This document shows, in pieces, positions 1 to 64,000 of a stretch of DNA of 64,000 bases. The stretch's first letter is position 1; every line of letters starts with the position of its first letter. The notes under the pieces are model-generated. The model was not told where the DNA came from, did no database searches, and worked only from the letters and a program-made list of their open reading frames with translations. Both the position numbers and the translations under genes were made by a program. The DNA is from Octopus vulgaris (lineage: Eukaryota): positions 1,798,001-1,862,000 of the forward strand of contig OX597820.1 of NCBI GenBank assembly GCA_951406725.2, read 5' to 3'.

Positions 1-410
1 GTACACATGTAGATACACGCACACACGCAGAGCGAGCCGTACATCTATACACACTCACATATACATATCATGTATATGTATATATATTCATACATATGTA
101 AGAGAGAGAAAGTAAGAGAGAGAGAGAGAGAGAGAGTGAGAGTGCGATAGAGCTAATGAAAACTAAAAAAGAAAAACGGCTAACATCAGCGATAGACATC
201 GAGAGAAGAATTTGATGCGAGCAACATTCATGAGTAACAACGGCTCAAGACATTGGTGAAAAAAAGGGAACATGTTGAAATTTTCTATGACCCTTTTATT
301 TTCATTGGTGTTAGAAACTGAAGCGTTATACTTTAACACTGTGCTTGATCCAGAAATACTTCAAAAAAGCCAAACAGGTTAGTGTTGTAGTGGGTCCGTT
401 TATGTCTTTA

Positions 411-471
<61 letters not shown>

Positions 472-475
472 ATAT

Positions 476-923
476 TGGATCATTTCGGTTTGAACGGCAG
501 TTTTTTCTAATGGTGTCATATGAAATTCTCACCCATAATTATGACCCTAGTATCGATCTATTGCATTTCAATCTCTTTTGGGGTTAGGGTTAGATTGGGT
601 TCGTTAGGGTTAAGGTTAGGGTTAGGGGTGAGGAAAGGGTATCTTTTTTTCTTCACAAATGTAAATAAACCCAATCTGTTTCTTAAACGAGGGACATATT
701 CATACGACACAGAATGCTTTTTAACTCAATAGACGTCGGTGATTGGTTGAAATTGCAGAAATTGAAGAAAAAACAACAAATATCTTACAATCTATAGAAT
801 TTTCTCAATAAAGCCAAGAGAAAAATATGTTTTATAAACACATTCTACCAATATACGAAGTTTAAAATTTTTTAGTCACCTAGAAATTATGTTAAAAACT
901 GCCGTTCAAACCGAAAAGATCCC
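476..923. mobile_element. Non-autonomous TIR element (MITE) with internal TTAGGG-like tract
   Basis: Left GGATCATTTCGGTTTGAACGGCAGTTTTT (477-505) is the inverted complement of right AAAAACTGCCGTTCAAACCGAAAAGATCC (ends 922). No ORF. Confidence 0.8.
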
Positions 924-1029
924 GCATATTTTAGTTATAAATTGGCGCTGTGTTGTCGAGAGCTGTCGAAGGCATTCTATCCAAGAGCTCTTAATATCGA
1001 CCAACAATATTTATTGCTATATTTGGTGA

Positions 1030-1270
1030 ACGCGCGTACTTTAGTGGCTCAAGTATTCAGTTCATGATTGTAAGGTCGTGATTTCGATTCTCGATGTCTC
1101 GTTGTGTACTTGAGCAAGACACTTTATTTCACGTTGCTCCAGTCCACTCGGCTGGCAAAAATGACTCAATTTTGCCAACCTGTATTTCAAAATGCCGACC
1201 TTGTTAAACTCTGTGTCACGCTGAATCTCCCTTAGAACTACGTTAAAGGTACGCGTTTCCGTGGACACAC
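1030..1270 (+). mobile_element. tRNA-derived CORE-like SINE
   Basis: Degenerate A/B boxes followed by TTGAGCAAGACACTTTATTTCACGTTGCTCCAGTCCACTC, also seen at 34785, 43078 and 47569. Confidence 0.75.
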
Positions 1271-1896
1271 TGTCATTTAAATGCAACAATCAACGAGCCA
1301 ACAACTATTTTGTTTTCAAATTTGTTAAAGATTTTTTTAAAATTTCAGATTTTTTTGTTACATCCAAAATGAAACATTGTCTACCTTTCTCTCCAGTTCT
1401 CTGATCACTACAGTCTTCCTTATGCTTCCTTAACCAATAATCTCCCAACCAATGATCTCCCACCTCTAATAGAAGCCTATTGCGCAGCCATCACAACTCA
1501 TGCATTACACTTATCTTCATGTTTCTGATACATGAGGCACTGTCTTTCACGTGTCTACAGCATATTGGCCCTTAATCTTATCTTTTGTCTGTCCTGTACA
1601 TCACATATGATACACAGGACATATTTCCTTGGTGCACTTGCATTATATATGATATAAATTCCCATTGTTTCAACCTCCAGATTGGGACGTATGAAAGAAT
1701 CGTGTTACTCAGAATGTATGAAATAAGAATTAATTAAACGTCTGAAAACAAACATGGATGTTTTGAAAAAAATTTATGAAAATGATTGTCTGAAATCACC
1801 TGTAAGTACTACTGTCACACCTCACATCAAACATGTGGAATTGCGCAAATCCTGCCGCATTTTATTAACAGCGTCTACTAATTTTTTGTGGGATAG

Positions 1897-2384
<488 letters not shown>

Positions 2385-2545
2385 ATAATATATGTACATT
2401 TATTTATTTTTTTTTTCTTAGATCTGATAAGTGACTATGTTTAAATAGAATTGATTTTATTGTTATCAATTCTTATTTCATACATTCTGAGTAACACGAT
2501 TCTTTCATATGTCCCAATCTGGAGGTTGAAACAATGGGAATTTAT

Positions 2546-2601
<56 letters not shown>

Positions 2602-2812
2602 GGAATATGATTTCAAACGGGGGAAAATTCAATTTAGTAATACTAAATCAAATTTCACAATATATAATACATGTATACAAATTAGGGAAGAACCACCATG
2701 TAGCAATTCAACAATGATATACTTAAATCATAACATATAGAAAAAATTAAAGATACGATAAAATATTTAGCTAGATCTAAATAAAGTACGAAATAATAAA
2801 TATATAGTATTT

Positions 2813-2893
2813 AATTACACGTGCTTCGTGGCTATATTTTCAAATTGATAATAATAAAATCAATTCTATTTAAACATAGTCACTTATCAGATC
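2813..2893 (-). ncRNA. Degenerate hammerhead-like motif (long stem II)
   Basis: Minus strand: gat-CTGATAA-GTGACTATGTTT...AAATATAGCCAC-GAAG-CACGT-GTA-att. Two core lesions (G8A, A15.1G). Confidence 0.5.
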
Positions 2894-3099
2894 TAAGAAA
2901 AAAAAAATAAATAAATGTACATATATTATCTTATAAGAAAATATAAATATATATAAAAATACGTAATTTTTCAATAAAAAATCGAACAAAATTTAACAAT
3001 ATATCTTAAAATAAAAACATGAAATATCTTATTGAATATATTCTGTTAACTAAATCTTTAAACTTAATACGTAGGACTTAGTGTTTATAATAGATTTAT

Positions 3100-3355
3100 C
3101 TCGTTATGTTTTGTTTTATGTTTTCTCATGCATATAGTTGCATATCTAGACATGCTCATATATATTTGAATTATAAACTTCTGGAAAGTTTTACAGATTT
3201 TAATAGTTCCAGTGATGGACTAGATCTTTAGACTTCGAATTAGCCTTCTCCTTTCTGAGAAGCCTAATTTCTCAAGATTGGTATTTAGACAGTGTGTTAC
3301 ATATCCCAGATATCCAATAATTACAGGTATAAACTTGTAATCTGGATGGAGTACC
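3100..3355 (-). mobile_element. 3' end of an RLE-type (R4-like) LINE
   Basis: Minus translation ...YKFIPVIIGYLGYVTHCLNTNLEKLGF...ITGTIKICKTF resembles the IPIIVGALG C-terminus of the LINE at 63696-63935. Confidence 0.55.
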
Positions 3356-3359
3356 GCCG

Positions 3360-3895
3360 GGGGAGGTCACGAAGCAAATAGAAGAGACGGGCTATAAGAA
3401 CTTGGGGATATTGGAAATGGATAAATTGATGGAGAAAGAAATGACAGAAAAATTTAAGGTGGAGTACTTGCGCAGACTGACACTGATCCTTAAGTCGAAA
3501 TTAAACAGACGGAATAAGATGGAAGCTATTAACTCCTGGGCGGTTTCACGCGTTAGATATGGGGCAGAGTTAATCGCATGGGCAGCAGGCGAACTAAACA
3601 GTTTAGATAAAAAGACAAGGAAGTTGCTGACTAGATATGAAATACTCCACTCAAAAAGTGACACAGACAGACTGTATGTACCAAGAAAAAGAAGGGATGC
3701 AAACTCATCATTAGAGCATGGTTTGTAATAAAATCCACAGAACCGCTATTATTGGAAGTAAGAAGGTCAGGCTTATGTAAGATGGAAGATTGCAAAGTTA
3801 AAGCACTGTACAAGCATTTGAAAATGAATGAAACTAAAAATAAGTGGAGAAAGAAAAGAATGCATGGACAATTTCATAGGGATGTTGAAGATAAG
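3360..3895 (+). mobile_element. R4/Dong-clade LINE internal fragment
   Basis: YKNLGILE...EYLRRLTLILKSKLN..NKMEAINSWAV...RLYVPRK...MHGQF is homologous to the post-RT region of the element at 61630-63935. Confidence 0.8.
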
Positions 3896-4504
3896 ACCTC
3901 CCCAATATAACGGAAGTCACAGATTTCGTCTGTGTATGTGGTTACAAGTACACACTATTGACAAGGCCTCGGAAGGTTGGCTGCATTCGGAGTTTCTTAC
4001 TCGCCGCTACCGGGACACCTTTTCTTCTCATTCCTATATACACTGTAATTTAAAAACTTTGCCTACCATAGCAGTCATTGGTGACTTCTCACGACTTATT
4101 ATTAAGATAGCGCAAAACGGGCTTGGGAGTCAATGGGTTAAACACAGCACGTCAATAAGAATTATCTCGGACAAAAAACACAGTATCTTAACTTTAAATA
4201 GTGTGCATACGTTAAGTATGATACATTGATAACTGTTTTAACACTTTCTACAATATTTGAACATATTTGAAATAAGTGTTTAAATTACAGTGTATATAGG
4301 AATGAGAAGAAAAGGTGTCCCGGTAGCGGCGAGTAAGAAACTCCGAATGCATTCAACCTTCCGAGGCCTTGTCAATAGTGTGTACTTGTAACCAAATACA
4401 CAGACGAAATCTGTGACTTCCGTTATATTGGGGAGGCCTTATCTTCAACATCCCTATGAAATTGTCCATGCATTCTTCTGTGACTTCCCTTATATTGGGG
4501 AGGT
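3896..4504. mobile_element. Fold-back non-autonomous TIR element inserted in the LINE fragment
   Basis: TIR ACCTCCCCAATATAACGGAAGTCACAG (3896-3922) is inverted at 4478-4504 and again at 4411-4436; long arms 3856-4054 / 4279-4477. Confidence 0.75.
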
Positions 4505-4752
4505 AGACAAGACTCCAAGATGTCAAGATCCATCTGGCGTCCTCACTAGTCGCTGCCAGAACAATTCGCCTCTCTCCAATACAGATTGTGTTGTTAACAC
4601 AAGATGTGCATAACAGATTTTTAACTAGGACGAAAACCGCAATATTTTGCTTGTCAACTGTGTATATACGTTATGTATGATACATACATAGAGGTTAAAA
4701 TTTAATGCTAGTTCAACTGCATACACCAAATATATATATATATATATATATA

Positions 4753-5557
4753 CAGGGTGTTTCAAAAAATTTGATATAATTTGAGATGTAAATATCACAG
4801 AAACTACAAAGCAAATGAAAGTAAACAGGATTAATGTTGGGCAACGTAAGATTAATTCCTCCAAATTTGAATGAGAAATTCAAAGGTATGTGGATTCCAT
4901 GAACGACTTCAGAAATGTTCAATATGCGCTCTGCCTGAGTCACGGCACACGTCAAAACGGTTGTCCATCTCCTCCCAAACACGCTGCAGCATGTCTTGGG
5001 TAATAGTCTCCAGTGCGGTAGTGATTCTCTGCGTGAGCTCCTCTAGGTTTGCAGGAGCCCTAGAGAAAAAATTGCAATGTGTCAGATCAAGTGAACGTGA
5101 CGGCCATTTCAACAGCACATTTCATCCGGACGTGCCAAACTGGAGGAATATGGGTTTCCAAACTTGTTCTTTTTATGAACTTCTTGGGGCTTCGCAAGAG
5201 TCTTTGGCGAACCCGCTCGACCGTCTCTTCCGTTGTTACTGGTCCCCAGATACTTTTGCTCTGCACAGACAGCCTTCCTCTTTGAATTTTTTTGTGCCAT
5301 GTCCAAATCTGCATTGCCGTTGGTGACTTTTTAGGGAACTCTCTCACAAATGCACGCTGCACAGTTTTGTTCAATTGTGTTCGAGCATACTCCAACACAG
5401 AAAACGTATTTTCTCTTCAAGTCAATGCCATTTCTGTACCTGAAAAGATAGACATATCAAGCATTAAACATAAAATTTTGACATGTTTCTACACATTCTG
5501 GTAAAATTTGAAGTCGTTTTAACGAGAATATGATATAAAATTTTGTAAAACACCCTG
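4753..5557 (-). mobile_element. Internally deleted Tc1/mariner-superfamily transposon (DUF4817-type HTH)
   Basis: TIR CAGGGTGTTTCAAAAAATTT / AAATTTTGTAAAACACCCTG with TA on the left; minus ORF pieces VLEYARTQ..VQRAFVREF, WPSRSLDLT.CNFF and C-terminal LQRVW...C...G.HIEH. Confidence 0.85.
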
Positions 5558-5594
5558 TTCACACACACTCACACCACACACACACAGACACACA

Positions 5595-5657
<63 letters not shown>

Positions 5658-5812
5658 TATTTATATATATATATATATATGACGGATTCTCTCGTCGTGA
5701 ATAACGTTCAGTAAAAAAAAGTGGTCACAATACCACTATCGCAGGTAAGGTTTCCTTTAGAGGAGCAGTTTCTAGCCAGCGTGCCTTCATTCTTGCACGA
5801 AGTTGGTCATGA

Positions 5813-6100
5813 TGTATGTATGTATGTATGTATGTATGTATGTATGTATGTATGTATGTATGTATGTATGTATGTATGTATGTATGTATGTGTATGTATG
5901 TATGTATGTATGTATGTATGTATGTATGTATGTATGTATGTATGTATGTATGTATGTATGTATGTATGTATATATGTATGTATGTATGTATATATGTATG
6001 TATGTATGTATGTATATATGTATGTATGTATGTATGTGTGTGTGTATGTATGTATGTATGTATGTATGTATGTATGTATGTATGTATGTATGTATGTATG

Positions 6101-6132
<32 letters not shown>

Positions 6133-6206
6133 TGTATGTATGTATGTATGTATATATGTATGTATGTATGTATGTGTGTGTGTATGTATGTATGTATATA
6201 TGTATG

Positions 6207-6252
<46 letters not shown>

Positions 6253-6255
6253 TGT
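5813..6255. repeat. (TATG)n microsatellite; resumes at 6804-7070
   Basis: Direct reading. Confidence 0.97.
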
Positions 6256-6803
6256 CAGGTCACTTTCGAGGGCTACTGGTAACATGTAACCCAGTACTAC
6301 CTGTTGCATGGTCGGGTCGTCGGCAACTAAACCGGCAACCCCACCAAGCTCGCTTGGTGAAGAAGGTGTTTATTGGACACCCTGCGGGATGAAAAACAAA
6401 ACCCGTCAAAGGGCGGAGGAACTCTTGAGAGTCAACGGCCATCCAATAAATGTCTTAAAGCTGTATCATGCGCGGAGACAGAAATAATCTGACTGAATAC
6501 CCGATCGCGCAGTTAAACCATTGGGAGTGAAGGACTCCTAGCCTTTGTTAGGGCATCCTTCTAGGAGAAGGTAACTCATGTAACTGGGATAACTCCGACA
6601 TAAATCCTGCGGCTCAGTGGTTACCGATGATGTTGACTTGCTCTTCTTTTCGGATTATGGCTGCTGTTGCTTAGTGAGTAGGATTGACTCAGTGCACAGC
6701 CTTTCCTCACTTAAAAAAAGTCTTCTTGCACAGGCATTGCACGATAACAACATTGATTAAGCTTCGTGCAATGGCCATACTCGATAACGAGGGGGCAGCC
6801 ACC
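6256..6803. mobile_element. Unclassified ~550-bp insert interrupting a (TATG)n tract (possible LINE 5' UTR)
   Basis: Complex sequence with higher GC, bounded on both sides by the same microsatellite; no recognisable ORF. Confidence 0.35.
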
Positions 6804-6995
6804 ATGTATGTATGTATGTATGTATGTATGTATGTATGTATGTATGTATGTATGCATGTATGTATGTATGTATGTATGTATGTATTTATGTATGTATGTA
6901 TGTATGTATGTATGTATGTATGTATGTATGTATGTATGTATGTATGTATGCATGTATGTATGTATGTATGTATGTATGTATGTATGTATGTATGA

Positions 6996-7029
<34 letters not shown>

Positions 7030-7514
7030 ATATGTATGTATGTAAGTGTGTGTGCGTGTATATGCATGTAACCTATACGGTAGTTATATGGTAGTTATAT
7101 AAACAGTGCAAATTTAGATAATTCTCCTTAAAATGAGAAAATGAACTGTCTTAAACAATTTTCGAACCCATTCGTGTTCTCATCAGAAGTGTCTTTTTTT
7201 GACCGATTCCAGAAAATACATGCAGCCATTCTGTTTATATATTCATCAAATTCAGTAACTACATATATATTGTGTTCTTTAATTGAACACATCTATAAGA
7301 TGTTTTATCTTGGTAGGAAAAAGGCAGTTTCTTGTCTGTGAACGGTGTCTCTGTGCTAAGTACGATACACACTCGGTTATGTTAAATTTAATGTTGTTTA
7401 ATTGCAGGCACAGAGATAGAAAATGTGAAAGAATACAGATCTTCTAAACAAATGACACTAAACTCATGTCTCCCATTGGCAACATTGGAAACATGAAATT
7501 TCATAGCATTGAGG

Positions 7515-8018
7515 ACAAACAAGGACAGACAAACAGATTAAGTCGATTATATTGACCCCAGTCCGTAACTGGTACTTATTTTATCAACCCTGAAAGGATG
7601 AAAAGCAAAGTCGACCTCGACGGAATTAGAACTTAGAACGTAGCGGCAGACAAAATACCGCTAAGCATTTTGCCCGGCGTGCTAACGTTTCTGCCAGCTC
7701 GCCGCCTTATTTCATCAACCCTGAAAGGATGAAAAGCAAAGTCGACCTCGACGGAATTAGAACTTAGAACGTAGCGGCAGACAAAATACCGCTAAGCATT
7801 TTCCCCGGCGTGCTAACGTTTCTGCCAGCTCGCCGCCTTATTTCATCAACCCTTAAAGGATGAAAAGCAAAGTCGACCTCGACGGAATTAGAACTTAGAA
7901 CGTAGCGGCAGACAAAATACCGCTAAGCATTTTGCCCGGCGTGCTACCGTTTCTGCCAGCTCGCCGCCTTATTTCATCAACCCTGAAAGGATGAAAGGCA
8001 AAGTTGACCTTGGTGGAA
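7515..8018 (-). mobile_element. tRNA-derived SINE (octopus OK-like) with head tandemly repeated, 131-bp period
   Basis: Inverse of AAGGCGGCGAGCTGGCAGAAACGTTAGCACGCCGGGC...GAGGTCGACTTTGC; ATCAACCC ends at 7590, 7721, 7852 and 7983. Confidence 0.9.
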
Positions 8019-9199
8019 TAATAATAATAATGCTTTCTATAATAGGCACAAGGCCTGAAATTTAGGGGTAGGGGCTTGTTGATTACATCAACCCCAGTGC
8101 TTGAATGGGAATTATTTTATTGACCTCGAAGGAATGAAAGGCAAAGTTGACCTCAGGGACATTTGAACTAAGAATGTAAAGAGCAAGAAGAAATACCGAT
8201 AAATACTTTGTCTGATACACTAACTGTTCTTCCAGCTTGGGTTTTTAATTTTGATGTAAGGCCACCAATCTTGCTGAGAGGGAAGTTTATCACAAATTTG
8301 TCCAAACATATAAACGTTCAAGAAAAGGCTCCTGGCGAATAAACTTCTCATTGCTAACTCTGTTTCCTTTATCGAATAAAGAGGCAAATTGTTAATTATT
8401 GTTGCTTTAATCATTTATACTTATTGGCTAAAATAAAAATTGTCATTTACATTGTTTTTGATTTAACCTTCCACGGGTTCAATGCATTTTCATAGGTTTG
8501 TCCTAAATGTCCAAGCTTGTTTACAGATTTTTAGTTAGCCCTTGTTTCATATGTTTTGGGTGTTAGAAAGCTTTACTTTCATAAGTCCCAAAGAAACTCG
8601 TAGTGTGTACCAAGTGAGATACACGAACACCAGGGAAATAGGTCTCGTGTATGGCGTGATACACAGGTAAGGCAAAGTATAGGTTAATGTACAGCGTGTG
8701 AGAAGTTATTTTGATTTACATTAATGAATATACATTATGAAAGGAAAACAAATTTGGTATCACTTCTCAATGTATTTGTTGCTGGGTTGCTTAACTTCAA
8801 CCAGCCTTGTTCAAATTGGCCTATGGTGATTATTCTTTACTCCACCTCGTTCTCACAAATCCTGATGGATCTAAGGAGGCGCAGGGGTGATATACATTGT
8901 GTCTAAAGCATTCTAGACATGGTGGTGTTCTTCCTCTTCAATTTGGAGCATCAATCCGAGCCGACGTCATCGAGAGAGAGGGAGAAATAAGAGAGGAAAG
9001 AGAGGAGAGAGGAGAGAAAAAGAGCAAGAAAGGGAGAAAGAGAAACGGAGAGAGAGAAGTAGAGAGATATACATCACATTTAGAAAACTACTCTTCGACT
9101 GTTCTTGATAGAAAACACCAATGGCACACTCATAAACATAAACACATACACAAATGTGCGGCACAAATAAACTCACACAGACCAATCCAGATATGCATC

Positions 9200-9358
9200 G
9201 GCGCAGGCGTGAGTGCGTGATAAGTTACTTCCCAACCACATGATTCTTGGATCAGTCCCACTGAGTGGCACCTTGGGCAAGTGTCTGCTACTATATCCTC
9301 AGGCCGACTAAAATGTTTTGTGAGTGGATTTGGTAGACGGAAACTGAAAGAAGTCGTG
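9200..9358 (+). mobile_element. tRNA-derived SINE (OR-like, CORE-type) 5' part
   Basis: CTTCCCAACCACATG...CAGTCCCACTG..TGGCACCTTGGGCAAGTGTCT...GGTAGACGGAAACTGAAAGAAG, shared with 42817-42960, 45955-46092 and 11528-11686(-). Confidence 0.85.
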
Positions 9359-10645
9359 TATATGTATATTTAATTATTTATTTATTTATTTATTTATTTA
9401 CTTATTTAAGAGTAGATTTATACATACATATCAATCATTTATTTTTTAATAATATATGAATACATATATACTGGTTTGTACTTATATTATGTGTGTAATC
9501 GTAATTATTTCTTCTTATTTATTTTATCACATTTTAACTTAAGTATTTACAATCTATTAATTTATTTTAATTTCTGTGATTTTCTTATATACGATTGCAT
9601 TAGTGAGTCCCCCAGTTGATATTATTTAATGCCTAATCTTGTTTATAATGGCATAGAATTTATTAAGTAAAAAAGAGATATATATTTATAATATAAAAAT
9701 TAATCTATACTTTAAAAATTAGCGTACATGGAATCATAACAAATTACGGTAAATCTAGGAACCGTTATGTTGACTATGAAAAAAACCGGTGTTAAATACG
9801 GAGGGTACCTAGTGAAATAGCATCCGACATCGTGATATATTGATATATAAATATATATATATCTTTGAAACAAATATTTTATGGAAATATGTGAGTGGAC
9901 CTTTTTTGTTATTTGAGGCATAGTTATAACTTTGAAAGACTAGATGGCAGCATAGTTGCTCCCCTATTTATTTATCTATGTGCTAGAGGTTGCTTGTGGA
10001 TATGTATGTGTATAAGTGTATGTGTGTGTGTATACATAAAATTATGTATGTATGTGCGATTGATCTGTGGATGTGCGTGTGCGTATGTGCGTTTCTTGAC
10101 TAACTAACCGTAAAATTTCTTTTGTGATTCAAATCTCAAACTACAAGCCAATCGAATTAATCTAGAATAATCAATTTCAAGCGGACGGAATAACTAAACT
10201 CATAGTTATATCAATTTTGAAAGGATGGACTTGTTGCAAACATAACTGTATCTATTATTATTATTATTATTAATATTAATAGTAATTCTTATTGACTTTT
10301 ATAGGTTTATAATTTTATGAACTGAACTATGGTTTTTTATTATTATTTTTCAGGTATAGGTATGATTTTAATTTAAATAGTAGTGCGCATATATCTCCCT
10401 ATGTGTTAGTTTTTAGAACTATTAGCCAAATATGTAAAATAACTGGGCTTATTAATATTAATATATACACTGATATATATTTTGTTTTATTTTGTTTTGT
10501 TTACCTTGCATTATTGTATCAATGAGTATTATATATGTGTAGCAATATGGAGTTTATGCACAAGTTTTTATATTTTACATTTTTATATTTTTATATTTAT
10601 ATGTATATGGAAAAATAATTTTTTCACAATTATAACAAATTAAAT

Positions 10646-10755
10646 TCTCTGAAGAGGCCGTGGGGCATCCTTGTTAATGCCTCATTTATACCTACCTTTA
10701 TGGCTTATAAGTTAAATGAGGTATGACTGCCCTTACTGCCGAAACAGCTGTCAGA
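10646..10755 (+). ncRNA. Type-I hammerhead ribozyme motif with ~85-nt stem II
   Basis: tct-CTGAAGA(10649-55)-GGCCGTGGGGCA...ATGCCTCATTTA...TAAATGAGGTAT...TGCCCTTACTGCC-GAAA(10741-44)-CAGCT-GTC-aga; stem III palindrome ACAGCTGT; predicted cut after 10752. Confidence 0.75.
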
Positions 10756-11078
10756 TATGATATAATTACATATTATATTTTATATTTTATATTTCTATTT
10801 CCTTGTCTATTTATATTTACTATATATTTTGTATAATGCCTTTACTGATATGTAATGGTGTAATAAAGTATTGATTGGGTATCATCTGATGGTTGATGTT
10901 TTATTGATTTAAGTATGTTTCTCCATTTTCTAATTTTGTTATATATATAACGGGAAGCTTTATGAAAATAGACAAAAGACGAAGGCAGGTTTACGGAAAT
11001 AAACAAAAGACGAAGGCAGGTGGAATACAAACAAACAATTGTATTAGTATGGCGCTCAGTAAATATAAATAAAACAAG

Positions 11079-11116
11079 TCTTTAACGTTTCGAGCCTACG
11101 CTCTTCAACAGAAAGA
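11079..11116 (-). ncRNA. Minimal hammerhead-like motif, U6 variant, in a solo Penelope terminus (10975-11170)
   Basis: TCTTT-CTGTTGA-A-GAGC-gtag-GCTC-GAAA-C-GTT-AAAGA; flanks homologous to 27873-28006. Confidence 0.6.
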
Positions 11117-11249
11117 TACACAGAGAAGAAACACAGAAAGAAGGAGAGAAAAAAATGCGTGCAGAGGCTATGAACAATTGCAGCGTTAAAAACACGCAAC
11201 ATTTAAAACACGCAACAACCGTTAGATTCACTTCAACATTTAAATTTAA

Positions 11250-11300
11250 TTTGCCAAATTATTTTCCTCACTTTTCGTCGCGATCTGCTCACTGACAAAA
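11250..11300 (-). ncRNA. Hammerhead-like motif, G3:C8 variant (partly decayed)
   Basis: TTTGTCA-GTGAGCA-G-ATCGC..GTGAG-GAAA-ATAATT-TGGCAAA; same family as 26005-26283. Confidence 0.5.
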
Positions 11301-11324
11301 TTCCGTGCTGCATCTGTATATATA

Positions 11325-11686
11325 TTCTTTTACTTGTTTTAGTCATTTTGACCGCGGCCATGCTGGAGCACAATCTTTAGTCGAACAAATCGACACCAGG
11401 GCTTATTTTTGAAAGCCTAGTACTTATTTATATCGGGTTCTTTTGCAGAACCGCTAAGTTACGGGTGTCAAGCGATGGAGGGGGAGAAACACGGACACAG
11501 ACACACACACACACACACACACACAAAGCGGGCTTCTTTCACTGTCCGTCTACCAAATCCACTCAGAAGGCATTGGTCGGCCCGAGGCTATAGTAGAAGA
11601 CACTTGCTCAAGATGTCACAGTGGGAGTGAACCCGGAACCATGTGGTTGGGAAGCAAGTTTCTTATCATACACCCACACCTGCGCC
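11325..11686 (-). mobile_element. Full-length OR-like SINE with internal (CA)n
   Basis: Head at 11686 and tail inverse of GCTCCAGCATGGCCGCAGTCAAATGACTGAAACAAGTAAAAG; same layout at 45955-46252 and 52097-52455. Confidence 0.85.
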
Positions 11687-11710
11687 TATATATATATATA
11701 TATATATATA

Positions 11711-12632
11711 CAGGTGTTGGGCAAAATAATGGAAACGCCTAGCATCATAGCATTTTGAAATATCTATAAACCGTCAAAAGCTTGTATATTTTTATGCTTT
11801 TTCTTTATTATTAGTGTTGCCGTCGGACTCACACGCGAATTGTTAGAAAGGATCACTAAAGTACAGCTCCCAGAATTACTGCAGAGCTCAATGACCACCT
11901 CAAAAACCTAGTTTTCACAAAAACTGTTCACCGAGAGGGCTGCGATCAGAAAACCACTACTGCAAAACAAACATTGCAAAGCGTTTAGACTGGAGTAAAA
12001 ACTTACAGAATTGTTCCCCTGAGCAGTGGAAGAATGTCACTTTCTCGGATGAGTCATCCTTTACCTTATTTCCGACAACCGGCCAAGTATACGCGTAGAG
12101 ACAGCCAAAAGAAGCATTTGATCCACACTGCCTTCTTCCAATTGTTAAATATGGAGGAGGATCTGTGATAATCGGGCGGGGTGGGGGAGGCTATATCTTG
12201 GAAATCCGTCGACCCAATGGCTTCCGTTCATAGCAGAATCAATAGCCAAGACTATTCATGTATTTTATATGATCAAATTCATCCTATGGTCGCGAAACTG
12301 TTTCCGGAGGGAAACGCAATCTTTCAGGATGATAATGCACCAATTCACACAGCTAAAGTTGTTGCTGAATGGCACGAGGAACATTCTAGTGAAGCTGAAC
12401 ATCTTATCTGGCCACGACAGTCCCCAGATCTCAATATTATTGAACATTTATGGTGCATTTTAGAAAAGCAAGTAAGGAGTCGATATCCTCCACCATCATC
12501 ACTACAAGAACTGGAGACTTTTAGCTGAAGAACGGACAAAAATTCTTTTGAAACAATTCAAACTTTGTACGAGTCCATATCTTGTAGATTTGTTTGAAAT
12601 TTTAAGGTGTTTCCATTATTTTGTCTAACCCC

Positions 12633-12633
<1 letters not shown>
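11711..12633 (+). mobile_element. Defective Tc1-like transposon, D-36-E spacing
   Basis: TIR CAGGTGTTGGGCAAAATAATGGAAAC / GTTTCCATTATTTTGTCTAACCCCG with TA flanks; motifs FSDES, FQDDNAPIH, WPRQSPDLNIIEHLW. Confidence 0.9.
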
Positions 12634-12700
<67 letters not shown>

Positions 12701-12820
12701 ACAATTGAGGGTAAAATTAATTAATTAATCAATTTCACCACTGAAATGCTAAGAAAAATTTTTGGGCTGCTATTTCTACTAAGTTCAGTATGTGGCAAAG
12801 TAATTTATTTTACTAAGCCC

Positions 12821-12905
<85 letters not shown>

Positions 12906-13114
12906 AAATGGAAAGATGAATTTTCTTGTTACAGATTATTCAAAAGTTTAACCGATACCTGGGTAGCAAAAATCACAGCAGAAAAAAACACGGTTGGAGA
13001 TAAGACCATTTGGTGTTGCAACCGTGCGTTGGTGCGGATAATTGAAGTTTAATATAATTAGTGAATGGAAGAAATGGAGTTGAACGAAGATTGTACAGAA
13101 TTCCTTTTATTACA

Positions 13115-13195
13115 TTCTACACATGTTTCAAAGGCCACAATTTTCCAAATTCTGATTAAATAAGGATACCATATTGCAGCTTTCTCTTCAGGAAA
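13115..13195 (-). ncRNA. Hammerhead-like motif with long stem II
   Basis: ttc-CTGAAGA-G-AAAGCTGCAAT...ATTGTGGCCTTT-GAAA-C-ATGT-GTA-gaa, within an insert adjoining (TA)n. Confidence 0.55.
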
Positions 13196-13381
13196 AACCA
13201 GGAATTACGTTGTCAGAGCAAAACAAAACGGAGGCGCAGCAAAGCAGTTCGAACGAGGACGCTCCTTAAGAGCCCATGGGCAAACTGTTTATCAATGTAC
13301 GTTGAAATCGGGGGGTTGGTGGGGGTCGACAAAAGGTCCGTTGGAATAATTACAGGTCAGGCCGCGGTCAAATCTAGTAGG

Positions 13382-13481
13382 NNNNNNNNNNNNNNNNNNN
13401 NNNNNNNNNNNNNNNNNNNNNNNNNNNNNNNNNNNNNNNNNNNNNNNNNNNNNNNNNNNNNNNNNNNNNNNNNNNNNNNNN
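13382..13481. other. Assembly gap (100 N)
   Basis: Direct reading. Confidence 1.
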
Positions 13482-13629
13482 TTGTTATTGATGATGTTGG
13501 TGATGATGATGATGATGTTGTTGTGGTGTTGGTGTTGGTAGTTGATGATGATGATGATGATGATGATGACGATGACGATGATGATGATGAGGATGAGGCT
13601 GATGGTGATGCAGCTCAGTCAAACCTTTC

Positions 13630-13910
13630 GGAAAGCACGGTAGTCGATTGCGTTAACCCCAAACGAAGGCCGCGTGAACCGGTGGATAGAGAAACTGACC
13701 GAGCAATAGTGTGGCCACAGTTTGTGACCAGCCAACAGAAAAAGAAAAAAAAAAACCTCTTTTGTGCAACGACTCCATTCGAGACCGTATCGTTGCCGTA
13801 TAAATAGAGACCAAATCTGGTCAACGCAGTCGCTGAACAAGTTTGTGCAGTTTACAGTGAAGCGGACGGGAAAAACCATTGACAAGGTGTTGTGGAGGGC
13901 TGTAGACTGT
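13630..13910 (+). mobile_element. Degenerate Ty3/Gypsy gag remnant
   Basis: Frame pieces EPVD and LLCNDSIRDRIV resemble the gag motif DxMIRDRIV; frameshifted. Confidence 0.35.
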
Positions 13911-14119
13911 GCTGAACAATGTACCCGGTCGTGATGCAAAGATTGTAATGGGCAAAAGTCACCGCAGAGTGGTCTGGGGTCACTATAAGCCTTTTTCTTT
14001 TTTCTGTCTGAATGATATACTTATCCATTTCTGTCAAGTCGGTGGCATGGCCAACCTGAACACTATGCCAGCGAGGTCCTACCTCGTATCATTTCTCAAC
14101 AAGTTAAACCACTGATACA

Positions 14120-14300
14120 AATAAAGATCCCCTGGGAGCAAGTCAGATTTTTCAAGGGCTGGGAAACGGGCGACCAGATATCGAACCTTTAGGGGAATCC
14201 AGAGAAAGTAATCGATAAATAATCGGTGTCTGTGTTCCATTGATTACTTGAAGGCGTTCGACTGCGTCGACCAAGCCAAACTGCGAGATATGAATTATGT
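14120..14300 (+). mobile_element. RTE LINE reverse transcriptase remnant
   Basis: ETGDQISNL...EK...IDYLKAFDCVDQAKL matches the RT motif IDYxKAFDxV. Confidence 0.6.
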
Positions 14301-15126
14301 CTACACCAGACAACCAAAAGACGAAGGTGGTGATGGTTAATCCCAGTGAGCTCCCAGGAACTCAGAGCAATGACCAAATGTCTGAGTTAGTTGAAAGTCT
14401 CTGCGGGCTAGCCAGTGGCCAGTCAGTAATAAGAGGCCTAATCGAAGTCTAAAAAGATCACAGCATGCTCTGCAACCCCAAATTGTGGTTAGTGAAGTCA
14501 CTGGTCCTCTCTGTGGTTCTGTACAACGGTTGGGCGTGGTTATCAAACACTGAGCCACAGCGCAGCAAAAACAATAGCTTCGAGTAGCGGTGCTAGTGCT
14601 GTACAAACTTAAATACTAGAACCTACTAGGGCTATCCTCTCTCTCTCTCTCTGATAAACATTGTGCGCGGTCACATTTACTGCCAGTATTTAACAGCCTC
14701 GATTGAACCCTCAGGCTTCGTACTTTCTTAAGTTTCTTAAATTTCTTAGAAGCCTGGGTAACTGTGGACTGATTACGTAAAGCACTGCACGTCCAGTCAG
14801 CCTTATACGTGGCCTGGGGAGACCGGCTCCAAACTGTGATGAGCCATTAACGATGAAATCAATGGAGGCTGGCGAACGGTACGCTTCATCTATCTGATGG
14901 TGCACAAAGAATCTTATAGGACCCATCTATTTAGATATTAGATGAATTAGAGCATACAAAAAAAAAAAAACAGAAATAGGGGATATGGCTGTTAAGAAGT
15001 TCGCTTTGCAGTTTGGGGTTCAATCTCTCTGTGCGGCACCTTCGACATGTGTCTTTTATTATTGCTTCGGTTCGACCGATGCTTTGTGAGTGACATCCGT
15101 AGACAGAAAATGTGGGGAAATGTAGG

Positions 15127-15362
15127 AAGGCGGCGAGCTGGCCGGAACGTTAGCACGCCGGGCGAGATGCGTAACCGTATTTCGTCTGCCGTTACGTTCT
15201 GACTTCAAATTCCGCCGAGGTCGACTTTGCCTTTCATCCTTTTGGGGTCAATAAATTAAGTACCAGTTACGCACTGGGGTCGATGTAATCGACTTAATCC
15301 ATTTGTCTGTCCATGTTTGTCCCCTCTGCGTTTAGCCCCTTGTGGGTAGTAAAGAAATAAGA
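15127..15362 (+). mobile_element. OK-like SINE, full length
   Basis: AAGGCGGCGAGCTGG...TTCAAATTCCGCCGAGGTCGACTTTGCCTTTCATCC...GGGTAGTAAAGAAATA. Confidence 0.9.
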
Positions 15363-15391
15363 AAATGTGGGGAAGCCCGGAGTATACGTGT

Positions 15392-15424
<33 letters not shown>

Positions 15425-15996
15425 AAGAGAGAGGGAGAGAGATTTGATCTCTTTGACTAAAATCCTCCAGGGTGGTGCCCCAGCATGGCCGCGATCCAGT
15501 AATTGTAATGACCAAATGAGAGACGTATATATTGGCCAGAACACACTTCTATTGTTGGACCCAACGGATTGCAATGCCATCTTCGTCGGGCACTATGTGA
15601 TTTCAAAGTTTCACTTTACCGAATCGCTAAGTTACGGGGACGTTAACAAACCAACACCGATTATCAAGTAGTGGTGGGGGAACAAAAACGCACACTCACA
15701 CACACACACATTCGATGGGCTTCCGCTCAGTTTCCATCTATCAAAATTACTAACACTTCGGCCCTGGGCTATAATCGAAAATCACTCGCGACATCTTGGA
15801 CTGTGGGCAAGTGTCTTCCATCATAGCCCCCGGGTCGACCAAAGCTTTGTGGGAGGATTTGGTAGGTGGAAACTGAAAGAAGCCCGTCGTATATATGTAT
15901 ATATATATTTATATATGTGTGTGTGTGTGTGTATATATATGTGTGTGTGTGTGTATGCTTATATATGTATGTGTATATATATATATATACACACAC

Positions 15997-16127
<131 letters not shown>

Positions 16128-16350
16128 CATACATACATACATACATATATACATATACATACATGTATATATGTATATGCACAGACACAAAACCTCAAAC
16201 ACAAGTATATGAATATAGAAGCATATAAAATAACATAGAAAAATACAAACAAAAGAAAAAAAGATAATACATAAAATTGAGTTATTTTCTTAAAAAGACA
16301 AATTAATTTAAGAGAAGAAATTTTGTAAATGGATGTATAAAGAATGAATT

Positions 16351-16422
16351 TGGAGATACCGGGTCTCGAACCCGGGGCCTTTCGCTTGCGAAGCGAACGC
16401 TCTACCACTGAGCTATATCCCC
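16351..16422 (-). tRNA. tRNA-Ala(CGC)
   Basis: GGGGATATAGCTCAGTGGTAGAGCGTTCGCTT-CGC-AAGCGAAAGGCCCCGGGTTCGAGACCCGGTATCTCCA. Complete cloverleaf, G3:U70 alanine identity pair, discriminator A, intact A/B boxes. Confidence 0.95.
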
Positions 16423-16639
16423 AATATGCTTGAAGTTCTTTCCATAGACGTATTTATTTCCGACTTGGCTACGTGGTGCATGCTGGGAAATAGCTAGGTG
16501 GACGCTGTATGGGCGGGGCTGTCGGGAAGGAAAATCGATTTTATTTAGAATGTCTCAGCTTCGTCTCTACTGCAAGCACACATCGCCCGCGCGCGCGCCC
16601 ACTAGATTGCACACACGCATCTCCCCCATCCCCGCGCAT

Positions 16640-17700
16640 TCCTTCTTCTTTTCTTTCTCTCTATTCTTGAATCTTTGTTTCTTTCTTCATCTTGCTGTGA
16701 ATCACTCTCTCTCTCTCTGACTCCCTGTCTTCCTCTCCCTCCTTTCTCCACCAACCTCTCACTATCTCTCTCCTTACCCCTTCTCTCTCTCTCATCCTAT
16801 TCCTCTCTCTTCATCTTCCGACATTTTCCTTCTTGTTTCACTTTCACTTTCTTCCTTCAGCCATGTTTCTTATTTCCACATACCTCCCCCCTCACTCTAT
16901 CATTCTCTCCCCTCTTTTTTCACTCTCTCTCTCTCTATCATTTCCTAACTCATTCTCTCTTTCCCCTTCTCTCCCTCTCTCACTCTTTCATTCATATTCT
17001 TTCGCTTTCTCACCTTCTCTCTCTCTTTCTCTCTCTCATATACTCAATCCTGTTTTGGCACACATAAAATCACATGCGATGACAACGTTTCCTTCCTATT
17101 TCCTTCTTCCTCCTTTCTACCTTTTCATTCATACATTCTTTCTTTTTTCTTTCTTTTTTTCTTCTTTCTTACCCATTTTCTTTCCTTGCTTCTTTCTTTC
17201 TTCTCTCCTCTTTCTTTTTTCTTTCTTTTCATCTTTTCCTTCTTTCTTTCTTTCCTTCTTTCTTCTTTTTTCTTTTCCTTCCTTCTTTCTCTTTCTAGTG
17301 TTATTTCTCTCATTCGTTTTCTTTCTTTCCTCTCCTTCTTTCTTTCTTTCTTCCTTCCTTCCTTCCTTCCTTCCTACTTCTCCATCTATCTTTCTTTCTC
17401 TCATTCTTTTTCTTCTATCTTTTCCTTCCTTCCTTTTTCATTCGTTCTTTCTTTCCTTAATTTCATTCTCACATACATCTTCCTTCCTTCCTTCCTTCCT
17501 TCCTTCCCTTCCCTCTCCTCCTCCACCCCACCCATCCACCCACATGTTCTCTTTATCCTTTATATAATACACACACGTTTCTTTCTACGGCTTCTTCAAA
17601 CATTACGCATTCTCTCTTTCTTTCTCTCTTATCTTCCTTCCATCTCTCTCTCTCTCTTCCTCTCTCTCTCTCTCTTCCTCTTCATCCCTCCTTCTATTTG
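16640..17700. repeat. Polypyrimidine low-complexity tract (CT/CTT/CCTT)
   Basis: Direct reading. Confidence 0.9.
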
Positions 17701-17875
17701 TCACACACACACACACACACACAGCTGAACCATGTATTCTGAACTCATTTTACTTTAGATCATTTATACAACCCACGGCAAAAAGTGGATCTTCGCATCT
17801 GCTTGATTGTTCTTTATATATATGTATATACATACATATACATATACATACATACACCTACATACACACACACAC

Positions 17876-17964
<89 letters not shown>

Positions 17965-18347
17965 CAAATACACATAAGTATACATACATAAATATACCCA
18001 TGTACATATAAACATATACATAATTATGCATATATAAACACATACATAAATATACACATGTACACACAAACACACACATAAATATATACACGCATACATA
18101 AACACATATGCACATATAAAAACATATGTGTATATAAATATATATACGCATATATAAGTATATATACGCATATAAAAACATATATGCATATATAAATACA
18201 CACGCATACACACATACATTCATGTACAAATACACATGTATATATAAATACACATACGCATACATAAATATATACATGCATATACACATACATACACATA
18301 CACACACACACTTATATATACATAAATACATACATATATATATGTAT

Positions 18348-18710
18348 ATAGTCTTAGGAGAGAAGGTAATTGGGGGTGATGAAGGAACGGTGGTGTGTTG
18401 GGGGTGGGGGTTTGGGTGGGGTGTCGTCAATCGGGTGGCCGGGTGGGTCTGTAATTTTTGTAGTTTGCATAGATTTTGTGCATACAGTTTGGGGAGTGTT
18501 CTGAGATCTTGATGAGGAGAGGGCCTTTGGCGGATAAGATCTCCAAGCTCTCAGAAATGCAAAGGTCACAGCAAGTATGGCCTCCCGTGTAAGAACGCGC
18601 TCTCTGGAGTAGTCTCCACTTGATCTTGAAGGGGATGGAGTTCCTTTTAAGGTGCCAGATATGGACGGTGAGAGTAGTCTGGTTAGATTTGTCAGGTCGC
18701 CGGAACGAAT
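18348..18710 (-). mobile_element. Penelope-like element C-terminal/3' fragment; shorter copy at 22187-22371
   Basis: Minus translation FRRPDKSNQTTLTVHIWHLKRNSIPFKIKWRLL...CDLCISESLEIL...LLIKISE...CMHK fits the PLE endonuclease tail pattern HIW.LK...I.W...C.LC..E...LLNK.SE...C.H. Confidence 0.7.
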
Positions 18711-18721
18711 GTATATATATA

Positions 18722-19090
18722 CTAGCAGTATCGCCCGGCGTTGCTCGGGTTTGTAAGGGAAATAACTATAAAGCATTTTTAGAGAGTTATAGCCAAAAAA
18801 TAGCAAAAAAATGGAAAAAAATTATGGTAAATTTTTTTTTAGTTAAAAAGGTCGAGTTGCGTCCCCTAGACAGTCTGTGGTTTGTGTTTCTGATTCTCGA
18901 CCCCATGTCGAATTTATCGATTTTTTTCAGAACTGTGGGAACTTTTCAAAATTTTCGTTGCGTTAGTTTTGAATTATGACATTGGGCTATGTGTGTGTCA
19001 AGTTTCATCAGAATCGGTTGAAAGCCGTGGTCAGGGTGAGGGTACAACCTAACAGACACACAGACAAACTGCCGTTTATATATAGAGAGA
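18722..19090 (-). mobile_element. Non-autonomous Helitron
   Basis: Minus strand starts TC (19090), ends CTAG (18722), has the hairpin CCCGAGC-AAC-GCCGGG just before the 3' end, and sits between A and T with no TSD. Confidence 0.85.
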
Positions 19091-19342
19091 TATACGTATA
19101 TGTACATACATATATATGTATATACATATGCATATATGGTTACAGGTCGTCATAAAACGTAAACAACATAAAATACAAAATGCGAAAACATGGAATACGA
19201 ACTTATTTTGCGAAAAACGAAAGAAACAAGTGGAAAGCAAGACAAGCAACATTAAGAACGACCCTTCATCAGTTTCAACTGTTTTATCTACTCCATATTT
19301 CGAGCAATTACAAGATGTTTCTTCGAGGAACAGTTGCCCCCG

Positions 19343-19389
<47 letters not shown>

Positions 19390-19400
19390 TTTATAGAAGG

Positions 19401-19451
19401 AGCTTCTACAGGACTAGAACTGTTTCATTCAAAAGAAATCATCAGGAAGCT
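19401..19451 (-). ncRNA. Compact type-I hammerhead motif
   Basis: AGCTTC-CTGATGA-T-TTC-tttt-GAA-T-GAAA-CAG-ttctagtc-CT-GTA-GAAGCT; 6-bp stem I, 4-bp stem III; in a ~250-bp insert flanked by (TA)n. Confidence 0.7.
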
Positions 19452-19633
19452 AGGTGAAAAGAATAGTTTTGGCATTTATACATTTAGGCAGATTTAAAGT
19501 GGTGGTGGTGGGGGACTTTTTGGGGTAGGCATGGCGCAAACTGTCTTTCTTAGGGGAGTGGTCAAAAGAATCAGTGATAAAGTAGATAAAAGAATAAATA
19601 GAATAGAGTTTTAGGTAAAAAAGAAGACTATCA

Positions 19634-19635
<2 letters not shown>

Positions 19636-19693
<58 letters not shown>

Positions 19694-19698
19694 CACAC

Positions 19699-19750
<52 letters not shown>

Positions 19751-19916
19751 CCATACACATACTCATACATACACACATACATATATCTATACACTCACAT
19801 ATATATATATATACAAATACACACACACATACATGCCAACATGCAAGCACACGCACACATATATCTACACACATATATATAAAAAAGAATATACACCCCC
19901 ATACACACACGCTCAC

Positions 19917-20003
<87 letters not shown>

Positions 20004-20696
20004 TACATACATATACATATGTATATACATGCACACATATACACACCCATTTCTTCCCTTATTTTATTTTATTTTTATTTTTATTTTGACCTCGACCTAC
20101 GAGGCCGGCACTGAAGTAAGACCCTCCCGAGGGAGCTAGCCGGCCTAAAAAAACCATTTATTGCCCCTCTCCCTTCCTTTCTATCTTTCTTCCCACTGAT
20201 ACGAACACAAACACTCACACATGCACACACACTCACACGCACACTCATACACATACACAAACGCACGTGTTCTATGTATACACATACATATACACACACA
20301 AGTACACATATTCATACATATATAAGTGTACCGACTTTCACATAAACGTACACATAACTATGTCCACACAAAACCACATATATAAATGTACTTCAATACA
20401 CATAAACACACATGAACATCTGCCCGCATATATAGACGCATATGCCTATATACAGACATTTGTGCATATAAACATACATACGCATATATACGCATCCATA
20501 CGCTTTTAAGTACATATTAGCACACATGCACGCATACACGTGTACATAAAAGCATACCTACATATACCTACCTACACACATACATATACATACATGCACG
20601 TATATACACATACGTACACGTACCTACAAATTCATATCTACACGCCTACACATACTTACATCTATACACACACAGAAAACTAGTCCATATATATAC

Positions 20697-20741
<45 letters not shown>

Positions 20742-21174
20742 CACGTACGTATATACCTACATATACATACACATATATACTTACACCAGTCATATACATA
20801 CCTACATACACATACATCCATATATATCTATACATATACATACACATATATAAACACATGCACATACTAATACACATACGCATATCTACGCACATACACG
20901 CACACATATCTATCTACATATATAAAAAAGAAACCCAACAAGTCCATACATATACACACATACATATACATATACACGTACATACATACACATACATATA
21001 CACATATATACCCATACAAATATACATACATATACACATACACATATATATATATATATACATATATATACATACACACACATATACATACACATACATA
21101 TACGTCCATACGCACACCCATATACATACATACATCCACACAGAGGTATACAGGCATATACACACACATATATA

Positions 21175-21211
<37 letters not shown>

Positions 21212-22185
21212 GAACGCACACATATACACATACATACACATATATACACCAATACACATACGCATACATATATGTATACATATGTATATACATATGCATA
21301 CATATACACACACACACGCCCATCTATATATGCATAAATACATACATGCATACAAACATATACATATATACATACATGCATACTCAAATAATAATTATAT
21401 ATACGTGCAATTACCCATACTTACACATACATATACGCGCGCCTGTACACATACATACAGATACATACATATAAACATACACATATATACATATTTACAC
21501 ATATACACATATATACATACATACATATACACATATATCTACATACATACATATACATAAAACACACAAGCGTACATATATATATCTATATATCTATATA
21601 CACATATATATACATATATAAATATACATACATATGTAAATACACGTACACACATACATACGTATATTCATACTTACACCCATACATATATATACATATA
21701 CATGTGTACATATACACACCCATAAACATATACACAAGCATATACCTACACGTAAATATATACCCGTATACACACAGACTCATACACTAGTACATACACA
21801 CACATATATGTACACACATATGCACACACACATATATACAAATACACACATACATATACATACATACATACACATACATACATATCCATAAATACATATA
21901 TGTACATATACATGCACATACATCTACATACACATATATACACATATATATACGCACACACACATATATACATTTATATATATATACATATATACACATA
22001 CATATACACACTCATATATATACACATGCAAAACCATGTACACATATACACATGCACACGTATGCACGCCTTCGCATACACATGTACATACACTGTAGCA
22101 CATACATTCACATACAGATACGTATATGCACTCGTATACATATATATACGCACACGCACATATGCCTACGCCCATATATATGTGA
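19636..22185. repeat. Long degenerate (TA)/(CA)/(TACA) microsatellite patchwork
   Basis: Direct reading; source of many Y/I/H/T and C/V/M ORFs. Confidence 0.9.
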
Positions 22186-22442
22186 ATAGTCTTAGGAGAG
22201 AAGGTAATTGGGGGTGCTGAGGGAACGGTGGGGGTTGCGGGGGGGGGGGTGTCGTCAATCGGGTTGCCGGGTGGGTCTGTAGTTTTTGTAGTTTGCATAA
22301 ATTTTGTGCATACAATTTGGGGAGTGTTCCGAGATCTTGTTGAGGAGAGGGCCTTTGGCGAACAAGATCTCTTGAAACATATGTAGAAAATAATAAAAAG
22401 GAATTTTGTTAAATCTTCGTTCAGCTCCATTTCTTCCTACAC

Positions 22443-22515
<73 letters not shown>

Positions 22516-22516
<1 letters not shown>

Positions 22517-22910
22517 ACTTAGATTGGTTTCGGCCATTATCGGCCCAGGTCATGACTAACTCAATAGCATCCCCTGGAAAAGTCTTTTAATCAATTATTT
22601 CGGGATACCATGGGCCACTCAAGCAGAGAGTTGTTGTTGGCTGAGACGTACCCAGGTGTAGGTGGCTTATCCGGTATTTCCCGGAGGAATTTTTCCAGAT
22701 ACCGTTTGACAGTTGTGGGGTCTTTTTCTACTTTAATTTCTTTCAAGATGACACTGAAAAGAGCAGAACCATTTGCAGTGAAGAAATTGTGTCGCAATGT
22801 TCTTATGTGATGTGATCTCCACCTTTGTAGGGGACGTATTGCACGAAGGCCTTGTCTTGTGTGAATTGTAAACATTATACCGATATCATTTTGATGATAT
22901 TGGTGGAATA
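22516..22910 (-). mobile_element. CR1/L2-type LINE 3' fragment
   Basis: ...GSALFSVILKEIK...KRYLEKFLREIPDKP...NNSLLEW plus 3' UTR ending ATCTAAGTT; homologous to 39845-40346. Confidence 0.8.
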
Positions 22911-23356
22911 TCTCCACGGTGGTACTGAACTCAAATCCGCGTAGTTGGAAAGGAAGCTTCTTAACCACACTGCCATGGTTGTGTCGGATTATCGAATAAA
23001 ATCATCCCCCCACCCCCACACTTTTATCTGCAGCCGAATATTCAACTTGTTTAAGATGCCAAATATATCTGCTATGCACGCATGTTCTATATTTGACTGA
23101 ACTGGACTCTTTTGGTATTTGTCTTTGATAAATTCCTTCAGTTCTTCACTCAGCATGAAGACTTCGACTGTCCACTCTTCTCGTTGACATTAAATCAAAT
23201 CTAAACCAGCGACGCATCTAGGTCAGAGTTCATGTTCTTTAAAGCTTTATACTAGATTATTCAAATGCATGTTTACTTGTCTCGTATTCACAATCGATGA
23301 TTCGACTGACCGATTCTTTGACAGCTGTACTTAATTTATTGGGGGATAGATTTGAT

Positions 23357-23530
23357 AAGGCAGCGAGATAGCGGAATTGTTAGCACGCCGGAGAAAATGC
23401 TTAGTGGCATTTCTTTCGGCTTTACGTTCTGAGTTCAAATCCCGCCGTGATCGACTTTGCCTTTCATCTTTTACGGGTCGATAAAATGAGGTACCAGTCA
23501 CTTCCTGAAGTCGAACTAATCAACCTGTCC
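23357..23530 (+). mobile_element. OK-like SINE (older copy)
   Basis: Match to the SINE at 15127. Confidence 0.8.
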
Positions 23531-23569
23531 CATCCTGCTGCTGCTGCTGCTGACCGTCGTCCCGTTCAG

Positions 23570-23940
23570 GGAGAATGGATGCTACACAAGGATGCTACGA
23601 ACGACCCTAAATATGAAATGGCAGCAACACATAACGAATGAATGCCTTTATGGAGACCTGCCGGAAGTTAGTGAGAAGATCAGGCAAAGACGGTTGCGAC
23701 TCTCTGGTCACTGTGTGCGCCATCCTCGGCTGGAAGCATCCGAATTAGTGTTGAGGAACCCATTTCATGGTGATGTAAAGAAGAGGGAAACGTCACCACA
23801 CTTACATCGACAACTTGACTGCAGACACGGCATGGAATGTATTCAGGACATCGTGGGAGCGATGACAGACCGAGAAGTGTGGCGGGTGGACTTTGTTGCT
23901 GCGGCCCGGGTTGGAACTCTGTCATACTAATAATAATAAT
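23570..23940 (+). mobile_element. RTE LINE 3' fragment
   Basis: WQQHITNECLYG...IRQRRLRLSGHCVRH...DREVWR, ending in (TAA)n. Confidence 0.85.
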
Positions 23941-23944
23941 TGGT

Positions 23945-24307
23945 CGCTTATACGCTGTGGAAAACGGGTAGCCAGCCACATGAGTCTATAGTTTTAAGGG
24001 TCACGCGTAGCGACGACCCTATGACGAACATGTCCGGAGGGCAATAGCACCAGATCCTCCAGGTTGGAGTAAGCGGAGTGGTGGTCAGTTGAAGAAATGG
24101 CCCACGACTGTCAGAGCAGACATGAAGCTCGTTTCCGGTCCTCGAGTCTTGGGCGTTCGGCGCTGGAACCGAGAATGGCTTCAACACGCTGCAGAATCGG
24201 CCGTCGAAAGACGTGCATGGACAAAGTACATAGCCCCGTGATGCGGTGAACTCAATAGGGTGCGGCTTAACTCCACCCGGGTGAATGCTTTTACAAGACA
24301 AGACAAT
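23945..24307 (+). mobile_element. Second, degenerate RTE LINE 3' fragment
   Basis: GHA..DDP...GPRLS...GVRRWNREWL pieces; ends in (ACAAG)n tail. Confidence 0.55.
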
Positions 24308-25255
24308 AGATATAGGTTTAAGGAAAAAAAGTGTTTTGATGCCCACCCCTTCGGTTACCAGCGGGGTGCGCTCCTTCACCGATGTTTGACCGGTGCATCA
24401 TCAATTGTAACAACTTATTTTTAATTCAAAGAAATTCTTAACAATTTCCAAAACATTTTGAGTCTTTGTGGTTTCAAAAATTTTATAAAATAAAAATCCA
24501 TCTTTTAAATCTCCATCAATCATGAATCGTGCAAACTCCAAGAACTGAGAGGATCCTGTGAGCGTCAGTCATGTCGTCCTACTTTACATATTTTGGCACA
24601 AGGCCAGCAATTTCGGGGTGGTGAAGAGGGGTATAACACAATTACATTGACCCCCAGTGTTCAACTGGTATTTATTTTGTCGACCCCGAAAGGATAAAAG
24701 ACAAAGTGGACCTCAGCGGAATTTGAACTCAGAACATAAAGACAGACGAAATGCCGCTGAGCAGTTTGCCCGGGGTGCTAACGACTCTGCCAACTCAACA
24801 CCTTATATATAAGCTGCTGAGTAACGAGGAAGACGTGTGGCTTAGTGGCATTCGGCTCGTGACCGGAAGGCTGTGAGTTCGATTCCAGGCGGCAGTTGTG
24901 ACCTTGTCCAAGACACTATATAAAAGGTAAATATTCAAAGACCCCTTTATTACAATCCCGAATTGATCAAGACAGGTGCGCCATTCATCGCAAAAGGTTG
25001 GCGTGTATCCTAAGTAACCAAAGAAAGCCATCAAAGAAGAAAGCCACGGCTGCTGGAACTAGTTCAAGGTGGTTGTCGTCGACAAGAGAGCGCAGGTGGA
25101 GGCCTTCTGCACGCAAAGGCGAAACCTATCCTTGCTGCTCCACTCGGGGTCGACAAAATAAGTACCAGTTGTGTACTGGAGTCGATCTAATCGACTGCCC
25201 CGTCCCCAAAAATTTCGGGCCTTGTGCCTAGAATAGAAAAGAATATATGTCCATA

Positions 25256-25475
25256 AAGGCGACGAGCTGGCAGAAACGTTAGCGCACCGGGCGAAATGCG
25301 TAGCCGTATTTCGTCTGTCTTTACGTTCTGAGTTCAAATTCCGCCGAGGTCGACTTTACCTTTCATCCTTTCGGGGGTCGATAAATTAAGTACCAGTTGC
25401 GTACTGGAGCCGATCTAATCGACTGGCCCCCACTCCCTCAAAATTTCGAACCTTGTGCCTAGAATAGAAAAGAAT
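25256..25475 (+). mobile_element. OK-like SINE; further copies at 24595-24795(-), 31499-31685, 36826-37204(-, two copies) and 42008-42218(-)
   Basis: Match to the SINE consensus seen at 15127. Confidence 0.85.
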
Positions 25476-25885
25476 ATAGCTCTTTCTCAAGCTACTATAA
25501 AACCTGCTCGGGTCCCATTCGATTTTTCTGAGGGCGAATCAGAACTGGTTTCTGGTTCTATGGGGCGGTTGGTTTGGCATTGTTATTTATGGCTGAGTAT
25601 GGGAATATTGTTTATGAAATTTTTGTGTGGGGTTTTATCGAAACAGTTGAAACACTCCTGTCACAACCTGGGACCTTGAAAACTGCTTTAATGCAAGAAA
25701 GTATACTAGTCCCTTAATGTTTGATATTCAATATTTCATCTTTTCAATAAGACAATCAATGCTTCATTTCATTTTACTATATATATCATTTATACTATAT
25801 ATTCTATATTCTACATTAATATTCTAAAGAATATAAATAAAACATAAAAAACAGAGTTGGAATCTCTTTGAATAATATATGTATG

Positions 25886-26283
<398 letters not shown>

Positions 26284-26452
26284 TTCGTTCCAGTACACGA
26301 TCTCATACCAGGTCACTTGCTATGCAAGTACATCTCCGTAAATATATATATACTTGGAATTTACAATAAAAGAAACAAACAAAACAAAAGACGAAGACGG
26401 TGTGCAAACAACAAACAAATGTATTAGTTTTACGCTTGGGAAGTGAGAAAGT

Positions 26453-26488
26453 CTTTTACGTTTCGAGCCTACGCTCTTCAACAGAAAG
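26453..26488 (-). ncRNA. Minimal hammerhead-like motif, U6 variant, in a solo Penelope terminus (26360-26545)
   Basis: CTTT-CTGTTGA-A-GAGC-gtag-GCTC-GAAA-C-GTA-AAAG. Confidence 0.62.
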
Positions 26489-26678
26489 GAACACAGAAAT
26501 TAAAGAGAGAAAATGAAAAAGGTTTAGTGGCTAGCGATCAATCATATATATTTGTGTGTATGTGCGCGCGCGTGTATATATATATATATATATATATATA
26601 CGCACGCACATATTTACCATATACATAATATATACATATATATATATATATACACACACACACATATATACCATATAC

Positions 26679-26714
<36 letters not shown>

Positions 26715-27595
26715 GTATATGGTATATATGTGTGTGTATGTATATATATATTTATAAATATACATGTATGGTATATATATGTGTGTTTTTGCGTGTATCT
26801 ATATGTATGTATGTGTATATGTATGTATATATGTATGCATGTATTGTATATACGTATATACATACGCATCCGTCTGTAAAACACAGTGAGAAAAAATAGG
26901 AGGGAAAGTAGACCGGAGACAGGATAATAAGATGTAATTAGTAAAATAAAATAAAATAAAATATAAAGAAAAGAACAAAATATTTAAAAGAAGAACTGGA
27001 AAAAAATGAAATAATGAAGAAAATGAGGCAAAACGAAAGGAAAAAAATGAACAAGTACAACAACAACGACAACAATCACAACAGAAATGAGAACGACAAC
27101 AATAACCACAACAACAACAATACCGACAACAACAGTAACTGCAACAACAAATGGTATATGAATAAAAATCAATAGATGTGAAATTCCAAAACAGGTCGTA
27201 ACATCACGTGACGGAATATAATTTATCTTCTTATCGATCTTTCTCAGGTTTCTGTTCTTCGCAGAATATCGTAATAGTCGTCGTCGTCGTCGTCGTCGCC
27301 GTAATCGTCATCATAATGCGCGCGTGCGTGTGAGGGACTGCAGTGATGATCTCGAGATCGTGGTTTCGGTTTCCGGACCAGGCGGTGTTCTGCGATCATT
27401 CCGACAGCTAACGTGCGCCACATTTGTGCACCTGTACAGGTAATGCCGAATTGATGGAGGGAACCAGCTTATTTACAGCACAACCATTTCAAAGCATCCA
27501 CTCAAGCTGTCCATCAAGGAATTGCGGATCCCTAATCCCTCGTCTAACGACGGGGAAAGGGTCCACTATATATGTGCGTGTGTATGTGTGTCTGC

Positions 27596-27631
<36 letters not shown>

Positions 27632-27709
27632 CTGTCTTTGTATGCATGTACGTATGTATCTATCCATCTCTCTACTAGTACATATACATACATATATATA
27701 CATACATAT

Positions 27710-27783
<74 letters not shown>

Positions 27784-27872
27784 CACATATATATACATAC
27801 ATATACACATCACATTTACAAACACCACCCACAAGACCCAAGACCCCACATCTTGTACAAAACACATACATA

Positions 27873-30800
27873 TGTATTAGTATACACGCTCAGGAATAGA
27901 AAAAGTCTTTCACATTTCGAACCTACGCTCTTCGACAGAAAAGGACACAGAAAAAAAAAACAAGGAGAGAAAAAAATGCGTGTAGTGGCTAACGATCTAT
28001 CATGGCGTCTGACTTGGACAGAAGGGTCACACGCGAGAAGGAAAGTAGGGGAGATAACAAGGTAAAGATGACCCCCCAACACGAAGGTGCGTGTGTGTAT
28101 AAGAGAGTATGTATGTGCGTGTGAAAGAGGGCTTGTGGTCTGGACGTGTGCGTGTATGTATGTGTAGGGGTGAAGATGTGGGGATGGGTGTGTGGGTGGT
28201 GTGTTGTGATGTGATGTGTAATGTTGTATGGTGTAGTGTGGTGTCGTGTGATGTTGTTGGGAGGTCGAGGGAGGCGAGAGTGGAGAAAGCACGGGTGGGG
28301 TGTGGGTTCGGCTGAGGGTTGGGGTAGAGTTGGAGTTTGTGGGTGGGCAGAGGGTGTGGGTAGAGGTGGGGTATGTGGGGGAGGGTGTATGGGATAGGAT
28401 GGGGGGATGGGAAGGATAGGGAAGTTGGAGTAGGGATGTGTAAGGGTGGGTGGGCTTATGGGAGAGGGGAAGGTGGGTAAGTGAGGAGAGAGAGGAGGAG
28501 AGAAGAGAGAAAGAGAGTAAGAGAGAAGAGAGAAAGAGAGGGTGAAAGAGTAGGAGAGAAGAGAGAAAGAGAATAAGAGGGAAGAGGGAAAGAGGGGAGA
28601 GAAAGAGAGAAAGAGCGTAGGAGAGAAGAGAGAAAGAGAAAAAGAGAGTAAGAGAGAAGAGGGAGAGAGAATAGGGGGAAGAGAGGAGAGAAGGAGAGTG
28701 AGGGAGCAGAGAGAAAGAGAGAAGAGAGAGAGAAAGAGAGAAGAGAGAAAGAGAGTAGGGGTGAAAAGATGTAGGAGTGAAGAGAAGTAGGAGTCGGGGA
28801 GGAGGTTAGATGAAGAGGGGAGGAGAGTTGAGCCCAAATGGCGTAAAAGCGAAGAGAGAAGATTAATCCTTGTTCACGACGCAAACGGGAGTCCGGATGG
28901 CCTCTGTGCAAGGACAATCCGAACACAGACAAGACAAGTGTTGCAAGGAGTGACTGGTGGAGCGGAAATGACGTGAGACCGGGGTGTCATTGCCGAGGCG
29001 GATGTCTCGGAGGTGTTCCGCGAACCGGTCAGGCAAGCGGCGTCCCGTTTGTCCGATGTACAGGGAATGGCAGAGAGAGCAGGAGATGCAATAGATGATA
29101 TTGCTGGAGATGCAGGTGAAGGAGTCGATGGTGCGATAGGGTCGATGATGGGTGCCGGTGAGGAGGGTGGTGTTGGAGAGGTAAGGGCAAGTGCGGCAGC
29201 GTGGGCGGGAGAAGAGGAACGAGCCAGGTTGGGAGGTAGGGTTGGGGAAGAAGCTGTGGACCAAGAGGTCTCGTAGGTTGTGGGCTCGTTTGAAGGAGGG
29301 GAGGGGTCGGTTAGGGAAGATGTATGAAGTGGACGGGTCGGACTGGAGATGCCGGAAAACTCGGAGAATGGTGCGTTGGAGAGGTAGGGTGGTGGGGGTG
29401 GTAGGTGAGGGGAAAAGGGAGGCGGCGGACTGCAGAGCGAGTTCGGAGGGAGAGAGCAGATTCACGGTCCACGGAACGTGCTCTGGCAAGGGCAGTGTGG
29501 ATAGTGGTGAGGGGATATCCACGTAGGATGAAGTAGCGAGCCATGAGTTGAGACTGAGTCTCAAAGTCATGGTCGTCACTACAGAGCCTGCGTAGACGGA
29601 GGAATTGGGAATAGGGGATGGAAAGCTTGGTGTGTTTGAGGTGGGAGGAGAAGTTTAGGTATGAGTGTGAGTCTGTGTGTTTGTAGTGGATGGAGGTGGT
29701 AAGAGTGGAGTGATGAATGCTGACCGAAATGTCAAGAAAGGAGATAGAGGTGTCAGAGATAGTGTAGGAGAAGTGGAGAGCAGGATGGAAAGATTTGACG
29801 AAAGAGAGGAAGGAGTCTAGCTGTTCGCGGGAGAGTGAGGTGGCACCGATACAGTCGTCAATATAACGGCCATATAGATCGGGAGTGAGACCAATGAAAT
29901 TAGAGAATATTTGGGCCTCAACATAGCCAACGAACAGGTTCGCATAGTTGGGGCCCATTCTCGTTCCCATGGCCACTCTCGAAATTTGCTGGTAGAACTC
30001 GCCCGCGAACGAGAAGCAGTTGAGTGAGAGGACAAGTTCGGCCAGACGAACGAGTGCGGAGGTGTCGTGTTGGGGATTGGGTCGGAGGTCCAGGAAGTGT
30101 TTCAGTGCACGCAGCCCCTCGTGGTGAGGGATCACAGTGTAGAGGCTCTGGATGTCCATTGTAAAGAGAAGTTTGGAGGAGCCAGGAGGGAAGGAGAAAG
30201 AGTTGAATAAACGAAGAGCATGATCGGTGTCATGGATGTGACAAGAGAAGTCACTAGGGGGGCAAGGATACGGTCGAGATATTTGGAGATAAGCTCGGTG
30301 GGGCAGTTACAGGCGGAGACGAAGGGGCGGCCAGGGTTGTTGGGTTTGGGGATTTGGGGGAGAAAGTAAATGGTGGGGGTGCGGGGTGTTCGGACAATGA
30401 TGTCGGATGCGGTGTGGGGGGACAGGAGGACGAGATGAGGTCATGGATGGTAGAGGAGACCATCTGTTGGTAGCTGGGCGTAGGGTCAGAGGACAGAGGA
30501 CAGTAGAAGATGTCATGGAGTTGGCGGAGAGTTTCGGCCTTGTAGATGTCCACGCGCCATACCACCACAGCTCCACCCTTGTCGGCCGGTTTAATAACGA
30601 TGTCAGTGCGCCGTCGGAGGGAACGAAGAGCCGAGAGTTCGGCTGAAGAGATGTTGAGACGACGGGGACGCCTGGAGAAGTTGAACCGCTCCAAAGCGCG
30701 CTGACAGGCGCCCGCAAAAAGATCCACTACTTGGAACTGGCTAGGATCAGGCGTCCACTGGGATGGTCGGCGGCCCAGGTCAGTGAAGCTGTCCTTCTCG

Positions 30801-31240
30801 TTTGATGCGGGGGGAGTGTCGCGGAAAAGCGCATACAACCTAACGCGGCGCACAAAGCTGTGGATATCAGCACGGGTCTGAAATTCCTTACAGGATGGAG
30901 TGAGGGGGATGAAACGCAGACCCCTACTGAGGATGGAGCGCTCCGCCACAGAGAGGGTAAAATCTGGGGGAATGGTAACAACAGACTGAAGTGGAGAAGG
31001 GCTGGATGGAATAGAAGTAAGAAGGGTGGATGGAATAGAAGTAGGAGGGGTGGATAGGGTGGAGGTAGGAGGGGTGGTAGGGCTGGTGGAAGGCTGGGGG
31101 ATGTGTGAGGGGGTTCTGGAGGGACAGGGAGTTGGGTGTGGGTGGGTGGAGCATATCAGCGGGGAGAAGGATAGTGGCATCGGGTGTGATGGAATGGAGG
31201 AGTGAGTGGAGTTTACGAAGTTTGGTGTTGGCAAGAAATT
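27873..31240 (-). mobile_element. Penelope-like retroelement (RT + GIY-YIG endonuclease), 5'-truncated and frameshifted
   Basis: KPADKGGAVVVW, MDIQSLYT, AMGTRMGPNYANLF, YGRYIDD, FLDI; RPRCRTC linker; NIIYCISCSLCHSLYIGQTGRRL.DRFAEH; hammerhead-like motif at the 3' end (27907-27942). Confidence 0.95.
27907..27942 (-). ncRNA. Decayed minimal hammerhead-like motif (U6 variant) of the Penelope element
   Basis: TTTT-CTGTCGA-A-GAGC-gtag-GTTC-GAAA-T-GTG-AAAG; stem III and cleavage triplet are mutated. Confidence 0.5.
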
Positions 31241-31250
31241 GAGGAAAATG

Positions 31251-31500
<250 letters not shown>

Positions 31501-31699
31501 GCGAGCTGGTAGATACGTTAGCACCACGAGCAAATGATTAGCCATATTTCGTCTGTCTTTACGTTCTGAGTTCAAATTCCGACGAGGGTGTCTTTGCCTT
31601 TCATCCTTTCGGGGTCGATAAATTAAGTACCGGTTGCGTACTGGCCCCCTTCCCAAAAGTTTCGGTCCTTATGCCTAGAGTAGTATGCCTAGGGTGTGC

Positions 31700-31749
<50 letters not shown>

Positions 31750-31752
<3 letters not shown>

Positions 31753-32397
31753 GATTCCTCATGATGTGGCAGAATGAATTCTATGTGTGAATAGTTACTT
31801 GTGTATGTATTCTGTTAATGTTTGTTAAGTCTTGGTTAGTATTTTAGTATGAAAGTATTTTCTTTGTTTATCCGTGCTTCATTTGTGGTATTCGCTGAAT
31901 ATAGGTAGAGTGGGAAGACCTGGAATTTGGTGAGGGGCTTAGTTTTTGCACATATGTCTCTGTGAGCAGTGAGTGAAATCTGTCAAATACTAGATTCTCG
32001 TATTTGTTGTCGGTGAATGGTCAGTCTACTTCTTAGAGTAAGCCTTGTTTGATCTATTTAATCTTCATTACATCCTAGACATTCCTTGAAGAACATGTAA
32101 AGTGATTTTTTATGGTAAAATTCCGTCCTGATTTGAATTTGTATGTTGAGTCTTTAATAAGGTTGATGCAGGTGCCGTAATTGGGGCGGCAAGCTTCAAG
32201 CACTAGTCAGAAGGAAGACGGCTGCGACATAAACCATGTCGTTCTATTTGAACTTTTTAAAAATCAGTGTAAGCTGTGAAACCGGTTAAAGCTTTAAATA
32301 TATGAATAAAAAGTATTCTAACTATTCTTAATGTATTTCCAACTTCTACTTAAAATACTTTTTATTCATATATCTAAAGCTTTAACCGGTTTCACAG
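31750..32397 (-). mobile_element. Degenerate Penelope GIY-YIG fragment plus fold-back terminus
   Basis: Minus translation CRPNYGTC...FTCSSRN..CLGCNED*IDQT...LRSRLTIHRQQIR (31824-32195); inverted repeat 32274-32317 / 32354-32397. Confidence 0.7.
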
Positions 32398-32779
32398 ATC
32401 CTTTCTCGCATCATAGGGCCAACTTTCTGATTTTCCTGGCATATATATTTGCCACCTGGACGGGACGCTAGTCCATCGCAGGATTACTCATTTTTGCCAG
32501 CTGAGTGGACTGCAGCAACGGGAAATGAAGTGTTTTCCCCCGGACCACAACTCACCAGCGATGCTTGAATAAATATCCTAAAGATCTCATGACGATCTCA
32601 TGTACCTGTTACGAGATTACTGCAGCCAGTGGAAAGGAAAAGTATCGAGTTCATGATTATAAAACACCAGCTTGGATGGTCTGGTCGTCTTGTTCCTTTA
32701 GAGGATTCCTCCATTGCAATTTGCGATGCAAATTGTTACTTCTTTGATACTCGAAGCAAAACGGTACTACAATAATTCA

Positions 32780-34680
32780 CGACGATAATCGATAGAATTG
32801 CTATTCATGACACTAATTTTTAATATTGCTGTTCCCGACACTAATCGATTACGTTTGCTATTTCCGACGCTAATCGCTACCCATACAATTTACGACATTA
32901 ATCAGTACCATTGTTATTCTCGACCCTAATCGTTACCATTACTCCTTCCGACGCTAATCGTTAGAATTGACATTCATGACACTAAGTTTTACCATTGCTT
33001 TTCCCGACACAAATCGTTACCATTCCTGTTCTGTCGTTAAACGTTACAATTATCATTAATGTCACTAACTCTCACCATTGTTCTTCCCGACGCTAATCGC
33101 TAACCTTTGACAATTCCTATGCTAAAGGTTACAGATACCATTCGCGACGTTAATCAATACCACGGTAATCTTTATAATTCCTATTCCCGACAGAAACCGG
33201 TGCAATTGCCATTCATCACTAATATTTACCATTGCTGTTTCCGATGCTAATAGTTAAAGTTACTATTCTTGAAACTAATTGTTACCATTGCTGTTCCTGA
33301 TACTAATTGGTACCACTGCTATTTACGACGTTACTGTTACCGTTCTCGACTTCAATCTTCTGCAGTACCATCCACGATGCTAAACCTAACCATTGCCAAA
33401 TCCGATGCTTTTCATTAGTATTAACTTTTTCGACTCTTATCGTTACCATTCGCTTCAATCGCACCCACTGTCGTTTTCAACATTAATATTTAGCTTATCG
33501 TTCGTATTATCTTAGAAAGGAAAGAAATCTTGAACGCGGGAAAATAGTTGCGAAAACAGACATATAAAATATAGAATGCCCGCGCATTGAGCTAAACGAC
33601 ACACCCCGATAGTCATCCTCCTTTATAACGGTAAATAATAGATTTTGGAATGTGAGAACATATTTATAACAATGACATTCACACGCTAAAAAATATAGGT
33701 TAGCCTTATAAAAAAATGGGCATTTGTTGTTAGAGATCGTTTATCTCAATGGTACAGACAGCTCAGCCGCAGTTTGAGATGTGCAGGTTTCGATTCTCTG
33801 TACTAGCCTGCTTTGCAATTTTATTATTATTATTTTTTTTGTCTATAAGGTTATTTTACCCGAACATCTTATGTCTATAGCTGTTGTCTTGCGTTCGAGA
33901 TTTCCTTCATTTCTAAAATACCAACTCATTCAGCGCTGCAATGTCTGTTTATAAAAATGATGGTATTACCATTCCTGAACGCCGATCTTTACCATTGTAT
34001 TTCCCAACCCTAGTCGTTACCATTTTTACGCCCGATCTTAACCGTTAATACTACTATTGTGGATGCCAGTCGTTAGCATTACCAGTCATGAAGACTAATC
34101 GTATCCATCGTATTTTCCGACGCTAATCTTTGCAATTGCTTTTTCGATGCTAATCTTTACCATTGCCACTTCTAGCACCAATCGTTTCCTTTGACATTCC
34201 CGATGCTAATCGTTATCATTGCTATTCCCGACGTTTATCTTTAGCATTGCCAGTTCTAATCTTAATCTTTACCATTGCCATTCTCGACGCTAATCGTTAC
34301 TCTTGTTATTCCGACGCCAATCTTCAGCCTCGCTAATTTTTTGCATTGCTGTCACCGATACTCATCGTTGCCGTTTGGATTTCCCACAGTAATCGTTACA
34401 ATTGCTTTGCTCGCGCTTTATCATTACCCAGTTATTCTTCAGCATTACCATTCCAGGTGCCTACCTTTAGTATCATCTTTCTCGACGATATTCGCAAGTA
34501 TTTCCATTTTTGTTGCTAATCTTTACTATCGCCATTCCCGACGCTAATCGTTACCATTGCATTTCCCGACGCTAATCGTTACCATTGCATTTCCCGACGC
34601 TAATCGTTACCATTGCTCTTTCTGATGTTAACATTTCTTATTTTCATTTCCAGTGCTCATAGTTATAATTACCATTCCAA
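32780..34680. repeat. Degenerate 28-bp minisatellite, interrupted at 33508-33920
   Basis: Unit approx. TTCCCGACGCTAATCGTTACCATTGCTA; three near-perfect units at 34535-34616. Confidence 0.85.
33508..33920. mobile_element. TIR element (MITE) with internal tRNA-like segment
   Basis: Degenerate ~50-bp inverted ends TATCTTAGAAAGGAAAGAAATCTTGAACGC / GCGTTCGAGATTTCCTTCATTTCTAAAATA; A/B-box-like sequence at 33737-33808. Confidence 0.6.
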
Positions 34681-34698
34681 CGTTCATATTAATAATAA

Positions 34699-34945
34699 GG
34701 TGCGTGGCTTAGTGGTTAGGGGTATTGGGCTTATGATCGTAAGATTGTGGTTTCGATTCCTGGACCGGGCGATGCGTTGTGTTCTTGAGCAAGACACTTC
34801 ATTTCACGTTGCTCCAGTCCACTCAGCTGGCAAAACTGAGTAACCCTGCGACTGACCGGCATTCCGTCCGGGTAGGGAATATATACATTATTGAAACCGG
34901 GAAACCGGCCCCCATGAGCCTGACATGGCTCGAGAAGGAAACATT
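34699..34945 (+). mobile_element. tRNA-derived CORE-like SINE
   Basis: GGTGCGTGGCTTAGTGGTTAGG...GGTTTCGATTCC...TTGAGCAAGACACTT... Confidence 0.85.
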
Positions 34946-35469
34946 TATTTGTTTATTTAATTTTGGCAGAAGGGAAGCAATTTTTGAGGGTCGGGAGAAG
35001 CCTTTACGTTGACTCCAGTACTTAATTATTTCGTTATTTCATCAACCCGAAAATCACGAAAAGTGATGTCGGCCTTTGTTGAATTTGAACTCGGTATATA
35101 GAGAGCCGGAGGAAAAGCTGTGAAGTATTTTGTGACGTTCTCTCGATTTTTCCAGTCCACTGTTCTCAGTAGAATCTGTATTAAAATTGCTCCAGCTGTG
35201 GCTGTGATCACTCCATCATTTTCTTATGTACTGAAACCCATGCGAACATTTTTTTAATGACAGGTCACGAATTGAGGATGGTTTACCAATTATTTCTAAC
35301 ACGTCGAACGTCCATGTATAGGCTTCGTCCATGAGGTTTTCTAAAATGTGTTATGGTGGAACAGCAACGAAGTAAAAAGGATTTGCAATATCAAAATATT
35401 CCAACTTAATTTGATACTAAATATACACAAAAAAAACTTCTCCAACTCGTATTTGATTTGAACGAGAGT

Positions 35470-35550
35470 TCGAAACGGAAGTCACCGAGTCTAGCTTACG
35501 TAGCGGAAGTGTGACATCTCCAGCAGTTTGTCCAATAAGCATTGGGCTGT
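35470..35550. promoter_or_regulatory. Candidate Pol II promoter (two ETS-type CGGAAGT motifs, CCAAT boxes)
   Basis: CGGAAGT at about 35476 and 35504; CCAAT and ATTGG at about 35532 and 35541; CpG-rich, non-repetitive context. Confidence 0.3.
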
Positions 35551-37593
35551 CAGATAAATTCGTCCGTGTGTTTGTCTCTATTGTTTTTCTACTTTTGTTT
35601 ATTTGGCACTCGATCGTCATATGTCCGGGAAGAGACAGAATTTATTCAGATTTCAAAAGTGACAAATGAAAGTTAGAGAGGAAGAACAGAGCAACAGAAA
35701 CCCAGAAAACACAACGAGGAAAAAATATCATTCGTGCTAATTCAAATAGGATTAAAATACATGGAAAACAACAACAAAAAAAAAGATGTGGTGGTGGTGG
35801 TGGTGGTGGTGGTGGTGTATGAACGAATATATCCGACAATCCAGTGCAATGAGACAGTCCTTCTGTCACTGTATGGATTTAGAAACAATGTCAGTTGTTG
35901 TTGTTGTTGTTGCTGAGATTTCAGATGCAGAACGAACGTGACTAGATCTTGGGTTTAACTGAGATTAGTTAAAAATAGAGGAACTGTGTAAATAATTCCT
36001 AAATAGTGAATATATGCCTAAAGACAGGTCAAACAAGGCTCTTAGAATATCAACAGCAAAATAATAATAATAATAATAATAATAACAAAGAAAAGAAAGA
36101 AAAAAGAAAATTGGTGCAAAGTAATTTAAAAGGAAGTCAATGGCAAATAATGTGAGTCCATGTGCGAAGTACGAGGCTGGATGTAGACTTGATAAGGCCG
36201 AAAGCTATATATAAACTATGAAAACCCCTTGAAGAAGATCTCGTAAAAATTGAAAGCATACCTTGAATAACTTTGTGGTCCCTGCATGATATAATCCGTG
36301 CCTAAATGTACATGGTTTGCATTTTTGTAGAAAACTCCGTTGCGCTGTATAAATATCATAAACAGCTTCCATTTCTTCGCAGAGTATAGTTTTGACCAAG
36401 AGAGACCTTCGGACTCTTGGCTCAGGACGCTTCCATTGTACCACTCTGCTCAACGAGTGCTTTAGCAAACGTCTGATGTATTATGCCTCACACTGTCTGT
36501 TCTGGGTCCCATTACTGGCATCACATCATCCGTTGCATGTCATTTACTTATTCGTTATTAACTTCTATGCTTTAAACTATTTCAAATGTATGAAATTTAG
36601 CAAGTGCATAATACATTCTGCGGCACTGCGATGTCAATTTGCCGACTGGAAGGTGATATTTCACTCAACCGATGCTCCAAGAGTCACATTTGACGAACCA
36701 CAGACATAGATCTAGATTGTTGCAAATTTTTCTGGGTCTCTCTTCATTTTTCACTTCCAGAAGCAAATAAATTCTATAAGCTCGGCGCAGCATAGGAGGT
36801 TAGCTTGCTAATGGACATATATTCTTTTCTACTCTAGGCACAAGGCCCTAAATTTTGGGGGAGGAGGCCAGTCGACCCCGACAGAATGAAAGGCAAAGTT
36901 GACCTGGTAGACTTTGAATTTAGAACGTAAAGACAGACGAAATACCGCAAAGCATTTCGCCCGGCGTGCTAACGTTTCTGCCAGCTCGCCGCCTTAAGAA
37001 TTATATATTCTTTTCTACTCTAGGCACAAGGCCCGAAGTTTTGGAGGAGGGAGCCTGTCAATTAAATCTACCCCAGTACACAACTGGTACTTAATTTATC
37101 GACCCCGAAAGGATGAAAGGCCATGTCGACCTCGGCGGAATTTGAACTCAGAACGTAAAGACAGACGAAATACCGGTAAACATTTCGCCCAGCTCGCCGC
37201 CTTAATGGACATACATTAAAACAGTTATTCAGATATATAAGAATTGAAGTGTTAAACGAACACTAAGGCACTATCTTATTAGTTTTATACAATATTTGAT
37301 GGCATAAAGGAGTCAGGGACATTTTAGACGTACCCTAATTTCAGCACATTCAGAAAATAGAGTTTTTAGAGCATCGAAGTTGGTAATATTTGAAGCAATT
37401 GAGTATGTAGGATCGAGGGCGAAGTTTTTGAAGAAAAAAACAACTCTTATATGCCATCAAATATGGTAAGTACCTTAATTGCTATGTACCACTGTGTAGC
37501 ACCTTGGGCAAATGTCTTTTGCTATAACTGCGGGCCGACCAAAGCCTTGTCAGTGGATTTGGTTCACGGAAACTGTAAGAAACCCACCGTATG

Positions 37594-37639
<46 letters not shown>

Positions 37640-37642
<3 letters not shown>

Positions 37643-37932
37643 TCATCATCATCATCATCATCGTTTAACGTCCGTTTTACATTCTTTGATGGCTTGGACG
37701 GTATGATCGAGATCTGGAGAGCCAGCGGCTGCACCAGGCTCCAATCTGATTTTTACAATGTTTCTACAGCTTGATGCATATCCTAATGCCAACCACTCCG
37801 AGAGTGTAGTGGGTGCTTTTACGTGTCACCGGCGCGTGAACCAGTCAGGCGGCACTGGCATCGACCACGTTTGAATGATGCTTTTTACGTGTCACTGGCA
37901 CAGGAGCCAGTCATGGGGAACTGGCATCGGCC
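37640..37932 (-). mobile_element. SINE/LINE 3' tail with (GAT)n end and internal direct repeats
   Basis: (ATC)n abutting TCGTTTAACGTCCG; TGCTTTTACGTGTCAC.GGC occurs twice. Confidence 0.5.
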
Positions 37933-38099
37933 ATCTTCTTCTTCTTCTTCTTCTTCTTCTTCTTCTTCTTCTTCTTCTTCTTCTTCTTCTTCTTCTTCTT
38001 CTTCTTCTTCTTCTTCTTCTTCCCTACCAAGAATTCACAATGACCTCAAACCCACAAGAGTAAACAAGAGAGACAGAGACAGGCAGAAACAAGGAAAAT

Positions 38100-38326
38100 G
38101 TCACTTGTCCGTCCATTTATTGTCTAGTTTGGGACACTCGGCTTGAGCAGAGCCTCCTGTCGCTATGGAGACCGATGCGAGAATGACATTCTCGGTCGCA
38201 TAGATCGCATCTGTGTGCAGATTTTGGTCTGTCGGCTGTCGATCCTTTACGTCGGGTTCGCTTCTCTGCAACTGCAGCTGACAGCTTCTCTTCACCGATC
38301 CATAGCTGTTTGAGAAGTGTGCTTTA
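38100..38326 (-). mobile_element. RTE LINE C-terminal zinc-finger fragment
   Basis: Minus translation EKRTRRK...[23 protein letters not shown] matches the RTE C-terminal C..C.R.C.SRIGL.SH motif. Confidence 0.7.
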
Positions 38327-38340
38327 CATATATATATATG

Positions 38341-38706
<366 letters not shown>

Positions 38707-38883
38707 TATATATAATATAAATTAGAGATAAAACCACTATTATGCAATTCAAACAGTGATAGACATAAACCAATACATAAATAACCAATATATATATATA
38801 TATATATTAATTTTTTTTAAATATATAACTTATAACTAGAGCTCAAAAAGTATAAAATGAATGATAAATATATATGTAAAAAC

Positions 38884-38981
38884 ACTACGTACGTTTCATG
38901 GCTACAATTAAATTCAAATTACAATTATGTTTAAATTCAATTGATATAAATTCGATTTAAAATTATAGTCAATCTTCAGGT
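38884..38981 (-). ncRNA. Hammerhead-like motif with long stem II
   Basis: ac-CTGAAGA-T-TGACTATAATT...AATTGTAGCCA-T-GAAA-CGTAC-GTA-gt; stem III palindrome ACGTACGT; stem I only 2 bp. Confidence 0.6.
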
Positions 38982-39844
38982 TAATGATAATAGTTAAATA
39001 AATAAGCAAATAGAGTTAAACAATATTTATTTAAGAAATAAATAAATAATAATTTTTCTTATAGAAAAAACTCCATTAACTAAATTATAAACTTAAAACA
39101 TTAGGATTTTTCCTACAACACATTTATTATGTTAAATATTTAATTTTTAATTTTTAAGGTAGAAAAATAGATAGAAATATGTATTTATCTTTGAAGATAT
39201 AATTTGGCTTTAAAAAGCATAATAAACTCTCGAATATCTTTAACTCAGTTATACTCTAATATTTAATTACCAAATTATTTAACAAAATAATCACTATTAA
39301 TATTTTTAGATTTAAGTTCACATCTAATAATTATTATATAATCAATACATAAAAATAAGTATCTAAATTATAATCAACAAATATAGTAATTAAAAATCTA
39401 AAATTTTCTCTATTAATAAATATATAGACCAAAATATATAGGCCAAAAATAAATCAATTAATTAGTCCATTATTACTTACATAAATATTATATCTATAGA
39501 ATATATTTATGAAATACAATTTAAAAATTAAAAATTAAAAATCAAATTAAAAACGTATAACCTATGTTAAAAGAACCGTATAACTATTTTACGATCTATA
39601 TACCACAGTGATTAAGTAATATCGTACAATTTACTTACAGTTATAATCTAATAATTAAATATACATATCGAAATTATCATCAACTACTAAAATAATTATA
39701 GATTCAAATTAACAATCAATAGTTATATAGAATACAATACAATAAAATTTCTTAAAATTTCTAAAATAAAAAAGTTTACTTAACTCTCGAAAATTAAATA
39801 CTAAATTGAATTTTTCTCTGTAAGTTTGGAGTTATACTCCCTAG

Positions 39845-40346
39845 AAGGCACGGCTGCCCTCGATTATTGGGATCGCCTTAAAGCCTTGAAACTTTACTCC
39901 CTCCAGCGTTGCCGTGAGCGGTACATCATTTGTACGATGGGGAGAATATACCACCAACTTTGCCCAAACGACCTTAACATTAGCTTCAAGGTTCATTCAA
40001 GACTTGGACCACGGGCCATACGTCCCCTGCCCAATTCAAGATCACCACATACATGTACACTGCAACATAATTTCTTTTCCTCAACAGGCCCTGCCCTATT
40101 TAACATTGTCCCGAGGGAGATCAAAGAGGAAAAGGATACCATCAACTTTAAACGGAGTCTGGATAGATTCCTTCAAAGAATACCAGATAAGCCACCCATA
40201 ATTGGATACAACTCACCCAACAAGAACTCACAACTTGAACAAAACTTGACTTAAACAGGATTCGAATAATCCTATCAGGTGGTGCTATTAAGTTAGACAT
40301 GGCCTGGACCAATCTTTGGTCGAAACATATCTAAGTTATCTAAGTT
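39845..40346 (+). mobile_element. CR1/L2-type LINE 3' fragment
   Basis: LDYWDRLKALKLYSLQRCRERY...GPALFNIVP...FKRSLDRFLQRIPDKP; tail (ATCTAAGTT)x2. Confidence 0.85.
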
Positions 40347-42272
40347 GTATATATATATATATATATATATACATATGGGCGGGGGAGGGCTTTGTACCTG
40401 CGTTTGTCCCCCACCATCGCTTGAGAGCCGGTGTTTACACCGTCATAACTTAATAGTTCGGCAAAAGACACTGATAAAATAAGTACTAGGCATAAAATTC
40501 TTGCAGACGGTGCCCCAGCATGACCGCAGTCTAATGACTGAAAGAAGCAAAAACAAAAGAAAGAAGTAACTGAATTAGTTGCTGTTATTGTTTAATTGTC
40601 GGTCATTCCTGGTTGAGTAAAATCTATGGTCAAAGGCGTTCCAGAAGTGATCATCTCTTTTGCTTTAAGGGCAGGGCATCCAGGACCACATTAACCAACG
40701 TGTTCTTCTCTAAGGCTGTGATTTGAAAGGATTCGACTTCTATTTTTAGCGGGCTGAACGACTCATTGTTGACTCTTCCGCGGACTGCGAGTTCAAAGAG
40801 GAGAATATAGAGAGAAAGAAAGAAAGATTATGAATAGAGAGAGAAACAGCAACCGGGCGGGGAGGAAGGGGGGAAGCCTCCTCACTGGGAACGTGTTTAT
40901 GTGAGTGACTGTAAGTGCATGTGTGTGTGTGTTTGTGTATGTTAGCGGTGTGTGTGTGTGTGTGCGTTTGTGTGTGTGTGTGACTGTGTGTTTGCGCGTG
41001 CGCATACGTAAGTGTATGTGTGTGTTTGTGTGTGTGTATGTGTGTGTGTTTGTGTGTGTGTGTGTGTATGTGTGTGTGTGTGTGTTTGTGTGTGTGTTTG
41101 TGTGTGTGTATGTGTGTATGTGTGTCTCTGTGTGTGTGTGTCTGTGTGTCTCTGTGTGTGTGTGTGTCTGTGTGTGTGTCTGTGTGTCTCTGTGTGTGTG
41201 TGTGTCTGTGTGTGTGTGTCTGTGCGTGTGTAAACGCATCTGTGTCTGGATAAGACAAAACGAATGAATTATATCTTTTCATTTTTCTTAGTTGTTTCAG
41301 GCATTAGACTGCGGCCATACTGCAGCATCGTCTTGCAAAATCGTTTAGTCGAGTGAATCAAGCGCAGTACTTGTTTTTCTTTTCTGAGGTCTGCTACATA
41401 TTATATCGGGATTTTTTGCCGAACCGCTCAGTTATGGGGACGTAAAAATATCAACACCGGTTGTCCAACGGTAGTGAGGAACACACAAACACACACAAAC
41501 ACACATACACACACACACACACACACAAACACACACATGTACACATAAACACACGCAAACGCACACATAAACAAACACACACAAACAAACACAACCAAAC
41601 AAACGCACACACAAACACACATAAACACACACACACACACACTTACACAAACACACACACATACACACACGCACACACACACGCACACACACACGCACAC
41701 ACACACACATATATGTATATGAAACACCCACTTTTCAATGCTCAGACCAGACAGATTTTGTACAGCCGGATGCTTCTCCCGCCGCCAACACTCTCTTGTT
41801 TGCAATTAAGGTAATATTTCTCCATAGCCAGGCATGATTACCTGGAAGACTGGAAGCAAAGAACAGCCTTTGTGCGAGAGGAACACTCGCTTACAACTAT
41901 AACCCAGTGTCGAGGAAAGGGGACAAGAAAGCACACACACACACACACACTGCTACGCACTTTGCTCGGCGTACTAACGGTGCTGCCTGTTCGCAACTAA
42001 TAACCGTTTCTACTGGAGTCACAAGGCCCGAAATTTGTGCGACGGGGGCCAGTCGATTTCCTCAACCCTAGCGTCTCACTGGTACTTAGTTTATCAACCC
42101 TGAATGGTTGAAAGGGAAAGTCGACCTCGGCGAAATTTGAACTCAGAACGTAAAGACATACGAAATGCCGCTAAACATCATTTCGCCTGGCGTGCTAAAG
42201 ATTCTGCCAGCTCGCCGACATAATAATAAGAATCTCATGATAAGTAACCGTCTGAAAGTCTGAATATAATTG

Positions 42273-42346
<74 letters not shown>

Positions 42347-42963
42347 AATATAATTAAAACATTAATAACAAGGAAGAAAATTAACAAAATAAATATTGTG
42401 TATTTGAAACTATGGCAACGTCAGGTTAATGAAAGTCTTATGAGGTGAGCTGTTCGAGGTTCATGACTAGGAACGTCTGTTCATGGCTGCTGCCTTCACA
42501 GTACAAACGACTGTTACTCAGCCAATTGTACTTACGTGTTTACACAGAGCTGAATAACACGGCTTTTGTTGACCATCATGGATGGTTGTTGGCGAACAAA
42601 CCCTTAACTCTTTGACCTATTCTTCTCCACTTTACTCTCTCTCCCTCTCTCGCTAGCTCTCTCTCCTCCCTCTCCCTCTCCCTCACACACACACACACAC
42701 ACACGCATCTACACACACACACAAACACACACTTAACCTCAAAACTTCACATTTGTTCCGCGACACAGAAACAGCATTCTCTTCTATTTACAAACTCGAT
42801 GTCTTCCACCATTGTCTGGTAACAAGTTTACTTCCCAACCACATGATCCTGGGTTCAGTCCCACTGTGTGGCACCCTGGGCAAGTGTCTCCTTCTATAGC
42901 CTCGGGCAGGCCAAAGCATAATGAGTGGATTTGGTAGACGGAAACTGAAAGAAACTCGTCGGG

Positions 42964-43068
<105 letters not shown>

Positions 43069-43586
43069 GTTGTGTTCTTGAGCAAGACACTTTATTTCAC
43101 GCTGCTCCAGTTCACTCATCTGTAGGAATGGGTTGCGATGTCAATGGCGCCAAGCTGTATCGTTCCCTCTGCCTTTCCTTTGGATAACATCGGTGGTGTG
43201 GAGAGGAGAGGCTGGTGTGCTTGGGCGACAGCTGGTCTTCCATAAACTACTTTGTCTGGAATTGTGCCACAGAGGGAAACATTCAAGGTGCAGTCCCATG
43301 GCCATTCAGGAACGAAGGGGGTCTTCACCCTTGGCCCTATACACACATGTAATAGTCAGACCATGAAGTATATAAGAACGAAAACAACATCAGACCGTAT
43401 AAGGGAAAACACTTCAAAGACACTGCTGTATTATGTGCATGTGTGTATGTATGTGTGTGTGTATGTATGTATGTATGTATGTATGTACGTATGTATACCT
43501 AGGTGCATAATATATACATATGTATATATGGGCATGCACACACACATATACACAGATATATTTGGGTGCGTATGTGTGTGTGTGTA

Positions 43587-43963
43587 TTGGATTGGAAGCA
43601 CTCCGTCGGTTACGACGACGAGGATTCCGGTTGATCCGAATCAACGGAACAGCCTGCTCGTGAAATTAACGTGTAAGTGGCTGAGCACTCCACAGACACG
43701 TGCACCCTTAACGTAGTTCTCGGGGATATTCAGCGTGACACAGAGAGTGACAAGGCCGGCCCTTTTCAAATACAGGTACAACAGAAACAGGAAGTAAGAG
43801 TGAGAGAAAGTTGTGGTGAAAGAGTACAGCAGGGATCACCACCATCCCCTGCCGGAGCCTCGTGGAGCTTTAGGTGTTTTCGCTCAATAAACACTCAGAA
43901 CGTCCGGTCGGGGAATCGAAACCGCGATTCCGCTGCCCTAACCACTGGGCCATTGCGCCTCCA
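43587..43963 (-). mobile_element. tRNA-derived SINE, near full length
   Basis: Minus strand begins TGGAGGCGCAATGGCCCAGTGGTTAGG...GGTTTCGATTCCCC; its 3' part is shared with 1180-1270. Confidence 0.8.
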
Positions 43964-44202
43964 CGTGTGTGTATTAGTACAGATGTAAAAACCATTGTTT
44001 CGCATATATGAATGTTTTTAAGCTAAAACAGGGCAAGTATGCAGGTCAGTCATTTCACCCGGTATTACAATATTTCCCACAGGAAGAAGAGATCACCAAA
44101 CAACGCCATTTTTTTCATGGTTTCCTGAATAAGGGGGTTTAGCCCCCAAATAATGAAATACAAGATCGACCTGTATTATTTGTGTAACTTCAAAAATATA
44201 TT

Positions 44203-44248
<46 letters not shown>

Positions 44249-44403
44249 ACACACACACGGTATTTTCTCACGGCGAAAATTATCGCTGTAGTCAAACAGG
44301 TGTAAGCACGCCAAGTCAGCTTGAAGCATCTCCTAACAAGTGAAACAAATTTGTGTATACACACGTGCGCGCACACACACACAGACATATATATATATAT
44401 ATA

Positions 44404-44994
44404 ATCAACAAATAAGGGTGAGAAAATTGGATACTAATTTAATAGTACATCCATTTAACACCAAGTGGCTTTGTGCATAAAAACCCGGAATACGATAAAT
44501 TTTATACATAAATATAAGAGAGTAACCACTGTGTGGTCGACTCTAGCACTAAAAATAGATCCGCTAGGTTTCAGCCCCAAGTGCGGTTCAGTCGATTGCA
44601 CTCGCTGTTATAATTCAAGTGCCCCTGTCACGGCCCGCCAAAATTCACGGAAACAGATACTACATCCAAAATTAAATTATAACAGCGAGTGCAATCGACT
44701 GAACCGCTCGCGTGTTTGTCGTTATGGCAAAATCTAGCGTGCGGTTGAATAAATTGTATTCTGGACGGGTTCGGCTGAAGAGCTACAGATATGTTGTGTG
44801 AGTAAAATTACATAATTTATTAATAGCGAAACAATTGTCCTGAACTAATCTGCATTTTTGTTATTTTTATTTGCCCTGTTCGTTTACGCTAGTAGTCGTG
44901 CTAACTTTCATCGGAAACAATTCTTTGTGGTTGAAACCTAGCGGATCTATTTTTAGTGCTAGAGTCGACCACATAGTGGTTACTCTCTTATATT

Positions 44995-45000
<6 letters not shown>
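44404..45000 (+). mobile_element. Non-coding hammerhead-bearing PLE-type insert with nested inverted repeats in (TA)n
   Basis: Inverted repeats 44503-44580 / 44925-45002 and 44583-44615 / 44675-44707; (TA)n on both sides. Confidence 0.75.
44768..44846 (+). ncRNA. Canonical type-I hammerhead ribozyme motif
   Basis: GGTTCGG-CTGAAGA(44775-81)-GCTA...TAGC-GAAA(44828-31)-CAATT-GTC-CTGAACT; 7-bp stem I (2 G-U), palindromic stem III ACAATTGT; predicted cut after 44839. Confidence 0.85.
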
Positions 45001-45030
<30 letters not shown>

Positions 45031-45239
45031 AAATATTAAATTTCTAAATCTCTCGTAGAGATATGTACGGTGGTGGGGCGATAGAATGGTTGTATACTGT
45101 CAATCTAACATGAACGTAACAGTAGGGGGGGGGTACACTACCGCTGTTTAGCCCTAGGAAGCATCGACGCCTCCTGATGGCTTTGACACATTTTTCCTGT
45201 GTCCTTAAATACATTTGCGAAGGGGAGACAAACTTGTAC

Positions 45240-45822
45240 AAACGTCAAATTCGAACCATCGACTTTCTATCTAACACCAGGCTTCCACGCATTTGATTAG
45301 ATAGAAATATTACCACGGCTCTTAAACACATAAAGTATACATGCGACTGAAAATCTACACAAAATCAAATATCAGTTGACCAAAAAGATTTTTCTTATTC
45401 TCCTCAAATAAGAAATAAAAGTGCCCCAAAAGTTCATTTCATAAAAACCACGGTAGGTTGGAGTCCAGGAGCAAAAAGAGTTCCACAAAATCAAGTCAAG
45501 GTTTTTATGAAATGAAGTTTTTGACATATTCTTTTTTGTTTGAGGGGGGGGGGAGAAAAATCATTTTAGTCGACAGATATTTTATTTTATTTCGATTTTT
45601 AATCGCATATCACGCTTCAGAATTTTTAGTCGATTGTATATACCTTATTGACAGGCCGTTCTACATATCTGTTTCTTTTTTTTTTTTTGCATATACCTAT
45701 TTTTACCTTCTGTGTATTTTATAACATTACACGTTCAAGAACCATGGTAATATTTCTATATGTCCAATTTTTTTCAGAGGCGTGGTGTTATATATAAAAT
45801 CATTGACTCAAATTCGATGTTT
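45240..45822. mobile_element. Old palindromic MITE-like element
   Basis: Nested degenerate inverted blocks, e.g. AAAAGTTCATTTCATAAAAACC / GGTTTTTATGAAATGAAGTTTT and TAGAAATATTACCACGG / CCATGGTAATATTTCTA. Confidence 0.6.
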
Positions 45823-45954
45823 GTTCTCTGATCAATGTTTTTTTTCTTCTTTTCATCTCCGTTTCAATTACATTTGAGTCCTTCCATTCTGCACTCTTAT
45901 AAAGTTTTTCATCTCCATAAAAAGAGGCAAAAATTATCTCTTATCGTCAGGCAA

Positions 45955-46251
45955 GTAGCTTGCATACCAACCACATGGTTCCGGGTTCAGTCCCACTGCA
46001 TGGCACCTTGGATAAGTGTCTTCTATTTTAGCCTCGGGCCAACCAAAGCCTTGTGAATGGATATGGTAGACGGAAACTGAAAGAAGCCCGTCATATATAC
46101 ATACACACCGATGCTGGTGTGTTTACAAATAGACCGATAGAATAAGTACTAGGCTTACAAAGAATAAGTCCTCGGGTGGATTTGCTAGACTAAAAGCGGC
46201 GCTCCAGCATGGCCGCAGTGAAATCACTGAAACAAGTAAGAGAATAAAAGA

Positions 46252-46252
<1 letters not shown>
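45955..46252 (+). mobile_element. OR-like SINE
   Basis: Head and tail match 11325-11686(-). Confidence 0.85.
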
Positions 46253-46294
<42 letters not shown>

Positions 46295-46592
46295 CATAGT
46301 GAAAGAAAGTGTGTGTGTGAGAGAGAGAGAAAGTGTGTGTGAGAGACGGACAAGTTGATAGTTGTAAATGAATCAACGCAAAATTAATTTCCAATGTAAT
46401 TTGTTCCCATTAAGTTGCAATAAACTATTTGTTGATTCTTATTACTAATTATTATTCTTACTCATTGTTATTACTAATTATTATTATTATTATTATTATT
46501 CTCATGATTAATTCTTGTTACTCCCATTTCCTTTCAGTTCATTGCAAACACCACCTGTAAGGTAACACTACACGACCGACTCTTTCCCCACC

Positions 46593-46623
<31 letters not shown>

Positions 46624-46834
46624 CTTCTTCTTCTTCTTCTTCTTCTTCTTCTTCTTCTTCTCCTCTCCTCCTCCTCCTCCTCCTTCTTCCCCGTCTCTCC
46701 TCTCCCTGTCTCTCCCTCTGCCTCTCCCTCTTCCCATCTCTCTCCATGCGCTGTCTTTCCTCATTCGCTCCGTCTGCGTTGACGTTCGGCGTTATGGATT
46801 CCTCGCTGGAGTAAAAAAGAAACGAAGGAAAAAC

Positions 46835-46860
46835 ATGAAACAACTTTCGAAGCATCAACG
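46835..46860 (+). CDS. Probable first coding exon (MKQLSKHQ-R) of the galactose-3-O-sulfotransferase-family gene
   Basis: AAAC-ATG start context; donor CG|GTGAGT; phase 2 matches the acceptor at 56790 (CG+G = Arg), giving a short basic tail before the transmembrane segment. Confidence 0.55.
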
Positions 46861-47340
46861 GTGAGTCCTGGAACTCTTTGCCATTCAGGAAACGCATGCG
46901 TGTGTGCACGCATATATGTATTTGTGTATGTGTGTGTATGTATGTATGTATGTATGTATGTATGTATGTATGTATGTATGTATGTGTGAGTTTGTGTGTG
47001 TGTATGTGCATATGTGTGTGTATGCATGTACGTACTATGTATTTATGTATGTATATATATGAATGTATGTGATTGTTCAGTTTTATTTCAAGATTTCTTT
47101 CCCAAAGAGAAAGAACCGGTTTCTAACCTAGATTCAAGGCTCCTTCGTTGGAATTTCAACATCAATAACAGGGTATTTTTTGTATGTATGTGTGTATGTA
47201 TGTATGTATGTATGCATTTATGCATGTATGTATGTATGTATGTATGTATGTATGTATGTATGTATGTATGTATGTATGTATGTATGTATGTATGTATGTA
47301 TGAGTGTATGTATATGTATGTATGTACGTAGACATGTATG

Positions 47341-47371
<31 letters not shown>

Positions 47372-47382
47372 ATGTATGTATG

Positions 47383-47423
<41 letters not shown>

Positions 47424-47769
47424 GTATGTATGTATGTATGTATGTACTTACGTACGAATGTATGTGCGTATGTACCTATGTATGTATGTGTGGTTTATTG
47501 TCAGGGTGTTAAATTCAGGATAATAAGATCGTGGTTTCGATTTCCGGACGAGGCAGTGCTTTGTGCTCTTGAGCAAGACCCTTTATTTCTCATTTCTCCA
47601 ACCAACTCAGCTGAGTCCCTTCTTCACCAGACCCTCGCATCATTCGGGGCAAATGTTGTGATCTCTGTCACTTACGGGTCATCGAAATCGAATGAGTATC
47701 CACGGCGTACAATGAAAAGGAAGGGAAATATTCATAGTATAGAAAAAAGTTTTTAAAATTTGGTGGGGA

Positions 47770-48290
47770 GGCAGATGACAAAGATGTCGTCCTCCTGATA
47801 AAGGATGATCTCTAGGAATAATTGAGGGACCCCACTGTCCAAAATCTCCCCGAACACCAAGGATAAGTACCCCACCCCAGTTCCCTCTCTTTGACTCACA
47901 GCTCTACGCATAGAGAGATGCCTTTCAATCTCGCCCGACACACACTACCTCCTTCGCCATAGCCACCAGACAAAGGAGAGCTGCCTTTCCTTCCCAGCTA
48001 AAGGAAGGCGGCGGGACGATCTTCACGGTGGACTTGGCTGAGAGTCGGATCCGTCCTACATGCGACAACAGCTGTTCAACAAAGCTCCACAAGTCAGTAA
48101 TGCACGGACTCTGGAAGAGTGCACGAAGAACGGTTTCGTCGCCCTGCACACACCTGATACAGGTCCGTCGGACAGCAATCCTTTCTACGAGACGATAGGG
48201 TACTTTTGCTGGGAAGTGGTGACTTTGATAGCATCTGCATCTGGCACCAAGAATATGGCGATCTCCTCCACCATTTCTGAAACTATTTAG
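47770..48290 (-). mobile_element. L1/Tx1-type LINE ORF2 C-terminal fragment
   Basis: C.RCMQGDETVLRALFQSP.ITDLWSFVEQLL...LCLVAMAKEVV, a degenerate CCHC region. Confidence 0.6.
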
Positions 48291-48415
48291 ACATTGTTTG
48301 TAGTGCTATTGCGGTGAAAATGTGACAGCGAACCAGAGGTTGGTGACTTACCTGTCTAGTATAGTGTCTGTGAAAGTATGTGGCTTACTTGTCTAATATT
48401 GGGTTTGGGAAAGTA

Positions 48416-50035
48416 CAGTGGCGGCCAAAATGTTCAGAACGGCATTGTTTTCGTCAGAAAAGTAGGTATAATTTTTTATCAAAGTTGTTTTATATTCACA
48501 GACAATAAATACGATATTATTTGTTATTGCCTGAGATTTTGGTGTAATTTGAGAGGATAATACAAAAGTTATGGATGATTTAGTGATTTACTGCAAAACC
48601 TATGGCGGCCAAAATGATCAGAACGGTTGCTTTTACTCCGTGTTTTAGTATATTTAACCGGCGAACTCTAATGTTTTGAATTTGTTTATTTGACGGTTCG
48701 TTTACTAAACATTAGTAAGAATATTTGCAGTGTACTTTGTTAATATAATGCCACTTACTCCGTTACCAATTCGTCAGCAGATTATTAAGCTTTGAAGGAA
48801 GGATAATTTAAGTATTGGATCTATTGCAAAGATTGTTAACAAGTCAAAAAGTGTTGTACACGGTATTCTTAAGGTCTACGATGATTGTGGTTCGTGTGAA
48901 GCAAGAAAGTTTACAGGTAGGCCAAGAAAAACGACCAAGAGAAGATCGTGCTATGGTAAAGTTGGTTAAAAAGGACAGATTTAAAACTGCTGCTGCTGTT
49001 TCTCGGAAAATGAGCATTGTATTGAAGAAAACTTTATCTCGAAAAACTGTGTCTCGTCGTTTAGTTGAACATGACCTACAAGCAAGAGCACCTGCAGTGA
49101 AGCCACTGATCAGCTCCAAGAATAAAAAGTGTCGTCTTACCTTTGCAACCGAACATGTTTTGTGGTCTCAAGAAAAATGGCAAACAGTGCATTTCAGAGA
49201 TGAATCTAAGTTTATGCTATTTGGCTCAGATGGGAAAAGGTACGTTCGTAGAAAAGTAGGTGAAAAATTGTCGCCTAAATGCCTTAAGACTAGTGTTAAA
49301 TTCGGTGGAGAAAGTGTCATGGTTTGGGGATGATATCTGGAGATGGTGTGGGCCCTTTGGTGCGATTACATGGAAAGGTAAATGCAGGAGTTTATAAACA
49401 ACTTGTAAAAGATCATGTCTTGCCTGCCTGTGCTGAGAAATTCAACTAAGCGACCACCCATATTCATGCAGGACAATGCCCCATGTCACAAGGCTAAGGT
49501 GGTCATGAACTTCCTCAAGGCTGAAAAGGTTATTGTTATGGATTGGCCTGCTCAAAGCCCAGACCTCAATCTATTGAAAATGTGTGGAATATTCTAGGAG
49601 AACGTTTGATAGCCAGAAATCCTAAAACAACCGAGCAATTATGGAATGCCCTTCAGGAAGAATGGAATAAGATCACCCAGCAAGAAATTGAAAATTTAAT
49701 TTCCCCATGCAGTCGAAAATGTCAAACTTTGATTGAAGCTAAAGGGCTTCACACTAAATATTAAATAATTCCAGTATTCTCTGTCACTTTTTGATTATTT
49801 TGTTATTTTTTCAACCGTTCTGATCATTTTGGCCGCCATGGGTTTTGCAGTAAATCACTAAATCATCCATAACTTTTGTATTATCCTCTCAAATTACACC
49901 AAAATCTCAGACAATAACAATTAATATTGTATTTATTGTCTGTGAAAATTAAAGAATATAAAACAACTTTGATAAAATCTTATACCTACTTTTCTGACGA
50001 AAACAATGCCGTTCTGAACATTTTGGCCGCAACTG
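48416..50035 (+). mobile_element. Full-length Tc1 (DD34E) transposon with ~215-bp IR/DR-type TIRs; transposase pseudogene 48748-49764
   Basis: TIRs 48416-48629 / 49812-50035 each carry two copies of GGCGGCCAAAATG.TCAGAACGG; motifs FRDESKF, VMVWG, FMQDNAPCH, WPAQSPDLN; stops and frameshifts. Confidence 0.95.
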
Positions 50036-50645
50036 TGTGTACTAAATTTGTCTTTCCATTGTTGCCGTTGTAATTATTTCTCAGCAGGACTTTTTTTTAT
50101 TTTACAATGTGACAGAAACGTTCTATTTTAAGAAGTTTCAACAAGTTTATTTATTGCCAGTTTAAATTTTTCACTCTTACCTAACACTTCAAGGATAAAT
50201 CATTTTTATCTACTAAAAGGCAATAACAAATCTTAGTTACATTTCATGACCACGTTTTGAGTATAAGGTTATTAAATAACTATAACTATGTTTAACTTCC
50301 TAAAACAAAACTGAAATTGTATGTAGCAAAGATTTTGGAGGAATTGAATAGAGGTATCCATGAACGTCAATCTGATCCTTCTGAAGAGAAAATATCAAAT
50401 AATTGTTTATTAGATTAAATGTTGGTTATTCTATTTTAACCTACTGTCAAAGTAAAATATGATATATTTTGGAGCATTGTTGCGTCTGAGGTGTTTAATC
50501 TATTGTGAGCACAAGGACCAGGATTCTGCTGGTGTAGGTGGGGTCCGGTATTTATATGCGTCAATCCTCAGTGTATTTTCTTGTGTGTGGTCAGAGCGCA
50601 CAGATGGGGAATGTTTCTTAGTACAAAGGCCTCATTCGCGGAATT

Positions 50646-50983
50646 TGACATGTCAACAAACTTAATGGATTGACATGTCAGTGGACTATTGTGTCAGCAG
50701 ATTAACATTTCACTGAATCAACATGTCAGCGGATTATCATGAAAACGGATTAACATGTCAGCGGATTGTCATGGCAACGGATTGTCATGTCAGCAGATTG
50801 TCATGGCAACGGATTGACATGTCAGCGGAATGTCGTGTCAGCGGACTATCGTGTCAGCAGATTAACATGTCACCGAATCAACATGTCAGCGGTTTGTCAT
50901 GGCAACAGATTGACATGTTAGCTGATTGCCGTGTCAGCAGATTAACATGTCAGTGAATCGACATGTCAGCGGATTGTCATGTC
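50646..50983. repeat. Degenerate 16-bp tandem repeat (CGGATTGACATGTCAG-like)
   Basis: RACATGTY recurs at spacings that are mostly multiples of 16 (50720, 50752, 50816, 50864, 50880, 50912, 50944, 50960). Confidence 0.8.
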
Positions 50984-52096
50984 ATAGGACGAATAATCCG
51001 GCATTCCTATGACTCGTTCCCCAACAATTATACGATAAAGAGTATCCACCTTCGGCCCTTGACATCCAGTTGGAATTCATACAAAGAGCAATATAGAGGC
51101 TCACCCTCCACCTTAATCTAAACTAAACTATATATTCTTAATGCAAATACAGCATTGATAGGACAATTACTGTGGTTTTCGTCCTGAGATAACATCTCTT
51201 CTTATGCTGTTGCAGCGATTATAGACTTTAGTAAGCCTAACGTAACAGTCCTGTCGGCTGTCTTTTGTTTATGTCTTACACTTTTTCATTGGTCAATTTT
51301 ATTGTTCATACACCGATTCTAGTCTCCGTGCTTTTTTAATGGAGAAAGGTGTCTAGATTCGGGTTTACGGCAGTTATTTAAGGTCAGATTTTTGGGAAAT
51401 TATTAAGTGACCCTTGGTTGCCTCACGGAACCTTGTCACTTATTTCTGCTTTGCTATTTTGCATTGTTCATTCTTTATGACCTTATGCCATGCTATTCTC
51501 AACCTGCTAGTGTAGTCTCAAGAACTAGCTAAACACATTCATCCTGTCGCCATTCTCGCGACGGATACCTTTTTAAACTGTTTCCTTCACATATAATATC
51601 GACTACAATTTCTCCATCATGATTCTGTCGTGATGAATTCACTGTTTATATTTTTACTACTTTCTGTAAATAAACGATTGGTGTTAAATCCAGTCCGTTC
51701 TTCTCTTTTGTACAATGTGTACGAACTCTCATCCTATATTAATAAGGAAAAATTAATTAGTTCAAGATTAATTTGCATGCACCCCTACAGAGATATACTC
51801 AAGCCTTTGTCAACGCGAGAAAATGCAGTCAACCCGGTACGACGAAACTAAATAACATTTTCAGAGTAACCACGACTTCTTAAATTTACTTTCACAGATA
51901 TTTTCATCTCGCTTTTGAGTACACTTTATAATCCTATTTCGACTGTCATCTAACCGTGCTAGTGAAATGTCGGTTTTCTCCAACAGACATGCTGAACACG
52001 GCTAAGAGCGTATATTACATACATGCGTTCTGCATACACCTCTATACTCCTTCTCGCAACTCGGGCATCAAGGCACAGCGACGTTTACCTATATAC

Positions 52097-52455
52097 TCTT
52101 TTATTTGTTTCAGTCATTTGACTGCGGCCATGATGGAGCACCGCCTTTAGTCGAGCAAATCGACCCCAGGACTTATTCTTTGTAAGACTAGTACTTATTC
52201 TATCGGTTTTCTTCTATCGAACCGCTAAGTTATCTGTTGTCAAGCGATGTTGGGGGAACAAACAGACACACAAACACATACACACACATACATATACATA
52301 TATATACATATACGTCGGGCTTCTTGCGGTTTCCGTCTAGTAAATCCACTCACAAAGCTTTGGTCGGGCCGAACACTTGCCCAAGGTGTCACGCAGCGAG
52401 ACTGAACTCGGGACCATGTGGTTGGTAAGCAAGCTACTTACCACAGAGCCACTCC
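52097..52455 (-). mobile_element. OR-like SINE
   Basis: Match to 11325-11686. Confidence 0.85.
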
Positions 52456-54019
52456 TTCACCTGCATAATTATACTCAATGAACGATCGTAACTTGTAACC
52501 TATCAAAATGCCGCCAGACCTAATGTTTATAAATGGTGACATATATACCTGCAACAGTAAAAAGTTATAGTTAGTGACAACATGACATTCAGAGCGGTTA
52601 TACTCTTATACACGTACTGCGTTAAAAACACGATAATTATCGGAGGTGGACGAAAAATATCGCCAAGCAGCCGTCAGCGGGAGCACCAGATGCATTTCGG
52701 CCCTTTGAAGCTTCTTGCAGTTAGCCCCACGCTCGAACAAGAGTTTGTCGCTTCTGATGAAAGAAGCAGGAAATAAAACATTTTCTAATATTGCGAAAAT
52801 ACACTAAACCAACGATAAACCCACTGGATAATTCGTCTCCCCGTTTGTCGTGTAATCCTGTCAGACTCAGACACCACCTGTATCTATAACCTGTTTCATC
52901 ACCTGTATCTACGAATACAAATTTCTCATCCTTTGTCTTTAGTCTATCACCGCTCTGCACGTTACACAACAGCAATATGCTAACTTGGACGAGTAACACT
53001 TCCCTACCTTCATTCGCCCCAGGGGCAAAGACGAAAGAGCCAAGCAAGTTTCTGTTAACATAGAAATTGTGTTTTCCGTGTTTTAAGCTTTGGATATTTT
53101 GATTTTTCGGTCTTCTGGCGTTAGGCCTTATGACCATTCTTGACCGACACATACACCGTCCAGACATAATTGATTTCTCCTTTACCTGCAAATCCAACCG
53201 TTAGGAAGTCTTTCTTCTCCAGTCACAACGTAATCACCCCTACCTAGCACCTCTACAGACTACGTACCACGAAACCTGTGGCACTTTAAGCGAGATAACT
53301 GGTCGAAGTTCCTTCAGATTTACGCTAATAACCCCTGGCAGCAAATGTGCCTTACTCCTGATCACTCCAAGATCACCAGACAAGTGATTTGAAACTGTTC
53401 TCTTAAGTATGGCCCTTCGCAACTCTCGCATTGGGAACTACCATAAAGACCACATCGTAGCAGTGTTCAAAGCCAGGAATAGATTTGCATATTCAACAAT
53501 GCACCCGTTCATCATGAGATTGAGTTTTCCCTTCAAAATATTCATAACTGTTGTTTGAAATGCTTTGCAGGTGTATTTACATATACCAAGTCCCCGGAGG
53601 GCCCGGTATACACTGTGAATGTATTATATGCTAAATGCAGAACTTTCTTCACCAGATGTAACAGACAGATAAAATTTAGATACCGAGGGGAAATTTATCA
53701 TTGAGTGAAATTGTTATATTTTGTTCTCAACAAAAAAAAGAAGAAAGAAAATTTTTGCCTTTGGGTAGCAAATGTCATTTCCTATTTGTTTATCCCTAAA
53801 AAGTATGAAAAGTGGTTAATATTTCCTTCAAACTTTACTTTTGTTACATTTATTCAAACCCCAAAGAACTCCAAGTCACAAAAGCAAAGTTTGAAGAGGA
53901 TAGAGGTCGGTCCTATGATTTCTTGATAGAAGCAAATAGAAAAAAGTACTTACTGGTCAATGACAAAAATATTAAAAAAATAATAATTGTCACTCAGTGT
54001 TATTGCATTTACACGATGT

Positions 54020-54612
54020 AAGGCGTCGAGCTGGCAGAGTGGTTAGCACGCCGGGCGAAATGCTTAGCGATATTTCGTCTGCCGTTTCGTTCTGAGTTCA
54101 AATTCCGCCGAGGTCGACTTTGCCTTTCATCCTTTCGAGACTGATAATTTAAGTACCAGTTACGCACTGGGGTCGATATAATCGACTTAATCCGTGTGTC
54201 TGTCCTTGTTTGTCCTCTCTGTGTTTAGCCCCTTGTGGGTAGTAAAGAAATAGGTATTTCGTCTGCCGCTACGTTCTGAGTTCAAATTCCGCCGAGGTCG
54301 ACTTTGCCTTTTATCCTTTCGGGGTCGATAAATTAAGTATCAGTTACGTACTGGGGGCGATCTAATCGACTGGCCCCTCCCCCAAAATTCCGGGCCTTGT
54401 GCCTAATGTAGAAAAGAAAAGAATCGTTAGCATACCGGGCGAAATGCTTAGCGCTATTTCGTCTGTTTTTACGTTCTGAGTTCAAATTTCGTCAAAGTCG
54501 ACTTTGCTTTCCATCCTTTCGGGGTCGATAAAATAAGTACCTGTTGCATACTGAGGTCGATCTAATCGACTGGCCTTTCCCGCCAAATTTCAGGCCTTGT
54601 ACCTATAATAGA
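54020..54612 (+). mobile_element. Three head-to-tail OK-like SINE units
   Basis: TATTTCGTCTG...GTTCTGAGTTCAAATT...GTCGACTTTGC occurs three times (about 54071, 54255, 54455). Confidence 0.85.
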
Positions 54613-54691
54613 ATGGATTATAATTATACGACGAACATATTGCCTCATTGTTTGGTTGATGAAAGCTTGAAATCAACCAACAATGATGGTA

Positions 54692-55982
54692 CGAGGGACG
54701 ATCAATAAGTAATGCCTCTGACCCATTTGCAGTTGTTTGATCTAGCTGAAATTTTGCATGTGCAATCATTTATATCTCTATAGAGTAAGTGGCAAATTAC
54801 AGTACTGAATTAATTGTGGTTTCTGATTTACAGGTGTTTGAACAGAGTCAAGTGTTAAATGGAGCCTGTTGAGTGTCGAGCAGTGATCCGGTTTTTGTAT
54901 TTGAAAGGACGCACACCACGGGAGACTTTTGATGAAATGAAAGTAACTTATGGTGATGATGCCCCATCATATGACCTTGTAAAACGCTGGCATCGTGAAT
55001 TCAAACATGGTCGGAACTCTGTCGAAACAGCTTCCAGATCTGGTCGCCCCCTTCTGCCATTGATGAGGCATCTGTCCGTCAAGTTGAGGCTGCTATTTTG
55101 GAAGATCGACACATAACTATTCGCCAAATAGCCCATGAGGTCAAGATTAGTACCGGGTCTGTGGAAACTATCATTCATGACCATTTGCATATGCAAAAGG
55201 TATCTGCCAGATGGATTCCCAGGCTGCTCACGCCTTTCCAGAAGCGAGAACGCGTCGAGTGCTCGAGGGTGAATTTGGAGATGTGCCAAGAAGATGAGTC
55301 AAAATTTTTCAAAAGACTGATTACACAGGATGAAACCTGGGTCCATCACGATGATCCAGAGACCAAAGCCCAGTCAATGCAGTGGAAGCACCGTGACTCA
55401 CCCCCTCCAAAGAAGGCAAGGGTGCAGCCCTCCGCTGGCAAGGTCATGCTCACAGTCTTCTGGGACCAGGAAGGAGTAGTGATGACAGATTTCCTGGCAA
55501 AGGGTACCACAATTGCAGGAGCCTATTATGCTTCACTTTTGAGGAAAATAAGAGAAGTTATCAAAATCAAGAGGCGGGGCAAGATCAGCAAAGGCAACCT
55601 CCTCCTGCAGGACAACGCTCCGGTCCACAACTCGCTTGTCGCCAGATCAGAAGCACAGGCGTATGGCAATGAACTCCTCCCCCATCCCCCTACTTTCCTG
55701 ACCTTGCACCCTCTGATTTTCACCTCTTCCCAGTCATGAAGTTGTTTTTGAAAGGAAAGCGTTTCCCAGATGATGCAGCCTTGATTTCTGAAGTCGCGTT
55801 CAGGTTGGAGGACCAAGCTGGGGTCTTCTATAAAAACGGTCTCCAGAGCTGCATCAAACAATGGTAGAAATGCGTAACTCTGGGTGGTTCCTATGTAGAA
55901 AAAGACTAATAACTGTACCAAGTTTCGTTGCTCTACTGCTATGGGAAGTGGGTCAGCGGCATTACTTATTGAACGCCCCTCG
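54692..55982 (+). mobile_element. Full-length mariner (DD34D) transposon; transposase pseudogene 54859-55909
   Basis: TA-flanked TIRs CGAGGGACGATCAATAAGTAATGCC / GGCATTACTTATTGAACGCCCCTCG; motifs WIPRLL, ITQDETWVHH, QDNAPVH, PDLAPSDF; two frameshifts and one stop. Confidence 0.95.
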
Positions 55983-56018
55983 TATGTTATTTTTTATTAT
56001 TAAAATAAAATCTTTTTA

Positions 56019-56401
56019 TACAAACTTAAGACCAGCTTAAACATGTTTGAGGGATATTTGAACCTGTAAATGCTTTTCGCTGAAGTTTGTTGTGGAGAAA
56101 AAATTTCGTTAATACAAAAAGGTGTGAGAACACCTTACCCAGTTCAAAACGCCCTCTGGTGGATGCATTTCGAACTCGTTAGTTCTCCTCAATACCAGAT
56201 ACCAAGAGGGGCAACTCTGAACTGGCTAAAAAGCTTGGCTTCTTTTATCGGAAATCAGTCAATATTATTGTGTCATGGCTGCTTTATGGTTAAGCGAGAA
56301 TTTTTTTAAGCGAGAATTGTTTACTCCACGATGAACCGCAATGAAAAACCTTTACATGTTCAAATACTTCTTAAACATATTTGAACTGGTCTTAGTTTTG
56401 T
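56019..56401. mobile_element. MITE with ~90-bp degenerate TIRs
   Basis: ACAAACTTAAGACCAGCTTAAACATGTTTGAG...TATTTGAACCTGTAAA is inverted at TTTACATGTTCAAATA...AAACATATTTGAACTGGTCTTAGTTTTGT. Confidence 0.7.
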
Positions 56402-56790
56402 ATTCTTCTCGTTGCTGCTTCGTGCGCCTACTTACGAAAGTCTTTTTGTGTCCATTTCCCTAAGAAATTTTTATTCTCACCTTGAAGTGGTAAAACCTCA
56501 TTTTGACGTCATTAATTTTACGAAGTCTCTTTCACATCAAAGTAAAATCTATTCACTTAGAATTACAAATATTTTCACCTCCGCCAATTCAATGTAAAGG
56601 TAGTTTGATGTTTTCGCCTATTGCCATCTTATTTTAATGAATTTCTTGTACTCTGATGAAATTCACGAACATCCTTGCTCCTTTTTTAAAGAATTTATGA
56701 GTAGTTAAAACGTAATCTGTGTTTTATAATGACTGATGATGTTTCTCATTGTCGTTTTACGTGATATCTCTGTTATTTCCTCTCTTTCAG

Positions 56791-57874
56791 GTATCTTCTA
56801 ACTGGAATGATTTCGACATCGGTATTTCTGTGGTTCTACCTTTCTGATAACCAAGCTAAACTAGAAACGATACTCGGACCTAAATGTGCCGCTCGAACTC
56901 ATGTCGTTTTTGTAAAAACACACAAAACTGCCAGTTCAACCGTGACAAACATCATCCAGAGATTCGGATTAAAACATCACCTTAGCTTTGTACTCCCGAA
57001 ATACCCGGAGAATTATTTATGGTTCGATAGTAATGCCTTTATCGATCGCTTGCTTCCACATCCCAATGGTACAGATAAAAAATTTGATTTGTTGTGTAAT
57101 CACGCAATTTATAACAGGTTTGCCATAACAAAACTGATGCATAATAACACTGCATACATAACAATCTTGCGTCATCCAGTGAATCAGTTTTTGTCAGCAT
57201 TTTACTTTTATCGTACCGTGTACAAAATCCCGTATTTAGTCCGTATACCTGGACCCAATCCAGTTGAGGAATATTTGAAAAATCCTGCGAAATATGAACC
57301 CGTATCAAACTATGCTTCCTATACAAACAACAGAATGACAATTGATCTTGGTATTCCAAGACTAGTTTTCGACCAACCTGCGCTATTGACTGGTTTTATT
57401 AATAAAATTGATGAAGAGTTTGATTTTGTGATGATAATGGAGTATTTTGCTGAGTCGCTGGTTTTGTTGAAGCGTCTGATGTGTTGGAGAATGGAAGACA
57501 TTATCTCCATGAGAATGAACATATTTGATAAGGATGAAGTCAACATGCCACTGAAAGCTGGAATGTTCAACAGTATTAAAAAATGGGCTCATGCCGATCT
57601 TGAATTGTATGAATATTTTTACCGAAAGTTTTGGAGGAGAATAAACCAGATGAAACAAGATTTTTGGAGAGAAGTTGAAATCTTTAAAGAAATACAGCTG
57701 AAAGTTGAAAATTACTGCCTGAATTTAAATGCATCTCAAGATTTGCTTCTGATTGATGGAAGTGAATGGAATGATAGATTTTTGGTCAGCAATGAAACGT
57801 GTAAACTGTTAAATATGAAAGAAGTGAAATTCATTAATTATCTGAGGACTCAGCAGAAAATTGATGTAAACTGA
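56791..57874 (+). CDS. Galactose-3-O-sulfotransferase (Gal3ST/cerebroside sulfotransferase) family protein, main and last coding exon
   Basis: Intact 355-aa ORF with N-terminal hydrophobic segment, 5'-PSB motif VFVKTHKTASST, 3'-PB motif ITILRHPV.QFLSAFYF and DFVMIMEYF.ESLVLLKRLMCW; strong acceptor TTTCCTCTCTTTCAG at 56790. Confidence 0.93.
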
Positions 57875-58399
57875 TTTAAACTACCGTTTAATTGATATTA
57901 GAAGAGTAATTGTACGTGATTAATAATTAATAACGTACGTTAGTAATCGAAAAAATGTACTCGCTTTGTAAAAAAGGTAGCAGGACATTTGGTGGTCACG
58001 AAACAGAATTGTAAGCTAAAGAAAGTCGATGTTGTTTAAGGATTTATTACTTTATGTTTCCGCGTGGGATGTGTTGTGTAGAGTAGAGGTAAGATTCCTA
58101 TGAGGCAGGCCTGCAGTTCTGTTTCGAATCCCGCTAGAAATTATTTCCTTTACACCATGGGTTCCCACCAAAGTGAGAAAAAAAAAAAAAAAAGGCATAA
58201 GCCAAATCACTTTCTCTCAATTTCTAATGATTTTAGTGTAAACATGTTGACATTGATGAGCCGAATCGAAGTTTTCGTAGTTCGGGATCTTATTTAGAAA
58301 GGTGAATGCTGTGAATGTGAACTAAGGCTGTGGAACCGATAATCTTGCGTTGACTTTAATTTCCATTCATAAATGGTTAAAATTCGTGAGAAGCTTGTC

Positions 58400-58690
58400 T
58401 CTACTCTGCAACACTCGTCATCAGACATCAAGCTTTATACAAATACATTTAAAACGTGGCATGAGCTCCAGGACACACCAGTCATATCAACAAATTCGCC
58501 ACTTGTTCGGCGATGGTCCTCCAAGAAAGATCAGTTCATGAATTTTCACGATGTTTTCATTCGTTCGGGAGGTCGACGGTTGTCCTGAACGAGGTTGGTC
58601 CTCAATCAACGAGTGACCGTTCCTAAAGCGTAGAACCCACTCCTAAGCACGCTGTTCTTTCGTTTCAGCCATCGCAAAAATGGACGAACA
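58400..58690 (-). mobile_element. Mariner transposase N-terminal remnant
   Basis: RFRNGHSLIEDQPRSGQPSTSRTNENIVKIHELI...EDHRRT...GVSWSSCH. Confidence 0.75.
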
Positions 58691-59149
58691 GAGGAGAAGC
58701 ACTGCAAGGCAAAGACGTAGCAGGTGGCAGGAGGACCTCACACGACGTCGCCGGTTGGCAGGCTGATGCCTGGGGGTCGCACCAAGTAGATTCTAGCAGC
58801 GGAAGCCCAAACTACAACGGGTTTGTCCCACTGAGAACGTTTCCGATTGCCACCTCGTATACTAGTAAATAAAATAGTGAGATAGCAAAGATCACAAATA
58901 ACAAAATACATATATTGGCCTGGTTTAAAAGAAAAATACACGATCCACAAGTACAGATATACGCAATACTGTAATATTTCTATAGAGAGACGCATAAGTA
59001 TTCGCACTAATTTCAATAAAGGAAGACTACGAATTGTATTAGAGTTTATTTCTATGCTAGATCCATGAATTGGTTGAAACTAGGCTAAATGTGTAGCTGC
59101 AGTTCAGTTGCGAACAGGGTCCGTCAGTGTCACCAATGTGTCGTCATCA

Positions 59150-60505
59150 GGTTGCAGGCAAACTTCTGATGATGGGCCAAGAACGGGATTCTCAAGTGAT
59201 GAAGTGGCACTACGAGAGAGGGGCATTTTTGAAGACTTCTTCAAGTGTCATCTGTCTCAGCATAGGTTTCTGTCCAAGCAATGTCTCTATAATTGAATAA
59301 ACTCCCACAATCTGTGGATCACTGATAAATGCATGTTGTTCAAGGCCAGCTATTAACTGATCACAAATTTTCTCCATATGTTCCATAAGAATTCTTTCAC
59401 CTGTGTCCTCTATATAATCACCACTACTCTCTTTATTCTTATCCGTATTTAGCACCATTTCAGCAATTTTCCCATCACTCAACAAACACACAACAGGCGC
59501 ATCCCTGTCAGTGGTTTGCATTTCTCCAATGTCCGCTTCCCTTACACTTCCGCAAGATAAACTTTTAGCGTAATTTATGAGTTTTGATATCATACTTCTT
59601 CTCATTAGTGACACGAAATCCTCTCAACTCGTTGTCTGTTGGGTCGTTTTCATCCAACATCATTATTGGCCAAATTCTGTGCCAGGCATTTGTTACTGTT
59701 GATTTATCAATATCATTCCAAGCGTTCGGAACTGAGTAAATGGCTTCGAACTCTTTCGGGTACTCTTGCATTCTCATTCCTTTGTTGACTGCATCAAGCA
59801 CACAGTTCATAAAATAATTTCAATAGTTGCTCTGCATGGAGTGTAAAATTCCTTGGTCACAAAGCTGTAAAACGGATGTCCCATTGGGAGGCAAGTAAAT
59901 GCCGAAAACGTTACTTTTTACAAGAAGTTCGACAGGGAGATGTGTGCAGTAGTTGTCTAGGAACAATAGGATTTGACAGTTTTCTTCCAGTCCAGCTTAC
60001 CTGTAATGAGCTCGTGCCACCGGTACAAAGTGATTATTGAACCAGTCAGAAAATATTTCTCGGCTTACCCAGGCTTTTTTTGTTTGCGTAATAATGCACA
60101 GGTGAATTAATTATGCCAATCAGTCATTTCAGACGTTGGCTTTCTCAAATGACTGCCAACTTCACCTTATGTGTGTCTGTTGCATTATCACATCCAAGAA
60201 TAGTTAACCTTTCCTTAGCATTCTTGAAACCTGCTGGTGCCGTCTCATCTGCCGTTGTTCAGGTTTTTCTTGGAACCCAGCGCCAATACAAAGCTGTTAT
60301 CAATTTGTTCAGGAGAAAGCTTTTCATCAGATACGACTTTGGCAAATTCGTTTCTGTCATTTTCCGCAGCTTCATAATCAACAGAAGCGTTTTCTCCACA
60401 GATTTTCAGATATTTTACACCATGACACTTCTTAAATTTCTGCGGCCATCCTTCTAAATATTGACACTCACCTTCAATGTTCAGTTCTTTATGATATATT
60501 TTAGC
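59150..60505 (-). mobile_element. Tigger/pogo (DD32D) transposase pseudogene
   Basis: KKAWVSREIFSDWF...FVP...ILLFLDN...H...LPPNGTSVLQLCDQGI (32 residues between the last two Asp); AWNDI...NAW; boundaries approximate. Confidence 0.85.
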
Positions 60506-61497
60506 TAAAAGAATAATAATAATAATATTCGATCCTTTTGCGTAAGTTATTCAGCACACAATCTTTTCATCAAAATTAAAGCCAGATGAGTTATTTCCCT
60601 TGCCTCAATTTTTATTTTATGTAAATCGCGATTATTCATTTCTTTTTCTTTTTCTTCCTTTTTTTGTACAAAAACCTTTGTTGATTAATCAAAGTTCCTG
60701 TTTAACTTCAGGAACAATGAAGCACCGAACAAATTAAATTTCTAAACAAGGGTTCCAGCGTATTATCTTAGGAATGGTCTAGCTTCGTATATATGACCAG
60801 GGTCGTGTTTTTTTTTTTTTGAGATATTTCTGTAAGGGAAAGTCCCTCTCGTATGCTATCAAATACGGCAATTTGGGAAGAAAAAATACAAAAATATAAA
60901 TATTGGATCCAATGTATCAACTCTGTGACAAAAGCCTTATAAAACCATATCAACATTTCTATTTTGGTTATCACCTCTTAATATTCGAGGACCGGTGCTA
61001 CTTTGGCGTGTGATCTACAAGGAAGATTGATTTAGCTGAGGTTTAGTTTACTTTTCCGTTTCTGAAAACTCGTAAGATGCTGGCTAAAGATTTTTACAAT
61101 GTGATCAGTGATGAGATGAAGGCAGTTTCATTTTTACAAGAAACCAGCATTAAATTCACATCATTTCTTAAGACAAAGAAACGTGCCTCTTTGCCAAGTG
61201 ATTTACAATTTAAAGGGACATTGCTTTAGATTACCTTTTTTTAAGTTTTCTTTACATCCGGGCTACTTTCCACGTGATCTGCATGAGCAAATTTACTTTG
61301 GTGGGTGATATACGCGCTTATTTTAATTATTATATGTTTTTTTATTATTATCAAACTAGTATTTTGAAAACTGATTTAAAAAGTAGCCTAAAGTAATCTC
61401 CCTTGTGGGTCTCTCGCCAAAGGGGCACCCGAGGAGGAGCTTTGTATTCTAAACGATGCACATGAATAGGAATGTATGGACGTGACGGAGTAAAAAA

Positions 61498-61545
<48 letters not shown>

Positions 61546-61561
61546 GATAATAATAATAATG

Positions 61562-61628
<67 letters not shown>
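61498..61628. repeat. (TAA)n microsatellite
   Basis: Direct reading; target of the adjacent LINE. Confidence 0.98.
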
Positions 61629-61630
<2 letters not shown>

Positions 61631-64000
61631 GGAATGCACAAAAAGCTGGCTGAAAACTTTAACAACGTACTAGCAGAGCCAGAGACAATGCCTGAATGGC
61701 TCACGAAGGGGAAAACCATCTTAATTCCCAAATCAAATGAAACAGCAAAACCAGAAAACTACAGACCAATAACCTGCCTCCCTACTATGTTCAAGGCATT
61801 TACTGTAGTGATATCGCAAAGGCTGAACAAGCACCTGGACGAAAACAAACTGTTCCCAGAAGAGCAGAAAGGATGCCGCAAAGGCTCATATGGCTGTAAA
61901 GATCAACTAATGATTAATAAAGCCATAACTGAAGACAGCCACAGAAAGAAGAAAGGCCTCAGTATGGCCTGGATTGACTACAAAAAGGCGTTTGATAGCA
62001 TCCCCCACACATGGATCCTCGAAACACTACCCATTAACAAAGTAGCACCAACAATTATAAAATTCATTGGGCACGCTATGAATAAATGGCAAACAGTGCT
62101 ACAGCTCCAAACAAAAGAGGGACTCATGAAAACCAAAGCCATCCCCATTAGAAGAGGAATATTCCAGGGAGACACGCTCTCTCCACTCCTTTTCTGCTTG
62201 GCACTGTCACCTCTATCTGATATGCTAAATAGAACTGGATGCGGATATAAATGTTACGGCAAAACGATCAGCCACCTTTTATATATGGATGACCTAAAAC
62301 TATACGCTGCAAATGACAAACAGCTGGAAACACTATTAAAGACAGTTCATGAATTTACCAAAGAAATAGATATGAAATTTGGATTAGAAAAATGCGCCAA
62401 AGTAACCATGAAAAGAGGAAAACTAGTTAAGAGTAGCAACATCACACTAGATAAAACCAATGAAATAAAAGAATTAGATCAAAGCCAAACTTACAAATAC
62501 TTAGGAATCCATGAAATAGATAAGACACAACACACACAAATGAAAGAGAAAATAAAAAAAGAATATTATAGACGAGTTAGATCAATACTAAACACAGAGC
62601 TCAATGCTAAAAACAAGATAATAGGTATTAACACTTTAGCTGTCCCAGTTATAAGTTACAGCTACAATATCCTTAAGTGGACACTAAATGAACTGACCAA
62701 AATAGATAGGAAAACAAGAAAAATAATGACGGTCTAGGATGCATCACCCAAAATCTGACATAGAAAGACTATACATACAACGTATAGAAGGTGGTAGAGG
62801 CCTTATACAGCTGGAAAACTACTATAAAATAACCACCATAGGACTGTAAAAAAAATATCTACTTCAGAAGGAAGGAAAACTGATACAAATAGCGGCAAAA
62901 CACGAGCAAAACAAAAAACTGTTCTCAGTATTTAAGGAAGCTGACAAATACAAACAAGAAATCATACCACCTAATAAACATGAAGAAGAAGAAGAAGAAG
63001 AAGAAGAAGAAGAAGAAGAAGAAGAAGAAGAAGAAGAAGAAGAAGAAGAAGAAGAAGAAGAAGAAGAAGAAGAAGAAGAAGATGATGATGATGAAGAAAC
63101 AACAAAAGCTATAAAACAAATGAAATCCAAACTAAAACTAGAACAGCAAAGAACCATGATAAAACGATGGCAAGAAAAACCCCTTCACGGTAAATACTGG
63201 ACTAAACTAAATGCAAAAGAAATAGACAAAGAAAAAATCCCAGCAATGGTTGAGAAGCTCAGGACTCAAAGCAGAGACAGAGGGATTTTTAATTGCAGCA
63301 CAAGACCAAAGCCTCCCCACCAGAAATTACCAAAAACATGTAATGAAAAGAAATATAACAAGTAACTGCAGAATATGTGGAGATGGACAAGAAACAATAA
63401 ATCATATTACCTCTGGTTGCCCAGTCCTGGCTAAGAAGGAATATATTCACAGACATGACAGAGTTGGAACCTACATACACTGGAAGCTATGCCAACATTA
63501 TGGAATAACAACAGAAAAAAGATGGTATAGGCACACACCAGAAAAGGTCACAGAAAACGAGAAAGCAACCATACTTTGGGATATGCCGATACACACAGAT
63601 AGAGAAATTAAGGCCAACAGACCAGATATAGTTGTCAGAGATCATGAAGAAAAAAATGCTTTCTAATTGATGTATCAATACCGGCAGATGACAACGTGTC
63701 TCTAAAAGAAATGGAGAAACTTTCAAAATACAAAGACCAGGAAATGGAGGTAACCAGAATGTGGAATCTAAAAACAGAAACAATTCCTATCATAGTAGGT
63801 GCATTAGGCATGATAAAAAAATATTCAGACAAATACATAACAAAAACATCAGGACTTACAAACACATATAACATACAGAAAATTGCACTACTAGGCACTG
63901 CACACATCCTACGCAGAACACTTTCCATACAATAACCATCAGAGCATCACAACAAATCACAGCACATACCCAAGGCACACAGACCTGCGCTCGGTAGTGA
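61629..64000 (+). mobile_element. R4/Dong-clade LINE (RT + CCHC + RLE), 5'-truncated and frameshifted, runs off the window
   Basis: NYRPITCL, IDYKKAFDS, GIFQGDTLSPLLF, HLLYMDD, CRICG...ETINHITSGC, RHD, RPDIV, EKLSKY, IPIIVGALG; stop at 63935. Confidence 0.95.

What the first reader, a model, noticed from the sequence alone, without database searches (positions are those of the whole stretch)
26453..27942. Penelope terminal hammerhead with U at the normally invariant A6, shared by three diverged copies
Seen: CTGTTGA or CTGTCGA + A + GAGC-gtag-GCTC + GAAA-CGT-H + stem I at 11079, 26453 and 27907, all minus strand. The flanks have diverged between copies but U6 is constant. One copy lies at the 3' end of the RT/GIY-YIG element on the sense strand. 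Inference: U6 is the family state rather than decay, so it is either a new tolerated core variant or a ribozyme-derived structure kept for another role such as RT recognition.
Basis: partly seen in the sequence, partly recalled or inferred. Interest (0 to 1): 0.72.

Follow-up and report, generated by a model that had tools for sequence, protein, structure and literature searches.

The report
Jumping-gene ribozyme with altered catalytic core
Three separate copies of a jumping gene's self-cutting RNA motif share the same change at a position that is almost always adenine, which suggests this lineage spread with a weakened or repurposed ribozyme and offers a natural test of whether these elements need to cut their own RNA.

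Summary
The motif is real: three minus-strand copies (C3 at 11111, 26484, 27938) of a minimal type-I Penelope hammerhead, each with U at position 6; a descriptor finds these 3 and 0.01 per shuffled window. Copy C lies 868 nt after the stop of a 5'-truncated, frameshifted Neptune-clade RT/GIY-YIG ORF. U6 is inherited, not decay: copies A and B differ at 1 of 37 motif positions but 32 of 142 flank positions (p=0.002), so the U6 motif was kept while flanks diverged; copy C shows no such excess conservation. New point: U6 lets the core zip into a closed hairpin (pair probability about 0.9 in A and B, at most 0.04 with A6, at most 0.09 in C). Best reading: an attenuated, latched, probably protein-assisted dimeric ribozyme (0.45); rival: dead ribozyme kept as a protein-binding hairpin (0.28). 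No copy outside the window could be obtained and no activity was measured. Natural A6C is published; A6U in a PLE family was not found in the searches made. New variant of a known kind; interest 0.5.

The parts
11079..11115 (-). Copy A: minimal type-I hammerhead motif, U6 (11108), N17 = U (11084)
10951..11170 (-). Solo 3'-end (pLTR) fragment holding copy A; ends in (TA)n; has an internal duplication of about 30 nt downstream of the motif; upstream homology stops near a MITE-like piece at 11200-11315
26452..26488 (-). Copy B: minimal type-I hammerhead motif, U6 (26481), N17 = A (26457)
26351..26533 (-). Solo 3'-end (pLTR) fragment holding copy B, between TA-rich microsatellites; ends about 106 nt after N17 in (TA)n
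27906..27942 (-). Copy C: same motif with U6 (27935), C7, G.U in stems I and II, U15.2 and G17 (27911); not expected to cleave
27872..27991 (-). pLTR part of the ORF-bearing element, homologous to A and B; homology ends about 39 nt after N17
27992..28805 (-). CT-rich then CA-rich stretch between the ORF stop and the pLTR block, taken as the element's 3' UTR (inferred from unbroken strand skew)
28806..31006 (-). 5'-truncated Neptune-clade Penelope-like ORF (DKG motif, RT with YIDD, CxxC linker, GIY-YIG), broken by frameshifts near 30420, 30242, 29380 and two in the last 130 nt; no stop codon in the 675 codons scored
27780..27872 (+). Inverted 79% copy of 3' UTR 28155-28244 abutting the 3' end of copy C

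Best explanation
The motif is the terminal hammerhead of a Neptune-clade Penelope-like retrotransposon, in a lineage where A6 became U6 once and stayed while sub-lineages diverged. Shown: the anatomy, the shared U6, the link of one copy to the ORF, and excess conservation of the motif between A and B. Inferred: in tandem precursor RNA two motifs pair through the palindromic ACGU to form the usual dimeric core and cut after N17, but far more slowly than an A6 core, for two reasons: loss of the A6 contacts, and a 4-bp helix (U4-G16.2, G5-C15.2, U6-A15.1, U7-A14) that only U6 allows and that holds the free RNA in a closed hairpin. Cutting would then depend on the element's own protein (or high Mg/Mn) opening the hairpin, so that most tandem transcripts stay uncut as templates. 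Copy C is a copy whose motif has since drifted and is probably inactive.
For: All other invariant core positions, G10.1-C11.1, the extra base after A9, the ACGU palindrome and an allowed N17 are present in A and B and match the published PLE consensus. Motif A vs B: 1 of 37 differences, and that one at N17, against 32 of 142 in flanks (Fisher p=0.0024); after masking homopolymer runs 0 of 21 vs 8 of 42 (p=0.03). Position 6 is not absolute: natural A6C in phage Bcep176 cleaves (0.041/min at 10 mM Mg, 0.31 at 1 mM Mn) and an engineered A6C reaches 0.33/min at 10 mM Mg (PMC7151607; PMC3088659). The one PLE hammerhead tested with its protein cleaves only with the protein (PMC11167929). Zipper pair probabilities 0.77-0.96 (A) and 0.77-0.92 (B) with U6, at most 0.04 with A at 6; closed form 3.4 and 2.4 kcal/mol below the open-core monomer. 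Nearest published motif, from an Acropora Neptune element, has the same 4-bp/4-nt stem II layout and the same GCUC-GAAA-C-GU arm with A6, and the RT is close to Neptune1_Ap (by eye), so U6 looks derived.
Against: No activity measured and no A6U rate found. A6C drops about 1e5-fold at 0.3 mM Mg and a deep scan found low activity for mutants of the CUGA turn (PMC9901934 passage); those ribozymes have tertiary contacts that this minimal one lacks. n = 3. On the branch to copy C the motif is not better conserved than flanks (5 of 37 vs 16-18%, p=0.36-0.49), G17 is present and the zipper is lost (at most 0.09). No compensatory change supports any helix. Folding z-scores are unremarkable (-0.17, 0.81, 0.67) and the centroid for A in a wider window differs from the hairpin. 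Keeping 11 core bases over 22% divergence has p=0.06 on its own, so catalysis-specific selection is not shown.
Confidence: 0.45

Rival explanations
1. Catalytically dead, re-purposed motif: U6 converts the hammerhead into a continuous hairpin (stem II, tandem G.A, 4-bp zipper, stem I) that the element keeps as a binding or positioning signal for its RT/EN protein, about 100 nt upstream of where reverse transcription starts.
For: U6 closes the core. Catalytic mutants of the PAc hammerhead did not affect insertion in vitro and no reads ended at its cut site (PMC11167929). Naiad PLEs thrive without canonical hammerheads (PMC8557442 passages). Copy C, only about 2-4% decayed by its ORF (17 of 201 conserved columns changed vs 2-9% in relatives), has G17 and differs from A/B at 5 of 37 sites, more than 3% decay predicts (p=0.005), so some departures may have been in its master. 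A and B end 133 and 106 nt after N17, near the 85-92 nt spacing derivable from PAc.
Against: The zipper is not kept in C. No covariation for the zipper pairs among 3 copies.
Confidence: 0.28
2. Neutral relic: the ribozyme was lost in one master element, U6 rode along, and the motif only looks conserved because the T-rich flanks mutate faster.
For: Flanks are low-complexity and gapped. C branch shows no excess conservation. Cleavage may be dispensable.
Against: The A/B contrast survives masking of homopolymer runs (p=0.02-0.03); about 8 changes expected on the A+B branches, 1 seen (p=0.002).
Confidence: 0.13
3. Overlapping splice signal: U6 and U7 are the -6 and -5 bases of a 3' splice site whose AG is A9a-G10.1, so splicing of a pLTR intron favours U6 at the cost of catalysis. 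Can coexist with the best explanation.
For: Each copy has an AG-free stretch of 53-63 nt, 77-81% pyrimidine, ending at that AG; 5.8% of 6813 AG intervals in the window are 55 nt or longer. The D. virilis Penelope intron ends at its hammerhead (PMC4209133).
Against: U-rich 5' flanks are in the general PLE hammerhead consensus; -3 is A rather than a pyrimidine; the three tracts are homologous, so not three independent observations; no splice-site model or transcript data were available.
Confidence: 0.09
4. The family state is A6 and the window happens to hold three members of a minor U6 branch.
For: 56 of 56 published representatives have A6. No outside copy was seen.
Against: 3 of 3 dispersed copies, 16-22% apart in flanks, carry U6; at a 10% genome-wide share this has p=0.001 (arithmetic). 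The published set came from a descriptor that fixes A6.
Confidence: 0.05

Closest known systems
Minimal type-I hammerheads of metazoan Penelope-like elements (Cervera and De la Pena 2014, PMC4209133), nearest the Acropora digitifera Neptune motif
   Same: Position in the pLTR on the sense strand; consensus layout with extra base after A9, G10.1-C11.1, loopless palindromic stem III, short stem I, U-rich 5' flank; mostly solo dispersed copies.
   Different: U at position 6 (A in 56 of 56 listed representatives); a core-closing helix made possible by U6; G17 in one copy. No cephalopod is in that list.
Bcep176 A6C hammerhead (Perreault 2011, PMC3088659; Naghdi 2020, PMC7151607)
   Same: Natural pyrimidine at position 6 of an otherwise standard core.
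   Different: C rather than U; a single phage motif tested as a monomer, not a repeated retroelement motif; C6 would not form the zipper here (at most 0.04).
PAc (Poseidon, Anolis) protein-assisted hammerhead (PMC11167929)
   Same: PLE terminal hammerhead roughly 90-130 nt upstream of the element's 3' end; insertion into AT-rich DNA.
   Different: Different PLE clade; ORF starts inside that motif, whereas no translation of this motif was found at the ends of the 120 relatives; its base at position 6 was not in the passages read.
Neptune clade of EN+ Penelope-like elements (Neptune1_Ap, Neptune1_Nv; PMC8557442 supplement)
   Same: RT then CxxC linker then GIY-YIG; RT motif region closely matches the Neptune1_Ap row; ends in (TA)n.
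   Different: This copy is truncated and frameshifted, and the first Cys of the linker motif reads Phe; best database relatives are 60-64% identical.

Membership tests
Hammerhead ribozyme (type I, minimal PLE form) | Core C3 U4 G5 . N7 G8 A9 and G12 A13 A14 A15.1 U16.1 | tested here: met
   3 of 3 copies
Hammerhead ribozyme (type I, minimal PLE form) | A at position 6 | tested here: not met
   U in 3 of 3 copies; natural A6C exists, so this lowers but does not exclude working like a hammerhead
Hammerhead ribozyme (type I, minimal PLE form) | H (not G) at position 17 | tested here: inconclusive
   U in A, A in B, G in C: 2 of 3
Hammerhead ribozyme (type I, minimal PLE form) | Stems I and II closing the core, G10.1-C11.1 | tested here: met
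   24 of 24 cells paired, no double-sided change
Hammerhead ribozyme (type I, minimal PLE form) | Palindromic 15.1-16.1 allowing a dimeric stem III | tested here: met
   ACGU in A and B; AUGU (G.U pairs) in C
Hammerhead ribozyme (type I, minimal PLE form) | Site-specific self-cleavage after N17 | not testable with these tools
   needs a bench assay
Hammerhead ribozyme (Rfam families) | Match to a curated covariance model | tested here: not met
   no hammerhead family among rows shown; that Rfam lacks a model of the loopless PLE form is recalled
EN+ Penelope-like element | Single ORF with RT and C-terminal GIY-YIG | tested here: met
   RVT_1 E=8e-6 and GIY-YIG E=0.002, both below gathering score as for intact relative P0009's GIY-YIG; collinear tblastn to full-length relatives
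EN+ Penelope-like element | Hammerhead-like motif in the 3' pLTR, sense strand | tested here: met
   copy C, 868 nt after the stop; continuity of the UTR is inferred
EN+ Penelope-like element | Tandem or partial-tandem arrangement with a 5' pLTR | tested here: inconclusive
   copy is 5'-truncated; no upstream pLTR
Neptune clade | CX2-5CxxC motif before GIY-YIG and Neptune-type RT motifs | tested here: met
   CxxC present, first Cys degenerate; relatives have the full motif; RT rows compared by eye with Neptune1_Ap and Nematis
Neptune clade | Placement in the clade on a tree with labelled references | not tested
Non-LTR retrozyme | Short tandem units each with a type-I hammerhead | tested here: not met
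   copies are dispersed and single; B and C are 1454 nt apart with unrelated DNA between; definition from bioRxiv 10.64898/2026.07.22.740005 part 1

The most novel reading that the evidence does not exclude
A successful PLE lineage has turned its hammerhead into a conformational switch or a purely structural signal: one core substitution closes the active site into a hairpin that the element's protein recognises or must open, and the motif stays under selection. It would be a natural separation-of-function allele for PLE ribozymes, and would imply a class of position-6 variants invisible to all CUGANGA-based surveys.
Probability: 0.3. Interest if true: 0.75.

Novelty: new variant of a known kind. 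Interest (0 to 1): 0.5.

Why it matters
Why nearly all Penelope-like elements carry a slow hammerhead is an open question: cleavage was dispensable for insertion in the one in-vitro system (PMC11167929) and whole clades lack the motif (PMC8557442). A family that fixed a core change yet kept the rest of the motif lets one ask directly whether the selected property is cleavage or shape. If it cleaves, A6U joins the short list of tolerated natural core variants; if it does not, it is a ribozyme re-used as a structural element. Either way descriptor-based counts of PLE hammerheads miss such families.

Tried and rejected
Translations of one stop-free frame across the motif, in which the residue would report position 6, found nothing: no candidate, 27-88 aa; 0 of 1628 candidates at E<=10; 1 hit in 1.84 billion, an unrelated tandem repeat; no hit. 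Only 1 of the 5 usable frames was tried. The GTDB scan gave 3 matches, all in bacterial reading frames without stem I or flank homology: chance. The source organisms of the RT relatives could not be looked up. Literature: 'hammerhead'+'A6U' gave 3 papers, 2 listed, neither on this by title; motif strings gave 0 papers; 'hammerhead' with CUGUUGA/CUGUCGA gave 19, 18 listed, none on PLEs by title; one search was swamped by miRNA hits; octopus/hammerhead/Penelope gave 79, 30 listed, none of these with both octopus and hammerhead in title or abstract; no motif string in the Craig 2021 supplement and no ribozyme mention in the O. vulgaris repeat supplement. Lunse 2017 (about PLE hammerhead variants) and Arkhipova 2017 were not held and may bear on novelty; Perreault Figs S6/S7 and the eLife scan's per-mutant values were not seen. 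Rejected: (1) shifted register UUGAAGA as U3..A9, which would restore A6 and has a precedent in Saccoglossus: it leaves a 2-bp stem II with a 2-nt insert and a G2.1/A1.1 mismatch in stem I, and fails in copy C (direct reading). (2) Independent decay. (3) Local duplication: flanks beyond the fragments are unrelated. (4) A-to-I editing: would give G, not U (established knowledge). (5) A motif on the plus strand: none. My first flank comparison included non-homologous sequence and overstated divergence for pairs with C; one search replaces it.
Full report
Observation. A descriptor with free positions 6 and 17 finds exactly these three sites; 100 block shuffles give 0.01 on average. Stems I and II pair in 24 of 24 cells, with no compensatory change. 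No Rfam hammerhead family appears in the rows shown.

Context. Copy C lies 868 nt after the stop of an ORF at 31006-28806 that is collinear with full-length RT/GIY-YIG proteins 60-64% identical in the RT. It lacks roughly the first 160 residues, is broken by frameshifts, and has no stop codon in 675 codons scored; 17 of 201 conserved columns differ, against 2-9% per piece in relatives, which I convert to about 2-4% nucleotide decay (inference). A CxxC linker before GIY-YIG and an RT motif region very like the Neptune1_Ap row of the Craig 2021 supplement (compared by eye) place it in the Neptune clade; no labelled tree was built. A and B are solo 3'-end fragments of about 220 and 180 nt that end in (TA)n, the target noted for such elements (PMC8557442 passages). 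The host was not established by any search. A SINE-like stretch near 31510-31680 and the microsatellite load recall an octopus genome (recalled; a string search found no paper). If so, PLEs cover 6.83% of O. vulgaris in 190 families (PMC13282606 supplement search) and many copies should be available for the decisive count.

Is U6 inherited? Yes. The insertions are dispersed with unrelated outer flanks, and three independent A-to-T changes at one site have a probability near 1e-4 or lower. Within strict homology limits A and B differ at 1 of 37 motif positions (N17) and 32 of 142 flank positions (p=0.0024). Masking homopolymer runs gives 0 of 21 against 8 of 42 (p=0.03); about 8 changes were expected on the A and B branches. 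So A and B most likely come from master lineages that diverged while the U6 motif was held fixed. Against this: pairs with C show 5 of 37 against 16-18% (p=0.36-0.49), so no excess conservation on that branch. C's departures may be decay (2.2 expected from its flank branch, p=0.18) or partly present in its master (p=0.005 at 3% decay). Three of three gives only a lower 95% bound of 0.37 for the genome-wide share of U6. All attempts to see outside copies failed; viral and metagenome contigs were closed and stayed unchecked.

What U6 does. Published data concern A6C: a natural phage variant cleaves at 0.041/min in 10 mM Mg and 0.31/min in 1 mM Mn, and an engineered A6C falls from 0.30 to 3.6e-6/min at 0.3 mM Mg but reaches 0.33/min at 10 mM (PMC7151607, passages and Discussion; PMC3088659, passages and section 8). 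A deep scan reports low activity for CUGA-turn mutants (PMC9901934, passages; per-mutant values not seen). I found no A6U rate. Folding adds a second effect specific to U: U4-G5-U6-U7 can pair with A14-A15.1-C15.2-G16.2. Pair probabilities are 0.77-0.96 in A and 0.77-0.92 in B, at most 0.04 with A, C or G at 6, and at most 0.09 in copy C; the closed hairpin lies 3.4 and 2.4 kcal/mol below the open-core monomer, and the gap between the best dimer fold and the active dimer widens by 3.0 and 4.8 kcal/mol. Limits: nearest-neighbour energies ignore tertiary contacts, z-scores against shuffles are unremarkable, and the centroid for A in a wider window differs.

Mechanism. PLE minimal hammerheads are slow and work as dimers through a palindromic stem III (PMC4209133, parts 1-2 of 4 and supplement parts 1-2 of 3; review PMC6765202, passages). 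The one tested with its own protein cleaves only when the protein is present, and its catalytic mutants still support insertion (PMC11167929, passages and second part of the main text). I therefore read this motif as a further attenuated ribozyme that rests in a closed state and cuts, if at all, when the element's protein opens it (0.45). That it keeps every other catalytic base and an allowed N17 in A and B favours retained chemistry, but only weakly (p=0.06). The main rival is a dead ribozyme kept as a protein-binding hairpin (0.28). Lesser rivals are a neutral relic (0.13), an overlapping splice acceptor at A9a-G10.1 behind a 53-63 nt AG-free pyrimidine tract (0.09), and a minor U6 branch of an A6 family (0.05). 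A shifted register that would restore A6 fails both stems.

Comparison and novelty. It is built like the published PLE minimal hammerheads, closest to the Acropora Neptune motif, but fails the A6 criterion met by 56 of 56 listed representatives. Those surveys, and Craig 2021, used descriptors that fix A6, so a U6 family would have been missed. I do not file it as a proven hammerhead ribozyme, since cleavage is untested; it is a hammerhead-derived PLE motif. Searches (listings only) found no report of A6U in a PLE. Lunse 2017 and Arkhipova 2017 could not be read, and bioRxiv 10.64898/2026.07.22.740005 was read in part 1 of 5 only, without supplements; PMC12192606 was seen as two passages.

Noticed in passing
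window 18430-18762 (-): C-terminal fragment of a second, unrelated GIY-YIG protein, probably another PLE family: Atlas feature score 0.96 to eukaryotic GIY-YIG fragment clusters, no Pfam hit, no similarity to the Neptune endonuclease piece; no hammerhead follows it.
   Followed up: partly
window 27780-27872 (+) vs 28155-28244: An inverted, only 79% identical copy of part of the 3' UTR directly abuts the 3' end of copy C; too diverged to come from the same insertion if the copy is 2-4% old. It could fold back on the UTR around the motif.
   Followed up: partly
window 11048, 26428, 27881 (-): A conserved ACTAATAC block 29-36 nt after N17 in all three copies, followed in A and B by 83 and 68 nt without AG: resembles a branch point plus pyrimidine tract; loop II GUAG follows a C and could be a donor. 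Possible pLTR intron signals.
   Followed up: partly
window 26005-26283 and 11200-11315: MITE-like element with 130-nt, 96% inverted arms 67 nt from the end of fragment B; a partial copy sits just upstream of fragment A.
   Followed up: no
window 16351-16422 (-): tRNA gene, Rfam 72.8 bits, next to a long CT-rich tract at about 16620-17700.
   Followed up: no
window 56765-57874 (+), 61466-62737 (+), 54999-55739 (+), 48812-49333 (+): Galactose-3-O-sulfotransferase exon, a LINE-type RT, a mariner-type transposase and a Tc1/Tc3-type transposase fragment.
   Followed up: no
window 31510-31680 and 11340-11700 (-): Two SINE-like repeats; the second has many copies in the window. Their likeness to octopus SINEs is recalled, not tested.
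   Followed up: partly
window 13382-13481: Assembly gap of 100 N.
   Followed up: no
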